A stretch of DNA of 64,000 nt from Octopus vulgaris (Eukaryota). Shown here one piece after another: positions 1-64,000 of the stretch. The stretch covers positions 37,820,001-37,884,000 of the forward strand of contig OX597820.1 in assembly GCA_951406725.2 (NCBI GenBank), in the 5' to 3' direction. Within the stretch, counting starts at the first letter, position 1, and each line of letters opens with the position of its first letter. Made by a program: the position numbers and the translations under genes. Under the pieces are notes generated by a model. It made no database searches. It worked only from the letters and a program-made list of their open reading frames with translations, and was not told where the DNA came from.

Positions 1-1137
1 GAAATGTGGCAAAAAATTAGTCTTACTCGACTGATGAACAGACACCGTGCTCTTGTGAAATATGATTGTAATATTTTCTAGACTTTTGTATTAGCTGTTT
101 TCTTTTCATTGAGTTGCAAACATATTCAAAATGCCTCTTTAAATGGCAAACACCAACATTTGGATTGTCTAGCAGATTAGCTCACACTTCCACGATACGA
201 AATACATCGCTATAGAAGCTACATGTGCTTTTATTTTGTAATAAACATTGCTTTTTACTTTGAATAGATGCCAAACAATTTTCATTTAAATCCTTGACTT
301 TAAAAAAATTCATTTTCCATAGTGATTATCAGAGACGTGTGTTTGAATATGAGAACATTTGAAACTATAACCTGAAGGCCAGGATGTGCAAGTGGTAATA
401 CTTCTTTCCGAATGTCATCATTAGAATTTCTGCAGTAAAAGAATTGCGTACAACCGTCGTTTTTGAACTAAGATTCTACAGCTTGATATTTCAATGGCTC
501 CAGAAAAAGTTACAACGTTTCGATTTTAGGCCGATTTTTCGTTTTATCAATAAATTATCATAAGAGATACTGAGCAGCGAGTAAGTTACACGGTCAGCCA
601 TTGACTAAGATATCAAGAGTTCATTGATAAGCTTCTCAACTATGAATACGACGGAAGATATCATCATAAAAAATAACGATTTATCAGCACCTCTGAAAAG
701 TTGCCATAACGATTTGAACCCAGCGCATAAGCATCAATAATAAAACAGATCAGTTTAAATAGCCTTGTGATATCATAGTCCCGTGGTCGTGCTGAAATGT
801 TTTTCTTGCTTTGGCTCGCAAAAGTATAAAATGTTATGAACTGGCATTTAATTTCCAGCTTGCGCTCACGGAGTGGATTATGGTTGATCGGTAAATTGTC
901 ATGAAAAGAATACGCGAAGCAAATAAATCTCACTATTTGACTTTTATTACAAAACAATCATCGACAACAACTTTATTCATAAGACGGTGATTGTCTGAAA
1001 ATGAAACCAGAATAATAACAACATAAACAATAAATGATAATAATATATTAAGAAAAGTTAACGACAGCTATCTCACAATAAACTCGACGATTAATGGGAG
1101 TTTTATTACACATCATTTGTGCGTGACTGTATATTTA

Positions 1138-1390
1138 TATATATGTGTATGTTTGTGTGTGTGTGTGTGTGTGTATGCTAACGGGCCTCCTATATTATTT
1201 ATACATGTATATATATATATATATATATTTATATACATTGTATATATATATATGTATATACATACACACATGTATATGTATATACATTATATACATGTTT
1301 ATATATATATATATATATATATTTATATACATTGCATAAATATATATTTATATACATACACACATGTATATGTATATACATTATATACAT

Positions 1391-1455
<65 letters not shown>

Positions 1456-1460
1456 TCGGA

Positions 1461-1520
<60 letters not shown>
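1138..1520. repeat. Compound microsatellite (TG/TA/GA/CA) with an internal tandem duplication of a TA-rich block
   Basis: Read directly; the block atacatacacacatgtatatgtatatacattatatacatgttt occurs twice (~1258 and ~1352). Confidence 0.95.
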
Positions 1521-1522
<2 letters not shown>

Positions 1523-1534
1523 ACGTATATCGTT

Positions 1535-1770
1535 TTATTTATTTTAGCTATTGGACTGCAGTCATGCTGGGGCACCGCTGTGTAAGGTTTAGTCGAATAA
1601 ATCGACCTCCAGACACACACGCGCGCACTCCGTCACATCGATATACATATACAACAGGCTTCTTTCAGTTTCTCTACCAAATCCACTTGCAAGGCTTTGA
1701 CCAGCCCAAGACTATAATAGAAGACACCTGCCCAAGGTGCCACGTAGTGAAACTGAACCCGGAACTACAT
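1535..1770 (-). mobile_element. SINE family A (tRNA-derived, CORE-like), degenerate and internally deleted
   Basis: Matches parts of the full copies at 48060-48467 and 62724-63121 (gcccaaggtgccacg, ctgaacccggaac, catgctggggcaccgc). Confidence 0.85.
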
Positions 1771-1789
1771 GTTTGTATAACTGAGGGCA

Positions 1790-2800
1790 TATCCTATATA
1801 AATAGCAATGGACCTCAGACAGTTCTCTGTGAAATTCCACTCAATATCAACGTTTCCTTTGATAAAGCATCGTTGACCACAACCGTCTAGCTTAGAAAAA
1901 AAAAGCCATATAGACCGGCTCTTAGTTTTCCAACTATATCAAGATCATGCAGGTGATGACACAGCATCTGCGGTCAGTTGTAGTCAGCTGTGGTCAGCTT
2001 TGTCGAAGTCCTTTGCCGACATCGAGCTATTTAACGCCTATAGATAAGTGATTGTTGTTGTTGTTGTTATGCAACAAGACGGGTAAGGGTGATTAGGTGA
2101 TGATCTAGAGCTTAGGGGTGGGAGACCCTAGACCTTGGAAAAAAACCTTTGGTCGTCTTGTTGTAGTCGAGGGCTCTTCGTTGACGTCCGACACCATTGG
2201 GAGGTGGCCCTCGAAGTCGCTGGAAATGGAGATCTCCAGGTCTAAATTCTTGAACGCCTACAGATAAGTGAAGGAGCAGCTGCTTCAGCGCCGTAGTGTT
2301 GTAGGAGTTGTATAACGAGGCTTCTTGGGCGAAAGCATGCTGAATGTTAATCAGCAAATGATTTTCTTCTATGAAAGCGATTAGTTTCCTTCCGATAATT
2401 GCTACCATGACGTTGTGAGGTCAGAGTGATAGGTCTATGATTTTTAGCATCTGCTCTGTTTCCTTTAACCTTCTTTTAATTTTCCACTTGCCAAGAAGCT
2501 TCGGAAAACTATCAGGAGTGGCTTAGTTGAAGCCACTCAAGATACTATGGTCTATATTACAGCGTCTTCCTTTATGTCGGTGTAATCGATAGCTGTCGCA
2601 TCCATATGTAGAGGTCAGATGTCAAAAAGCTCAGCTGATTTATTTATCTGTAAGTGACCCAATGAAGAGATGAAAACACTTTTGAACCGCTTGCTCATGC
2701 AGAAGTTCACTTACTGGGGTCATCAGTTGTCTTTTTGGAACAAGGCCACTAGGCCCTGATTTTTTAGGTAACTTGGTTGATTCTCAAGAAAATTTTCAGA
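1790..2800 (-). mobile_element. CR1-like LINE reverse-transcriptase remnant (frameshifts, stops)
   Basis: Minus-strand translation gives KGNRADAKNHRPITLTS, RKLIAFIEENHLLINIQHAF, FDKADH and [28 protein letters not shown] (the GVPQGSVLGPLLF motif). Confidence 0.85.
2052..2252 (-). mobile_element. Short retroposed insertion with (CAA)n tail inside the CR1 remnant
   Basis: Flanked by a 19-bp direct repeat aacgcctaYagataagtga (2033-2051, 2253-2271, one mismatch); (ttg)n at the left end. Confidence 0.7.
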
Positions 2801-2811
2801 AAACATATCCG

Positions 2812-2903
2812 ATACAAATAGCAATGGACCTCAGAGAGTTCCTTATGAAATTCCACTCAATATCAATGTTTCCTTTGATAAAGCATCATTGACCTCAACC
2901 GTG
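2812..2903 (-). mobile_element. Second copy of the CR1 GxxQGxxLGPLLF segment
   Basis: About 90-bp diverged direct repeat of 1797-1886. Confidence 0.8.
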
Positions 2904-3593
2904 GCAATCTATATATCTATCTCAATGTGGCAATGATACTTGCTAAGCATAGTATCCCTCTCACACAGTTTGTTTCTGGTAGTTCACTTCTTACATTACT
3001 TTCTAATTTCCCTGAGTGTCATGATACATCCTGTAAATCTATACTCTTTTTGGTACCCGTGTATATAAGTCTACCTTGATCATTCTTTCATGTTTGGTAC
3101 TCAGCTGCGTGAGGTTATTATTTCCTGTTTTATTTGACACTACCCCGTTTCATCTTAATTCCTACCACCTATATGTTATCACGTTTCTTCTTTCTATACA
3201 TACAACGACCTATAAACGTACATATGTGTATATGCCTGTATATAATTTCTTCTTTTTTCCTTCTTCGTGTATATTTTTGCATTAGTAACAATACATATAA
3301 TTTTAGTTCACTTGCCTCATTTAAGCTTTTTTATGTATAACTGTTTCTTCTATCAGCCATAACATTTAATTATCTTTTAACATCCGTCTGCATGTATGTA
3401 TGTTTGTGTGTGTTTACGTATGTACGCGATGTTATACTTTCATTGTAGTAGTGTACTGATGCATTCACTTGTAAAGATTTATGTATAAATGTATATATAT
3501 GTATTTGTATCTGCATTATTTTAGAGTATATGCGTATGTAGCAAGTATGTATATACTTATTCTTTTGTTTGGCCGTGTGTATATCTTAGAATA

Positions 3594-3594
<1 letters not shown>

Positions 3595-3680
<86 letters not shown>
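3595..3680. repeat. (ATCT)n microsatellite
   Basis: Read directly. Confidence 0.97.
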
Positions 3681-3694
3681 AAATGCGTGTTTTT

Positions 3695-3955
3695 ATGTTG
3701 CAATAAAACAATTTTACATTAAACTGAGGGATTACTCAATATATTTGGTAAAGTACAAATTTATTAATGTTTAACAAGAATAGTATTAACAGTGGAGTCA
3801 AAGTTTCGGCCATCTAAGTCATAGGTGGCCGAAATTTCGAAGTTACTGTCAATTTTACTCTTTTAAAGCTTACAACTTTTTTTTAGCTATAGCAGAAACA
3901 GCTGTAAACTAATGAAGTTCATAAAATAATTGGCTTTTCCTTACTCATCTCATTT
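3695..3955. mobile_element. Penelope-like pseudo-LTR fragment next to (TA)n
   Basis: Hairpin tttcggccatcta/taggtggccgaaa and hammerhead-type tail GAAACAGCTGTA (3895-3906); 3697-3765 recurs in reverse complement at ~42310-42390. Confidence 0.45.
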
Positions 3956-4094
3956 TGCTATATATATATATATATATATATATACATACACGAGCGCGCA
4001 CACATGTATGTATGTATGTATGTATGTATGTATGTATGTATGTATGTATGTATGTATGTATGTATGTATGTATGTATATATATATATATATACG

Positions 4095-4325
4095 TTTATT
4101 TACTACCCACAAGGGGCTAAACATAGTGGAGACAAACAAGGACAGACACACGGATTAAGTCGATTACATCGACCCCAGTGCGTTACTGGTACTTAATTTA
4201 TCGACCCCGAAAGGATGAAAGGCAAAGTCGACCTCGGCGGAATTTGAACTCAGAACGTAGCGACGGGCGAAATACCGCGAAGCACTTCGCCCGGCGTGCT
4301 AACGTCTCTGCCAGTTCGCCGCCTT
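4095..4325 (-). mobile_element. SINE family B (tRNA-derived), near full length
   Basis: Reverse complement of ggcggcgagctggcagaaacgttagcacgccgggcg...gagttcaaattccgccgaggtcgac; homologous to 37319-37547 and 49038-49271. Confidence 0.9.
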
Positions 4326-4386
4326 ATATATATATATGCTTCGCTCTCTCTCTCTGCCAGTTCGCCGCCTTATATATAAATATGCT

Positions 4387-4465
<79 letters not shown>

Positions 4466-4490
4466 GCATATATATATATATATACACACA

Positions 4491-4720
4491 TACAAGGGGA
4501 TGCTGAAAAGCTCCTGGCTTTGAGTAAAAGAAAATATTGGAGGATGAGTTAATTATGATTTTATTCAGCATATTCCACTCTCAGATCCACGCCCTTATTG
4601 CATCGGTCCTTCAGTCTTTCTAATCCCTGTAAAAAAAAAAAAGAAAACTCGGAAGGTTGGGCCTCCTACCAGGCTTTCGCGATGCCCTTAAAGCCAGGAA
4701 CTTTTCAACAGCTCCTTGAT
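4491..4720 (-). mobile_element. Tc1/mariner-derived MITE
   Basis: About 30-bp imperfect TIRs (tacaaggggatgctgaaaagctcctggcttt / aaagccaggaacttttcaacagctccttga); the interior encodes a mariner C-terminus-like LQGLERLKDRCNKGVDLRVEYAE* on minus. Confidence 0.8.
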
Positions 4721-5007
4721 TAAATGAAGTTTACATTGTCGTAAGGCGGTACATGTGAATACACGGACGATTCGATCAGAATGTGTGGGGATCACGGTTA
4801 GAGTGGAGAACAACTTTTTCCTACACCTCGATCCTTGGATCTTACATTTATATATGTGTGCTGCGTGTGTATCCAGCCTTGGAATATATCCTACTGTAGG
4901 ATAACATGTGGTTGCCAAAAAGCGACATAATAGTTCTTAAATGCACGTTAAGGGGTTACGAGGTATATACCTGAATTATACTATATATATATATATATAT
5001 ATATATA

Positions 5008-5180
5008 TTGGTAAAAACGGTAAGATAACAAAAGAAAGAAAGAGACCTCAATATTATGTAACTTGAGGAAATTTATCTGTAAAATAATATGTGACAATTA
5101 TTAGGTAGCCAAGATAAAACTCTGAGTTTCGGATGCTGAGGTGGAAATCCACACCATCATCTCTTCGGTTATCTGGTCAT
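5008..5180 (-). mobile_element. Penelope-like pseudo-LTR fragment with degenerate hammerhead (5112-5174)
   Basis: Minus strand reads AGATAA-CCGAAGA-stem II-GAAACTCAGAGTT-TTATCT; sister copy at ~55765-55880; abuts (TA)n. Confidence 0.6.
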
Positions 5181-5185
5181 ATATA

Positions 5186-5390
5186 GTACTTGTTTCAATC
5201 ACCAGACTGCGGCCGTGCTGGGGCAACGCCTTGAAAAATCTTTAGTTGAATGAATCGACCCCACTACTTTTCTTCTTAAGCCTGGTACCTATTCTATCGA
5301 TCTCTTTTGCAGAACCGTCATGAGAGACGTAAGCACACCAACACCGGTTGTAAAGTGGTGGTGGGAGGCAAACGCAGATACAAAGATACA
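5186..5390 (-). mobile_element. SINE family A, 3' half
   Basis: Homologous to 48270-48450; runs into a long TATG/TA tract at the SINE's internal microsatellite position. Confidence 0.85.
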
Positions 5391-5399
5391 CGCTCGCAT

Positions 5400-5440
5400 C
5401 TATGTATGTATGTATGTATGTATGTATGTATGTATGTATG

Positions 5441-5476
<36 letters not shown>

Positions 5477-5481
5477 CATAC

Positions 5482-5513
<32 letters not shown>

Positions 5514-5531
5514 CGTACATACATATATACG

Positions 5532-5598
<67 letters not shown>

Positions 5599-5763
5599 AT
5601 CCATATATATATATGTATGTATACAGATATAGGTATATATATATATATGTATGCATATATATGTATACATACATATGTATATATACATACATACACACAA
5701 CACACACATATATATAGGTAGTTATAAAATCTCAAGAAACAGAGTAGTAACGTATACTAAACA

Positions 5764-5856
<93 letters not shown>
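5400..5856. repeat. Compound (TATG)n/(TA)n microsatellite tract
   Basis: Read directly. Confidence 0.95.
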
Positions 5857-5858
<2 letters not shown>

Positions 5859-6196
5859 AGCATATACATTTGTATACGCGTTGCAATGTTTGTCACATGT
5901 TCACGGCACATTCTCTCTAAACTGCTTGCAGAAATTTAAAACACATCACATGATGTCATCTGGTGTGATCTCTTAAAAATAGTGTTCTAGAGTGTAGCAG
6001 CATGTGTGTCTCTGTCAACAGGCTTTCGTTTTATTATTGTCCTTCCGCACATCATATCGATCTGACTGACTTAGCTGCACATTAAATATTGCAGCTGCTA
6101 ATATTTTGTGTCATAGTTAAAGAATTCGATTTGCCATCACGAGACTTGTTTGTTCGGATTTTTTGGAACACACTTTACTTCTACCTGCCCCAGAAT

Positions 6197-6431
6197 ATTT
6201 ATTTCTTTATTGCTCACAGGGGGCTAAACGTAGAAGAGACAAACAAGGACAGACAAAGAGATAAAGTCGATTACATCGACCCCAGTGCGTAACTGGTACT
6301 TATTTAATCGACCCCGAAAGGATGAAAGGCAGAGTCGACCCCGGCGGAATTTGAACTCAGAACGTAACGGCAGACGAAATACCACGAGGCATTTCGCCCG
6401 GCGTGCTAACATTTCTGCCAGCTTACCGCCC
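6197..6431 (-). mobile_element. SINE family B
   Basis: Full-length homology to 4095-4325. Confidence 0.9.
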
Positions 6432-6581
6432 TAGAATATTATCAGGTTTGTCCGTTGCTAGAAGCAGTTGAGTGTATTACTGGGATTAGACCAGTGTTTT
6501 ATAGTTGTTTGTCGTTTAGCATTCCAAACTATTTTTTTTATTACAAAGGTTCACTCAGTATATTTTGCAGACACTCACGAA

Positions 6582-6612
<31 letters not shown>

Positions 6613-6639
6613 GCGCACACACACACACACATACACACA

Positions 6640-6681
<42 letters not shown>

Positions 6682-6859
6682 CACTCTCGCAAAGAATCAA
6701 AAGCAACAACGAAAATCAAAGACAAACTAAAACAAAAACAGCAGAAACAAAACCAACCAAACAAAATACAATAAAAATAGCAGGTTCGGTTGATGGTTGG
6801 CGTGAATAAGACCACCACAAGCTACAATATGAAAATGGTTCGAAAGAATAACTACATCG

Positions 6860-7475
6860 CATTGTTTGTGGCACACGTTACTAAACAATGCGTTCGGATC
6901 TTAGACAGATGGATTGGTTCGAAAAATAGATCTCTATCAAATGTCCGTACAGCCTGCAATAAGCCTGCCCCTTGTCCTGGGAAGCATGGGGTGGAGCACA
7001 AAGGATGTGTGTCCCAGGACTCCGAAGCGGGTCCAGGATAGAACATGCGTTAATGATTGGGAATTGGAATATCACAAACCTTACGGGTAAAGAGCAGGAA
7101 TTAATAGAGGAGGCCAGGAGCTACCGGTTAGATATAGCCTGTGTTTTCTATACAAGGTTCAGTGGCTCTTATGCGGAACATTTGAATGTAAGGTGGAATC
7201 TTCATTAATCAAGTGTGATGCCAACTATGTCTGCACTGGGATGGGGAGGGGGGTACTCACAAATCGCAGGTTGTCGGGTCGTGTTATGGAGTGGATCCCA
7301 TTAGATGGGAAGACTTGTCTCTTGAAGCTCAGGCTGATAAGTCAATATCCTTAGTTGGTCACGCTTGGGTATCCAGCCGGTATGTATAATGAGAGCAGGG
7401 CTGATAGGGTTCTATGGAGGAGGTATCTGAGGACTCTACCCCACAGGCCTCTCCGGAATAGTGGGTGGAAAAATA
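6860..7475 (+). mobile_element. RTE-type LINE remnant: AP-endonuclease N-terminus joined to the extreme 3' end
   Basis: ALMIGNWNITNLTGKEQELIEEARSYRLDIA (APE motif I); from ~7340 SRLGIQP...ADRVLWRRYLRTLPHRP (RTE C-terminus), also seen at 18060-18570. Confidence 0.7.
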
Positions 7476-8281
7476 GCAGAATATCTTAATGAGATTGAAG
7501 CTCGTTTTATTTAGTGGTTTATCTAGATGTTCAATTACTAGCAATATTTTATTAAGACAGAAGCTAATTTTGTTAAGTGGTTTATTGTTTAGATGTTCAT
7601 ACACTATCCCATTAAACATCTACTTAATATGATAGTGTACGTGTGGATTGTGTGTGGATTGGTGTCTCCTATGTTAAATTTTTAGGGAAAGGAGAAGACT
7701 TACATCATACAATTACTTTGGACCTTGGCATGTCATCAGTGATATTTCAGCTCATCGATAACACAATGCCTTACTCATATTTTTGATCCCAACAAAGATT
7801 TGTTTTTGTTTGGAAAATTATTTACAATATTAATATTATGCCTGGTTTAAATATTTTATTTCTCAGAAAAATTACAACCAATTAAAAAAATCTGTGCTCC
7901 CTTCGCATTTTCCAGCCCATTGTGAGTTTACAACGACCCAAAATAGGTGCTGCCACCCAGTGGAAGAACCATTGAATTGGAACAAAATAACAGTCCTGTA
8001 ATGTCACCTTCCTCTTCTCTCTACAGCATACGAACTTATTCAAAACTCAGTAGCTTTACATTTTCTGTTGTTATCGTGGACCACCTTAATTTCTTCGAAC
8101 TGTAGCTTTTACTTCAATTTCAATTATTGTTGACTGAGTTCCACTGTGATGGACTTCATATTTCGTTTCTCCTGGAGAAGATAAAATATCTTCGTGTTAA
8201 CCCAAATCGAGTAAGTCTAAAATGAAAGGTATTCCAAGCGTGGCTATTCCACCTTTTTAGGTGCATGTAGGAATACATTAA

Positions 8282-8778
8282 AGGCGGTAAACTGGCAGAA
8301 TCGTTAGTACGTCGGACAAAATGCTAAGTGGCATTTCTTCCTGTTCTTTACATTCTGAGTTCAAATCCTGCCGAACTCAAATTTTTCTTTCACCCCTTCG
8401 GGGTCGATAAAATAAATTACTAGTCGGGTATTGGGGTCGATGTAGTCGACTTGCCTCCCCACCTCAAATAGTGCCTGCAACAGATCAGCGTTCAGGGTAA
8501 TGTAGTGATCTCGCTCACTTATACGTTATGGAAACCGTGTAATCGACTTGGCGAGTTCTAAGACTAAAAAAAAAATAATGATGGTATCAAATTTTGGCAT
8601 AGGGACAGCTATTTTAAGGGAGGGTTACGTCGGTTACATCGACCCAAGTGTTCAACTGGTACTTACTTTATCGACTCCAAAGGGATGAACAGCAATGTCG
8701 ACCTCAGTGGAATTTGAATGCAGAACGTGAAAATGGATGAAATACTACTAAGCATTTTACCTGGTGTGCGGTCTTGCC
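8282..8778. mobile_element. Two degenerate SINE family B copies (8282-8465 +, 8575-8778 -)
   Basis: ggcggtaaactggcagaatcgttag...ttctgagttcaaatcc...ggggtcgata, followed by a reverse-complement copy. Confidence 0.75.
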
Positions 8779-9387
8779 AAAAAAGAATATATAATTTAAT
8801 GTAATAATTAGATAATCAAAATCAGTGGGGTCTGATTTGGGGTAACTTGGCTGCTATATCTGGCAAGTGTAGAGGTTCCCAAGTTTGCTAGTATTATCTA
8901 TGAGGTGTTATTGCTATTATCTAGCTCTGAGTCAATCTTAATCGAGCAGTGAAGAGACATATACAGACAGAGAGATATTGAAACGGTGTGTCTTTCAATT
9001 TATCACATACTCCTACATCTTTAAAACAAAAGTAAGATGAAAAATAGTAAGTATTAGCTTAAATCAAAGAAAAGAACATAGTACATAAGTCTTTGCTGTC
9101 TCTTTTTAATAAATAAGATCAGTGTAGGATGTTGCTAATCTTAGGCATTTGCTTGTCATCGACATTTGCTTGCCATCGACTATGTAAAGAGGATACTTCT
9201 GATGTTATAATTTTGAGACAAAAGGTTCCAACCAGAAATGGTTAATACTGGGAAGACGGGTATGAAGATACAATAAGATTGTTGAGATGACGAAAGGTAA
9301 ATGACTTTGATTCCGAATGTAGCTTGTTATAGAAAGCCGGTATAGAAACCGTTCTGACAGCAGTAGAAAGAACAAAAGAAATGTTGT

Positions 9388-9616
9388 TCTATATTTAAGG
9401 AATGAGGAATTATGTACATTATTTACATTATTTACATTCGACAGATATTTGTCCTCATCTTGTTTGTTGTTAACACAACGTAGGAATGAGAACCCAGGTT
9501 CGAAATTTCTCCAAGACACCTGAAGAAGGGTGGGGTGGGGGGTTATCAGCCGAAACGTGTTAACAACAAACAAGATGAGGACAAATATCCGTTGAATGTA
9601 AATAATGTAAATAATG
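9388..9616 (+). mobile_element. Miniature Penelope-like insertion: inverted pseudo-LTR arms around a hammerhead motif, with TSD
   Basis: 60-bp inverted arms 9417-9476 / 9557-9616; GACAC-CTGAAGA...CAGCC-GAAAC-GTGTT at 9515-9561; direct repeat aaaagaaatgttgt at 9374-9387 and 9617-9630. Confidence 0.75.
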
Positions 9617-9896
9617 AAAAGAAATGTTGTACATTAGCCTTAAATCAGGCCTGACTTAACAGATTTATATGATTGAAGACATTCCATAGGTAAACATCTT
9701 GTCTTTTATATACCCAGATCTACATGGTAAAGAGTGGTTTGAAATTTAGTTGTTAATTCTATAATGCTAGCAAGTCAATTGACCATGGCGCATCTCTCAT
9801 TGGTTTAAAGTGGCACCAAGCAAGTCGTTATAGTAAGCTGTTGAAAGAACGCTTTGCTATGAGTCATAAGGTTTTTTTCCTGTCTGTTCTGTTTGT

Positions 9897-10111
<215 letters not shown>

Positions 10112-10189
10112 ATGTATGTGTGTGAGTACATATATATATATGTATATACACATAAATGTATATATATGTATATATAAATATATGTATAT

Positions 10190-11189
10190 GGTGGCTGTCT
10201 ACTCCTTATGCAGAGTTTGACAACCCCCTGTACTTACACCTTAGCACCATCATGGCATCTGATGTGGCTTTTTAAACCAGACAATGTTCTGAAAAGGCAC
10301 CCACGTAGATTGCATATCCGATTTGGACCACCAAGTTCTAATCTTTGTGGATCTTAAAATGTATTTCGAGGCCTCCGTTAGATTTTCAAACCTTCTGGCA
10401 TACATTGCATTCAAAGGTGTGCACAGACATATAGGCAGAATAGTTGGTGGAGGTTCGTTTTCCATGGGTTCGCAAATGAGTTTTGAGCCCAGTAACAGAA
10501 AGGCATGATTTGTCACAAACTGTGCAGATTAAAAGGTCATAGTGATTCATCATCTCGATTGTCACATTCTTCCTTAAATCTCTTTTGAGTCTTGCCTGCG
10601 TTATCCTGGCCTCTTCAAACGCTTTTATTCCACTCCACACTTTTGTTCGCCACCTAGCTCGATCCGAAGCAAGGGTTTCTATGTCTTCTGGATCCATTTC
10701 AAGTGACTTCATACTAGTCCTTATACCGTCCTTAAACCTTTTTTTAGGTTTACGCCGATAGTGTTTCCCTTCTGCAAGCTCACCATAAAACACATGTTTG
10801 GGCATGTGTTCATCCGCCATTCGAACAATATGGCCCCACCATCTCATTTAGTTTCTCAAAATCATCGCTTTAATTGAGGTGATACCTGCAGATGCAAGGA
10901 CATTTGTGTTTGGAGTAAAAAATCTCCATTTAATGCTTAAAATGCGATGAAGGCATTTTTGGTAGAATTGGTTTAACAATTTAAAATGTCTTTCATAACA
11001 TGTCCATGTTTCACAAGAATACAACTGGGATGGTAAGACAAATGATTTGTAAAGAGCCAACCTTGTATTGTTATTTATATGTCACTGGCGCTAAACGCGT
11101 GACTCCAAGCCACCAAATGCTTTTGCTGCCCTTTGATTTCGCAGATGTATTTCTGTATCAAGATTTCCATAATTTTGTACAACCTTAAG

Positions 11190-11190
<1 letters not shown>
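10190..11190 (-). mobile_element. RTE (BovB-like) LINE 3' portion with C-terminal C2H2 zinc fingers
   Basis: ORFs 10848-11060 and 10386-10847: VLPSQLYSCETWT, RWWGHIVRM, PKHVFYGEL, KPKKRFKD, LASDRARWR, CTVC..HLRTH; in-frame stops present. Confidence 0.92.
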
Positions 11191-11237
<47 letters not shown>

Positions 11238-11273
11238 GTATATGCATATATATATGTGTGTATATATATATGC

Positions 11274-11560
11274 ATGATTAATTTATATTATTTAAATATA
11301 TAACAAAATTATAAATATACACAATGACTGCGACTCAAAAATTTGAAGATGTTAGCAGGCATTCATCAGGTGGTTTAAATATTTTTCTTGGCGAGGTTTA
11401 AACAATGAACTCCATTTCTCCCAATGTTTATGCTTCAAGTCTGGTGCTTATTTTATCGGTCACTTTTGTCACAGGGATGTAAAAAAAGCAACGTCGGTTA
11501 TCAAGCGGTGGTGTGATAAACACACACACACATATGTATACATACATATACAAATAAATG

Positions 11561-11591
<31 letters not shown>

Positions 11592-11905
11592 TGTTTAAAC
11601 CTCGCCAAGAAAAATATTTAAACCACCTGATGAATGACTGCGACTCAAAAATTTGAAGATGTTAGCAGGCATGAAACGATCGTAGTGTGATATTAATTAT
11701 ATTTTTTTAATAATTTTGTTATATATTTAAATAATATAAATTAATCATATGTAATGGCTTAAGTTTTTCATTGTGTGATTTGCTTAATAGTGGTTTTGTC
11801 TCTAATTTAATATAATATAATATTTTACTATAAAATTGGATTCAATCCTAAATCTGATTTTTCCCTGTAAGTTTGGATTTATTCCCTAATATTTATTATT
11901 ATATG
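11274..11905 (+). mobile_element. Penelope-like pseudo-LTR unit (11590-11905) preceded by an inverted partial copy (11274-11406), between (TA)n tracts
   Basis: Inverted repeats visible directly; contains a hammerhead; the terminus ttttccctgtaagtttggatttattccctaatatt resembles 58055-58095. Confidence 0.7.
11613..11694 (+). ncRNA. Type I hammerhead ribozyme motif, intact core
   Basis: Stem I CAC/GTG (plus AATATT/GATATT); CTGATGA 11627-11633; stem II ATGACTGC/GCAGGCAT; GAAAC 11673-11677; palindromic stem III ACGATCGT; cleavage triplet GTA 11682-11684. Confidence 0.75.
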
Positions 11906-12004
11906 TATATATATATATACATATATATACAAACATACATACACACACATATATATATGTATGTATATATGTATGCATTTATTTGTATATGTATGTATAC
12001 ATAT

Positions 12005-12200
12005 GTGTGTGTGTGTTTATCACACCACCGCTTGATAACCGACGTTGCTTTTTTTACATCCCTGTAACAAAAGTGACCGATAAAATAAGCACCAGACTTG
12101 AAACATAAACATTGGGAGAAATTTGTTCAACTAAAAACCCTTCAAGGCAGTACCCCAGCATGACCGCAGCCCAAGTGACTGAAACAAGCAAAAGATATAA
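12005..12200 (+). mobile_element. SINE family A, 3' half (partly duplicated in inverted orientation at 11409-11530)
   Basis: cgcttgataaccga...gaccgataaaataagcacc...ccccagcatgaccgcag...tgactgaaacaag. Confidence 0.85.
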
Positions 12201-12520
12201 CGAGACACGTTGTTGAGCCAACCGCCTGTTTGATAAACGAGATAGAATCGATGTAGTGTTTGATAAACGAGATAGAATGACTTGCTGGTGATTGCAGAAG
12301 GAAGAAAGAAGACAGCACGAAGGTGTGAAAGCGAATAATTGAGAGGCTGACACGAAAAGACCAAGATAAAGAAACGGAACTACAAGTGGAGCTTGATAAC
12401 GAATTAGATAAACGAAGATATTGATATGCGGATGTATACATACAAGTACACGCTTATAAATGATGTATACATCCATACCTATATATTCATGCATGCATAC
12501 GTTTATATATATATATATAT

Positions 12521-12576
<56 letters not shown>

Positions 12577-12681
12577 CGTATGGTACATAGCCAGCTACGA
12601 ACATTAATAGTAGAACGGAGATAGGTACCTAGATAGAGAGGTAGATAGATTAAAAAAATAGAGTAAGAGAGATGGAGGGGA

Positions 12682-12730
<49 letters not shown>

Positions 12731-12919
12731 TGAGAGAGTGAGAGAGAAAGTGTGTGTGCATGAAAGTAAGAGAGAGAGGGAGAATGTGAGGAAAACAATA
12801 TGAGATGTGATAATCAAGGAGATAAGCTTCTTTGCTTGAAGGAATACCGTGTGTTGGTGTATATATGTTACCATGTGTGCGTATATGTGTTTCTCTGTGT
12901 ATGTGTGATAGTGTGTGCG

Positions 12920-12955
<36 letters not shown>

Positions 12956-13064
12956 GTGTGCGTGTGTGTGTATGTTTGTGTATGATGTATATCATTATAC
13001 AATACTCATTTCTGTTTAGTCACATGAATACCTCTAAATGAGGAAATATTACGTCATGTGATAT

Positions 13065-14900
13065 ATTTATGGAAGTGACAGTGATGGTGGTGGTGTCAAT
13101 GTTGACGGTGATAGTGGCGGTTCCGATGGTATTTGTGAAGGCGGTGGTGATGGTGGTGATGGTGGTAGTGATGATACGAGTGGTGGTCGTTGTGGCATTT
13201 GTGGTGACGATGATGTCTGTTAGAGTGATGACAGTGGCTGTGGCGGAATTTTTGGTGACGGTGGTAGTCGTAGTGATGATACTGGTAGTGATGAATTTGT
13301 GGTGAAGATAGTCGTGAGTACACTGGCGATGGTAGTGATAGTGGTGACAGGAGTGGCGGTAGCAGTGGTGGTTGTGGTGGTACTTGTGGTGACGATGGTG
13401 GCGATGAAATGATGATGGTAGTGATGGTGGTTGTGGTGGTACTTGTGGTGATGCTGGTAGTGGTCGTTGTAGAGGTTATGGCAATGGTGGTTGTGGAGTT
13501 GTTTTGCGACGGCGGTGGTATTACAGTGATGGTAGTAGTGGTGGTGGTTGTGATGGTATATTTGGTGACGTTGGTGGTTGTTGTACAGTGATGATGGCTG
13601 TGGTGGTTCCGGTGGTATTCGTGGCGACGGTGGTGGTGGTTGTACAGTGATGATGGTAGTAGTGGTGGTTCCGGTGGTATTCGTGGCGACGGTGGTGGTG
13701 GTTCTATGATGATGATGATAGTAGTGGTGGTATCTGTGGGGACAATGGTGGTGTTAGTGGTGAAGGGAGTGGTGACAGTAGTGGAGATGGTAATGGTGTT
13801 TGTGGTCGTGCATGTGGTGACGATGATGGTGATGGTAGTTACGATGGTAGTGGTGATTGTGGTGGTATTTGTGGTGTCGGTTGTGGCTGTTACAGTGATG
13901 ATGGTAATGGTGATGGTTGTGATGGCATGTTGTCAAGGGTGGTGGTTTTACAGTAATAATGGTTGTAGTGGTGGCTGTGGTGGTATCTGTGGTTGCGGTG
14001 GTGATAGTACAGTGATGCTGATTGTAGTGGTATATGTTGTGACGATGGTAGTTGTATAATGATGATGTTAGTGGTAGTGGATGTGATGTGGTGGTGGTTG
14101 TGGCCATGCTGTGGTAATTGGTGGTGGCAGTGGCTGTAAGGGTACATATGGTGACAATGATAGCGCTGCAATGGTGACGGTGGTTGTGGTGTTGGAACTT
14201 TTTTAGTGGCGATGGTATCTATAGAAGTGCCAGTGGTAGTAATTGTGGCGGTGCTGTTGTAATGGTGCGACGATGGCGGTGTTTGTGGTGTGGTGGTGGA
14301 GTGGCTGAGTTGGTGCAGTCGTAATGGTAGCTGTGCTGGAATGATAACCGAGCAGTCAATGGTGACCGTGCCAGTTGCAGTGGTAGTACCACTGACGGTT
14401 TCTGTGATAGTAGAGGTAAGTGTCGTGATAATGGCGGCGGGTAGGAATACCGGTGGAGGTTGTGGTCAGTGGTATTCGTAGCAATGGTGATGGCAGCGAT
14501 GGGGACAGCGGTGGTGGTAATGGTGATAATGGTGGTGGTGGTGATGGTGATGATGGTGGTGGTGATGGTGGTGGTGGTGGTGGTGATGGTGGTGGTGGTG
14601 ATGGTGGTGATAGATTTGGTGCTGGTGATGATGGTGGAGGTGGTGATGGTGGTGATGGTGTTGGTGGCGGTGATGACTGTGAGAGTGGCGGTGTTGATGA
14701 TGATGATGGCGGCAGTGATTGTGGCGGTGGTGATGGTGGCGGTGGTGATGGTGGTGGTGGAGATAGTGGTGGTGGTGATGGTGGCGGTGGTGATGGTGGC
14801 GGTAGTAATAGTAATGATGGCAGAGATGATGGCGATGGTGACGATGATGGTAGTGGTGATGGTTGTGGCGAAGGTCGTTAGTAATGGCACCGGGAGTGAG
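13065..14900. repeat. About 1.8-kb degenerate (GTG/GAT/GGT)n low-complexity tract
   Basis: Read directly; produces spurious poly-V/M, G/D, T/I and H ORFs. Confidence 0.95.
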
Positions 14901-15267
14901 GATAGTTGTGGAAGTGGTGAATACAATTCTTTTCTAACCAAATATAGAAACTAATACTAGTGGTGTTGCTGGAATATAATAAAGAAATGGAGGAGTGGAT
15001 ATACTTGCTTAAAATGTAAAAAAAAAAAAACCCCCAGAAAAATAACTGATTGTGGTGTAGACGGAGAAGGAAAAATAACTGAGTAATCCGATTTACACTG
15101 GAACTCTTTCGAATAGCACGATTCTATTACACACCCGATTTCTCTCTTCTTATGTATGGATACATATAAGGCATGACTACATACATGCATAAATACATAG
15201 GTGCGTATGTACATACATATATACATAAACATATATACATATGTACATACTTTTAAATGCATACATT

Positions 15268-15454
<187 letters not shown>

Positions 15455-15928
15455 GATTCTCTTTCTGTCTATCTGTCTCTCTACATGCACAGAGAAGCAT
15501 ACATATGTATGTTTATGCATGTATGTTTATGCATGCATATATGTATGTATATATGTATATGTGCGTGTGTATGTGTATGTATGTATGTATGTATGTATGT
15601 ACGTGTAGCTATTTCCTAATATAGCACACATACACAACATACCCTGCCACACAAACACATTTTCTATCATACTATCCGCATACGCACAATATTACGTAAC
15701 ATCATTATCTGTGTATATATTTGATAAGTATCTTATATTTTATGTGAGATACCGTCAATATTAGAGTGTAGAAAGTGAAAAGAAAGAGGATGAAGATATG
15801 GAGAAGAAGGAGGGAGAGGAAGAGGAGGAGGAACGAAGACAGAGAGAACAGAAATATGTAATTGCAATGGAGAACACGTTTGGGTATTATACTGTTAGTG
15901 ATATACATACATACGTACAAACATACAT

Positions 15929-16002
<74 letters not shown>

Positions 16003-16010
<8 letters not shown>

Positions 16011-16373
16011 AAAGGGCTTAGTAAAATAAATTACTTTGCCGCATACTGAACTCATTAGAAATAGCAGCTAAAAAAACTTTTTAAAAACTTTTTCCAATAC
16101 TTAAAGAAAACCTCTCTCATATATAGTGCTTGCTCAATTCAACTCACAAAAGTATGGGGGTAGAGACATTAAAAAATCAAATGCAAAGGTTATTTGATTT
16201 TTTAATGTCTCTACCCCCATACTTTTGTGAGTTGAATTGAGCAAGCACTATATATGAGAGAGGTTTTCTTTAAGTATTGGAAATAGTTTTAAAAAAAGTT
16301 TTTTTTAGCTGCTATATCTAATGAGTTCAGTATGCGGCAAAGTAATTTATTTTACTAAGCCCTTTTATATAAT
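16003..16373. repeat. Near-perfect long inverted repeat (about 180-bp arms, 9-bp spacer)
   Basis: 16003-16182 is the reverse complement of 16192-16373, with about 2 substitutions plus homopolymer length differences. Confidence 0.95.
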
Positions 16374-16671
16374 GTAATTAATTTGAATTCGCTTTATATA
16401 ATTAATAATAGATTAAGCTAACCTTTTATAATTAATAATTTGAATTGCTAAAGTCCCTTTGTATACTGATAAGCCCTTTATAATGTAATGTTATTCGCCT
16501 TAAATGGTCCTTGTATACCTTTGTATACTGAATACTTGGTGAAATTGATTGAAACTAATTAATTTTACCCTCTATTAATTTACCCTATTTTAATAATGTA
16601 ATAATTTAGATTATTAAATGGTCCTTTGTAATTGTTGAAATGAATATGATTAACTAATTAATTTTACTATA

Positions 16672-16708
<37 letters not shown>

Positions 16709-16814
16709 TTTTTTGCTTAGTTTTTCCTTCAGAACACATTCTTCGTGGAAAATGGCGATTTGACGTCTATATCTAGCATGTAGGGCTGTCCACTTTTAGT
16801 GGTCAGTCCTCTAA

Positions 16815-16858
<44 letters not shown>

Positions 16859-17066
16859 ATATACTCACACACACACACATATGTATATAAATATGCATAC
16901 ATAGATATATATACATACACATACATATGTATATGCATACATATATATATATATATATTGATATATCGCCATACGCACACACACATATATATACAAATAT
17001 ATGTGAATGTGTCAGTAAGTGTCTGTGTGTGCATGTGCATGCGTGTGTGTGTGTGCGTGCGCGCGC

Positions 17067-17099
<33 letters not shown>

Positions 17100-17290
17100 A
17101 AAAGCGGTAACGGGTAAGTCAGAGCAACGACTGAGAAAAACCTCAGTTACAGATAAAATTTACTTTACACACACAACTCAGCTACTCACACAACACACCA
17201 CTCACACACGCAAGACACACTCACACACTTAACACACACACACACAACACATACTCACCCAACACACAAACATGCCGAAACACACGCTCT

Positions 17291-17369
<79 letters not shown>

Positions 17370-18059
17370 GCTAGCTAGCTAGCTAGCTATCTATCTAAAT
17401 GTACTGGAACTGAGGAAAAAAGAAAAGGACGGTCGCAGTAATTGAAGGAGAGCGTCGAAGGTAAACGAAGAATTATAGAGGCGGTATGAGGGGTGAATGA
17501 AAGAATCAAATACTTCTCTCTCTCTCTCACCGTCTCATTCTCTCTTCAACTCTCTCTCTCTCTTTCATTTTCTCAATGTCTCCCCATCTCTCTGTTCCTT
17601 TTATTATCGATATATCGGAGATATTAAATCTATTTCTAAAATGTAGAATACAGTGTGTATCGCGACAGCTAAAGATCAGACGCACTCCCTAATGCATTAC
17701 ATTTCTAATTAATTTTAGTTAATTAAAATTTCAGGTTGAATCCTTTATCTTATTTTATTATTTTTTTTTTACCATAATTAGTCATTTAGGAAATGATTAT
17801 TTCCGTCACTAATGTTGTAATTTTAATTAATGAAGACTTCTTGGTTTAATACATGAAATATGCTAACCCACTGTACTCGAGAAGTATTAGGTTGGTGTCG
17901 CAGAAAATGAGAAAGGGAGAAACATTTGAATAGCTGAGCATTGTAGGGCTCTGTGCAGTAAATTATGACAGACCCGATGTGTCAACGAGGAAAGTACTTT
18001 GGTGGGGAGCATTGGATTTTTATCTTTAAAATAAACTAAACGAAATGGGTTTCCTCCAG

Positions 18060-18570
18060 AAGTCACAATTCCCGAACTATAGACATGTGATTAGAATGTT
18101 GCAGGAAAGAATCGCATGGTCGCATGGCAGATTCTTCAAGCTGACCAACCGGCAGGAGATTTAAGGGTAAACCGAGTACAAGATAGTTGGATAATACCCA
18201 TTGTCTCAGTTGGCCATATCTGGGAATCCAACCGGAAAATCTAATGACAATTGTTTCTGATAACATTGTATTGAGAAGGTGATTGAGGGCTCTATCCCGC
18301 GACCTTATCAGGAATAATAAGCGAAGAAAGTGAATGGATGGACAATTATGATGAGGAATGTAATGATTTGAAGATCTTTTTCCCATAAGAGAGAGCGGAA
18401 AGTAATGTCTCTCTTTTAAAAAATGTCTGTGCATTGTTCAGATTTCCCCGTATCATGTTTATATTTCTTACTTCATATCTCAAGACCATATGGAGGAGCT
18501 ACCTGAGGACTCTTCCACAGCAACCCTTCCAGGAATACTGGGCGGAGAAAATGGATAGACGAAACGAGTA
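18060..18570 (+). mobile_element. RTE-type LINE 3'-end remnants
   Basis: PTGRRFKGKPSTR*LDN...WPYLGIQPENLM...RALSR; a second tail fragment at 18490-18570 resembles 7410-7475. Confidence 0.65.
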
Positions 18571-18779
18571 GTGCTACAATTCAGTCACAGATCTTCACTG
18601 TTCGAGTATATCTAAAATCGGAGTTCCAGCCGTAACCATCTCCCGTATATTTACAGTTATGTGACATATCATTATCCAATGCATCTTTTGCAAGTAGGTA
18701 AAATACAGTGTGATTCCTGGAACATTTGGATGCTTTTCCTTACAAGTACATTGAACCATCAGACAGTGCTTCCCATCGC

Positions 18780-19006
18780 TTAACCTTTTTGATACCAACT
18801 CATCCGAGACCTTCCCTACTTCTATACCAATTTCTTGCTTTGAAGTTATCTAAATAAACACCTTTCATCAAAATTTGGTGTAAATAGATGTTCCAAACAC
18901 CAGCTTAGTAATGATAAAGTTATTTAATTAAATTCTTCTTTACTTTCAGAATTAATTAAAACAAAGGCAGTGTACTTCAAGTGAAATATGACAAAAGGGT
19001 TTTTAA
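18780..19006. mobile_element. Degenerate piggyBac-type MITE
   Basis: Ends TTAA-cctttttgatac and tatgacaaaaggg-ttt-TTAA; weak TIRs. Confidence 0.45.
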
Positions 19007-19489
19007 TGCAATGCCTCTAAACCATTTCTGGATCAATGTACCGTTTCATCAAAAGGGGTTTTACAAACGCCTTCACCGCCTGTTTTGCAAAAAAGAATAA
19101 AAAATGAATAAAAGTTTAACCACTCACATCTTTCACAGAATCCACACCATATACATACACGAAGTTTCGCGCACCGTACACATACACAAACAGACACATT
19201 CATATATCCTCTCTCACACACAGAATCCATACCGTATCACACAAGTGCGCATTCACACACTCACCAGTTCATGCATACGCACACACGCACACACACTCAC
19301 ACTCTCCCTCTCTCTCGCATTTTCTCTCACCTCCAGGAGACAGATAAACCTGGAGTAAAGAGGTCAAGTTACTGATGAGGTTGCGAATGGTGATGAAAAA
19401 AAGGACTTTGCTAAACCTAGCTGATTGACTGACCAAACGAATAAACAAACAATCGATTAGCCAACTGGTTAAAGGGTTAACTAGTTGAC

Positions 19490-19490
<1 letters not shown>

Positions 19491-19540
<50 letters not shown>

Positions 19541-19548
19541 TAATAATG

Positions 19549-19626
<78 letters not shown>
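19491..19626. repeat. (TAA)n microsatellite
   Basis: Read directly. Confidence 0.97.
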
Positions 19627-19629
<3 letters not shown>

Positions 19630-19711
19630 GCCCTGATGCAGCACCAGGCAGTGGCTCTCATGGCTTCTGATCTTAACTGACTGGAAATGTTATCATGTAG
19701 ATAATAATAAT

Positions 19712-22181
19712 GGAAGTGATATGGCCTCGGACTGTCGTTATGTCACAACAGATCACATACACGGTGTGCGCAAAAACAGACATAAGTGGACGAAGGAAGA
19801 GTACGATACGCTTATTGAATGTCATGAAAGAGCAAAGCTGGAAAGAAGTTGCAGTGTAAGCCGACATACCTTGAAATTCTGGATGGAAAAGGACATGTGT
19901 GCAACGTCGGAAAATAAACTAATGAACCAAGAGTGATATTAGGAGGAAGGGTTGCTTAACTGGAGTAGAACTATCTCGGATTAGTGAGAGTCTGAGAGAT
20001 CCTGCAGATGAGTTACAAAGGATAGTCGGAGTTGAAAACAGAGAGGTAGGAGTTGAAAGCAGGGAGAAGAGTAGACAGGAGAAACGGGGAATAGTGATGG
20101 GGCTGTTAAGGATAAGGAATATGAACTTTATACAGTGAACCCCGATACTGTGGTGGGTGGATATGCAGGGGAAATGAACCAACTAGGTTATGAATTGCTT
20201 GAAATTCAAAGACGACTCATCGACTTGATGAATTCTCCAGAAGAAAAAGATCCCCAAGAATATGAAAAGGGTAGATAGGAGTACGATAAATAAAGTAACA
20301 CGGAGGACATAACACAAACAAGGAATATTCTTCGAGCTATTGCACTACTTGTTGAGGAGAAATTACAACTTAAGAGAACAAAAAATGGTGGAGCAAAAAA
20401 ACCATGGTGGAAACGACGCATTGAAAGGGACATAATGCGGGCAAGGGAAGATCTAGGAAAAACTGAGCAATGGTTAAGAGGAAACTGGAAAAATGAGAAA
20501 AAGACCGACTGAGAAAAATTAGAGAAGAAATATAAAATACGGAAGAACGGGTTTGATGCAGTAAAAGAGTAGCTAAAACAGAGGATCATGAGAAAAGCCA
20601 GAAAATCAGAAGATTTGTGAACAGAAATAAGTAGTTCGATGAGAACAGATTGTTCAAAATAAACCCGAAACGATTCTTCCGAATGTTAGAAGGAGACAAT
20701 GGCAAAATGTTGCTCCTGATGCAAATCAAGCCAAGGAGTTCTGAAGCGGATTATGGGGAAAATTTGTGGTGCATAAAAGGGATGCAATATGGATAGGAAC
20801 TAGGAGGAAAGGAACAAAGAAATATTGTCAAAAGCATGGGTGATATGAAAGAACAAGTGGGTAAAGTGCCTAACTGGAAAGCTCCCGGACCAGATGGGAT
20901 TCATGGTTTCTGGATGAAGAGAAGCCACGCGGTGCATGAAAGACTAGCAGCCCAATTGAATGAGTGTCTCCAGAAAGGTACAGTCCCCACGTGGATGGTG
21001 ACTGGGAGGACAACACTTGTAATAAAAGATAGAAGAAAGGGGAATATTGTGGGAAACTACTGTCCCATAGCATGCCTAAACATAATCTGGAAGATACTCA
21101 CTGGAATATGTGCGTCAAAGACATATATTTTCCTGGCACAGGAAGAAATTCTACTAAGGGAATAAAAAAGATGTAGGAAGAGTTCTCAGGGTACCAAGGA
21201 TCACCTGGACATCGATAAAACAGTTTTGAGGTATTGTAAAAAACATCATACAAGTATGTCTATGGCTTGGATTGACTTTAAGAAGGCATATGATATGATG
21301 CCTCATTCTTGGATCGTTGAATGCCTGCAGATGTTTGGTATTGCTGACAACATCACAACTTTTCTGATGCATAGCACGAAAGAGTGGAGAACTAAATTGT
21401 ACTCAAGTAATGTATTCTTTGGAATAGTTAATATTAAAAGGGGTATCTTCCAAGGTGACTCGTTTTCTCCGTTACTTTTTGTAATTGCACTTAACTTAGG
21501 AAAGTTAAGATGGGTTACCGATGTGGGAAGAAAGGCCCATCATTGAACCATCTGCTGTTTATAGATGACCTGAAATTGTTGGGAAAATCGGAAAAATACA
21601 AAAAGAACGCAAACGCCGCCACGATAAAGTGTGTGCGTATCTTCATTGGCTCTTATGCAGTAAATACCAATATGAAGTAACAGAGAAGTGGTATGAGAAT
21701 GTACTAAGTAAAGTTAAACAGGAGGATGGAAAAGTAACGATACTCTGGGACTATGATTTTCAGACGGATCGTGTAATCGAACACTGTCAACTGGATATTG
21801 TCATATTGAATAAGAGAGATAAAAGCTGTCAGATCATTGATGTAGCCATACCAAATGACATGACTGTTGTGAATAAAAAGGTTGAAAAAAATCATCAAGT
21901 ACTCCGAACTGAAAGTGGAAATGGCAAGACTATATGGAATGCGAGATGGTAACGTAAAGGTGATACCAGTGGTGATCGGAGCGTTGGGCTCAATCCCATT
22001 GAAACTTCAAAACTTCTTAAGGCAACTGGAAATCCCATGCAAAATTGATGTCTTGTAAAAGCAGTCTTATTGGGCACAGCGCACATCTTAAGGAAAGTAT
22101 TATTTGTCTGAAGTGCTTGTTGTGACTTGACAAATGACTAAAGACTCCGGTGCATTTTTACCTACACTATGTTACAAAGCA
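19712..22181 (+). mobile_element. Dong/R4-like non-LTR retrotransposon (RT + RLE endonuclease), decayed and internally deleted
   Basis: HKWTKEE, PWWKRRIE, NWKAPGPDGIHGFW, NYCPIACL, DFKKAYD, RGIFQGDSFSPLLF, NHLLFIDDLKL, RRHDKV..LHW, ILWDYDFQTD, IIDVAIP, LGTAHILRKVL; followed by (TAA)n. Confidence 0.92.
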
Positions 22182-22203
22182 AATAATCATAATAATAATA
22201 ATC

Positions 22204-22258
<55 letters not shown>

Positions 22259-22261
<3 letters not shown>

Positions 22262-23012
22262 TGAAAAATGGAGCTGACCCAAAATGCCGATTCTGTAACG
22301 ATGAGATTGAAACAATAGACCACCTAATCTCAGGGTGTAGAGTCTTAGCACCTGCAGAATATAAAGCAAGACATGACAGAGTCGGCCAGTATTTACACTG
22401 GACAATATGTCGGCATTATAAAATCAAAACCGCAGACAAATGGTATAAACATCATCCTGAAGCTGTGACTGAGGGAGAAAATGTGTCGATTCTATGGGAC
22501 TTCCCCGTGCAGACCGACAGGACTATAAAAGCTAATAAACCGGATATAATTATAAAAGATCAGACAAAAAGGATATGTTTATTAATTGACATGAGTATTC
22601 CCTGTGATCACAAAATAGCGGCGAAAGAATTTGACAAGATTAGTAAATATAAAGACCTGCTAATGGAAATTGGAAAAATGTGGCATCTCAAGGTGACTAC
22701 AGTACCAGTGATTGTAGGATCTCTAGGAATGATAAAAAAAGGTACTGAAACCTATTTGAAAAGGATTCCATCCCTACAGGAAGTGCAAAAAATCGTATTA
22801 ACTGGAACGGCTCATGTACTGAGACGAGCACTATCGCTGTCAAAATAACATCCATCCATGAATTTATTTATTTATTAATTTTTAAATACATATTTTATCT
22901 GTGAATTTGCGCGTGTAATCTGGGAATACATACAATGCCCTTCTCTTCCCTAGGTGTATGGAAAACACTCGGCGAGAAACGGAAGAAAATATGAAGAAAG
23001 AAGGAAAAAACA
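22259..23012 (+). mobile_element. Second, 5'-truncated Dong/R4-like element: open CCHC + RLE endonuclease segment and 3' UTR
   Basis: ORF 22150-22848: CRFC..ETIDHLISGC, RHD, ILWDFPVQTD, KPDII, LIDMSIP, KYKDL, TGTAHVLRRAL; (TAA)n on both sides. Confidence 0.93.
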
Positions 23013-23094
23013 TAATAATAGTAATAATAATCCTTTCTACTATAGGCACAAGGCCTGGAATTTGTGGGAAGGGGATAAGTCGATTATATCAACC

Positions 23095-25395
23095 ACAGTG
23101 CTGCAAATTGGGCGCATTGGAGGAAATCTTTCGAACTTTTTGTGTATTTTAGGGATACCATAAAATACAGGTGCTCTTCTTTCTGACCTTAAAATCCAGG
23201 ATTCGGCCTTATTAATGAAATTGTTTTCCTCCATTTCCAGAATTATTTGTCAAGTTCCTCTCTGTAATAGGGGTTTGGATCAACAGGTAATTTTTCATAT
23301 GAAGTTTTGTCTCTTAAAATTTCTGCACAAACCGACATATACTCACTTTTGTCCATATCCGCCATTTTAATAACAATAGAATCGTTATTAGCTAGACGTC
23401 GGAGTGTGTAACGTTGGGAATTTATGAGGTTATTCCAGGACTTCTTTTCACTTATTTTAAGGCTTTCTCTAATGCCTGTCTGACAAGTGATTCCAGTGGC
23501 GCTTGTGAACTTCCATCCCGAACTTTATCTAGATACCAATTGGAATTCTTTTCAATTCAGTTATGTCATTCCATCTTCATCATTTTTATTTTCAGTTTTT
23601 TTTTCAAACAAATATTCCTACAGCTTTTGGCGGCGGAAAAACTGAAATAGCCCTTGAGTTAGTTTACTCTTGTCGAAATCCTTTGTACTTGGGCAGAAAC
23701 CCAGTCCAAACTCCAAGACTGAAACATCGTCGGGTGAGTTTTAGTTTAGATAAATTTATGACTGACTTATTCTCTAGTGTGATGGATTTTCTTGGGCAAG
23801 TGGTTTTCAGAGTCTTACTCTCATTAGATTTCTGTATACTTTTTGGGCTTGCTTGAAATCTTCACTTAAAACATGGAACTATTGGGTGATAAAATTTGTT
23901 CTGATTGTTCACGTGAGAAGTTATAATTTTTAGTCGTCTTTTTAGGAGTAATTCATTTGTGAGTGGGTGATAGAAAGTTGGCGACTTCTGTAGTTTTTGT
24001 AGACATTTGAGGAAACCTTACTTTCGGGAAAGGAACAAATTTATTGTTTTCGAGGCAATATCTTAAATGTACTCGCATTTTTTACTGATCAAATAAAAAC
24101 TTCTCTGGAGCGTTTCCAACGACCAGTTCAAATTCATACGCCAGGGCAAAAAATCCACAATCATATGCACCAACTTGGAGATTAGTAATATGAACTTGTT
24201 GAACTGTAGGAATTCTTTTTTGTTTGTGGTGAGTACAACATTGTTATTTGTGTTATTAGTTCCTGTGGTACTGGTAAGTTCAAACTGTCATAAATATAAA
24301 CATCTCCGAAAAAACTGGTCTACAAAACAAAATGATTATCCCTGGTGTGATAAATGAACAGCGTGCGGTGTGGATTGTATGTTAGAAATTCCGTGTGAGA
24401 AAAAATGGTTGGTTGTATTTGAATTTCAGGAAAATTTTCTGCTACGATTTTTAACCCGGCGTCAATACGTTTGTCACATAACATTTGTCCTGAAAGTAAA
24501 AACGACTTTTCCTCATATTTTCAAGCAAATGTTCTCAACCAGAATGTTCCCTTGCTCACTGACTCAGAGGAATGGGAAATCAGCTTTTTCGGCTTCTTTT
24601 CCTTTTTTGTCTTCAGGGATGAAATTTCCATTTTTTTCAAAGTCCATCAAAAAATTACACGAATATTTAAATGATTTAAGGAAGAACATACCTGTTCAAG
24701 GACACTCAAATTCTCCTTCATGTCTGCATCAAGCAATACTAATTTTGAACGATAGTGTACAATAATAGCTTCCATTATGTTAAATGAATTTCTCTCACCA
24801 ATCAATTTAAATTTTTGAAGCAACGAATCGTCAGATTGTGACGCACACACTACTATATTTGATGTAAGACCGTCCGGTATAACGTTTTCTAGTTTGCATG
24901 TTTCCAGAAATGATATATGGCTTTTGAATTTAGCACGCAAACGATCAAGTTTTTTAACTGATAGAAATGTCGATTGCTCATTTTCTGATTCGTATTTCAA
25001 TGGTACAAAATCCAGGGTTGGGCTCAACACTGGGGTCTAGCGAAACTAACAGGGCTGACAAGGTAACTAACTGTAAGAAGGAATAAAACGCAAAAGCTGT
25101 CATTTACATTACGATTTTCCTTAGACACCCGGCTGTTTTGGTAACTTCCAGAATTTCTAAATGCTTTAATTCTTATTCGGTGTAACATAAAAATCAATCA
25201 TTTTCCCGCTGGTTGCTCTCGTTCATACTTTAGATCTGAATTTCTATAATTTTGAGCTTTTATCACTTTTTATTTTGAACTCGACAAAGCCAGGCTTCCT
25301 GTCGAAATATCGTTCAACCAATAAAATATCTATTGCAATCGATCGCGCTCTTCCACTTGTCTGCTTACTTTTGTGAAGAGTTACGTCAATCCTTT
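23095..25395 (-). mobile_element. Penelope-like element, decayed, truncated in early RT, with an extra protease domain
   Basis: Minus-strand order: HISFLETCKLENVIPDGL (24647-25030); protease domain; VINLSKLKLT/VLEFGLGFCPS..FFRRQKL; IVIKMAD..DKSEY..YEKLPVDP; FYGIPKIHK..PMRPICS (23095-23234). Confidence 0.88.
24022..24520 (-). pseudogene. Ulp1/SENP-like (clan CE, C48-type) cysteine protease domain inside the PLE polyprotein
   Basis: Hand translation: LLSGQMLCDKRIDAG..ENFPEIQ..YHTRDNHFVL*..VYIYDSLN..[frameshift]..QVGAYDCGFFALAY..FDQ*KMRVHLRYCLENNKFVPFP; His 24332-24334, Asp 24287-24289, Cys 24157-24159. Confidence 0.82.
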
Positions 25396-25405
25396 TAATA
25401 ATAAT

Positions 25406-26029
<624 letters not shown>

Positions 26030-26049
26030 GTAATAATAATAATAATAAT

Positions 26050-27457
26050 TTTTTACGGGTGTTTCTTTTTGTTTTCGTGTTTTTTTGTGGTTGTGAATGT
26101 GTTTGCAAAAATGAGTTATCTTGTGATGAAGATGTTGATGTTGATGTTAGTATTGATTTGTTTTTAAATTCGTGTTGTAACGGATTTTGTTTTTTAACGC
26201 CATGTCTTAGGGCCTTCAATTTCGGCCGTCTCTGTTTGGTTCATATTCAGTCTTTCTCTTATCTCCGACAAAGGCTTTTTGGTGCGCAGTAAATGAGGAC
26301 TTTGCTTTTGCGAGGGCCGAGTCGGAAGAAGGAGGCAGGTGCGAGGTAATAGTTTTTTTCCCACTTTGAGAAGTTGGTAGTAACGGCGGAGAGCTCCGTG
26401 TTTTCTCCACCGTGGGGCAAAAGGCTTTGAGGTAGGTCGAATTCCCCCACAAAAAACACTTCTGTTATTTTTTACTTCTACAGAAACTGGCATCTGTTCT
26501 CATTCCCCGAACAAAAAAATCGGGAATGCGGCTTATTTTTTCTGGCAAAACTATCTGGAATTCCGTTCCTGTTGGATTGTGGGGTGAACTTCACATCCAC
26601 AATCTCCCCATGTTCCTCTAGAATAGCTAAAACCCTCGCCGGATCACGGTGACCCGGCACATTCTTGACTCGAATTCGAGTCAACATTTTACCAATGTAA
26701 TGGAGAATCATTACAAAAGCCAGGGACGTGCAAGTTATAGTAGCCATTCTTCTGGCTTCTTACTCACTGCTGCATATAGCAGCAACCATCCCATGTTGTT
26801 TACTTTTCTGTATGTGTAGGATTGAAGGCCACACATCTTCGAGGTATTTTTTAGTCTCTGCAGAAATAGGAAATTTAAGTTTCCTCTCCTTGCGAGAAAC
26901 ACATTTATAAACAATTGTTCGTCTTTCGGAGTTCTTTTCTCCTCCTCACTAAAGCACATAACACCTGGTTTTATAATGTCTTTCTTGTATTTCAGTGTCT
27001 TATTTTTTAAAGTCACCCACTGAAATAATAGTCCAATTGCTAACGGCTATAGAAAAGGAAGTAGCTTTGGTGAGGTCCATTGTGTTGCCATGATGTTGTT
27101 GTTGTTGGTGGTGCCGTCGTCGTTGTCGTTTTTCTTGCTTTCCACATAATTATCACTGCTATTTTCAATCTTGTTGTTCATGTTACATTTTTTGTTTTCG
27201 AACATCTTATTGCTGATGTTGTTGTTGATACAGTTGCTGTTATTGTAGTTGTTTCTGCTGCTTGTGGTGGTGGCAGTGCTGCTGCTGCTGTTCACATTGT
27301 TGCTGCTGTTGCTGCTGCTGTAGTCGTTGTCGTCGTCATCATCGTTGCTGCTGGAGCTTTTGCACTTGTTACTGACGTCATAGGAACAAGCGGAAATTAT
27401 ATTTCTCTTTGGCGAGAAACTTATTTCACCTTCAGTTTCGTTTCTGTTGTATGACAC
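26050..27457 (-). mobile_element. LINE ORF1 remnant (L1/Tx1-like): low-complexity N-terminus, RRM-like segment, degenerate zinc knuckle
   Basis: TRIRVKNVP...VLAILEEHGEIVDVKF, then CFLWGNSTYLKAFCP (decayed CxxCxxxxHxxxxC); frameshifts and stops. Confidence 0.65.
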
Positions 27458-27689
27458 CTAGGTTAACTCTGATCAAGTGGACCTATGATCAAAGGCATTC
27501 CAACCGTGGCCATCCATCGCTTTGTATACATTGTTCTATTTAACTATTTTTATGTAAAATGTAGGTTGTGATTTTAAAGAGATTTGACTGCTTTTTCTGA
27601 CTAAAGACTGCACAGTATTTTGTTCGACACTCTAATGATTTTGCTAATTGTATTTGATATAGGCCCACCACAAGGTCCAGTCTTGTTTC

Positions 27690-28050
27690 GGTGTAGTAAC
27701 TTATGTTCCTTAATGACCCTGAGAGTTATGCCAGCGGAGTGCAATCTGCTTCTAGGGCATCACGTGCTGAACAGATCAAAGGATAGAGGCCAGACTAGTA
27801 TGACTGACCTCTTTCCAGGTGTAAAAATGGATTTATGTAGGGCTAATATCCCTACCTAGAGAAAGGTGATGTTATAGAGGCATCAATGATAATTCAAAAC
27901 CAGTGAGCCTTCCCCTAGGGAAGCATGACGCGGTGCAGGCAGAGTTTAAAAAAAAACAGATTCAACAGGAGACAAACAGATAGTGCAGAGTCAAGAACAG
28001 CGGAGGAAAAAGTCGTCGATGTCCTACGCTCCTTTGGAAGTGAAGGTCTT
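27690..28050 (+). mobile_element. Short bipartite RTE derivative (5' UTR-like piece joined to a 3' end)
   Basis: gatagaggccagacta...agggctaatatccct (RTE 5' UTR-like), then gtcgtcgatgtcctacgctcctttggaagtgaagg (VDxLxS...E terminus). Confidence 0.45.
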
Positions 28051-28079
28051 AGAATTTTATATAGGCTACACATCTTGAG

Positions 28080-28900
28080 GAAAAAGGTATAAGTGAACCC
28101 TGTACTGAAGTATATGAGTAGATTGACCTATTACTAAACTGAACTCCAGAGGGATAAAATGCAAAGTCGACCTTGACAGTATTCGAACTCGGGCATAAAT
28201 GCACGTAATTTAAATAATGCAAGGCATTTTCCTCTCTGTTATTCTAAAATTCAACACTAACGACCATATCTTCTACTAATGTAAATGATTTCTTTCAAAT
28301 TCCGATGAGGTGGACTTTGTCTTTTATCCTTTCAGGGTCGATAAAATAGGTACCGTATGGGCACTGGGGTCGATGTAATAGACTTTCACCTGCCCCACTG
28401 AAATTGTTGCCCTTGTGCTTATATTTCAAACCACTATTAATGATGTTTTTTTAAATTCCTGCGAGGTCGACTTTGCTTTTCAACCTTCTGAGATCGATAA
28501 AATAAGTATCAGTTGAGGACTGATAGAATCGACTACCTCACCCACCATGCTTGCTTGCCTTGTGGCAAAATTTCAAACCAGTATTAATGATTTTTGATTT
28601 TGATACAAAAAGGGGTGTGGTCGATTTAATCGATCGATCCCATAAAGAAGAAAGGCAAAGGATGATTGGAATCTTGAAGGGACTAAATTTGTTTAGGGCG
28701 AATTACTGATCTCTATTACAAATAATAGTTTCTACTTCAGACAAAATATAAAAAGTCGTACATATCTGGAGGATCTCAAATATTTCATCTTATATCCCTG
28801 GGCACATAACTGGTATTTATTGTAACGCCCCCGAGGGAATGTAAAGCAAAGATGGCCTCTGTGATTAGAACGTGAAATGATTTAACTAAATGACGTAAAT
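28080..28900. mobile_element. Cluster of old SINE family B fragments, partly tandem
   Basis: Repeated gaggtcgactttgc-ttt-ca-cctt-gtcgataaaata-gtacc blocks at ~28295 and ~28460; minus-strand pieces at ~28130 and ~28810. Confidence 0.7.
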
Positions 28901-29126
28901 ATTTGGCAAACCAAGTCTGCCAAGAATGAGTTATTTTATCCTATTTCAAGCTAGTTATATATAGACACATATGCACACGAAACATAATGGTGCGTACATT
29001 CATACATCCAAACATATGATTATACATTCATACCTACGTGTACAACATACTAGCACATTAGTTTACACACAGATATACATGTTTGAATTTACACACACAT
29101 ATGTATATATAAATTCATCCAAACAC

Positions 29127-29179
<53 letters not shown>

Positions 29180-29412
29180 AGTATATATACATTCACTCAA
29201 AAATAGGTAAATATATATATTTACGTTCATAAATGATGTATACACGAACAAAAACTACATACACAGACCTACATATGTTTGTATATTTGTGTATTTGTCA
29301 CACATCTATAGACAATGATCTACACGCTTCCTTGCAATTCTGTATTGAACGCTTCAGTGTTTTTTCCCATTAAAAACCGTATAAGAAACAGTTACACTTA
29401 TATACACATACA

Positions 29413-29452
<40 letters not shown>

Positions 29453-29599
29453 CCATGAACATATCTTGTACACACATTCAAACACACATACTGAATGCTT
29501 GCATATATCTAACTATATATGTAAGTACGTATGTAAGAACTTAAGTATGTCTATATTTGTATGTATATATGTACGTAAACATGTATGTATATGTATGCG

Positions 29600-29672
<73 letters not shown>

Positions 29673-30091
29673 TATGTGTGTGTGCAGAGATGTCTATAGG
29701 TGTGTTGGTATTGATATAAATGCTAAGAAAATAATAATAAAAAAATGCTAAAATAGCTTTAGTAATGATTTATTGCAGAATAAATTATGTCTTCCTTTGT
29801 TTCTTTCTTTCATTATCTCTGAATCTTTTAAATTTTTTCTTTATTTTTTTCTTTTCCTTTTTCCTTCCTTCCTTCCTTCCTTGTTTCCTGTCTTTTATTC
29901 ATTGTGCTTCTTTCTTTCATTTTTATTTCTGCATTTTCGTTTTAGTTTCTGGTTTTCCTTCTTTGCGTCACTTTCCTCTATTCTACCTTTTATTTCTTTC
30001 CTTATTCATTTCTTCTACCTTTCATTCATTATAACTAACTTTCGTTCAATTTGTCTTTCTATGTCCTCCTGTCCCTTTCTCCTCCCCTACG

Positions 30092-30189
30092 TCTTCTTCT
30101 TCTTCTTCTTCTTCTTCTTCTTCTTCTTCTTCTTCTTCTTCTTCTTCTTCTTCTTCTTCTCCTCCTCCTCCTCCTCCTCCTCCTCCTCC
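30092..30189. repeat. (TTC)n(TCC)n trinucleotide tract
   Basis: Read directly. Confidence 0.97.
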
Positions 30190-30384
30190 CACCGTGTTTT
30201 CCTCCTCTATACCGTTCCTTCTATAGATTCTGTCTGTCTACTTTACTTTACAGCAGCAGCCGACAGTGCACAAATGACAGGTAGTGCCGTGTTGAGGGAA
30301 TACAAATAGACAAAATACATGCAGACTTGAATGATGTGTATTTCTGAGTAGTCTGCAACCTCACACACGCACACACGCACACAT

Positions 30385-30454
<70 letters not shown>

Positions 30455-30531
30455 CGAAAATATAGACATATATACACACATACACACTCATAGTATGATA
30501 TATATATATATGATTGTGTGTATATCATACT

Positions 30532-30810
30532 ATGGTGAGTGGCTTAGTGGTTAGGGCATCAATCTTACGATTGTAAGGTCGTGATCTCGATTTCCGACCG
30601 CGCGTTGTGTCCTTCAGCAAGGCACTTTATTTCACATTACTCCAGTCTACTCAGGTGGCAAAAATGAGTTGTACCTGTATTTCAAAGGGGCCAGCCCCAC
30701 CATTCTCTTTGTCACACTGAGTCTTCCTGTAGACCATGCTAACTTCATGAGCAGGCTGTTCCGTTGGGCGGTTCAACTGGAACCGACGGAGTGGTAGTAG
30801 TAGTAGTAAT
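30532..30810 (+). mobile_element. SINE family C (tRNA-derived), degenerate
   Basis: A box tggcttagtggttag, B box-like tctcgatttcc; body shared with 37640-37808 and 43396-43530 in reverse complement. Confidence 0.75.
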
Positions 30811-30857
<47 letters not shown>

Positions 30858-30933
30858 CTATAAAATGTTATTCAGTGAGATTGAATTAATCACCTCGTGT
30901 TTACTCAGTGAACTTTCTAAAAAATTATCTATC

Positions 30934-31005
<72 letters not shown>

Positions 31006-31009
31006 CTGT

Positions 31010-31215
31010 CATCTTTTATTTGTTTCATCTATTAGACTGCAGTCATGCTGGGGCACCGGCTTGAAGAAATTTTTAGCAGGAACAATGAACCCCAGTACAG
31101 TTTTTAAAGCTTGGTACTTATCATATCGGTGTCTTTTGCCGATCTGCTACATTACGAGGACGTTAACAAACCAACACCCGTTGTTAAGCGGTGTTGGGGG
31201 ACAAACACTGACACA
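31010..31215 (-). mobile_element. SINE family A, 3' half
   Basis: gactgcagtcatgctggggcacc...ggtgtcttttgccga...ggttgttaagcggtgttggggg-like. Confidence 0.8.
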
Positions 31216-31227
31216 CACACACACACG

Positions 31228-31261
<34 letters not shown>

Positions 31262-32152
31262 AACATTTACATGCATATATATCTATTTACAAATTTACGT
31301 GCATATATATACTGGATGTAAGTAATAGGAAAGTTGACATTTACTCCTTCGGGAAAGATAATCGCAAATCCTATCCAAGACACTAACAAAATATAAAAAA
31401 TATCCCATTAGATTACTTCTGTATGGACACCGTCACTCACTCACTCACTCACTCACTCACCCACTCTCACTCTCTCACACACGCACAAACTGTCAGCTGA
31501 GAAGAAATCTAATCTATGTAAAAAGCAGAAGCAAATCTGAAGCGCATTATTGCCAACTGTGAGAGATTGTTATCAAAAGAAGTGAATATCATAATGACAA
31601 AGTGGCAAGAACAATCTAGAATAAAATAAAGAATGAAAGTATGGCAGCCAACAGAGACTAAAACATTGTGACCGATGAATGAAAAAGTATTGTTGGATGT
31701 TGAAACGAAAAGAATGATCAAAATTAAAAACACAACCGACCTGAAGTTTTTGTTTAAGATCGCAAATTAAAAGCATGATCACAGATATGGAAGCCAGCTA
31801 CCTTCTTAACATAAATATTGGACATTAAATAAATAAAATGCGGGTGAAAGAAGACCTCTATTAGCTGTGGTTGAAGATGTATTTTTACTTCCTGGGTCGA
31901 GAGTAAGGGACAGTCTCCATGATCATCGAAGGTCCTCTTTGAATTGTTGGAATGTTGCCATCGGTGTTCCTCTCGAATCTTTGTAAGTAAACACCCACGG
32001 CAAAGACATGAGCAAGGAGAAGATTTCAGAAGGTGAATGTTCTAGGGAGAAAGGATTGGATATAATGGTCAGTGTGGGGCTGAGGGTGGTGGTGGACACC
32101 GTATGAATAAAAAATATACGTATACTCACTTACACTCACACACATATAGATA

Positions 32153-32193
<41 letters not shown>

Positions 32194-32390
32194 TAATATA
32201 GGATGAAGCTGTTTTACAGAAAAAATAATTTCATCAATTGTGGCAGCATATTAAAATACCTTTAAGGTTAAAATTATAAACAGCTTATAAACAAAGTGTA
32301 GCGAGTAAATAATATGTGGAAATTGACGATTTAAAAGTCTGTTAGCAGCATATTGGCATAGAAATATTTTCTTTAGCCCTTGTTTATAAG

Positions 32391-32451
<61 letters not shown>

Positions 32452-32564
32452 TATAGTCATGGTGTAGAAATACTCCAAAAAGTAACGGCACGCGGACTTG
32501 TCAATTTTCCCCCTCTCTTCCTTTTCTATGTCTCCTGTTTCCGAAGAAGAGCTTTGCTTGAAAC

Positions 32565-32749
32565 GTAACTTAGCGGTAACTTAGCGGTAACTTAGCGGTA
32601 ACTTAGCGGTTCGGCGAAAGAGATCGATAGAATAAGTACTAGGCTTACAAAGAATAAGTCCAGGGGTCGATTTGTTCGACTAAAGGTGGTGCTCCAGCAT
32701 GGCCACAGTCAAATGACTGGAACCAATAAAAGAATAAGAGTATAAAAGA

Positions 32750-32750
<1 letters not shown>
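32565..32750 (+). mobile_element. SINE family A 3' half starting with 4 tandem copies of gtaacttagcg
   Basis: 11-bp units at 32565, 32576, 32587 and 32598, then near-identity to 48320-48450. Confidence 0.9.
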
Positions 32751-32816
<66 letters not shown>

Positions 32817-33782
32817 TATATGTATATATATATGTACAAGTGCACATATATACAGACAACACACATACAATCAATCTTGTCCTCCACCAATATTACCATG
32901 CAGTCAATGACATCGACTATTTATGCAAGAACTGGTCTACAGAGTCATCCACAGCGTCACCATAAAGGGATCGTTCAGCAAAGCAGAAACTAAATTCTCG
33001 AATACGAGATACTGTTTGCCTGTTGGTCGTAATCAGCAAAACAGTGCTCAATCCAATCAGTGTGAGATAAATATAAATATCATTGAAAGGAGTACAGAAA
33101 TAATAGGTGAGTTACTTCACGAAGAGAAATCTTCATGAGGGATTGCTCAATACGCCTACCTTCTCTTTCCATGCTTTCTCTCTCTCTCTCTCTCTCTCTG
33201 TGAGTTTCCAGCTTTGAAATCAAGTATAGATATGGATATTTTTAATTTGATTTCGACTGGTTTCAGTATCAATCTCTCAGCAGAATTATTCCTGTAATCT
33301 TACTATATATCTTTGACCTTTCCTGATTCTCCTCACTTTATGTTGGAAACGTATTTCTTCCTTCTTTCCATTCCTGTCAAGAAATGTCCAAGTTAGGGAA
33401 GAAGAAAAAAAAAAACGAAAAGAAAAAAAAATGGAATGCAACAAATTTTATTAATCCTATTTCATATATTTCCATCTTGTTATTTAGTTCATTAATATGA
33501 TATCAACTACAGCAAAAAGAAAAATGTTTTCCCTTGGGAACAACGATGTTTCACTTCCTTGTATCAGAAGATTACCAAGAAACAAGGATCGGAAATTACT
33601 GATACAGAAAGCGTATTGTACACAATCACACACACATGCACATATAGACACACAGATGCACGCGTGCGCGCTCACACACACGTACACACGCACATGTATA
33701 TAGATTTTCTGTAATTTACAAGGTATCAAAATTGCCTCATATTGTTTTCTATACATACATATACACACGAATACTTTGCGTA

Positions 33783-33819
<37 letters not shown>

Positions 33820-33844
33820 TAAACAAACACACACACACGTACTT

Positions 33845-33896
<52 letters not shown>

Positions 33897-34554
33897 GAAT
33901 ATATTAACACATGCAAGCACACACTCATACACAAATGCACACACACGCGCACACGCGCACACAACACGTACGCGCGCACAAACACTCACACACACACTCA
34001 CACGTACACACACAAACGCATAGGCATATATCAAAGATTAATTGTGTAAATTTACTTAGCCAGGGAATACATGAAGAAAATATCTCTTCTGAAATATGGC
34101 GATGCTTGAGATAATATCCTCGCAGCTATTGATTTAAAAACCAATTTACTACTAGCAGTGATGTCGGAAGTTCTTGCAGTGCTGATAATTCTTGATTTGA
34201 TTGTGGTGTCGATGATGCTACACGATTGACAGTTTGCGGTTGTGCTGCAACAACTATTGCGAGAAGACTTTTTTTTTTACAAAAAACGACGTTACGAAGA
34301 ACGTGCTAATCTTCCCATCTTTTGTTGTTATTCACTAGAATCCCTACTTTTTTCTGCTTGTATCTATTATCCTGTTATATTTTCTTTTAAACATTACTGA
34401 TCTAGGTCTCTACAACAGACTAAATATCCATATTCATCTCTTATTTGTTAGTTTTAACACTTCTAACTAACAATATCTTTGTATTCTGCCTTATAATGTC
34501 CTGATATTTCAACACAGAAGAAAGAATTGAAAATAAAATGCAGTTTTTCTGCAT

Positions 34555-34920
34555 AGATGGAAACATGTCTGTGTGGTTAAGGAGGTTTTTTCTCAACTAT
34601 GTGCTCTTGGGTTCAATCCCATTGTGCGGCAAGCGTTTTCCACTTTAGCCCCGGGCCAATCAATGCCTTGTGATTGGATTTGATAGACAGAAACTGAGAA
34701 CCTGAGAGAAGGCCGTCGTGCACGTATGTGGCTGTGTGTCTCTTTTTGTGATTGTATCTGTCTCCCACCACATCTCTACAACTTAGTAGTTCGGCAAAAG
34801 CGATCGATAGGATAAGTATCAGGCTTGAAAGAAAAGAGCTGGTGTCGATTTGTTTGACTGAAAACTCTACAAGGCGGTGCTTCAGCATGGCCACAATCCA
34901 ATGAGTGAAACAAGTTAAAG
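34555..34920 (+). mobile_element. SINE family A, degenerate full length
   Basis: tgtgtggttaag...gggttcaatcccattg...gatttgatagacagaaactg...cagcatggccaca...tgaaacaag. Confidence 0.8.
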
Positions 34921-35638
34921 TTAATAGGTCACCTCTGTAACTCCCAAGACTCTTTCCCAGGGACTCCAAGACTGGTTGACGGAAGTTGTTTCCCCTTCCC
35001 TCCCGACCTTATGATCTGATCCGAATGCTTGCAACAGAGTGGACTCTGCCGATGGTAATCAAAAGGGTCTTGGAATGACTTAAATTACTCTTCCATAATT
35101 TAATTGATTCAGTTCCAACAAACGATCTCATTTAGTGTGACCACAATTCGACGACATGTCCAATAAGAAGAAAGATGAACTCACATCTGAACGAACTATA
35201 GTGTCACCATTTGATGACGTATCCAGTATAACAAAGATGGAGTCAAACCTTAACGAACTATGTTGAACATAAAATATTGATGAGGAATTTTTAGAATTTG
35301 ACAAAAAGGAGTAATGAATTTATTCTTTGGTTTGAATTTACTTTGTTTTTTTTTCCCATTCTTACACTTGCTAATAGAAAAATAAAAACAAATTCTTGTA
35401 TATTGTGCCCTATAAAATAAAATCAATAATTTTACTTTAGAAAACAAGCTTTTGAAAATTGATTTTTAAATGAATTAATAAAAACAACGTCATCGATATT
35501 GAATATTTTCGATTTAAAAACTATAGTGAGGGATCAATGATTACTCGAGATTTGTTGTCATGACGACAACAACAACAACAGCAACATTAATGGCAAACGT
35601 CAATCAACTACGTCATTACTTACATCATCATAATCATT

Positions 35639-35669
<31 letters not shown>

Positions 35670-35749
35670 CACTCAACACGGTGATCCTCTAAGTTGTCAA
35701 TGGACATACTAAATAGCAAATGATAACCGACTACATCACTACAGACAGT

Positions 35750-35792
<43 letters not shown>

Positions 35793-35808
35793 CCATCATC
35801 ACCATCAC

Positions 35809-35891
<83 letters not shown>

Positions 35892-35913
35892 CCACCATCA
35901 TCATCATCATCAT
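35750..35913. repeat. (ATC)n microsatellite
   Basis: Read directly. Confidence 0.97.
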
Positions 35914-36279
35914 CACTCTCACCAATTTCACTAACCTCGAATCAAACTGTAATACTCTAAGTAATCATTGAACATGCTAGAAATAGCAGCCAAATAACAC
36001 ACTTCACGATTTCTTTTTTAAAAGAAAAGGACGCGCTCTGTTATTTAATCGTATATATATTCTGTCAGGATAAAAGATATTTTGTGATATTTTCAAGAAC
36101 GAACTGAGAAACACACACACAAAAAAAAAATCCAAGGTTAAATTTAGAAGATTAAAAACAGAAGCAGATATAAGTGTATAACTTGTGTAAAAACTGACTG
36201 ATAAATTTATGAGGAACATAGTTATAATAACTATTATACATGTATATACATATACTTTTACGCATGTACACACACGTTC

Positions 36280-37140
36280 GCGCGACTATCTGTGACAAAC
36301 TCAGACATTAGCTTTGCCGACATTAGCTTTGCCGACATTAGCTTTGCCGACATTAGCTTTGCCGACATTAGCTTTGCCGACATTAGCTTTGCCGACATTA
36401 GCTTTGCCAAGAGTAGAAAAAACAGTCTTTCGATGCTAATCGTTTACAGAAAGACCTAGATGCCATATATAAGTGGGCTGAGAAAACAACATGCAATTTA
36501 ATGTAGCAAAATTCTAACCCCGCCGCTATCAGACAGCGTGCGCTAACACGCTGCACCAAAGATGCTTTGGACCAAAATGAGCAGCAATCCCAGAGTCAAA
36601 TACAATGTGTGATCTGGGAATTGAAACGAGAAAAGATACCTGGTTTCATGTATATGTCACTAAGATGGTGGCAATGTGCAGGCGAATGGCTGAATGGATT
36701 CTGAGAACTTTCAAAACAAGGGACCAGGAAACTATGATGGATGTATAGACGACATTTGTCCTTAGTCGTCTGGACTACTGCTCTCAACTTTGGTCATCTC
36801 ACAGTGTCAAATTAATAGCGAAACTTGAGACAATCCAGCGATGTTACACCAGGAAGATTGCATCAGTGAAAAAGCTGAGCTACTTGGAGAGGCTGAAAGA
36901 GTTACGGCTCTGATCCCTGGAGCGAAGATGAGAGAGATATGTGGTGATATACATACGGAAGATCGGGAAGGGAGTTTTTCAAGAGACAACTTGATCCCCT
37001 GCACTTCAAGGTCTCAGATGAGCGTACATCACGGCAAGAAACTCAAAAGAGGGCAGCAATATCGAACTGTCTCCTTCACCAAAAGCCAATTACAAAAGAA
37101 CGACCAAGGAAAAAGTGATAATACTGGTGGTGCTCCCACA
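36280..37140 (+). mobile_element. CR1-like LINE RT C-terminal remnant
   Basis: SFAD-like motif, QKDLDAIYKWAE, WILRTFKTRDQE, LDYCSQLWS, LSYLERLKELRL*SLERR*ERY. Confidence 0.85.
36304..36408 (+). repeat. Perfect minisatellite, 7 x 15 bp (gacattagctttgcc)
   Basis: Read directly; no spacers. Confidence 0.97.
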
Positions 37141-37229
37141 TCGTCACAGTCTCTAGACTGAAACGCATAAAAGAATAGAAGTACACAAACACACACACAG
37201 AGAAACACACAGACACAAACATATATATA

Positions 37230-37808
37230 AAGACATCCTTCGTTCATGAATGACCATGGGATTACCCCTAGAAATTTCCCCTCCGAGGTACAAGTCTGGG
37301 CAAGGTTGTTTATTGAAGGCGAGCGAGCTGGCAGAAACGTTAGCACGCCAGGCGAAATGCTTAGCGGTATTTCGTCTGCTGTTACGTTCTGAATTCAAAT
37401 TCCGCCGATGTCGATTTTGCTTTCATCCTTTCGAGGTCGATAAATTAAGTACCAGTTACGCACTGAGATCGATGTAATCGACTTAATCCGTTTGTCTGTC
37501 CTTGTTTGTCCCCTCTATATTTAGCCCCTTGTAGGCAATAAAGAAATAAGGTTGTTTATTGAAGATCAGCAGTCGTCCATGCATATCAGCCTTCCCCCTC
37601 CATACTACCAATGTTATCAAAGGGAAGTACAAAGGCCGATACAGCTTGGCACCACTGACGCCTCAACTCATTTCTACAACTGAGTGAACTGGAGCTATGT
37701 GAAATAAAGTGTCTTGCTCAAGAACAAACACACAGATCGGTCTGGGAATCGAACTCACTACCTCATGATTGTTAACCCGACTTTCTAACTACCCAGCCAT
37801 GTGCCTTC
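37230..37808 (-). mobile_element. SINE family C-related copy interrupted by a family B SINE
   Basis: tRNA-like head on minus at 37740-37808 (gttcgattccc B box); body resumes across the TSD. Confidence 0.8.
37319..37547 (+). mobile_element. SINE family B with 17-bp TSD
   Basis: aaggttgtttattgaag at 37302-37318 and 37548-37564. Confidence 0.93.
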
Positions 37809-37914
37809 ACACACACAAACAAACACACACGCACACACGCACACACACACGCACACACACACACACGCACACACACATATGCGTGTGTGTGTGTGCGTAC
37901 GTGTCTGCCTGTGA

Positions 37915-37963
<49 letters not shown>

Positions 37964-38050
37964 AATGAGGGTGAAAAATTGATATTAATTTAATAATACC
38001 ATTAATTTAACACCGAGAGGCTTAGTGGTTAACTCTCTAATAATTTATAT

Positions 38051-38089
<39 letters not shown>

Positions 38090-38094
<5 letters not shown>

Positions 38095-40310
38095 TCTTAT
38101 AAGAACCCAACACATATTAAATACCTAGAAAACTTTGAAAACGATCTGAAACATTTAGTTAGAAGTGTAAAATTTGACCAAAAAATCCACGTTCCAACAC
38201 ACATACCGAACATTTCAAAGCATTAACAAACATGTTTATTAAAGTAAGCAAGACAAAAAAAGAACATTTATGAATTAAGTAACCAAATGCACAAGAAATT
38301 ACTAACAGGCAGCACAACTAAAACATACAAGAAAACAAACCCCACCACTTATATTTCAATTAATGTAGAAGCATAAAATTTAGCCACAAGTTTAAAATAG
38401 AAGTCAAACTAGAAAATCTTATCAAATGAAATCCTTTTATAACCCTGAAGGACTTCACGCAAAAACTTAGCCGTACATTAATATATCTCACAAAAAGCGA
38501 AATAGGACATATTAGTAATTCCATATTAGATAATATTATACAGCATATCAGAGCACACCCAAATCTTACTGAATGGATATGCAGTAGTGCAACTATTGAC
38601 TGGTTTAAGAAAATAGACGATAAACCCAAATGCAAATTTATACAAATCGATACCGTAAAGTTCTACCCCTCGATCTCCAAAAACTTGCTTCAGAAGGCAC
38701 TTGAATTTAGAAAGGCATACATTACTATAATAAATACTTATATAGACATAATTATGAACGCAAGGAAGTCATTACCCATTCATGATAATTCCTACTGGTT
38801 AAAAGAGAATGGAGACGTGACAATGAGGAGCTATGGTGATGCAGAGATAGCTGACCTTGTAGGCCTTTATATCCTAGATATACTTAAAAATGAAATAAAA
38901 GAAGCCAACATAAGTTTATATAGGGGCGATGGCCTGGGAGTAGTATGCAATAAAGACGAACATGAGGTGGATAGAATAAGGAAAAATTATGCCAAATCTT
39001 TAGCCAATTAGGCCCAAGAACCGCAATTCATACCCAACTTTAAGAAAGTCAACTCCCTAGATATTCACATGAACAGGAAAACCTAGCACAAACCAAACGA
39101 GGGAGCCTCGTACATAGACATAGGTTCCAACCTGCCACCAACAGTAATTAAACAAATGCTTAACAACAATTTATTCGTCGACAAAGACACTTTTGAAAAA
39201 GCGGCCTCAAACTATAATGCTGCAATAGAAAAGTTCAACTTTAAGAATAGCATATACTATATTGGACAAAATATAAATAGACCATGAAGACGTAGACAAA
39301 GAAAATATTATGGTTTAACCCACCTTAAAGCATCACTGTAGCTACTAATATAGCTAGGAAATTCTTAAAATCAATTGACAACTACTTTCCACATTCACAC
39401 AAGTACCACAAGATCTTCAACAGAAATAATGTTAAAATTAGCTATAGTTGCCTCCCCAATACAGGATCAATAATACTCGATCTCGATAAATATAAACATA
39501 CCGGAAACACCCCCGAAAGACAATGCAACCACTGCCCTCTAAACAACAACTGTCTTGAGAAAGAACTCGTATACAAGGCTAAGATCACGGACTCCAACAG
39601 AATAGCAAAAACGTATATCGGAAGGACGGGCAACTCCTTCAAGGAAAGGTATACACAACATTCAGAGACAAAAATAAAAGAATGCAACATCCCTGTCTAA
39701 TATGATATGGAGATTGAAAGAAGGTAGAATAATCAAGCCCAGATAGAATGAAAAATTATTGCTAAAGCCTAAAAATACAGTGTTGAATACCAAATGTGAA
39801 CTTTGTACTACTGGAAAACTAAACATTGTACAATCAACAGTTAACATCCTAAACATTAGGGATGAAACGTTTTCTTCCTGCATATACAAGCAATATTTTA
39901 CACTCGAATACTTCAAAGAAGAGTCACCATCTGCGACGGTAATCCCACCAGTATAGTCCATTTCCTGAATGTGAACTCTGAACATACTTATCACACAAAC
40001 TCCACACACAGAAGAAATATATCCTAATGACGAACTACCTCAGCATGCAAGTATAAGAACACTACACCCAGAACAAAAACAAAATAATGCAAACAAATTG
40101 GCCACACAACGATTCGCCTAAAAAACAAATCTAAGGGAGACGAACATTCAAAAGATGCCACCCAGGCGTAACATCCTTTGATTCATTGTTTTATTCATGA
40201 GAATTCACGAGAATTTCCGCGAACTAAACGAGGCTGTGTTTTCCAAATTGGAGGCTAACACCTTTCTTCATGTGATCGGCATGAAAAATTGTTGACATAC
40301 TAGGATATTT
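38090..40310 (+). mobile_element. Penelope-like element (RT + GIY-YIG), decayed; begins at (TA)n
   Basis: CKFIQIDTVKFYPSIS, DVTMRSYGDAEIADLVGLYIL, LYRGDGL, WFNPP, HKIFNRNNVKISYSCLPN, CPLNNNCL..LVYKA..TYIGRTGNSFKERY, CELC. Confidence 0.9.
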
Positions 40311-40413
40311 TCCTACTTTTTTAAATATGAATTCAATGATAGCCTTAATTCACACAAAAAAATTATATCCGCCATGTAGTGTTGAGCACTCATTTTCATC
40401 ATTTGACAGTTAC

Positions 40414-40451
<38 letters not shown>

Positions 40452-40606
40452 GCACACACATATACACCCATATGTATATACACACACAAATAGACACAAT
40501 GCAATTTGTGAATAACAATAGAACGACCATCGCTATTACCGGCACCGTTACCAATAACTCAACGTCCACTTCCATCACGATTAAACAAAAGATATTGAAA
40601 CTTATC

Positions 40607-40661
<55 letters not shown>

Positions 40662-41311
40662 TGTGAGCATGTGTGTGTGCGTGCGTTCGTGCGGGTATAT
40701 GTTTATGTCTTTCGCAAATGTATAGCGTTGAAGGATAGAAACATAGCCGAGGAAATAAAAAAGAAACAACAACACTGGTACTTTACGATCGACATCCCTT
40801 AGGTGTTTCTTCCTCATCTTATTGAAATGAAGTGAAACTACGTTCTTGTTCATCAGTTTTGATTTAAAATGTGATAAAATTCTTATTCCTGCCTCATTAA
40901 TCATACCACTATCCACTCTCCTGATCGCAAGATGCTCCACTTTTTAATAATGCATTTATGTAAACGATATAGTAAGGTATTGTTTTTCTGCGAAGGTATC
41001 CATAATTCATTACAAAATCTTTATGAATTATTGTTTTGGCATTCTAAAGAAAAATCAAATAGACACACACGTAAACCTATACACAAGTACATGTACACAC
41101 GTATCAAAGGTAAAAAAAAGAGCCTCTCTGGTTCCAGCGGTCACTGATCAATGGATAATAAATCTTTAAATCATTAACTCGGCCGCACCTCAAGCATCTG
41201 TGTGTGTACGTGCATGTGAGTGAGTATGTGTTTATGCGTGTATGTGTGTGTATATATATATATATTGATTGATTGATTCTAGTTTCAGCTCATGAGCTGT
41301 GGCCATGCTGG

Positions 41312-41486
<175 letters not shown>

Positions 41487-42568
41487 TGATATACATATGG
41501 ACGATCGTGGAGGAATTTTTTCAAGAGACAACTTGATCCCTATAAAATTATGTATGTAACAGATCGGTATGTTTATATGTCATATGTCATATTATATATA
41601 TATATATATATATACACACACATATATATATATGAATATATATATACATATATGTATATATATATATATATATATACATATATATACATATATACATATA
41701 CATACAGATATATGTATATATTTCCTAATAATAACCGAAGAATACACTATGCATACTTATATGTATGTGTGTATATATGTCTACACACACATACACGCAT
41801 TCATCGCGCGAACGCTCACACACACACATACACACACACACACATACACACAAGGGAGTATTTGTTTCTAGCGTAGGTAGAAAGCATGAAATTAGAAGGA
41901 AGGGGTTAGTCAATATATTCGATCGGTGTACTTCAGCGGTACTTTCGATGTGAAAAGAAGGATGAATAACAAAATTTGCTTCAGTGTGATTTGAACTTAG
42001 AGTAATGAGCCGGGAAATTACACAACACATTTTTTTCCGACAATCTATATTTTTATACACCAATATATTTTTTATATATTTATGAATATGCATACATAGA
42101 TATGTGTGTGTACAAATATATATATACTATGATTTTTTTGTACAGTAGGAAGAATCTTGCGGGAGGTTTATAGTTGCTCACATTGATTCCGGTGCTGAAC
42201 TGGTAATTATTTTATTCACCCCAAAAGGATAAAAGGCAAAGTCCGGCGTGCTAATGACATACGTACATAAATACATAAACACACTCATACACACTTATAT
42301 ATATATATTAAAGAATAATCGATATATACTCTACAAAAGTATTGAGTAATCCTTCAGTTCAATGTAAAATTGTTTTTATCATAACAACCATATATGTATG
42401 TATGTATGTATGCATGTGTGTATGCATGTATGTATATATGTATGTATGCATGTATGTATGTACGTAATATATTTTATAAACATACATATATTCATATATG
42501 TATATACATATGTTTATGTTATACATCGTATATATATATAATATAACATATATATGTATGTATATATG

Positions 42569-42618
<50 letters not shown>

Positions 42619-42657
42619 GTGTGAGAAATGGTGAAATTTAGTGTGTGTGAGAAAGAT

Positions 42658-42713
<56 letters not shown>

Positions 42714-43395
42714 GAGAGATAAGAGACGGTAGTAGGTATTAAAGATACATATAATACATATACATATATATATAAATAATGAGTCGGAGGAAAATGTGTG
42801 GGAGTGGGGACTTCAGCTGCAATGCTTCAATATCTGAAGGCCAGAATGTCTTAATCTTATTAATGCAACGCATTGAGAAATTATCAGGTACTTGCATGCT
42901 CTTTTCCATAATAGAACCGAATGATGGATTCTTTCTTTCTTTCATTCTTTTTTTCTTTCTTTCCCTTTTTCTTTCTTCCTTTGCTTCCTTTTTTCTTTCA
43001 TCCGTTCTCGTATCCATTCCTGTTATTCACGTACTCAGCATGAAGTTCCGTTCTCCGTTGAATTTCATGTTACAAATAAGTGACAGAAACCAGTTTGTGA
43101 TTTCGCTGAATCATTTCCTATAAAATACGCTTCCGAACAGCTTATATATATATATAAACAGAAAATAATGATATTGAGATTAAGTCAACTGTATGCAAGT
43201 GATAGATTTATAGTGCAATTACAGGTGGAGAGGAAAGAGCTGAGTTAACCTGTTAAAGTTCGCAGTTTAACCAAAGCCCTTACGAGGAATGGTAACGTAA
43301 TGTTTAAAGTTCAAGTTTTACGATTTGAAAGCCCGTACCTGAAAAGTTTTGATTGTGTGCCTCTGCTATCATTGTAAATGTTTGCTCATGGTTTA

Positions 43396-43731
43396 ACGGA
43401 ACAGCTTGCTCGTGGAATTAACGTGCAAGTGGCTGAGCATTCCACAGACACGTGTACCCTTAACGTAGTTCTCGAGGAGATTCAGCGTGACACAGAGTGT
43501 GACAAGGCTGGCCCTTTGAAATACAGGTACAACAGAAACAGGAAGAAAGAGTGAGAGAAAGTTGTGGTGAAAGAGTACAGCAGGGTTCACCACCAGCCCC
43601 TGCAGGAGCCTTGTGAAGCTTTAGGCGTTTTCGTTCAATAAACACTCACAATGCCCGGTCTGGGAATCGAAACCGCGATCCTACGACCGCGAGTCCGCTG
43701 CCCTAACCACTGGGCCATTGCGCCTCCACTG
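43396..43731 (-). mobile_element. SINE family C (tRNA-Arg-like head), young copy with 13-bp TSD
   Basis: Minus head ggcgcaatggcccagtggttagggcagcggactcgcgg...gtttcgattccc; TSD tgctcatggttta at 43383-43395 and 43732-43744. Confidence 0.92.
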
Positions 43732-43859
43732 TGCTCATGGTTTAGTCTAAAGGAAAGTAAAGGAATGGCAAAGTTGATATAGTTCGACTTTAGCAATTCT
43801 AAGTTGACAACTACTGGAAAAAAAGAAGGAAGCTGAAAGGGGGAACACCAGTGGGATGA

Positions 43860-44372
43860 TGCTCTTGTTAAAATCTTTAATGACGAAATTGATATTCTCC
43901 TCACTGCTAGACTTACTATGATAAGTGTCCGGAGTGAGTTATGCTCCCGCGTAGCTCAAGAAAGTGAGTTCGGTGTTACTATGGTCTCATCCCACTCTTC
44001 TCAGGTTACTGATCTTGTGGGTTTATACCTTTTATTCAAATTCCAGAAATTCATCCCACATATTGGTGGAGATTTGTAATGCGATGACGCTCTATTTAGT
44101 GTTGTTACTCATTCCTCGTCCCAAGAAAGTTTAAGTAAGAAATTACACAAGTTTTTCAGAAAAAATATTAATCTGACTTAATCTCGTTCGAAAGAGGAAT
44201 TACAACTGCTAATTTTCCAGACTTAATCTTAGATTTAACCTCACAAACATATGACCCTACCATAAGCCAAACCTACATTATGTTCACAGATCCTCTAATC
44301 ATCCACTGTCAATTAAGAACAGCATAGTTAAGAACATACCCATTAAGATCTCTTGTCTTTCTACCAACTAAA

Positions 44373-44380
<8 letters not shown>
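43860..44380 (+). mobile_element. Penelope-like RT fragment (same type as 38090-40310)
   Basis: IDILLTAR..FGVTMVS..QVTDLVGLYLL..GDL*CDDALF, YHKP, YVHRSSNHP. Confidence 0.8.
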
Positions 44381-44451
<71 letters not shown>

Positions 44452-45194
44452 TTTCCTGTCCGCCTTTGTATCGTCCATCCGTCCGAATGTTTTATTGTCC
44501 TCTATCGCGTTTTTGTTCCATTTTTATGTTTATATATACATATAGCGGCGTACATACACACTTGCGATCACCTTATAATAGGTATATATCTAAATTTTGT
44601 ACGACTCTTACTCTCTTTTAGTCACCCTCATACTTGCTTCCTCTTTTCTTTTTCTCGCTCCCCCTTTCTTTCTCACATTTCTTGACCATCTCTTTCCTTA
44701 ACTCCCACTTTTCCTCCTAGTTTATCTCCCCTATACCTTTCCCTTTGTCTCCGATTTTTTCTAATCCTTTTATCCCGCTGCCCCTACCCCTCTCTCCTCC
44801 TTCCAAGTGACGGTGTCCGGCAAGCCATGATCTTTCTTTCTTGGCCTGACTGACGATCGCCAGCATCCCTTATGTCCATCGCCTATGTTGCTGCCTTTAG
44901 GCTTTCACTTCATACACGCCAGCCCAATTTGATTCGTTCTCAGTCGTAAGACACATCTTTTCATATTCTTGCAGTGTGTTTTTGTAATTGTGTACCATGT
45001 TTTCCGTTTTGTGTCCTTGTTGCCGTGCACATTCGCTAGTTTTCTTACAAAAAGGTATAATACTCATAGCTTAGACTTTTTGTGGGGGAACCAAACCGAA
45101 CTGTCTCAAGTGTAACTTCCCGAAACAGTAAGGATCTCTGGTATACTTGACTGACGAAAGAAGGCCACGAATGACCCGTCTTTTTTTTTGCCTA

Positions 45195-45630
45195 TCCTTC
45201 TAATTTTTGTTTCTCCTGCCCGCCTTTGTTTCGTCTATACCTACATATAATTCTTCACAGTTTGGGCATTTAATGCAGTAACTTAAATTTCTGCTTTTGC
45301 AGTTCGTATTTGCGTTTGTGAATATTTTTCCGAATTTTGTGCTCATAAATTGGCCGGTATGTATGAATTGGCATGTGCCACATCGGCTGTCATTGCATTT
45401 AGATACAGTGAAGGATAGGTCTTTGTTGCTAAGGTGAAACTTTGCCTTTGTTAATACTTTTTTCAAGATTTTAGGCTGCCTTTTACTAAGAACCATAACT
45501 CGATCCGTGATTATATCTTTTAATTCATTACGTTGAGCAATGATTGGTAAGTTTGATTTGGCAATGTTGAAGATAATCTGGTGACATGGGTTGTGTATCA
45601 CTATAAATCCCACTGAATGATATCTTGGCC
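45195..45630 (-). mobile_element. Penelope-like linker and GIY-YIG N-terminal fragment
   Basis: ORF 45200-45613: RQPKILKKVLTKA, CNDSRCGTC, CKSRNLSYCIKCPNCEELYVG. Confidence 0.85.
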
Positions 45631-45649
45631 TGACGTCATGTTCTATAAC

Positions 45650-45845
45650 CTTGGATACGTACAGTTGGGTAGACGAAAACTATCGGTGAACTGTATATGA
45701 AATTCAAAACATACGCACCAATTCTACTTGAGAAATACGTTAAGGGTACCTAGGATTGTTCGGCCATCTGCACGTCAGTTCAGGAACAAGTAATTCCGTT
45801 GATCGAACGACTGAATCTCCATCGTTGAAAGACGGAGATCCACCA
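45650..45845 (+). mobile_element. Degenerate SINE family C tail
   Basis: gagaaatacgttaagggtac...tgcacgt...ttccgttgatcg matches the reverse complement of 43396-43480. Confidence 0.6.
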
Positions 45846-46767
45846 TCAAAACAGTCACATAACAGCAACGGAAATAAACACTTTACGCAAGTGTTCAAAA
45901 GCAAGGCTATTATAAGCTTGAGAGGAGTGAACTTCAAAAGTAATTAATTTCTTTGAAGATATTCTTTGCCACTCAGGATCTGACCACCAAAACAAGTTGA
46001 ACAAAGATCTGTAGGAGAAATATATTATGCATACCAACAAAAGGTTACTCATGAGTATGAATCTCATAAACTTGGTAAGGTGCCAATATTTACAGGAAGT
46101 GTAACTTCTCTCCGACTCATAACATCTACACTGTATCATATTTCAAAAATTAAAGAATTATAATCCAAGAACAAGAGATAACTGCAATGAACCTGTTGAA
46201 GTAGTCGATTATACTATATATTTGTGAAAGGCAATACATACGTAATCAGATCATCATCTGCTCTAAAATATACTGTGTATATTCGTGATTAAATCGCATT
46301 GGTAGTTAAATCACACCTCCGTGCTTTTTCTCATAACATTCTTGGCTTAATCCATGATTCGCATACAAGTCGCAGGCTGTATTTATCATTACTCTATGCT
46401 TGGCTTAAATTACTATCAAAATGCTTAACTAAACATCATATATTTCCTCGTAGTATAGACAACAATATGCAGGCAATACAGCGTGGTATCTGCTCTATTT
46501 CTGTATGGTACAATGGCAATGCATGCCAACAATAATTAACGAGTTTCCCCGTCCTGACCAAAATGGATTGAAAGTGCTTTTTGAGTTTTTGCTTTTTTTC
46601 GTTCGTTTTTTGCTTGTTTATTTTTTCGTTTTCTTCTTTTACCTACAGTAAATTTTAGGATTCAGAAATTATTTTGTTTTGATTATTAACTATACACATG
46701 AATGACGAAAGTGCGCTACTATTACAGTATGAAATTAAGTCGCAAATACAATATTTTATTGGTTACT

Positions 46768-46990
46768 AAGGCGGCGAGCTGGCAGAAACGTCAGCATGCC
46801 GGGCGAAATGCTTAGCGGTATTTCGTCTGTTTTTACTTTTTGAGTTCAAATTCCGCCGAGGTCGACTTTGCTTTTCATGCTTTTGGGGTCAATAAATTAA
46901 GTACCAGTTGCGTACTGGGTCAACTTGCCTCCCCCCACCAAAAAAAAAAAAAAAATGTCGGGCCTTGTGCCTTGAGTAGAAAAGAATATT
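46768..46990 (+). mobile_element. SINE family B
   Basis: ggcggcgagctggcagaaacg...gagttcaaattccgccgaggtcgac. Confidence 0.9.
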
Positions 46991-48059
46991 TTATAGATTA
47001 CTATTTCCAATGCATTATATATTTTATATTAAAATTTTGTATGATTCATATGCAAAGTTTTACATTGTATTTTTATGAGGAGAAGTACGACTGATAGAAG
47101 TGCATGTGTATTTCTATAATTATTACTTCGGCATGACGTTATTGCTAAGCAAATATTCGTCATTCATAGGAAGGCCTGCATTAAGACAAATGCTATTCAT
47201 GCGGCGTTCTTTTGGGCTCTTTTTGTTATTGGGTTGGTCCGGAGTCCAGAGAAAGAGCTTATGCTCCTTTGGTCTTCACAGGGCCTTCGAAATCGATGAG
47301 ATTTATACCGTTAATGCTTTTCTCGATCAGTATGTTGATGGCTTCTGACTAAAATGCGGAGAAGGAGAATTCTAGAAGTCTGAGGTTCTGGAGAGGAAGG
47401 GCTGGACGTAGTGACAAGGGTCGCACACAATAAGGGTAGATTGAAACAGTAAGGATAAAGTGAAAAAGACCAAGTGGTTCTGGAGTGGTGATGGCAACTC
47501 TGCTTGGTCCGAACATGAGAAACTTTTGTGGAAGTAGTAGAAAAGGCTGCAGCACGTCCAGGAGCCGGATATTAGATAAACACCTTCGTGCATGGTGGCC
47601 TTTTGTTATCCTACATGTGTTTCAGTACACCATTTTCTATTTTTTGTTGGTTCCAACTGAGATTTGTAGACGGTCAATTGTTATTTGCTAAATAATTCCC
47701 TGTTCCACAAAAGAAAGAAAGACCACATTTTAACATTTAATATTGAAACGTTCTCGTCAATATTCTCATCATATACAATAATAATAGACATGTGTGGGTA
47801 AGAAACCAAAATTTATGTATTTTGTAGCGGTGAGATACCAAGATTAGTTGAGCATTTCTTTCACTATGGGTAATAAAAGGGAAGATTTATCCACAACTGT
47901 TTTGGAACCAATAGCTTTTATACATAGACCATATATTTATATTTGTATCTATGACTTTTAGTGCCGTTTATTCATATAAAGTGTTTAAACTAGAGTTTTC
48001 AAGCAAATAGAGACACCCCCAAACTGGTATTCAACAAATTTAATACAAAATCAGAAATA

Positions 48060-48467
48060 GGCGTAGGAGTGGCTGTGTGGTAAGTAGCTTGCTTACCAGC
48101 CACATGGTTCCGGGTTCAGTCCCACTACGTGGCACCTTGTGCAAGTGTCATCTACTATAGCCTCGGGCCGACCAAAGCCTTGTGAGTGGATTTGGTAGAC
48201 GGAAACTGAAAGAAGCCCGTCGTATATATATGTGTGTGTGTGTACATGTTTGTGTGTCTGTGTTTGTCCCCCCAACATCGCTTGACAACCGATGCTGGTG
48301 TGTTTACGTCTCCATAACTTAGCGGTTCGGCAAAAGAGACCGATAGAATAAGTACTAGGCTTCTAAAGTATAAGTCCTGGGGTCGATTTGCTCGACTAAA
48401 GGCGGTGCTCCAGCATGGTCACAGTCAAATGACTGAAACAAGTGAAAGAGTAAAAGGTAAAGAGAGT
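48060..48467 (+). mobile_element. SINE family A, full length (tRNA head, CORE-like caccttgtgcaagtgtc, internal TA/TG microsatellite)
   Basis: A box tggctgtgtggtaag, B box ggttcagtccc; near-identical inverted copy at 62724-63121. Confidence 0.93.
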
Positions 48468-49037
48468 GTAACTATGTATGATCTTTCGTGTGAGAATGTG
48501 CGTATGTATATGTGAGTGAATAAATATACGTGTATGTGCAGTCTTAAATGTAAAAAATGTGATATAAAGCATTGCGAGTTTTTTTTTATGTCATCTACAA
48601 CACGTAGGTTTCAAGTAATGTGTCAATGGAATGTCAACACTTCATTCATTCCCAATTCTCGTGCCATTAACCTTTACTGACGTATGTAACTTCCAACTTC
48701 ATCTCATTCATAGATTACTTTTACTTTATTTAGACATTTTAATACAGAAATCTTCTGTGACATGGAATCGCCGGTTATGGTTATAGAAGCGGTTGTACTG
48801 TTTTTTTTTACCATCGAAGAAATGCATCACAAATTGCAACATGGATGTCAATAGGAAAATAGGTTTTAGATTATGGATGTCCCCTCATTACGGTAAAGAC
48901 ATCAAGTGAGCAAATATTCTTAAAATGAGGGATTACTGTATCTTTAATTTAACGCACAGTTTAATATCATTCCATCTAATTCGACATTGTAACAAACTAT
49001 GACAGCAAATTAACCTTACTTGATGATATTAAGATAG

Positions 49038-49271
49038 TAAGGCGGCGAGGTGGCAGAAACGTTAGCACGCCGGGTGAAATGCGTAGCCGTATTTCGTCTG
49101 CCGTTACGTTCTGAGTTCAAATTCCGCCGAGGTCGACTTTGCCTTTCATCCTTTCGGGGTCGATAAATTAAGTACCAGTTATGCACTGGGGTCGATATAA
49201 TCGATTTAATCCGTTTGTCTGTCCTTGTTTGTCTTCTCTGTGTTTATCTCCTTGTGAGTAGTAAAGAAATA
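49038..49271 (+). mobile_element. SINE family B with 13-bp TSD
   Basis: gatattaagatag at 49025-49037 and 49272-49284. Confidence 0.93.
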
Positions 49272-50304
49272 GATATTAAGATAGGTATCGTCTGCTCTCC
49301 AGTTCAAGTTCTTGATTACCATATTCTACGATTTTTCTCTTAACCACTCTTTATTCCGATTAATTCCCAGTAAATTAATTAATTAAGCAATATTCCTACA
49401 ATAACTACTGTTTCTCCAATTTGGTATAACTGCATACGTTATGATTGCAATTCTTAATTACTGTAACCAAAGTTGATAATTCATAAAAACGCTTTATCGT
49501 CATATTTTTTCTAGTTGTCTATTGGTTCAAAGTTTAAGCACTCGAAATAATATGTACACAGGTAAATTTAGAAACAATTTTATGTGAATTATAGCCCTAA
49601 TGTTTCGAATTGAAATCGTCTAACTTTCTAAATTCATATAAAAACTGATTTGTGTCTTGTGGATGGTTATTTAAATAAGACCCTAGTTTCAAAATTTAAC
49701 TTTTTTCTTAAATTTAATTCCATATCTTACCTATACATCATCGATATTTTTTCTAAGTATGGTATCTAACTATTCCACTTTCAATATTTACTCTACCGCT
49801 TGCCAAATCTCTCTCAGCCTCTCAACCCTATTTCTCCGCCTTTCATTTCTCCCTACTTTCCTTCATTTTGGCAAATAAAATTTTTTTCCGATAAAAGAAA
49901 TAAGGAAATCTAAGAGGAATGAAACAGATCTGCCAATTTCTACGTAAATAAAATAATTAGTTACCATTTACTGTGTTGAAAGTATTGAATTGGTGAAGCA
50001 CATCCTACTACATACATACATACATACATACATACATACTTACATACATACGTACATACATACATACATACATACATACATACATACATACATACATACA
50101 TACATACATACATACATGCATACATAATACACGTATGCTATCTATGTGAATATGTATGTATTCGCACGAAATTATGAAGATTTTTGGTCGATAACTGATG
50201 AGGGTTGAGCATGTCCATGTTCTGTGTGATTTTTTTCCGTGTTTTCCTTTGTGGTCCTTCTGTGTTATTTTTACTCTTCCCCTCCCCCACTCTCTCTCTC
50301 TCAC

Positions 50305-50356
<52 letters not shown>

Positions 50357-50944
50357 CATATATAAACACACACATATATACATATATATAAGTAACACGT
50401 GTGTGTGTATAAGTTCGGTGTCTCGTAGCACACAAACCTCAAAGGACACAAATAATCCGTCCAAGGGTTGGATTTTTCCACTTAAAGTGCTCTACGACCC
50501 TAGTTTTCCTCTAAGGTGTTCTATGGAAAACACATAAGGTAACAAAATAAATGTGAGAGTGAATATCATCGATATAAAGAAAAGCAGTGCATGGTTACCT
50601 TACGGTAACCTTACAGTACATCGAGATGCCAATACGACTTGTTTTTTCAGTCGATGTGGAAACGGACCAGGCTCTTGAGGCGGAAACATAACTTACTAGG
50701 GCTGAATATAAGGACAAACACAACACAAAAAGTAAAAGAAATTAACACACATGTACAATTTTGAAATCTCCTGACACCGAACTAGTTAAAATAGCTCCAA
50801 AGGGGTCTGTTGAGAAAAATATTGAATTAGAAAGCTATATAGCTATAACAAAAATACACTCACGCACATATATGAAAAGTATATTTGGTCGACAGTGCTT
50901 TCAAAGTTTTGGCTTCCTTACCATCATCAATCTATTTGGTAATT

Positions 50945-50946
50945 AT

Positions 50947-51022
<76 letters not shown>

Positions 51023-51053
51023 GCATATGTATATATGTACATATATATCTATA

Positions 51054-51108
<55 letters not shown>

Positions 51109-51216
51109 GTATATATATATATCTATATATATTTTATATATATATATATATGCATATATATGCACACATATATATATATATACATATATATGCATACACA
51201 CACATATTTATATATG

Positions 51217-51264
<48 letters not shown>

Positions 51265-51404
51265 CATATATATATGTGTATGTACATATATATATATAAA
51301 TATATATACATATGCATATATATATGTATACACACATATATATGCATGTATATATATATAGACGTGTGTGTAGTTATAGAATACATATACATATATATAC
51401 ATAC

Positions 51405-51485
<81 letters not shown>
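50945..51485. repeat. Long degenerate (TA)n/(CA)n tract
   Basis: Read directly. Confidence 0.95.
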
Positions 51486-51488
<3 letters not shown>

Positions 51489-52009
51489 TGTTCATGTCTG
51501 CATGTGCATATATATGTCTATGTGTATGTATGTACACGTATGCCTGTATGTACTTAAAAGTACAATAATATTATTTCATCAAATGCAATTTATTCTGATG
51601 TTTGTTTCTTATTATTTTACTTGTTTTGTACCTTTTTTCTACTTCATTTTATGCGTCTCTCTCCCTCTCTGTCTCTTTCGATTATATGATCCCGAAAGAA
51701 CGTTTCCCTATTTTTCACATCGATCCTATTACACAAATAAATAAAACCTAACACTAACATACAAGAAAATAAGATACGAGTAGGAAGGAAACGAAAATCA
51801 ATATGTCCTACAACATAGAAATAGGCATTTTCGTACAAATGTTGTGGGTATGGCTGTAAATGTTGTCGGCTGCAAAAGACGGTAATGAGAGGTGAGGTGA
51901 AATATGGATGTGACGTGGATTGTACAAAGGCGTGGTTAATCGAAACTCTGATTTATTGGAGAAATTGTAACGGAAATATGTGTGCGTGCATGCATTCGTG
52001 GCGTGTGTT

Positions 52010-52041
<32 letters not shown>

Positions 52042-52509
52042 TGTATGTATGTATGTATGTATGTATGTATGTATGTATGTATGTATGTATGTATGTATGC
52101 ATGCATGCATGCATGTATGTATGTATGTATGTATGTATGTATGTATGTATGTATGTATGTATGTATGTATGTATGTACGTGTATATGTGTGTGCGTGTGT
52201 ATGTACGTATGTGTGTGTGTGAGTGTGTACGAATGTGTGCATGTGTGTATTCATGTATGTATCTCATTAATAAGTTTTATTTCAAGATTTCTTGCCAATA
52301 GAGAAGGGAGAGTTTCTAACCTAGATCCAAGGCTCTTTCATAGGAATTTCAACAACATCAATAGAGTATTTGTTTATGTTTGTGTGTATGAGTACAGTAT
52401 TTGGTGACAGTGCACGTGCAGACTTGTATGATTTGTCTTATGTATGTATTCTCATGTATATATCTGCATGTCTAGACATGTTCCTATATACTTATATATA
52501 CTATATACT

Positions 52510-52930
52510 ATATGGTAAAATTCTGGTAAGTTTTACAAATTTTTACAGTTCTAGTTTTGGTTGTGATCTCTAGCCCTTGGATCAACATTCTCCTTTCTGG
52601 TTTTGTGAAGTTTAATTTCTCAAGATTGATAATTACGTAGTTTGTTCCATAATTTGCGATCTGAGCGGTGTTATGTGTTATATTAAGGCGCTTCCGGTTT
52701 GTCCCATATAATTTCCTGAGATTGAATTGGCCGAAACGTCCATTCGACTTTTGTCGACACTAAAATTCAAGGACTCTAATATGTAGCTAATTTCAGTCTG
52801 TTCCCTGTGCATGCACACTCGTTAAGTACTTGACTCTTCAAGCTATATACAAGGTGGATTCCGTTACGGAACGTGTACGAGAAATAGTTTTTAAGGATTT
52901 CGACCGGGAAAATTTTCGGTTCAAAATGTA
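52510..52930 (-). mobile_element. Penelope-like GIY-YIG fragment (minus) fused to an opposite-strand pseudo-LTR-like piece
   Basis: Minus: GNYMGQTGSALI*HITPLRSQI (YxGQT..L..R...H motif); plus: ggccGAAACGTC at 52733-52740. Confidence 0.5.
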
Positions 52931-53659
52931 CTTCACTCTGGCCTCACTCTGAGATTAACAGCAATAAATTGGAACCAGCAACGCCAAACTCCCCCATTCA
53001 TAAAATGGCACATATCAGAGGTGGTTTCAAGTAGTGGAAGTGGAGCAAAGCTAACAGCGGAGCTCCAGCATGACCGAGCTGAAGTATAAATAAATAAATA
53101 TTTGAATATATATGTGTATATATGTATGCATGCATGCGCGCATGTATGAATACATACAAAAATGCATGCATACATGAAGTTTTCGGGTTTGCTTTGTAAG
53201 TACAAAACACTCTTATAATTCTATACATCATATATATAGATATCATACATATATGTGCGTATGAGTGTTTGTATGTATCATTGGATGCATATGTTTCAAT
53301 ATACGTTTCGTTTCTGTCAACAATGTACCAAGGCTCCAAGAGCCAACACCTGAGCCTCTGCGTGGTTACATATAGCAGCTGAATTCCCTCAAAGTTTCAT
53401 TAAATGAAATAAAGTAAGAACACACGACCAAATGTAATCTTACATAATCTAAAAGGATGATGATCAATGTATGTTGATCATGCTTATGATCAAAGGCAAT
53501 CCAGCATGACAGTGACCATCTTAACCTTGTTTTCAGATATAGTATATCCAGATCTGCAATTTCAAATCTGCTTTGCCGTTTTTAAAATGATAGGATGCAA
53601 TCTGAGAAAAGTTTAGCTGTTATTTCTAAAAGACCGTGCAACTTTTACTTACATTTTTT

Positions 53660-54070
53660 TGTTCTTTTATCTTTTATCTTTTACATGTTTCAGTCATTAG
53701 ACTGCGGACTTGCCAGGGCATCACCATGAATCGAACAAATCGACCCCAGGACTTAATTTTTAAGCCGGGTACTTATTGTATCGGTCTCTTCTGCCGAACC
53801 ACTAAGTACTAAGTTACGGGAACGTAAACATCAACATCGGTTGTCTAGTGGTAATTGGGGGCGGGGATACAAACATGCGCACATACACACATATATACAT
53901 ATATATACGACGGGCTTCTTTCAGTTTCCGTCAACCAAATCCGCTCACAAAGCTTTGGTTGGTCCGAGGCTATAGTAAAAGTCACTTTCCCAATGTGCCA
54001 AGCAGTGGGACTGAACCCGGAACCATGTGGTTGGTAAGCAAACTTGTTACTACGCAGCCACTCCTGCGCC
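53660..54070 (-). mobile_element. SINE family A, full length
   Basis: Reverse-complement homology to 48060-48467. Confidence 0.9.
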
Positions 54071-54426
54071 TATGTAGCTTTTCATTATTCACATGCTATA
54101 CCGCCGGCTCTTTCCATTTGGTCACTTTACACGATATAACATCTACTCACTGCATCTCTCACATACATCCCTCTCTTTCTATCTCCCTTTCTCTTTCTCC
54201 TTCTCTTTCTCTACTATCTAGTCTACTGTCTATCTAGTTCTCGCTCTCTCTTTAACCTTGTCTCTCTGTCTCTAATTCCTTCTCTCTCTTTCGCTATCTC
54301 TTTCTAAATTACGTATGCTCACTTACTCTCTGTCTTCTTAATTACATTTTCCACTTCTTCCCTCCACCAACCCCTCACAATATCTCATTCTGTTTCTTCT
54401 ATCATTCCCCCTTCTTAGGTTTCTAG

Positions 54427-54498
<72 letters not shown>

Positions 54499-54939
54499 AC
54501 ACATTCACTCACTCACTCACTCACACACACACACTCATACACACACATTCACTCACTCTCACACACATACACGCACATATTCTGCATACACTCGATGTGC
54601 GTATGACTGTGTATAAATAGATAAATATATGCACATACAAACATGCACATACAAACATGCACTTGTTTATATATTTAATTATTACATGTCTGTTAGCGTT
54701 TTGCATGCAAGATGCGCAAGCCATCCTGTAATATTTGTATACCTTGCATAGAATTGTGAAACCAAGGTGAGAAGCTCTACAATGTTGTTAAGAGAAGCCA
54801 TATTAAGGATGATCTGGAGGCATCAAAGCCTAACGAATACATGATCCGTTAGATTTCACGAGAAACTTCGGAATTAATTGAATTTCGCAAAGTAGGTTAT
54901 CATTATTATCCAGTGACTTTACTTATTGCTTTGCTGAAC

Positions 54940-54974
54940 ATCATCTTCATCATCATCTTCATCATCATCACCAC

Positions 54975-55005
<31 letters not shown>

Positions 55006-55040
55006 TTCATCATCTTCATCATCATCATCATCACCACCAC

Positions 55041-55119
<79 letters not shown>

Positions 55120-55170
55120 GTCGTCGTCGTCGTCGTCGTCGTCGTTGTCATCAACAACAACAGCAGCAAC
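54940..55170. repeat. (ATC)n/(GTC)n/(CAA)n trinucleotide tract
   Basis: Read directly. Confidence 0.95.
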
Positions 55171-55319
55171 AAAGCGATGGCACACAGTATGGAAAACAGA
55201 CGGAACAGTCATGGATGCAATGAATTAGATCCGCTGGAACCGAGATAGTCCAAGTTAGTAAGAAGAAGAAGAAGAAGGTTAAACAACAACAACAACAACA
55301 CCACCACCAATAACATCAA

Positions 55320-55705
55320 CATCAGTCCGGAATGTCCGTTAATACTGACTCTGATACTACCACGAATCCCATTCCTGAGCCAAATACTAACACTGAACAT
55401 CGCATCATAACCATACCATGGTTAGGAACTGTAAATAGCGAGCCTCCTATATTATAATCATCATCAACCCATACAATCGTAACACAGGTATAATTTCAAA
55501 CTCGGGCAAAAGTGTCCCTTGAAAGGAAACTGCATCCAAGATATTGTGGTGTTTGAGTGTGTAGTAACTATCTGCTTCACTATTAGAAATTGCAGCGGTG
55601 CCTCCACTAGCCTGGTGAAGCTCAGAATATCAACCCATAAACACAATCTAAACGAATCTAATACCGTCTTAACTGAATATATTTACTCGCCCAACTACAT
55701 TAACT
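55320..55705 (+). mobile_element. Penelope-like GIY-YIG remnant
   Basis: KCPLKGNCIQDIVVFECVV..RNCSGAST..VKLRISTHK aligns by eye with CPLNNNCL..LVYKA..YIG.T..FKER..H at 39.5 kb. Confidence 0.6.
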
Positions 55706-55706
55706 A

Positions 55707-55768
<62 letters not shown>

Positions 55769-56150
55769 CTGTAATATAATATGTGACGATTATTCAGTTG
55801 CCATAATAAGGCTCCGAGTTTCGGATGTCGGGGCGGAAACGTATTATATTACAGATAAATTCCTCTATTTACATAATATCTCACCTCCAAAGATTTGGCT
55901 GCTATTTCTAGCACGTCCTGCTATCACGTAACAGCTATTTGCGATAATAGACACGAAATACCAGTTACGTGGTAGCAGATCGTGCAAGAAATAGTAACCA
56001 GATTTTTTTCTTTTCTGGAGAAGAAAGCCGTTTACGCGTGATTTGGATGTCACGTTCGTTGAAAGCGCGCGTATACACACACAAACACACACAAACATAC
56101 ACACACACGCACACGCGCACACACACATAAATATATATATATATAAACAC

Positions 56151-56197
<47 letters not shown>

Positions 56198-56232
56198 TAC
56201 ATATATATACATATATATACATATGTCTATAC

Positions 56233-58100
<1,868 letters not shown>

Positions 58101-58129
58101 ATCATATATATATATATACATATATATAT

Positions 58130-58170
<41 letters not shown>

Positions 58171-58318
58171 GACACATATATATATACATATATATACATA
58201 TATATATATATATGTATATAGACACATATATATATACATATATATACATATTATATATATATATACATATATATATATATACATATATATACATATATAT
58301 ACATATATATATATATAC

Positions 58319-58432
<114 letters not shown>

Positions 58433-58448
58433 CATATGTATGTATGTA

Positions 58449-59265
58449 TGTACGCAGGCATGCACGTATCTGAAGAGAAAAAGACACAAATATGGATAGG
58501 AAACTTCAAAAGGTGCACGAAATGGTATAATTCCAGAAGTGAGCGTGAAATCAAGATACACAAACACACATACACTTAAATGTTTTCTAAATCTACCTAC
58601 CTACCTATTTATCAATATGACACGTACACATGCAGATGCGCGCGTGCACACACACACACGTACCTACACTCCCCCACGTTCCTATGTGTCTGTGTCATAT
58701 ACGTATGCATGTATTTATGAATGTGTGTGTGCATGGAAGTAAGCAACACGTACATCTCCACACTTCCGGCTTTACACACCGTTACGAGTTTACTTTGGTC
58801 TCTTGTAAAATCTTGAGAAGTAACTCTTCAACTTCAAGTGTGTTTCTGTTTAATTTTCAACATTTAAGCAACTGTAATTGCACAAATCTGTATATGTGAA
58901 CAGCTGGATTTGTAGAGCACGTTCATATGTGTGTGACTCGTATAAACGTGCTTGAGTGCCTATACATTGTGAATGATATTACTCTCAACATAGCCTATAT
59001 ATTGGTGGTTATACGCGTCTAACTTTATTAAATCTTATTAAAATATGATTAAGTGTCCAACGAATAAATTACAACATCAAACGAACGTTCTGTCTTTTAA
59101 CTTACGGATGTCTCAGCTTGTAATATTTTCTTTAATGTTCTTCATCCACTTTCCCCATCCTTTTCTCTGCTTAATTTTGCATCCACCTCCATCTCTCTCT
59201 TCATCTCTTTATCAGTCTAATCGTCCGTCTGTCCGTTTCTTTGTCTGCCTATCAACTCTTTATCT

Positions 59266-59323
<58 letters not shown>

Positions 59324-59482
59324 CCTTCTAAATTATTTTCACTCTTCTAAGACTGATCTTCTCCATTCTTCTTATCTTGATGTTACGCTCAATTCTGGAA
59401 TTATACAATTTCGTGTACCTTTTGATGTTTCCTATCCATATTTTTGTCTTTCTCTCTTCAGATACGTGTTTGCCTGCATACA
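58449..59482. repeat. 110-bp diverged inverted repeats enclosing about 810 bp (MITE/fold-back-like)
   Basis: 58449-58558 is a diverged reverse complement of 59373-59482; TATG/CATA microsatellites lie outside. Confidence 0.85.
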
Positions 59483-59524
59483 TTCATATATACATACATA
59501 CATACATACATACATACATACATA

Positions 59525-61485
59525 GACACACAATACTCGAAGCGACAAGCCGCGTATTGGCGTGGTAGACTATTTATCGAAGATACGATGAATACTATCT
59601 CCAACTTTGGAGCCGCAACTATCAGCCTTGTTAAATAACTGATTAATCTTCCGATGAATTAACTGATCGTAGTGATTTTCGACTGAAACTTGAATTTAGC
59701 ATGCAGAGAGTTACTACAAACAACATGGGTGGACACGGCATCAACAACCACACAATCAAGGAACAGAACGAAAACAGCAGCTCAACAGGTAAACAAATTC
59801 TTTCTAGCTGCAGTTATAGAAGAAACCGTAACTACAAAATTCATTTCTTTTGGAGTTATGAATTGAATAATGATCTATTTAACTGCTTCGGAAAAGTGAA
59901 ACTAAATCCCACTGTTTGTTATATGAATCGATTGAAATCATATTGGGACGATATGCATCCAGAATAAAATAATTTTACTGCGAAGCAACTACACCAACAA
60001 GCAACATTTGTAGAACATAGAAAGGAGGTTAGTAACCGTAACTTTTTAAAAAAATCGAAAATTAACCTTCTTCCCAACTCTATAAACAAAACCGAAAACG
60101 TGAATAATATAAGACCAATACGTGGTTTCACAGCTAGCGACATTCCAACAGATTCCACTGTTTCTTGCGAGCCAAACTAGATTACTGGCTCAAGTAACTG
60201 ACCACTGTCCTCCTACTACGACTATGGTAAATAGCAGGCACAAACGCAACGGTTATCGTAGTAGTAATGTAGTCGGGATTATATGTCGGTGAAATGTGTC
60301 CTTACGGAAATTACCTGAGAAAAAATAACTTTGGCTTTGAAGTACTCTCTTGAGGAGGGAGTATTCTCTACCAAATTAATTAAAAACCCACCAGATACGA
60401 TATTAACAGCTGTTACCGAAAACGGTGATGAGTATTTACAATAGTGTGATGAACCCACATACTGGCAGATTAACGCCTGTTTACATGCTCTGGCTACAAC
60501 TATAAAATAGTACATGAGTGGTATTCAAAAAGTAAACGAAGCCGAAATATCAAAGGAAGTACCATCATAGGTTTTGAAGACAGAGAAAAAGATAGCTGGT
60601 TTATGGAAGACCATCAGTCATGTAATGATGCTTATTGCATGCAAACAAGCAAAATCATTATACATCCCAGCAACAGAAAGTAAAGAAGGAAATAGAAATG
60701 ATGTTTAGAGATAGCAAAAAGAAGATACTCACTTGCAAACTGATTACCTTCAAGCGCAAACTGATTACCCTCAAGCAGGAACTAAAAACTGTCAGTGAAA
60801 AACTCTGACATCAGAAAAGAATAACCAAGAGAAGAACAATAAACAAAAAATTTAACCGCAACCAGGCAGCAGTATACAGAGACATGAGAGGAGGATCAGT
60901 AAACATTATGGAAGTTCCTTCATGAGAAGACATAGACTCCTTCTGGAAGAAAATCTTGAGTGAATAGAAGGAATTTAACCAAGATGCTCTGTGGCTGGAC
61001 GAAATCTGAAAGAGTTATTGCTCCTGCATTACATCCAAGACATGCAACATTGATGGTGAAACTCTTGCAACGGTGATCCGGAATCTTCAGGATGGAAAAG
61101 CACCTGGAAGAGACTTGATTGTTGGATATTGGTACAAGAGGCTAACATTCTACTGATCATATCTTATCAATCTATACCAGCAAGCTCTCATTGGGAACAG
61201 TAGCATACCACACTGGTTAGCTCTGGCAGAGACAAAATTGATCCCCAAATGCAGAACCAGCCACATGGCAGAAAAACTACCGGCCAATTGCATGCCAGAA
61301 CTTAATGTATAAGATATATACCGCATGTTTAAGCCTCTTCCTTCAGGACCATTGTGAAACCAATAACGTTATCACAGCAGAACAAGCAGCTGGGAAGAAG
61401 CGAGTCTGGAGATGTGCCGAGCAATTGTTAATCAACAAAACTGTGATGTCAGAGGTGCGACAGCATAGGAGGAACATATATTCAC
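59525..61485 (+). mobile_element. Dong/R4-like retrotransposon, 5' region to early RT, decayed and 3'-truncated
   Basis: WSYELNNDLFNC, YMNRLKSYWDDMHPE, KAPGRDLIVGYWYK, NYRPIACQNLMYKIYT, EQAAGKK, EQLLINK. Confidence 0.85.
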
Positions 61486-62545
61486 GAAAAAAAAAAAAAC
61501 GCTTGACAGTTTTCTTTGAAGTTCGGCTCACTTGCCTTCATAATGTATGTATGTATGTATGTATGTATGTATGTATGTATGTATGTATGTATGTATGTAT
61601 GTATGTATGTATGTATGTATGTGTGTGTGTGTGTGTTTGTGTTTGTGTGTGTACGCACCTGCGTTTCAGTGTTTGTCTGTATATGTATCTATATACGTAT
61701 TTTACATCTACTACGTAATCTTAGGTAGAGCTAAGCCTTATACTCCAGTCTATAAAGTTTGCTAACTCTTTCTTGCACGGAGTATGCAACACCTATCTTT
61801 TCCCTTTGTATACATCTTATACTCATACTAATAACACGACCTCATCTCAAGTCACACATTCAGTGTCTTAAATACACACTACCCGCACAGTTGAATCATC
61901 CACAGCTGAGCATATATGTGTAAGCATTTGCGTGCATGCATTAGTATATGCATTTACGTAAAAACTAGCAGAAAGTCGGACCTCTAAGGGGTTTTCTGCT
62001 TGCCACTTGATAATATTTTTACATTTGATTTCCTATTCTAATAATTTTTATGATATTTTGGTCTAATTATTTCTTTGTACAATAGTGCTCACTTACTTAG
62101 TAAATTTGCCTTCATTATTTTATCAGTCATAGACTCTCTTTTTTAAACAAACTTCATGGTAGTCCAACAACGGAGGGAGTAGCATTTTGTCAAGTTTTAA
62201 CTTCCCTCCAAAAGCAAAAGAGATTTCAATTCAGCAGCCCATCTGTAAGGTTTGCAGTAGATGTGTGAGAAAGAGAAAGGGAGCAGAGAGAACATTGCAA
62301 ACGATAAATGAAGTAAACATGAAATGAAAATATAGCATAAATAAAAGGGCGCTACAACAGATGTATACACCCCCGACTTAGTTGCCTCATAACATGGATA
62401 CGTTTTAACAAAATTTTCTACAAATACCGCTTTGATGTTGTGGCTTCATAGTATATGGAGATTTATGGGGAAGAATTCTTCCGAGGGGGTGGAGAGAGGA
62501 GTTTCAGAAAATCCACACTATCCAAATTTTTCCCCAGACACAACA

Positions 62546-62599
<54 letters not shown>

Positions 62600-62723
62600 T
62601 GTTGTGTCTGGGGAGAATCATTTTCTTTTTGTGCCCCAGACACAACAGAATATGCTTCAACACATGAACTCACATAAAGAATCTTGCAAACCAAATCCAA
62701 AAACGAAATATATATACATATAT

Positions 62724-63121
62724 CTCATTTACTCATTTACTTGTTTCAGTCATTTGACTGTGGCCATGCTGGAGCACCGCCTTTAGTCGAGAAAATCGAC
62801 CCCAGGACTTATTCTTTGTAAGCCTAGTACTTATTCTATCGGTCTCTTTTGCCGAACCGCTAAGCGACGGGGACGTAAACACACCACCATCGCTTGTCAA
62901 GCGATGTTGGGTGGATAAACACAACACACAAACATACACATACATATATATATATATACGACGGGCTTCTTTCAGCTTCTGTCTACCAAATCCACTCACA
63001 AGGCCTTGGTCGGCCCGAGGCTATAGTAGAAGACACTTGCCCAAGGTGCCACGCAGTGGGACTGAACCCGGAACCATGTGGTTGGTAAGCAAGCTACTTA
63101 CCACGCAGCCACTCCTACGCC
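62724..63121 (-). mobile_element. SINE family A, full length, young
   Basis: Near-identical reverse complement of 48060-48467. Confidence 0.93.
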
Positions 63122-63145
63122 AATAGCCACACGCACACATATATA

Positions 63146-63220
<75 letters not shown>

Positions 63221-63221
63221 G

Positions 63222-63392
63222 TACTTGTTTCAGTCATTTGACTGCGGCCATGCTGGAGCACCGCCTTTAGAGTGGTGAAAGAGTACAGCAGGGATCACCA
63301 CCATCCCCTGCCGGAGCCTCGTGGAGCTTTTAGGTGTTTTCGCTCAATAAACACACACAACGCCCGGTCTGGGAATCGAAACCGCGATCCTC
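63222..63392 (-). mobile_element. Chimeric SINE fragment: family C 5' part joined to family A tail
   Basis: 63271-63392 matches 43563-43682; 63222-63270 matches 62738-62786. Confidence 0.8.
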
Positions 63393-63936
63393 GATATATA
63401 TATATATATATACCAATACACACACATTCATTTATTCGAATTAGAATTTTGACTCCGTTACTCTCCGAGACGCCTGTTGATATCACGTCGCTAAAGGCAA
63501 CTGATGGAATATTGTTATTTCCGACACCACCAGAATTTCAATCATATGCTATTAGTTAGTTTGTCAGGACAGTCATTCTTGCTGATGGCTGAATGGCATG
63601 TAAGATTAGTGTCAGGTGGCTTCTGATAACGTAGATTTATGACTCGCACGTTGTCATCAGAAAGATTTGGTGCAACGTACGTCTGTCAAAGAATTATACT
63701 GCAGACACCCAATAGGCAATAGTTAATGATGTTCTGTGTAGACTAACTATCGGGACATCTACGGCTTTCCATTGGTGGGTTAAATTTTGTTCGCGTGTTG
63801 ATTGTAGAGGTGATTACAGAGTTGGCAGGCAACCTGGACTTAATCAGAGTGCGTGCGTGTGTGCACACAACAAACATCACACAGAAGCGCACAGAAACAT
63901 CACACAGACACATCACACAGAAACACACACACATGC

Positions 63937-63986
<50 letters not shown>

Positions 63987-64000
63987 CACAGTCACCTAAA

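Follow-up and report, generated by a model that had tools for sequence, protein, structure and literature searches.

The textbook Penelope-like element (PLE) encodes a reverse transcriptase (RT) and a GIY-YIG endonuclease (EN); the question raised by a minus-strand PLE of Octopus vulgaris is whether the Ulp1-like protease segment ahead of its RT belongs to the element, and what the protease would do there. The window, the whole stretch of DNA that was analysed, comprises 64,000 nucleotides of contig OX597820.1. The best explanation, to which a probability of roughly 0.6 is given, is that the locus is a dead copy from a protease-bearing clade of C-terminal-EN PLEs, the protease of which is likely an isopeptidase removing SUMO or another ubiquitin-like tag.

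The element occupies 23100-25403 of the window and is a dead, 3'-cut copy of a multicopy PLE. Its outer end borders a (TAA)n microsatellite (25404-25442, plus strand); (TAA)n/(TTA)n ends are also found on many other copies. Comparison of copies identifies 25207-25403 (plus strand) as an inverted pseudo-LTR, a copy of the 3' UTR oriented away from the ORF, and the ORF begins on the minus strand with an ATG at 25201. All coding parts lie on this strand: a leader peptide (25038-25201), here frameshifted, in which an M-x-D-(L/F)...R-I motif precedes a hydrophobic helix; a 2A-like (StopGo-like) motif, DPSVEPNPG (25011-25037), with a frameshift directly after the Gly; and the PLE N-terminal domain (N-domain, 24580-25000), which has three long helices (72-213 in the model) and the motif SHISF...C...IPDG, with SHISF at 24922-24908. 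The clan CE, Ulp1/SENP-like protease domain follows at 24020-24544, with its LCD motif from 24481. It is interrupted, as an earlier note had described: stop codons lie at 24523, 24322 and 24084, and the frame shifts near 24215. All four catalytic codons are intact: His 24334-24332 (HFVL), Asp 24289-24287 (YDSL), Gln 24177-24175 and Cys 24159-24157 (QVGAYDCG). A Ser/Thr/Pro/Asn-rich linker (23770-24019), lacking Gly-Gly and with degenerate W and N-R-F-x-x-L motifs, leads to the pre-RT and RT N-terminal motifs at 23100-23765 (SVINLS at 23765, GLGF at 23707, AD, YGIPKIH at 23162 and PMRPIC at 23120). The copy ends at 23100, where another repeat starts, and the RT catalytic core and GIY-YIG are missing; the abutting minus-strand repeat (23012-23099) matches many loci independently of the PLE, and we take it to be a SINE-like tail. 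The motifs named in the earlier note are all on the minus strand where it had placed them, and its call of a minus-strand PLE stands; its start at 25073 does not, as the ORF begins at 25201 with the pseudo-LTR beyond. The motif set is not a chance assembly, given matches of 78-88% identity in the same genome and the same motif order in intact relatives.

Those relatives are found in public data as 19 intact ORFs of 1187-1461 aa, in each of which a single frame encodes N-domain, protease and RT; a word-indexed search for longer homologues gave one protein, and the intact ORFs came from an unindexed search. Their order is a leader with a 2A-like ExNPGP motif, the helical N-domain, the protease, a linker, RT and GIY-YIG, the last present in 18 of the 19; the earlier note had proposed looking for ORFs with N-domain, protease, RT and GIY-YIG in this order. 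Pfam recognises RVT_1 and/or GIY-YIG on nine of 11 long ORFs. The N-domain is common to PLEs that have no protease, its profile matching eight proteins outside the clade; a fold search with it returned generic helical bundles only, with Z under 9. The linker between protease and RT has conserved W and N-R-F-x-x-L motifs. A search of sequencing runs found DNA runs under four organism labels at a share of 0.2 or more, and no RNA runs carrying the element among the matches listed.

The protease is about 180 aa long, and all 30 RT-bearing ORFs extending over the catalytic positions keep the clan CE residue order His, Asp, Gln, Cys intact (36 have any protease match). Profile searches gave a divided answer to the proposal that the domain belongs with Peptidase_C48. 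Pfam found no C48 match on the decayed protease of the window and sister copies (0/3 and 0/7 protease-bearing frames) or on full-length RT-bearing ORFs (0/11 at E<=0.05; 0/3 at E<=0.001), and phmmer searches of the PDB with single sequences gave no matches for L005 and two irrelevant ones for P0053. The cut-off of 20.7 bits is exceeded by four proteins, all in the PLE protease clade: P0053 (28.9 bits), which has a PLE pre-RT flank, P0030, P0059 and P0045. In a mixed alignment 36 of 65 members match C48 at E<=0.05, and C48 is annotated on 17-39% of the members of the top ESM Atlas clusters (0.95-0.96). Searched against solved structures, a profile from an alignment including non-PLE relatives gave 23 matches, all clan CE (best 1.1e-5); a profile of 28 fragments of the PLE lineage matched solved SENPs in the PDB weakly, with E values of 0.045-0.23 and two WD40 chains ranked among them.

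The domain is predicted to take a Ulp1/SENP-type clan CE fold, as modelled twice with AlphaFold. Model 1 (pLDDT 88.8) matches Ulp1 in Foldseek at E 1.5e-5 and TM 0.61, and in VIA it matches SENP3 at Z 16.0 (rmsd 3.2, 165 residues aligned), NEDP1 at 15.6 and Ulp1 at 15.4; model 2 (pLDDT 87.6), for which the alignment was restricted to PLEs, matches Ulp1-Smt3 in Foldseek at 6.4e-5, with VIA Z values of 16.2 for SENP3, 15.8 for NEDP1 and SENP1, and 15.3 for SENP5 and Ulp1. The top 29 rows for model 1 and the top 23 for model 2 are clan CE; viral processing proteases score lower with model 2 (pS273R 11.6, I7L 10.4, adenain 9.3). The central claim of the earlier note, a PLE polyprotein in which a clan CE, Ulp1-like protease lies after the N-domain and ahead of the RT, is thus supported alike by the copies, the intact ORFs, the trees and the searches by profile and by fold.

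Its further label, deSUMOylase-like, holds in part: the protease is Ulp1-like, and SUMO specificity goes beyond the evidence, as the fold searches do not separate SENP3, NEDP1, SENP1, Ulp1 and SENP5, and the lid tryptophan is missing. SENP/Ulp1 enzymes have two tryptophans over the Gly-Gly tunnel, of which the one before L-x-D acts as the tunnel lid. None of 26 RT-bearing ORFs has Trp at the aligned position, and the catalytic His is followed by F in 21, Y in four and W in five of 30; judged from these residues, substrate specificity may differ from that of the SENPs, and since neither tunnel tryptophan is conserved the protease is filed as Ulp1-like rather than as a SENP. Compared with Ulp1/SENP and NEDP1 (PDB 1euv, 2xph, 9gnn, 9me8, 2bkq), it shares a predicted fold at Z 15-16, the His-Asp-Gln-Cys order and the L-x-D and D-C-G motifs; however, it is 14-19% identical and about 30-40 residues shorter, lacks the lid Trp, mostly has His-Phe in place of His-Trp, and carries a further invariant His, located five residues ahead of the catalytic one.

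In an RT tree all protease bearers fall in one clade; the tree is of unnamed relatives, and three of 113 RT proteins (P0235, P0251, P0259) were left out for short coverage. Over 26 ORFs mean identity is 45% for the protease and 50% for the RT, and the two sets of distances are correlated (Mantel rho 0.74; none of 2000 permutations as high); the single RT clade and this tracking point to the protease having been captured once, long ago. In the protease tree deep nodes are weak, and PLE fragments P0050, P0066, P0088 and P0102 lie outside the main protease clade; in its nearest relatives outside the PLEs the protease is fused with a PHD, SWIM or YqaJ domain (P0122 is SWIM-protease-PHD and P0138 protease-YqaJ). 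A protease-less branch within the clade was considered and rejected: all 18 in-clade ORFs without protease start downstream of the slot and have no N-domain, and longer members of the clusters of two such ORFs do carry the protease.

Outside the clade, the same slot is filled differently. OTU enzymes are deubiquitinases, and the PLEs P0212 and P0214 have in this slot an OTU domain that exceeds the Pfam cut-off and shows the DGNC and His motifs, so that two unrelated tag-removing folds have been captured at one place. The PLEs P0198, P0200 and P0218 share this N-domain and RT and have no protease in the slot. The OTU pair appears as sister of the protease clade at SH-aLRT 99.8 on a branch of 0.05; this relationship is not relied on, as the branch is short, the search was fast, P0256 is a long neighbour and the support is SH-aLRT only.

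If the protease removes a tag, SUMO would have about an even chance of being the one, ubiquitin would be a less likely substrate and NEDD8 the least likely. The enzyme, for lack of a cut site at which it could be released, would stay fused to RT-EN and travel with the ribonucleoprotein; it may strip tags off the element's own protein, which would be spared from degradation, or alternatively off silencing or repair proteins where the target site is nicked. Counter-silencing may thus be its role, as the earlier note had suggested. Transposon repression in Drosophila needs SUMO (PMC7676866), and Ulp1-bearing VANC proteins of plant Vandal elements are part of an anti-silencing system (PMC13317346). 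Which way a deSUMOylase would act is no simple matter, given that knockdown of the host Ulp1 raised R1/R2 expression (PMC7676866).

The earlier note had also offered polyprotein processing as a role. A maturation enzyme, which would separate RT-EN and N-domain by cutting its own polyprotein in the manner of the clan CE proteases known from adenoviruses, poxviruses and Polintons, is the rival that survives best; it is nonetheless doubtful. The protease sits at a domain junction of a long polyprotein, beside a flexible linker with the conserved W and N-R-F-x-x-L, and its altered lid residues could admit a site other than Gly-Gly. However, Gly-Gly is absent from the linkers of all 19 ORFs (2536 aa) and from all 19 upstream junctions, and Ala-Gly occurs in one of 19, which disfavours self-processing; about two chance Gly-Gly would be expected in 2536 aa by our estimate (Gly 3%), so the zero speaks for no conserved site rather than for avoidance. 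The viral processing proteases also lie 4-7 Z units below SENP/Ulp1/NEDP1, the three protease-less PLEs work with the slot empty, and a neighbouring lineage has OTU in it.

An active protease working in trans on a host pathway apart from silencing or turnover of the element, such as cullin deNEDDylation or DNA-repair signalling that favours insertion, is improbable. Two observations would suit such a role: in either fold search NEDP1 scores level with the SENPs, and the domains fused to the nearest non-PLE relatives are chromatin- or DNA-linked. Fusion to RT-EN, however, would fit local action in cis better.

A domain that needs no protease activity, being either a passenger or a binding module without catalysis, is more improbable still. 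The own-genome copies are all decayed, and the four catalytic residues are complete in 14 of 28, as a dispensable domain would have it; this decay, however, is neutral drift after insertion, and none of the 30 intact ORFs departs from the same four residues, although average identity is 45%. Among variants common to at least four own-genome copies 22 are non-synonymous and 30 synonymous, compared with 303 to 94 among private ones (Fisher p 1.5e-6), and by these substitution counts the protease is shown to be under purifying selection.

The same genome holds at least 43 scored DNA matches (40 of 121 first-look candidates scored), and the protease runs on co-linearly into PLE flanks at 28 of 29 other loci, on both sides at 15; loci picked by the pre-RT stretch and reaching the N-domain have the protease in between in eight of eight, so it is never absent where a locus joins N-domain to pre-RT DNA, and L034, L035, L036 and L038 are co-linear from N-domain to EN. 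The protease is therefore part of the PLE, as the earlier note had held; an independent transposon inserted at the window locus, which the fragmented copy and the other repeats around it might suggest, is refuted by the intact single ORFs and can be given next to no weight.

The preferred reading, of a tag-removing enzyme retained by the element, can be joined with the slot, clade and leader into one account, which is possible and held tentatively: unrelated tag-removing proteases would have entered the PLE slot between N-domain and RT on two or more occasions; the clan CE clade would be an undescribed old lineage, in which an RT-endonuclease carries a deSUMOylase or deubiquitinase to disarm silencing at the insertion site; and a new StopGo variant, D-P-S-I-E-x-N-P-G-P, the first in PLEs, would shed the hydrophobic leader.

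The leader motif is present in 33 proteins, with a helix at 33-56 in the model. The 2A-like motif, NPGP in other copies, is recognisable in 13 of 30 own-genome loci, and 30 of 37 long relatives have an ExNPGP-type core; the clade consensus is D-P-(S/G/A)-(I/V)-E-x-N-P-G-P. The StopGo core is given as (D/G/C/N)(V/I)ExNPGP (PMC12846837); at position 12 (n=30) G or C in 11 fits this core, whereas S (14, including the own-genome family), A (3), R (1) and M (1) are not among the residues tested in that source. Through the NPGP motif a ribosome skip may release the hydrophobic leader of about 65 residues, or the protein level may be throttled. In APE-type non-LTR retrotransposons, which also have a single ORF, ExNPGP likewise follows a hydrophobic tract close to the N-terminus (PMC3708506, PMC13405545); the clade differs in its consensus and in Ser at position 12 in 14 of 30, and Penelope elements are mentioned in neither of these two papers.

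With a single ORF of RT then GIY-YIG and a direct or inverted pseudo-LTR, the clade belongs, by its architecture, to the C-terminal EN+ PLEs. It resembles Neptune-type elements (PMC8557442) in these features, in a candidate hammerhead-like motif of the 3' repeat and in the microsatellite ends, and Neptune1_Nv (supplement of PMC8557442) has a CxxC linker and a long spacer before the endonuclease, as do basal clade members and the own-genome family. The clade adds the ~180-aa protease between N-domain and RT, the 2A-like leader and an ORF of 1200-1460 aa; the CX2-5CxxC linker is kept in five of 31 clade ORFs only (four basal ones and P0014) and in own-genome copies, and lost elsewhere. In place of the Neptune CCHH endonuclease motif (PMC8557442), the two Cys between GIY and YIG read CxxH in 21 of 26 clade ORFs and CxxC in five, so the clade is filed as Neptune-like, not Neptune.

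Accessory proteases are known from other elements. Chlamys-1_cBra, a PLE of the N-terminal-EN algal clade, likewise has an ORF with a domain resembling a cysteine protease of the ubiquitin system; its Josephin-like motif is weak, of another fold and C-terminal (PMC8557442). NeSL and Utopia-1_TSP non-LTR elements have an N-terminal Ulp1-like protease ahead of RT in a single ORF, with an R2-group RT and restriction-like endonuclease instead of PLE RT/GIY-YIG, and are nematode-limited (PMC4640811). MULE/Vandal KIU (PMC13317346), CryptonF/S (PMC3212892) and Polintons (PMC10175614) have captured C48-type proteases under selection; these are DNA transposons, with the protease often in a separate ORF. 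A literature search, to which subscription journals, bioRxiv supplements, Repbase and Dfam were outside scope, found Ulp1 in other transposon types and no PLE with Ulp1, OTU or 2A; a motif search of the supplement text of Craig et al. 2021 (PMC8557442), its picture alignments being outside scope, found no clade-typical peptides. We did not find the protease-bearing PLE clade described in the literature searched.

Ulp1-like domains recur across many transposon types, and their job there has not been shown, according to PMC13317346 for the plant case. The clade departs from the textbook PLE plan in three ways, the protease, the 2A-like leader and the CxxH endonuclease motif, and also supplies a candidate new StopGo variant. 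An in vitro assay for PLEs is published (PMC11167929); together with compact single-ORF elements, many intact ORFs and protease-less and OTU-bearing controls, this makes the question of why transposons hoard SUMO/ubiquitin proteases directly testable.

The pseudo-LTR, a piece of 3' UTR upstream of the ORF, is inverted in the window and direct in L003, L007, L010 and others. Within it lies a minimal-hammerhead-like motif (25276-25316, plus strand; fold z -2.84), the pattern of which recurs in 17 of 30 aligned pseudo-LTR pieces, with C at position 4 in the window and T in many copies. Rfam over 22500-26500 gave four chance matches and no hammerhead; with its stems and a core of the U3-A8 variant type (PMC4209133), the motif is a candidate ribozyme.

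The protease stretch of the Penelope-like element (PLE) in the window, a dead copy cut at its 3' end, lies at 24544-24020 on the minus strand and is broken by three stop codons (24523, 24322, 24084) and by a frameshift near 24215; the catalytic codons are undamaged (His 24334, Asp 24289, Gln 24177, Cys 24159), and all motifs listed in the earlier note are seen in the minus-strand translation. That note placed the element at 23095..25073, where it is indeed found; however, the element is larger, with its ORF starting at an ATG at 25201 (minus strand). An inverted copy of the 3' UTR, with (TAA)n at its end, occupies 25207-25403. The minus-strand copy reaches its 3' limit at 23100, just past PMRPIC, where an unrelated short repeat starts; the rest of the 64-kb window holds neither the RT core nor the GIY-YIG of this PLE.

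The protease stretch has at least 43 DNA matches in the 2.8-Gb genome (121 candidates, 40 scored). In 28 of the 29 other loci fetched it continues into DNA of the N-domain or of the pre-RT region, with both flanks joined in 15; the upstream piece is inverted in one. Among 29 loci chosen reciprocally by the pre-RT stretch, some overlapping those chosen by protease, 8 extend as far as the N-domain, each with the protease in between, leaving no copy without it among these; the remainder are 5'-truncated. This co-linearity, together with the in-frame ORFs, upholds the view that no separate insertion is involved. The order N-domain, protease, RT, GIY-YIG is seen in longer stretches of 20 copies, most fully in loci L034, L035, L036 and L038; Pfam finds RVT_1, and GIY-YIG weakly, on open pieces of the longer copies. 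All own-genome copies are dead, with a mean similarity of 86% (78-97%). Private protease variants number 303 non-synonymous to 94 synonymous, and those common to at least four copies 22 to 30 (Fisher p 1.5e-6 versus private; recurrent CpG changes are included in the counts), a contrast that marks selection acting on the protease in the family's active period. An Octopus UniRef fragment is 74% identical, so an octopus genome shares the family; its label, 'Ubiquitin-like protease family profile domain-containing protein', indicates that automatic annotation caught the domain and missed the element. GIY-YIG pieces adjoin protease copies at L017:2-367, L008:2011-2373, L012:1937-2623 and L025:3-398; some are inverted 3' halves of the same family, and that of L017 is from a different, CxxC-type PLE.

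Intact relatives were sought with L005, a naturally open copy of 193 aa, by phmmer against 1.84 billion representatives (911 matches at E<=0.001, 150 of them listed), and through 109 matches to the RT-EN part of one L005 relative. Among the matches listed, at least 19 ORFs of 1187-1461 aa hold N-domain, protease and RT in a single frame, and 18 of the 19 have GIY-YIG motifs further on, giving the complete order anticipated earlier; source contigs of those looked up span 3.7-5.4 kb. Thirty-six RT-bearing ORFs had a protease match; all 30 that span the four catalytic positions keep His, Asp, Gln and Cys, versus 81/94 among the other matches listed.

A profile match to clan CE, proposed as a check on the domain, is obtained in part: Pfam C48 misses the full-length ORFs as well as the decayed copies, but a mixed profile of 65 sequences has 23 matches among solved sequences at E<=1, every one of them in clan CE and the best at 1.1e-5, and its alignment to SENP1 spans W-L-N-D, H-W, Y-D-S and Q-x5-C. 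A profile of PLE-lineage fragments only is far weaker against solved sequences. C48 does score above cut-off on four shorter proteins of the PLE protease clade, and clusters bearing C48 rank first in the ESM Atlas (0.95-0.96). Two AlphaFold models, one from the mixed alignment (pLDDT 88.8) and one of the related protein P0010 from a PLE-only alignment of 46 sequences (pLDDT 87.6), match Ulp1, SENP1/3/5 and NEDP1 with Z 15-16 and rmsd 2.7-3.8, versus Z 8-15 for bacterial CE enzymes and 9-12 for viral processing proteases. Clan CE membership is secure; it does not fix the substrate, and a deSUMOylase is a candidate only, because Ulp1, SENP1/3/5 and NEDP1 tie and the tryptophan lid is missing.

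In a FastTree phylogeny of 110 RT cores (3 of 113 left out), 32/32 protease bearers group into a single 50-member clade with support 1.0 and a stem of 0.33, and IQ-TREE on a 57-sequence subset gives the protease clade SH-aLRT 99.4; for the remaining 18 members the called ORF begins past the protease slot, and the protease is absent from the 60 RT-tree proteins outside the clade. In the protease tree, the 30 RT-linked proteases all cluster together (0.984) and show the basal split seen in the RT, and pairwise distances of protease and RT correlate (rho 0.74); the single RT clade, single protease group and this correlation make one old capture the simplest reading. Copies, ORFs, profile, fold and trees thus support the earlier note's interpretation of a real PLE lineage with a captured clan CE protease. 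The N-domain, predicted as three long helices, is taken to predate the capture because its profile matches 8 proteins outside the protease clade; it leads to the RT with no protease match between in P0198, P0200 and P0218, and an OTU domain lies between in P0212 and P0214. The PLE ORFs P0212, P0214 and P0307 combine N-domain, OTU and RT, the OTU scoring above the Pfam cut-off and having its Cys and His motifs, and P0214 also has GIY-YIG motifs; the OTU is read as a second, unrelated protease capture, one not in the papers searched. Outside PLEs, the closest relatives of the protease carry fused PHD, SWIM or YqaJ domains, which suggests a DNA transposon as candidate source.

The protease of P0085 (598 aa) falls within the PLE protease clade and is followed by sequence with no Pfam match that is presumably the start of an APE-type endonuclease; protease exchange with a LINE is possible, and seven shorter proteins group with it in the protease tree. 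P0050, P0066, P0088 and P0102 form a small second PLE-fragment group outside the main protease clade; P0050 has a 2A-like motif in HPGP form, and P0066 and P0088 retain the W before L-x-D. P0111, P0139 and P0144 are Polycystin/PKD-channel proteins with a related Ulp1-like domain at their C-terminal end; a PHD finger occurs in one, and Asn replaces the catalytic Asp in two. The arrangement is a candidate gene-model fusion or domestication.

Clade ORFs begin with M-x-D-L-x-x-Y-R-x-R-I-G, a hydrophobic helix and D-P-(S/G/A)-(I/V)-E-x-N-P-G-P. This 2A-like core is present in 30/37 PLE proteins starting at least 150 residues ahead of the protease and in 0/62 RT proteins outside the clade; the basal branch has the leader and lacks the core. 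In the window it reads DPSVEPNPG (25037-25011, minus strand), and it is retained in 13/30 own-genome loci. At motif position 12, G or C occurs in 11/30 and Ser in 14/30; the available portion of PMC12846837 includes G or C there in its expanded functional 2A motif and does not list Ser. The pseudo-LTR has a minimal-hammerhead-like motif, a putative ribozyme; motifs of this U3-A8 type are described in PMC4209133. The endonuclease has CxxH in 21/26 clade ORFs, whereas CCHH is called universal in canonical EN+ PLEs; the CxxC linker is retained in 5/31. By linker spacing the clade looks similar to Neptune, and it is called Neptune-like, not assigned to Neptune.

In this PLE clade, a clan CE domain that is conserved and has its full catalytic set is fused in frame to the RT-EN. 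It is hypothesized that the protease would strip off a ubiquitin-like tag while carried along with the ribonucleoprotein, an isopeptidase role inferred because the nearest folds are SUMO/NEDD8 isopeptidases, because a Gly-Gly site flanking the protease is found in 0/19 intact ORFs, and because OTU, an unrelated deubiquitinase fold, fills the same slot elsewhere. Furthermore, SUMO is required for transposon repression in flies according to the part of PMC7676866 available. Self-processing of the polyprotein is rather unlikely given the same lack of flanking sites, action on another host pathway is quite unlikely, and a passenger protease is very improbable.

In the portions available, Ulp1-like domains are described in NeSL/Utopia (PMC4640811), MULE/Vandal (PMC13317346), Cryptons (PMC3212892) and Polintons (PMC10175614), OTU in Helentrons (PMC6431247), a weak Josephin-like motif in one algal PLE (PMC8557442) and 2A-like peptides in APE-type LINEs (PMC3708506, PMC13405545, PMC12338488); a PLE with Ulp1, OTU or 2A is absent from these, from the same extent of PMC12846837, PMC11167929, PMC7599744 and bioRxiv 10.64898/2026.07.22.740005, and from a full-text literature search not covering Repbase, Dfam or closed journals. 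Prior cataloguing in those three is somewhat unlikely.

Elsewhere in the window, long open frames at 12054-14950, where GC skew is extreme and reaches 0.68, are probably a tandem repeat array. A decayed LINE RT fragment unrelated to the PLE, which is assumed to be RTE-like, lies at 20500-22300 on the plus strand, and a short decayed minus-strand frame at 26400-26760 reads …MILHYIGKMLTRIRVKNVPGH… then …EVFFVGEFDLPQ…, presumably a LINE ORF1/RRM-type piece.
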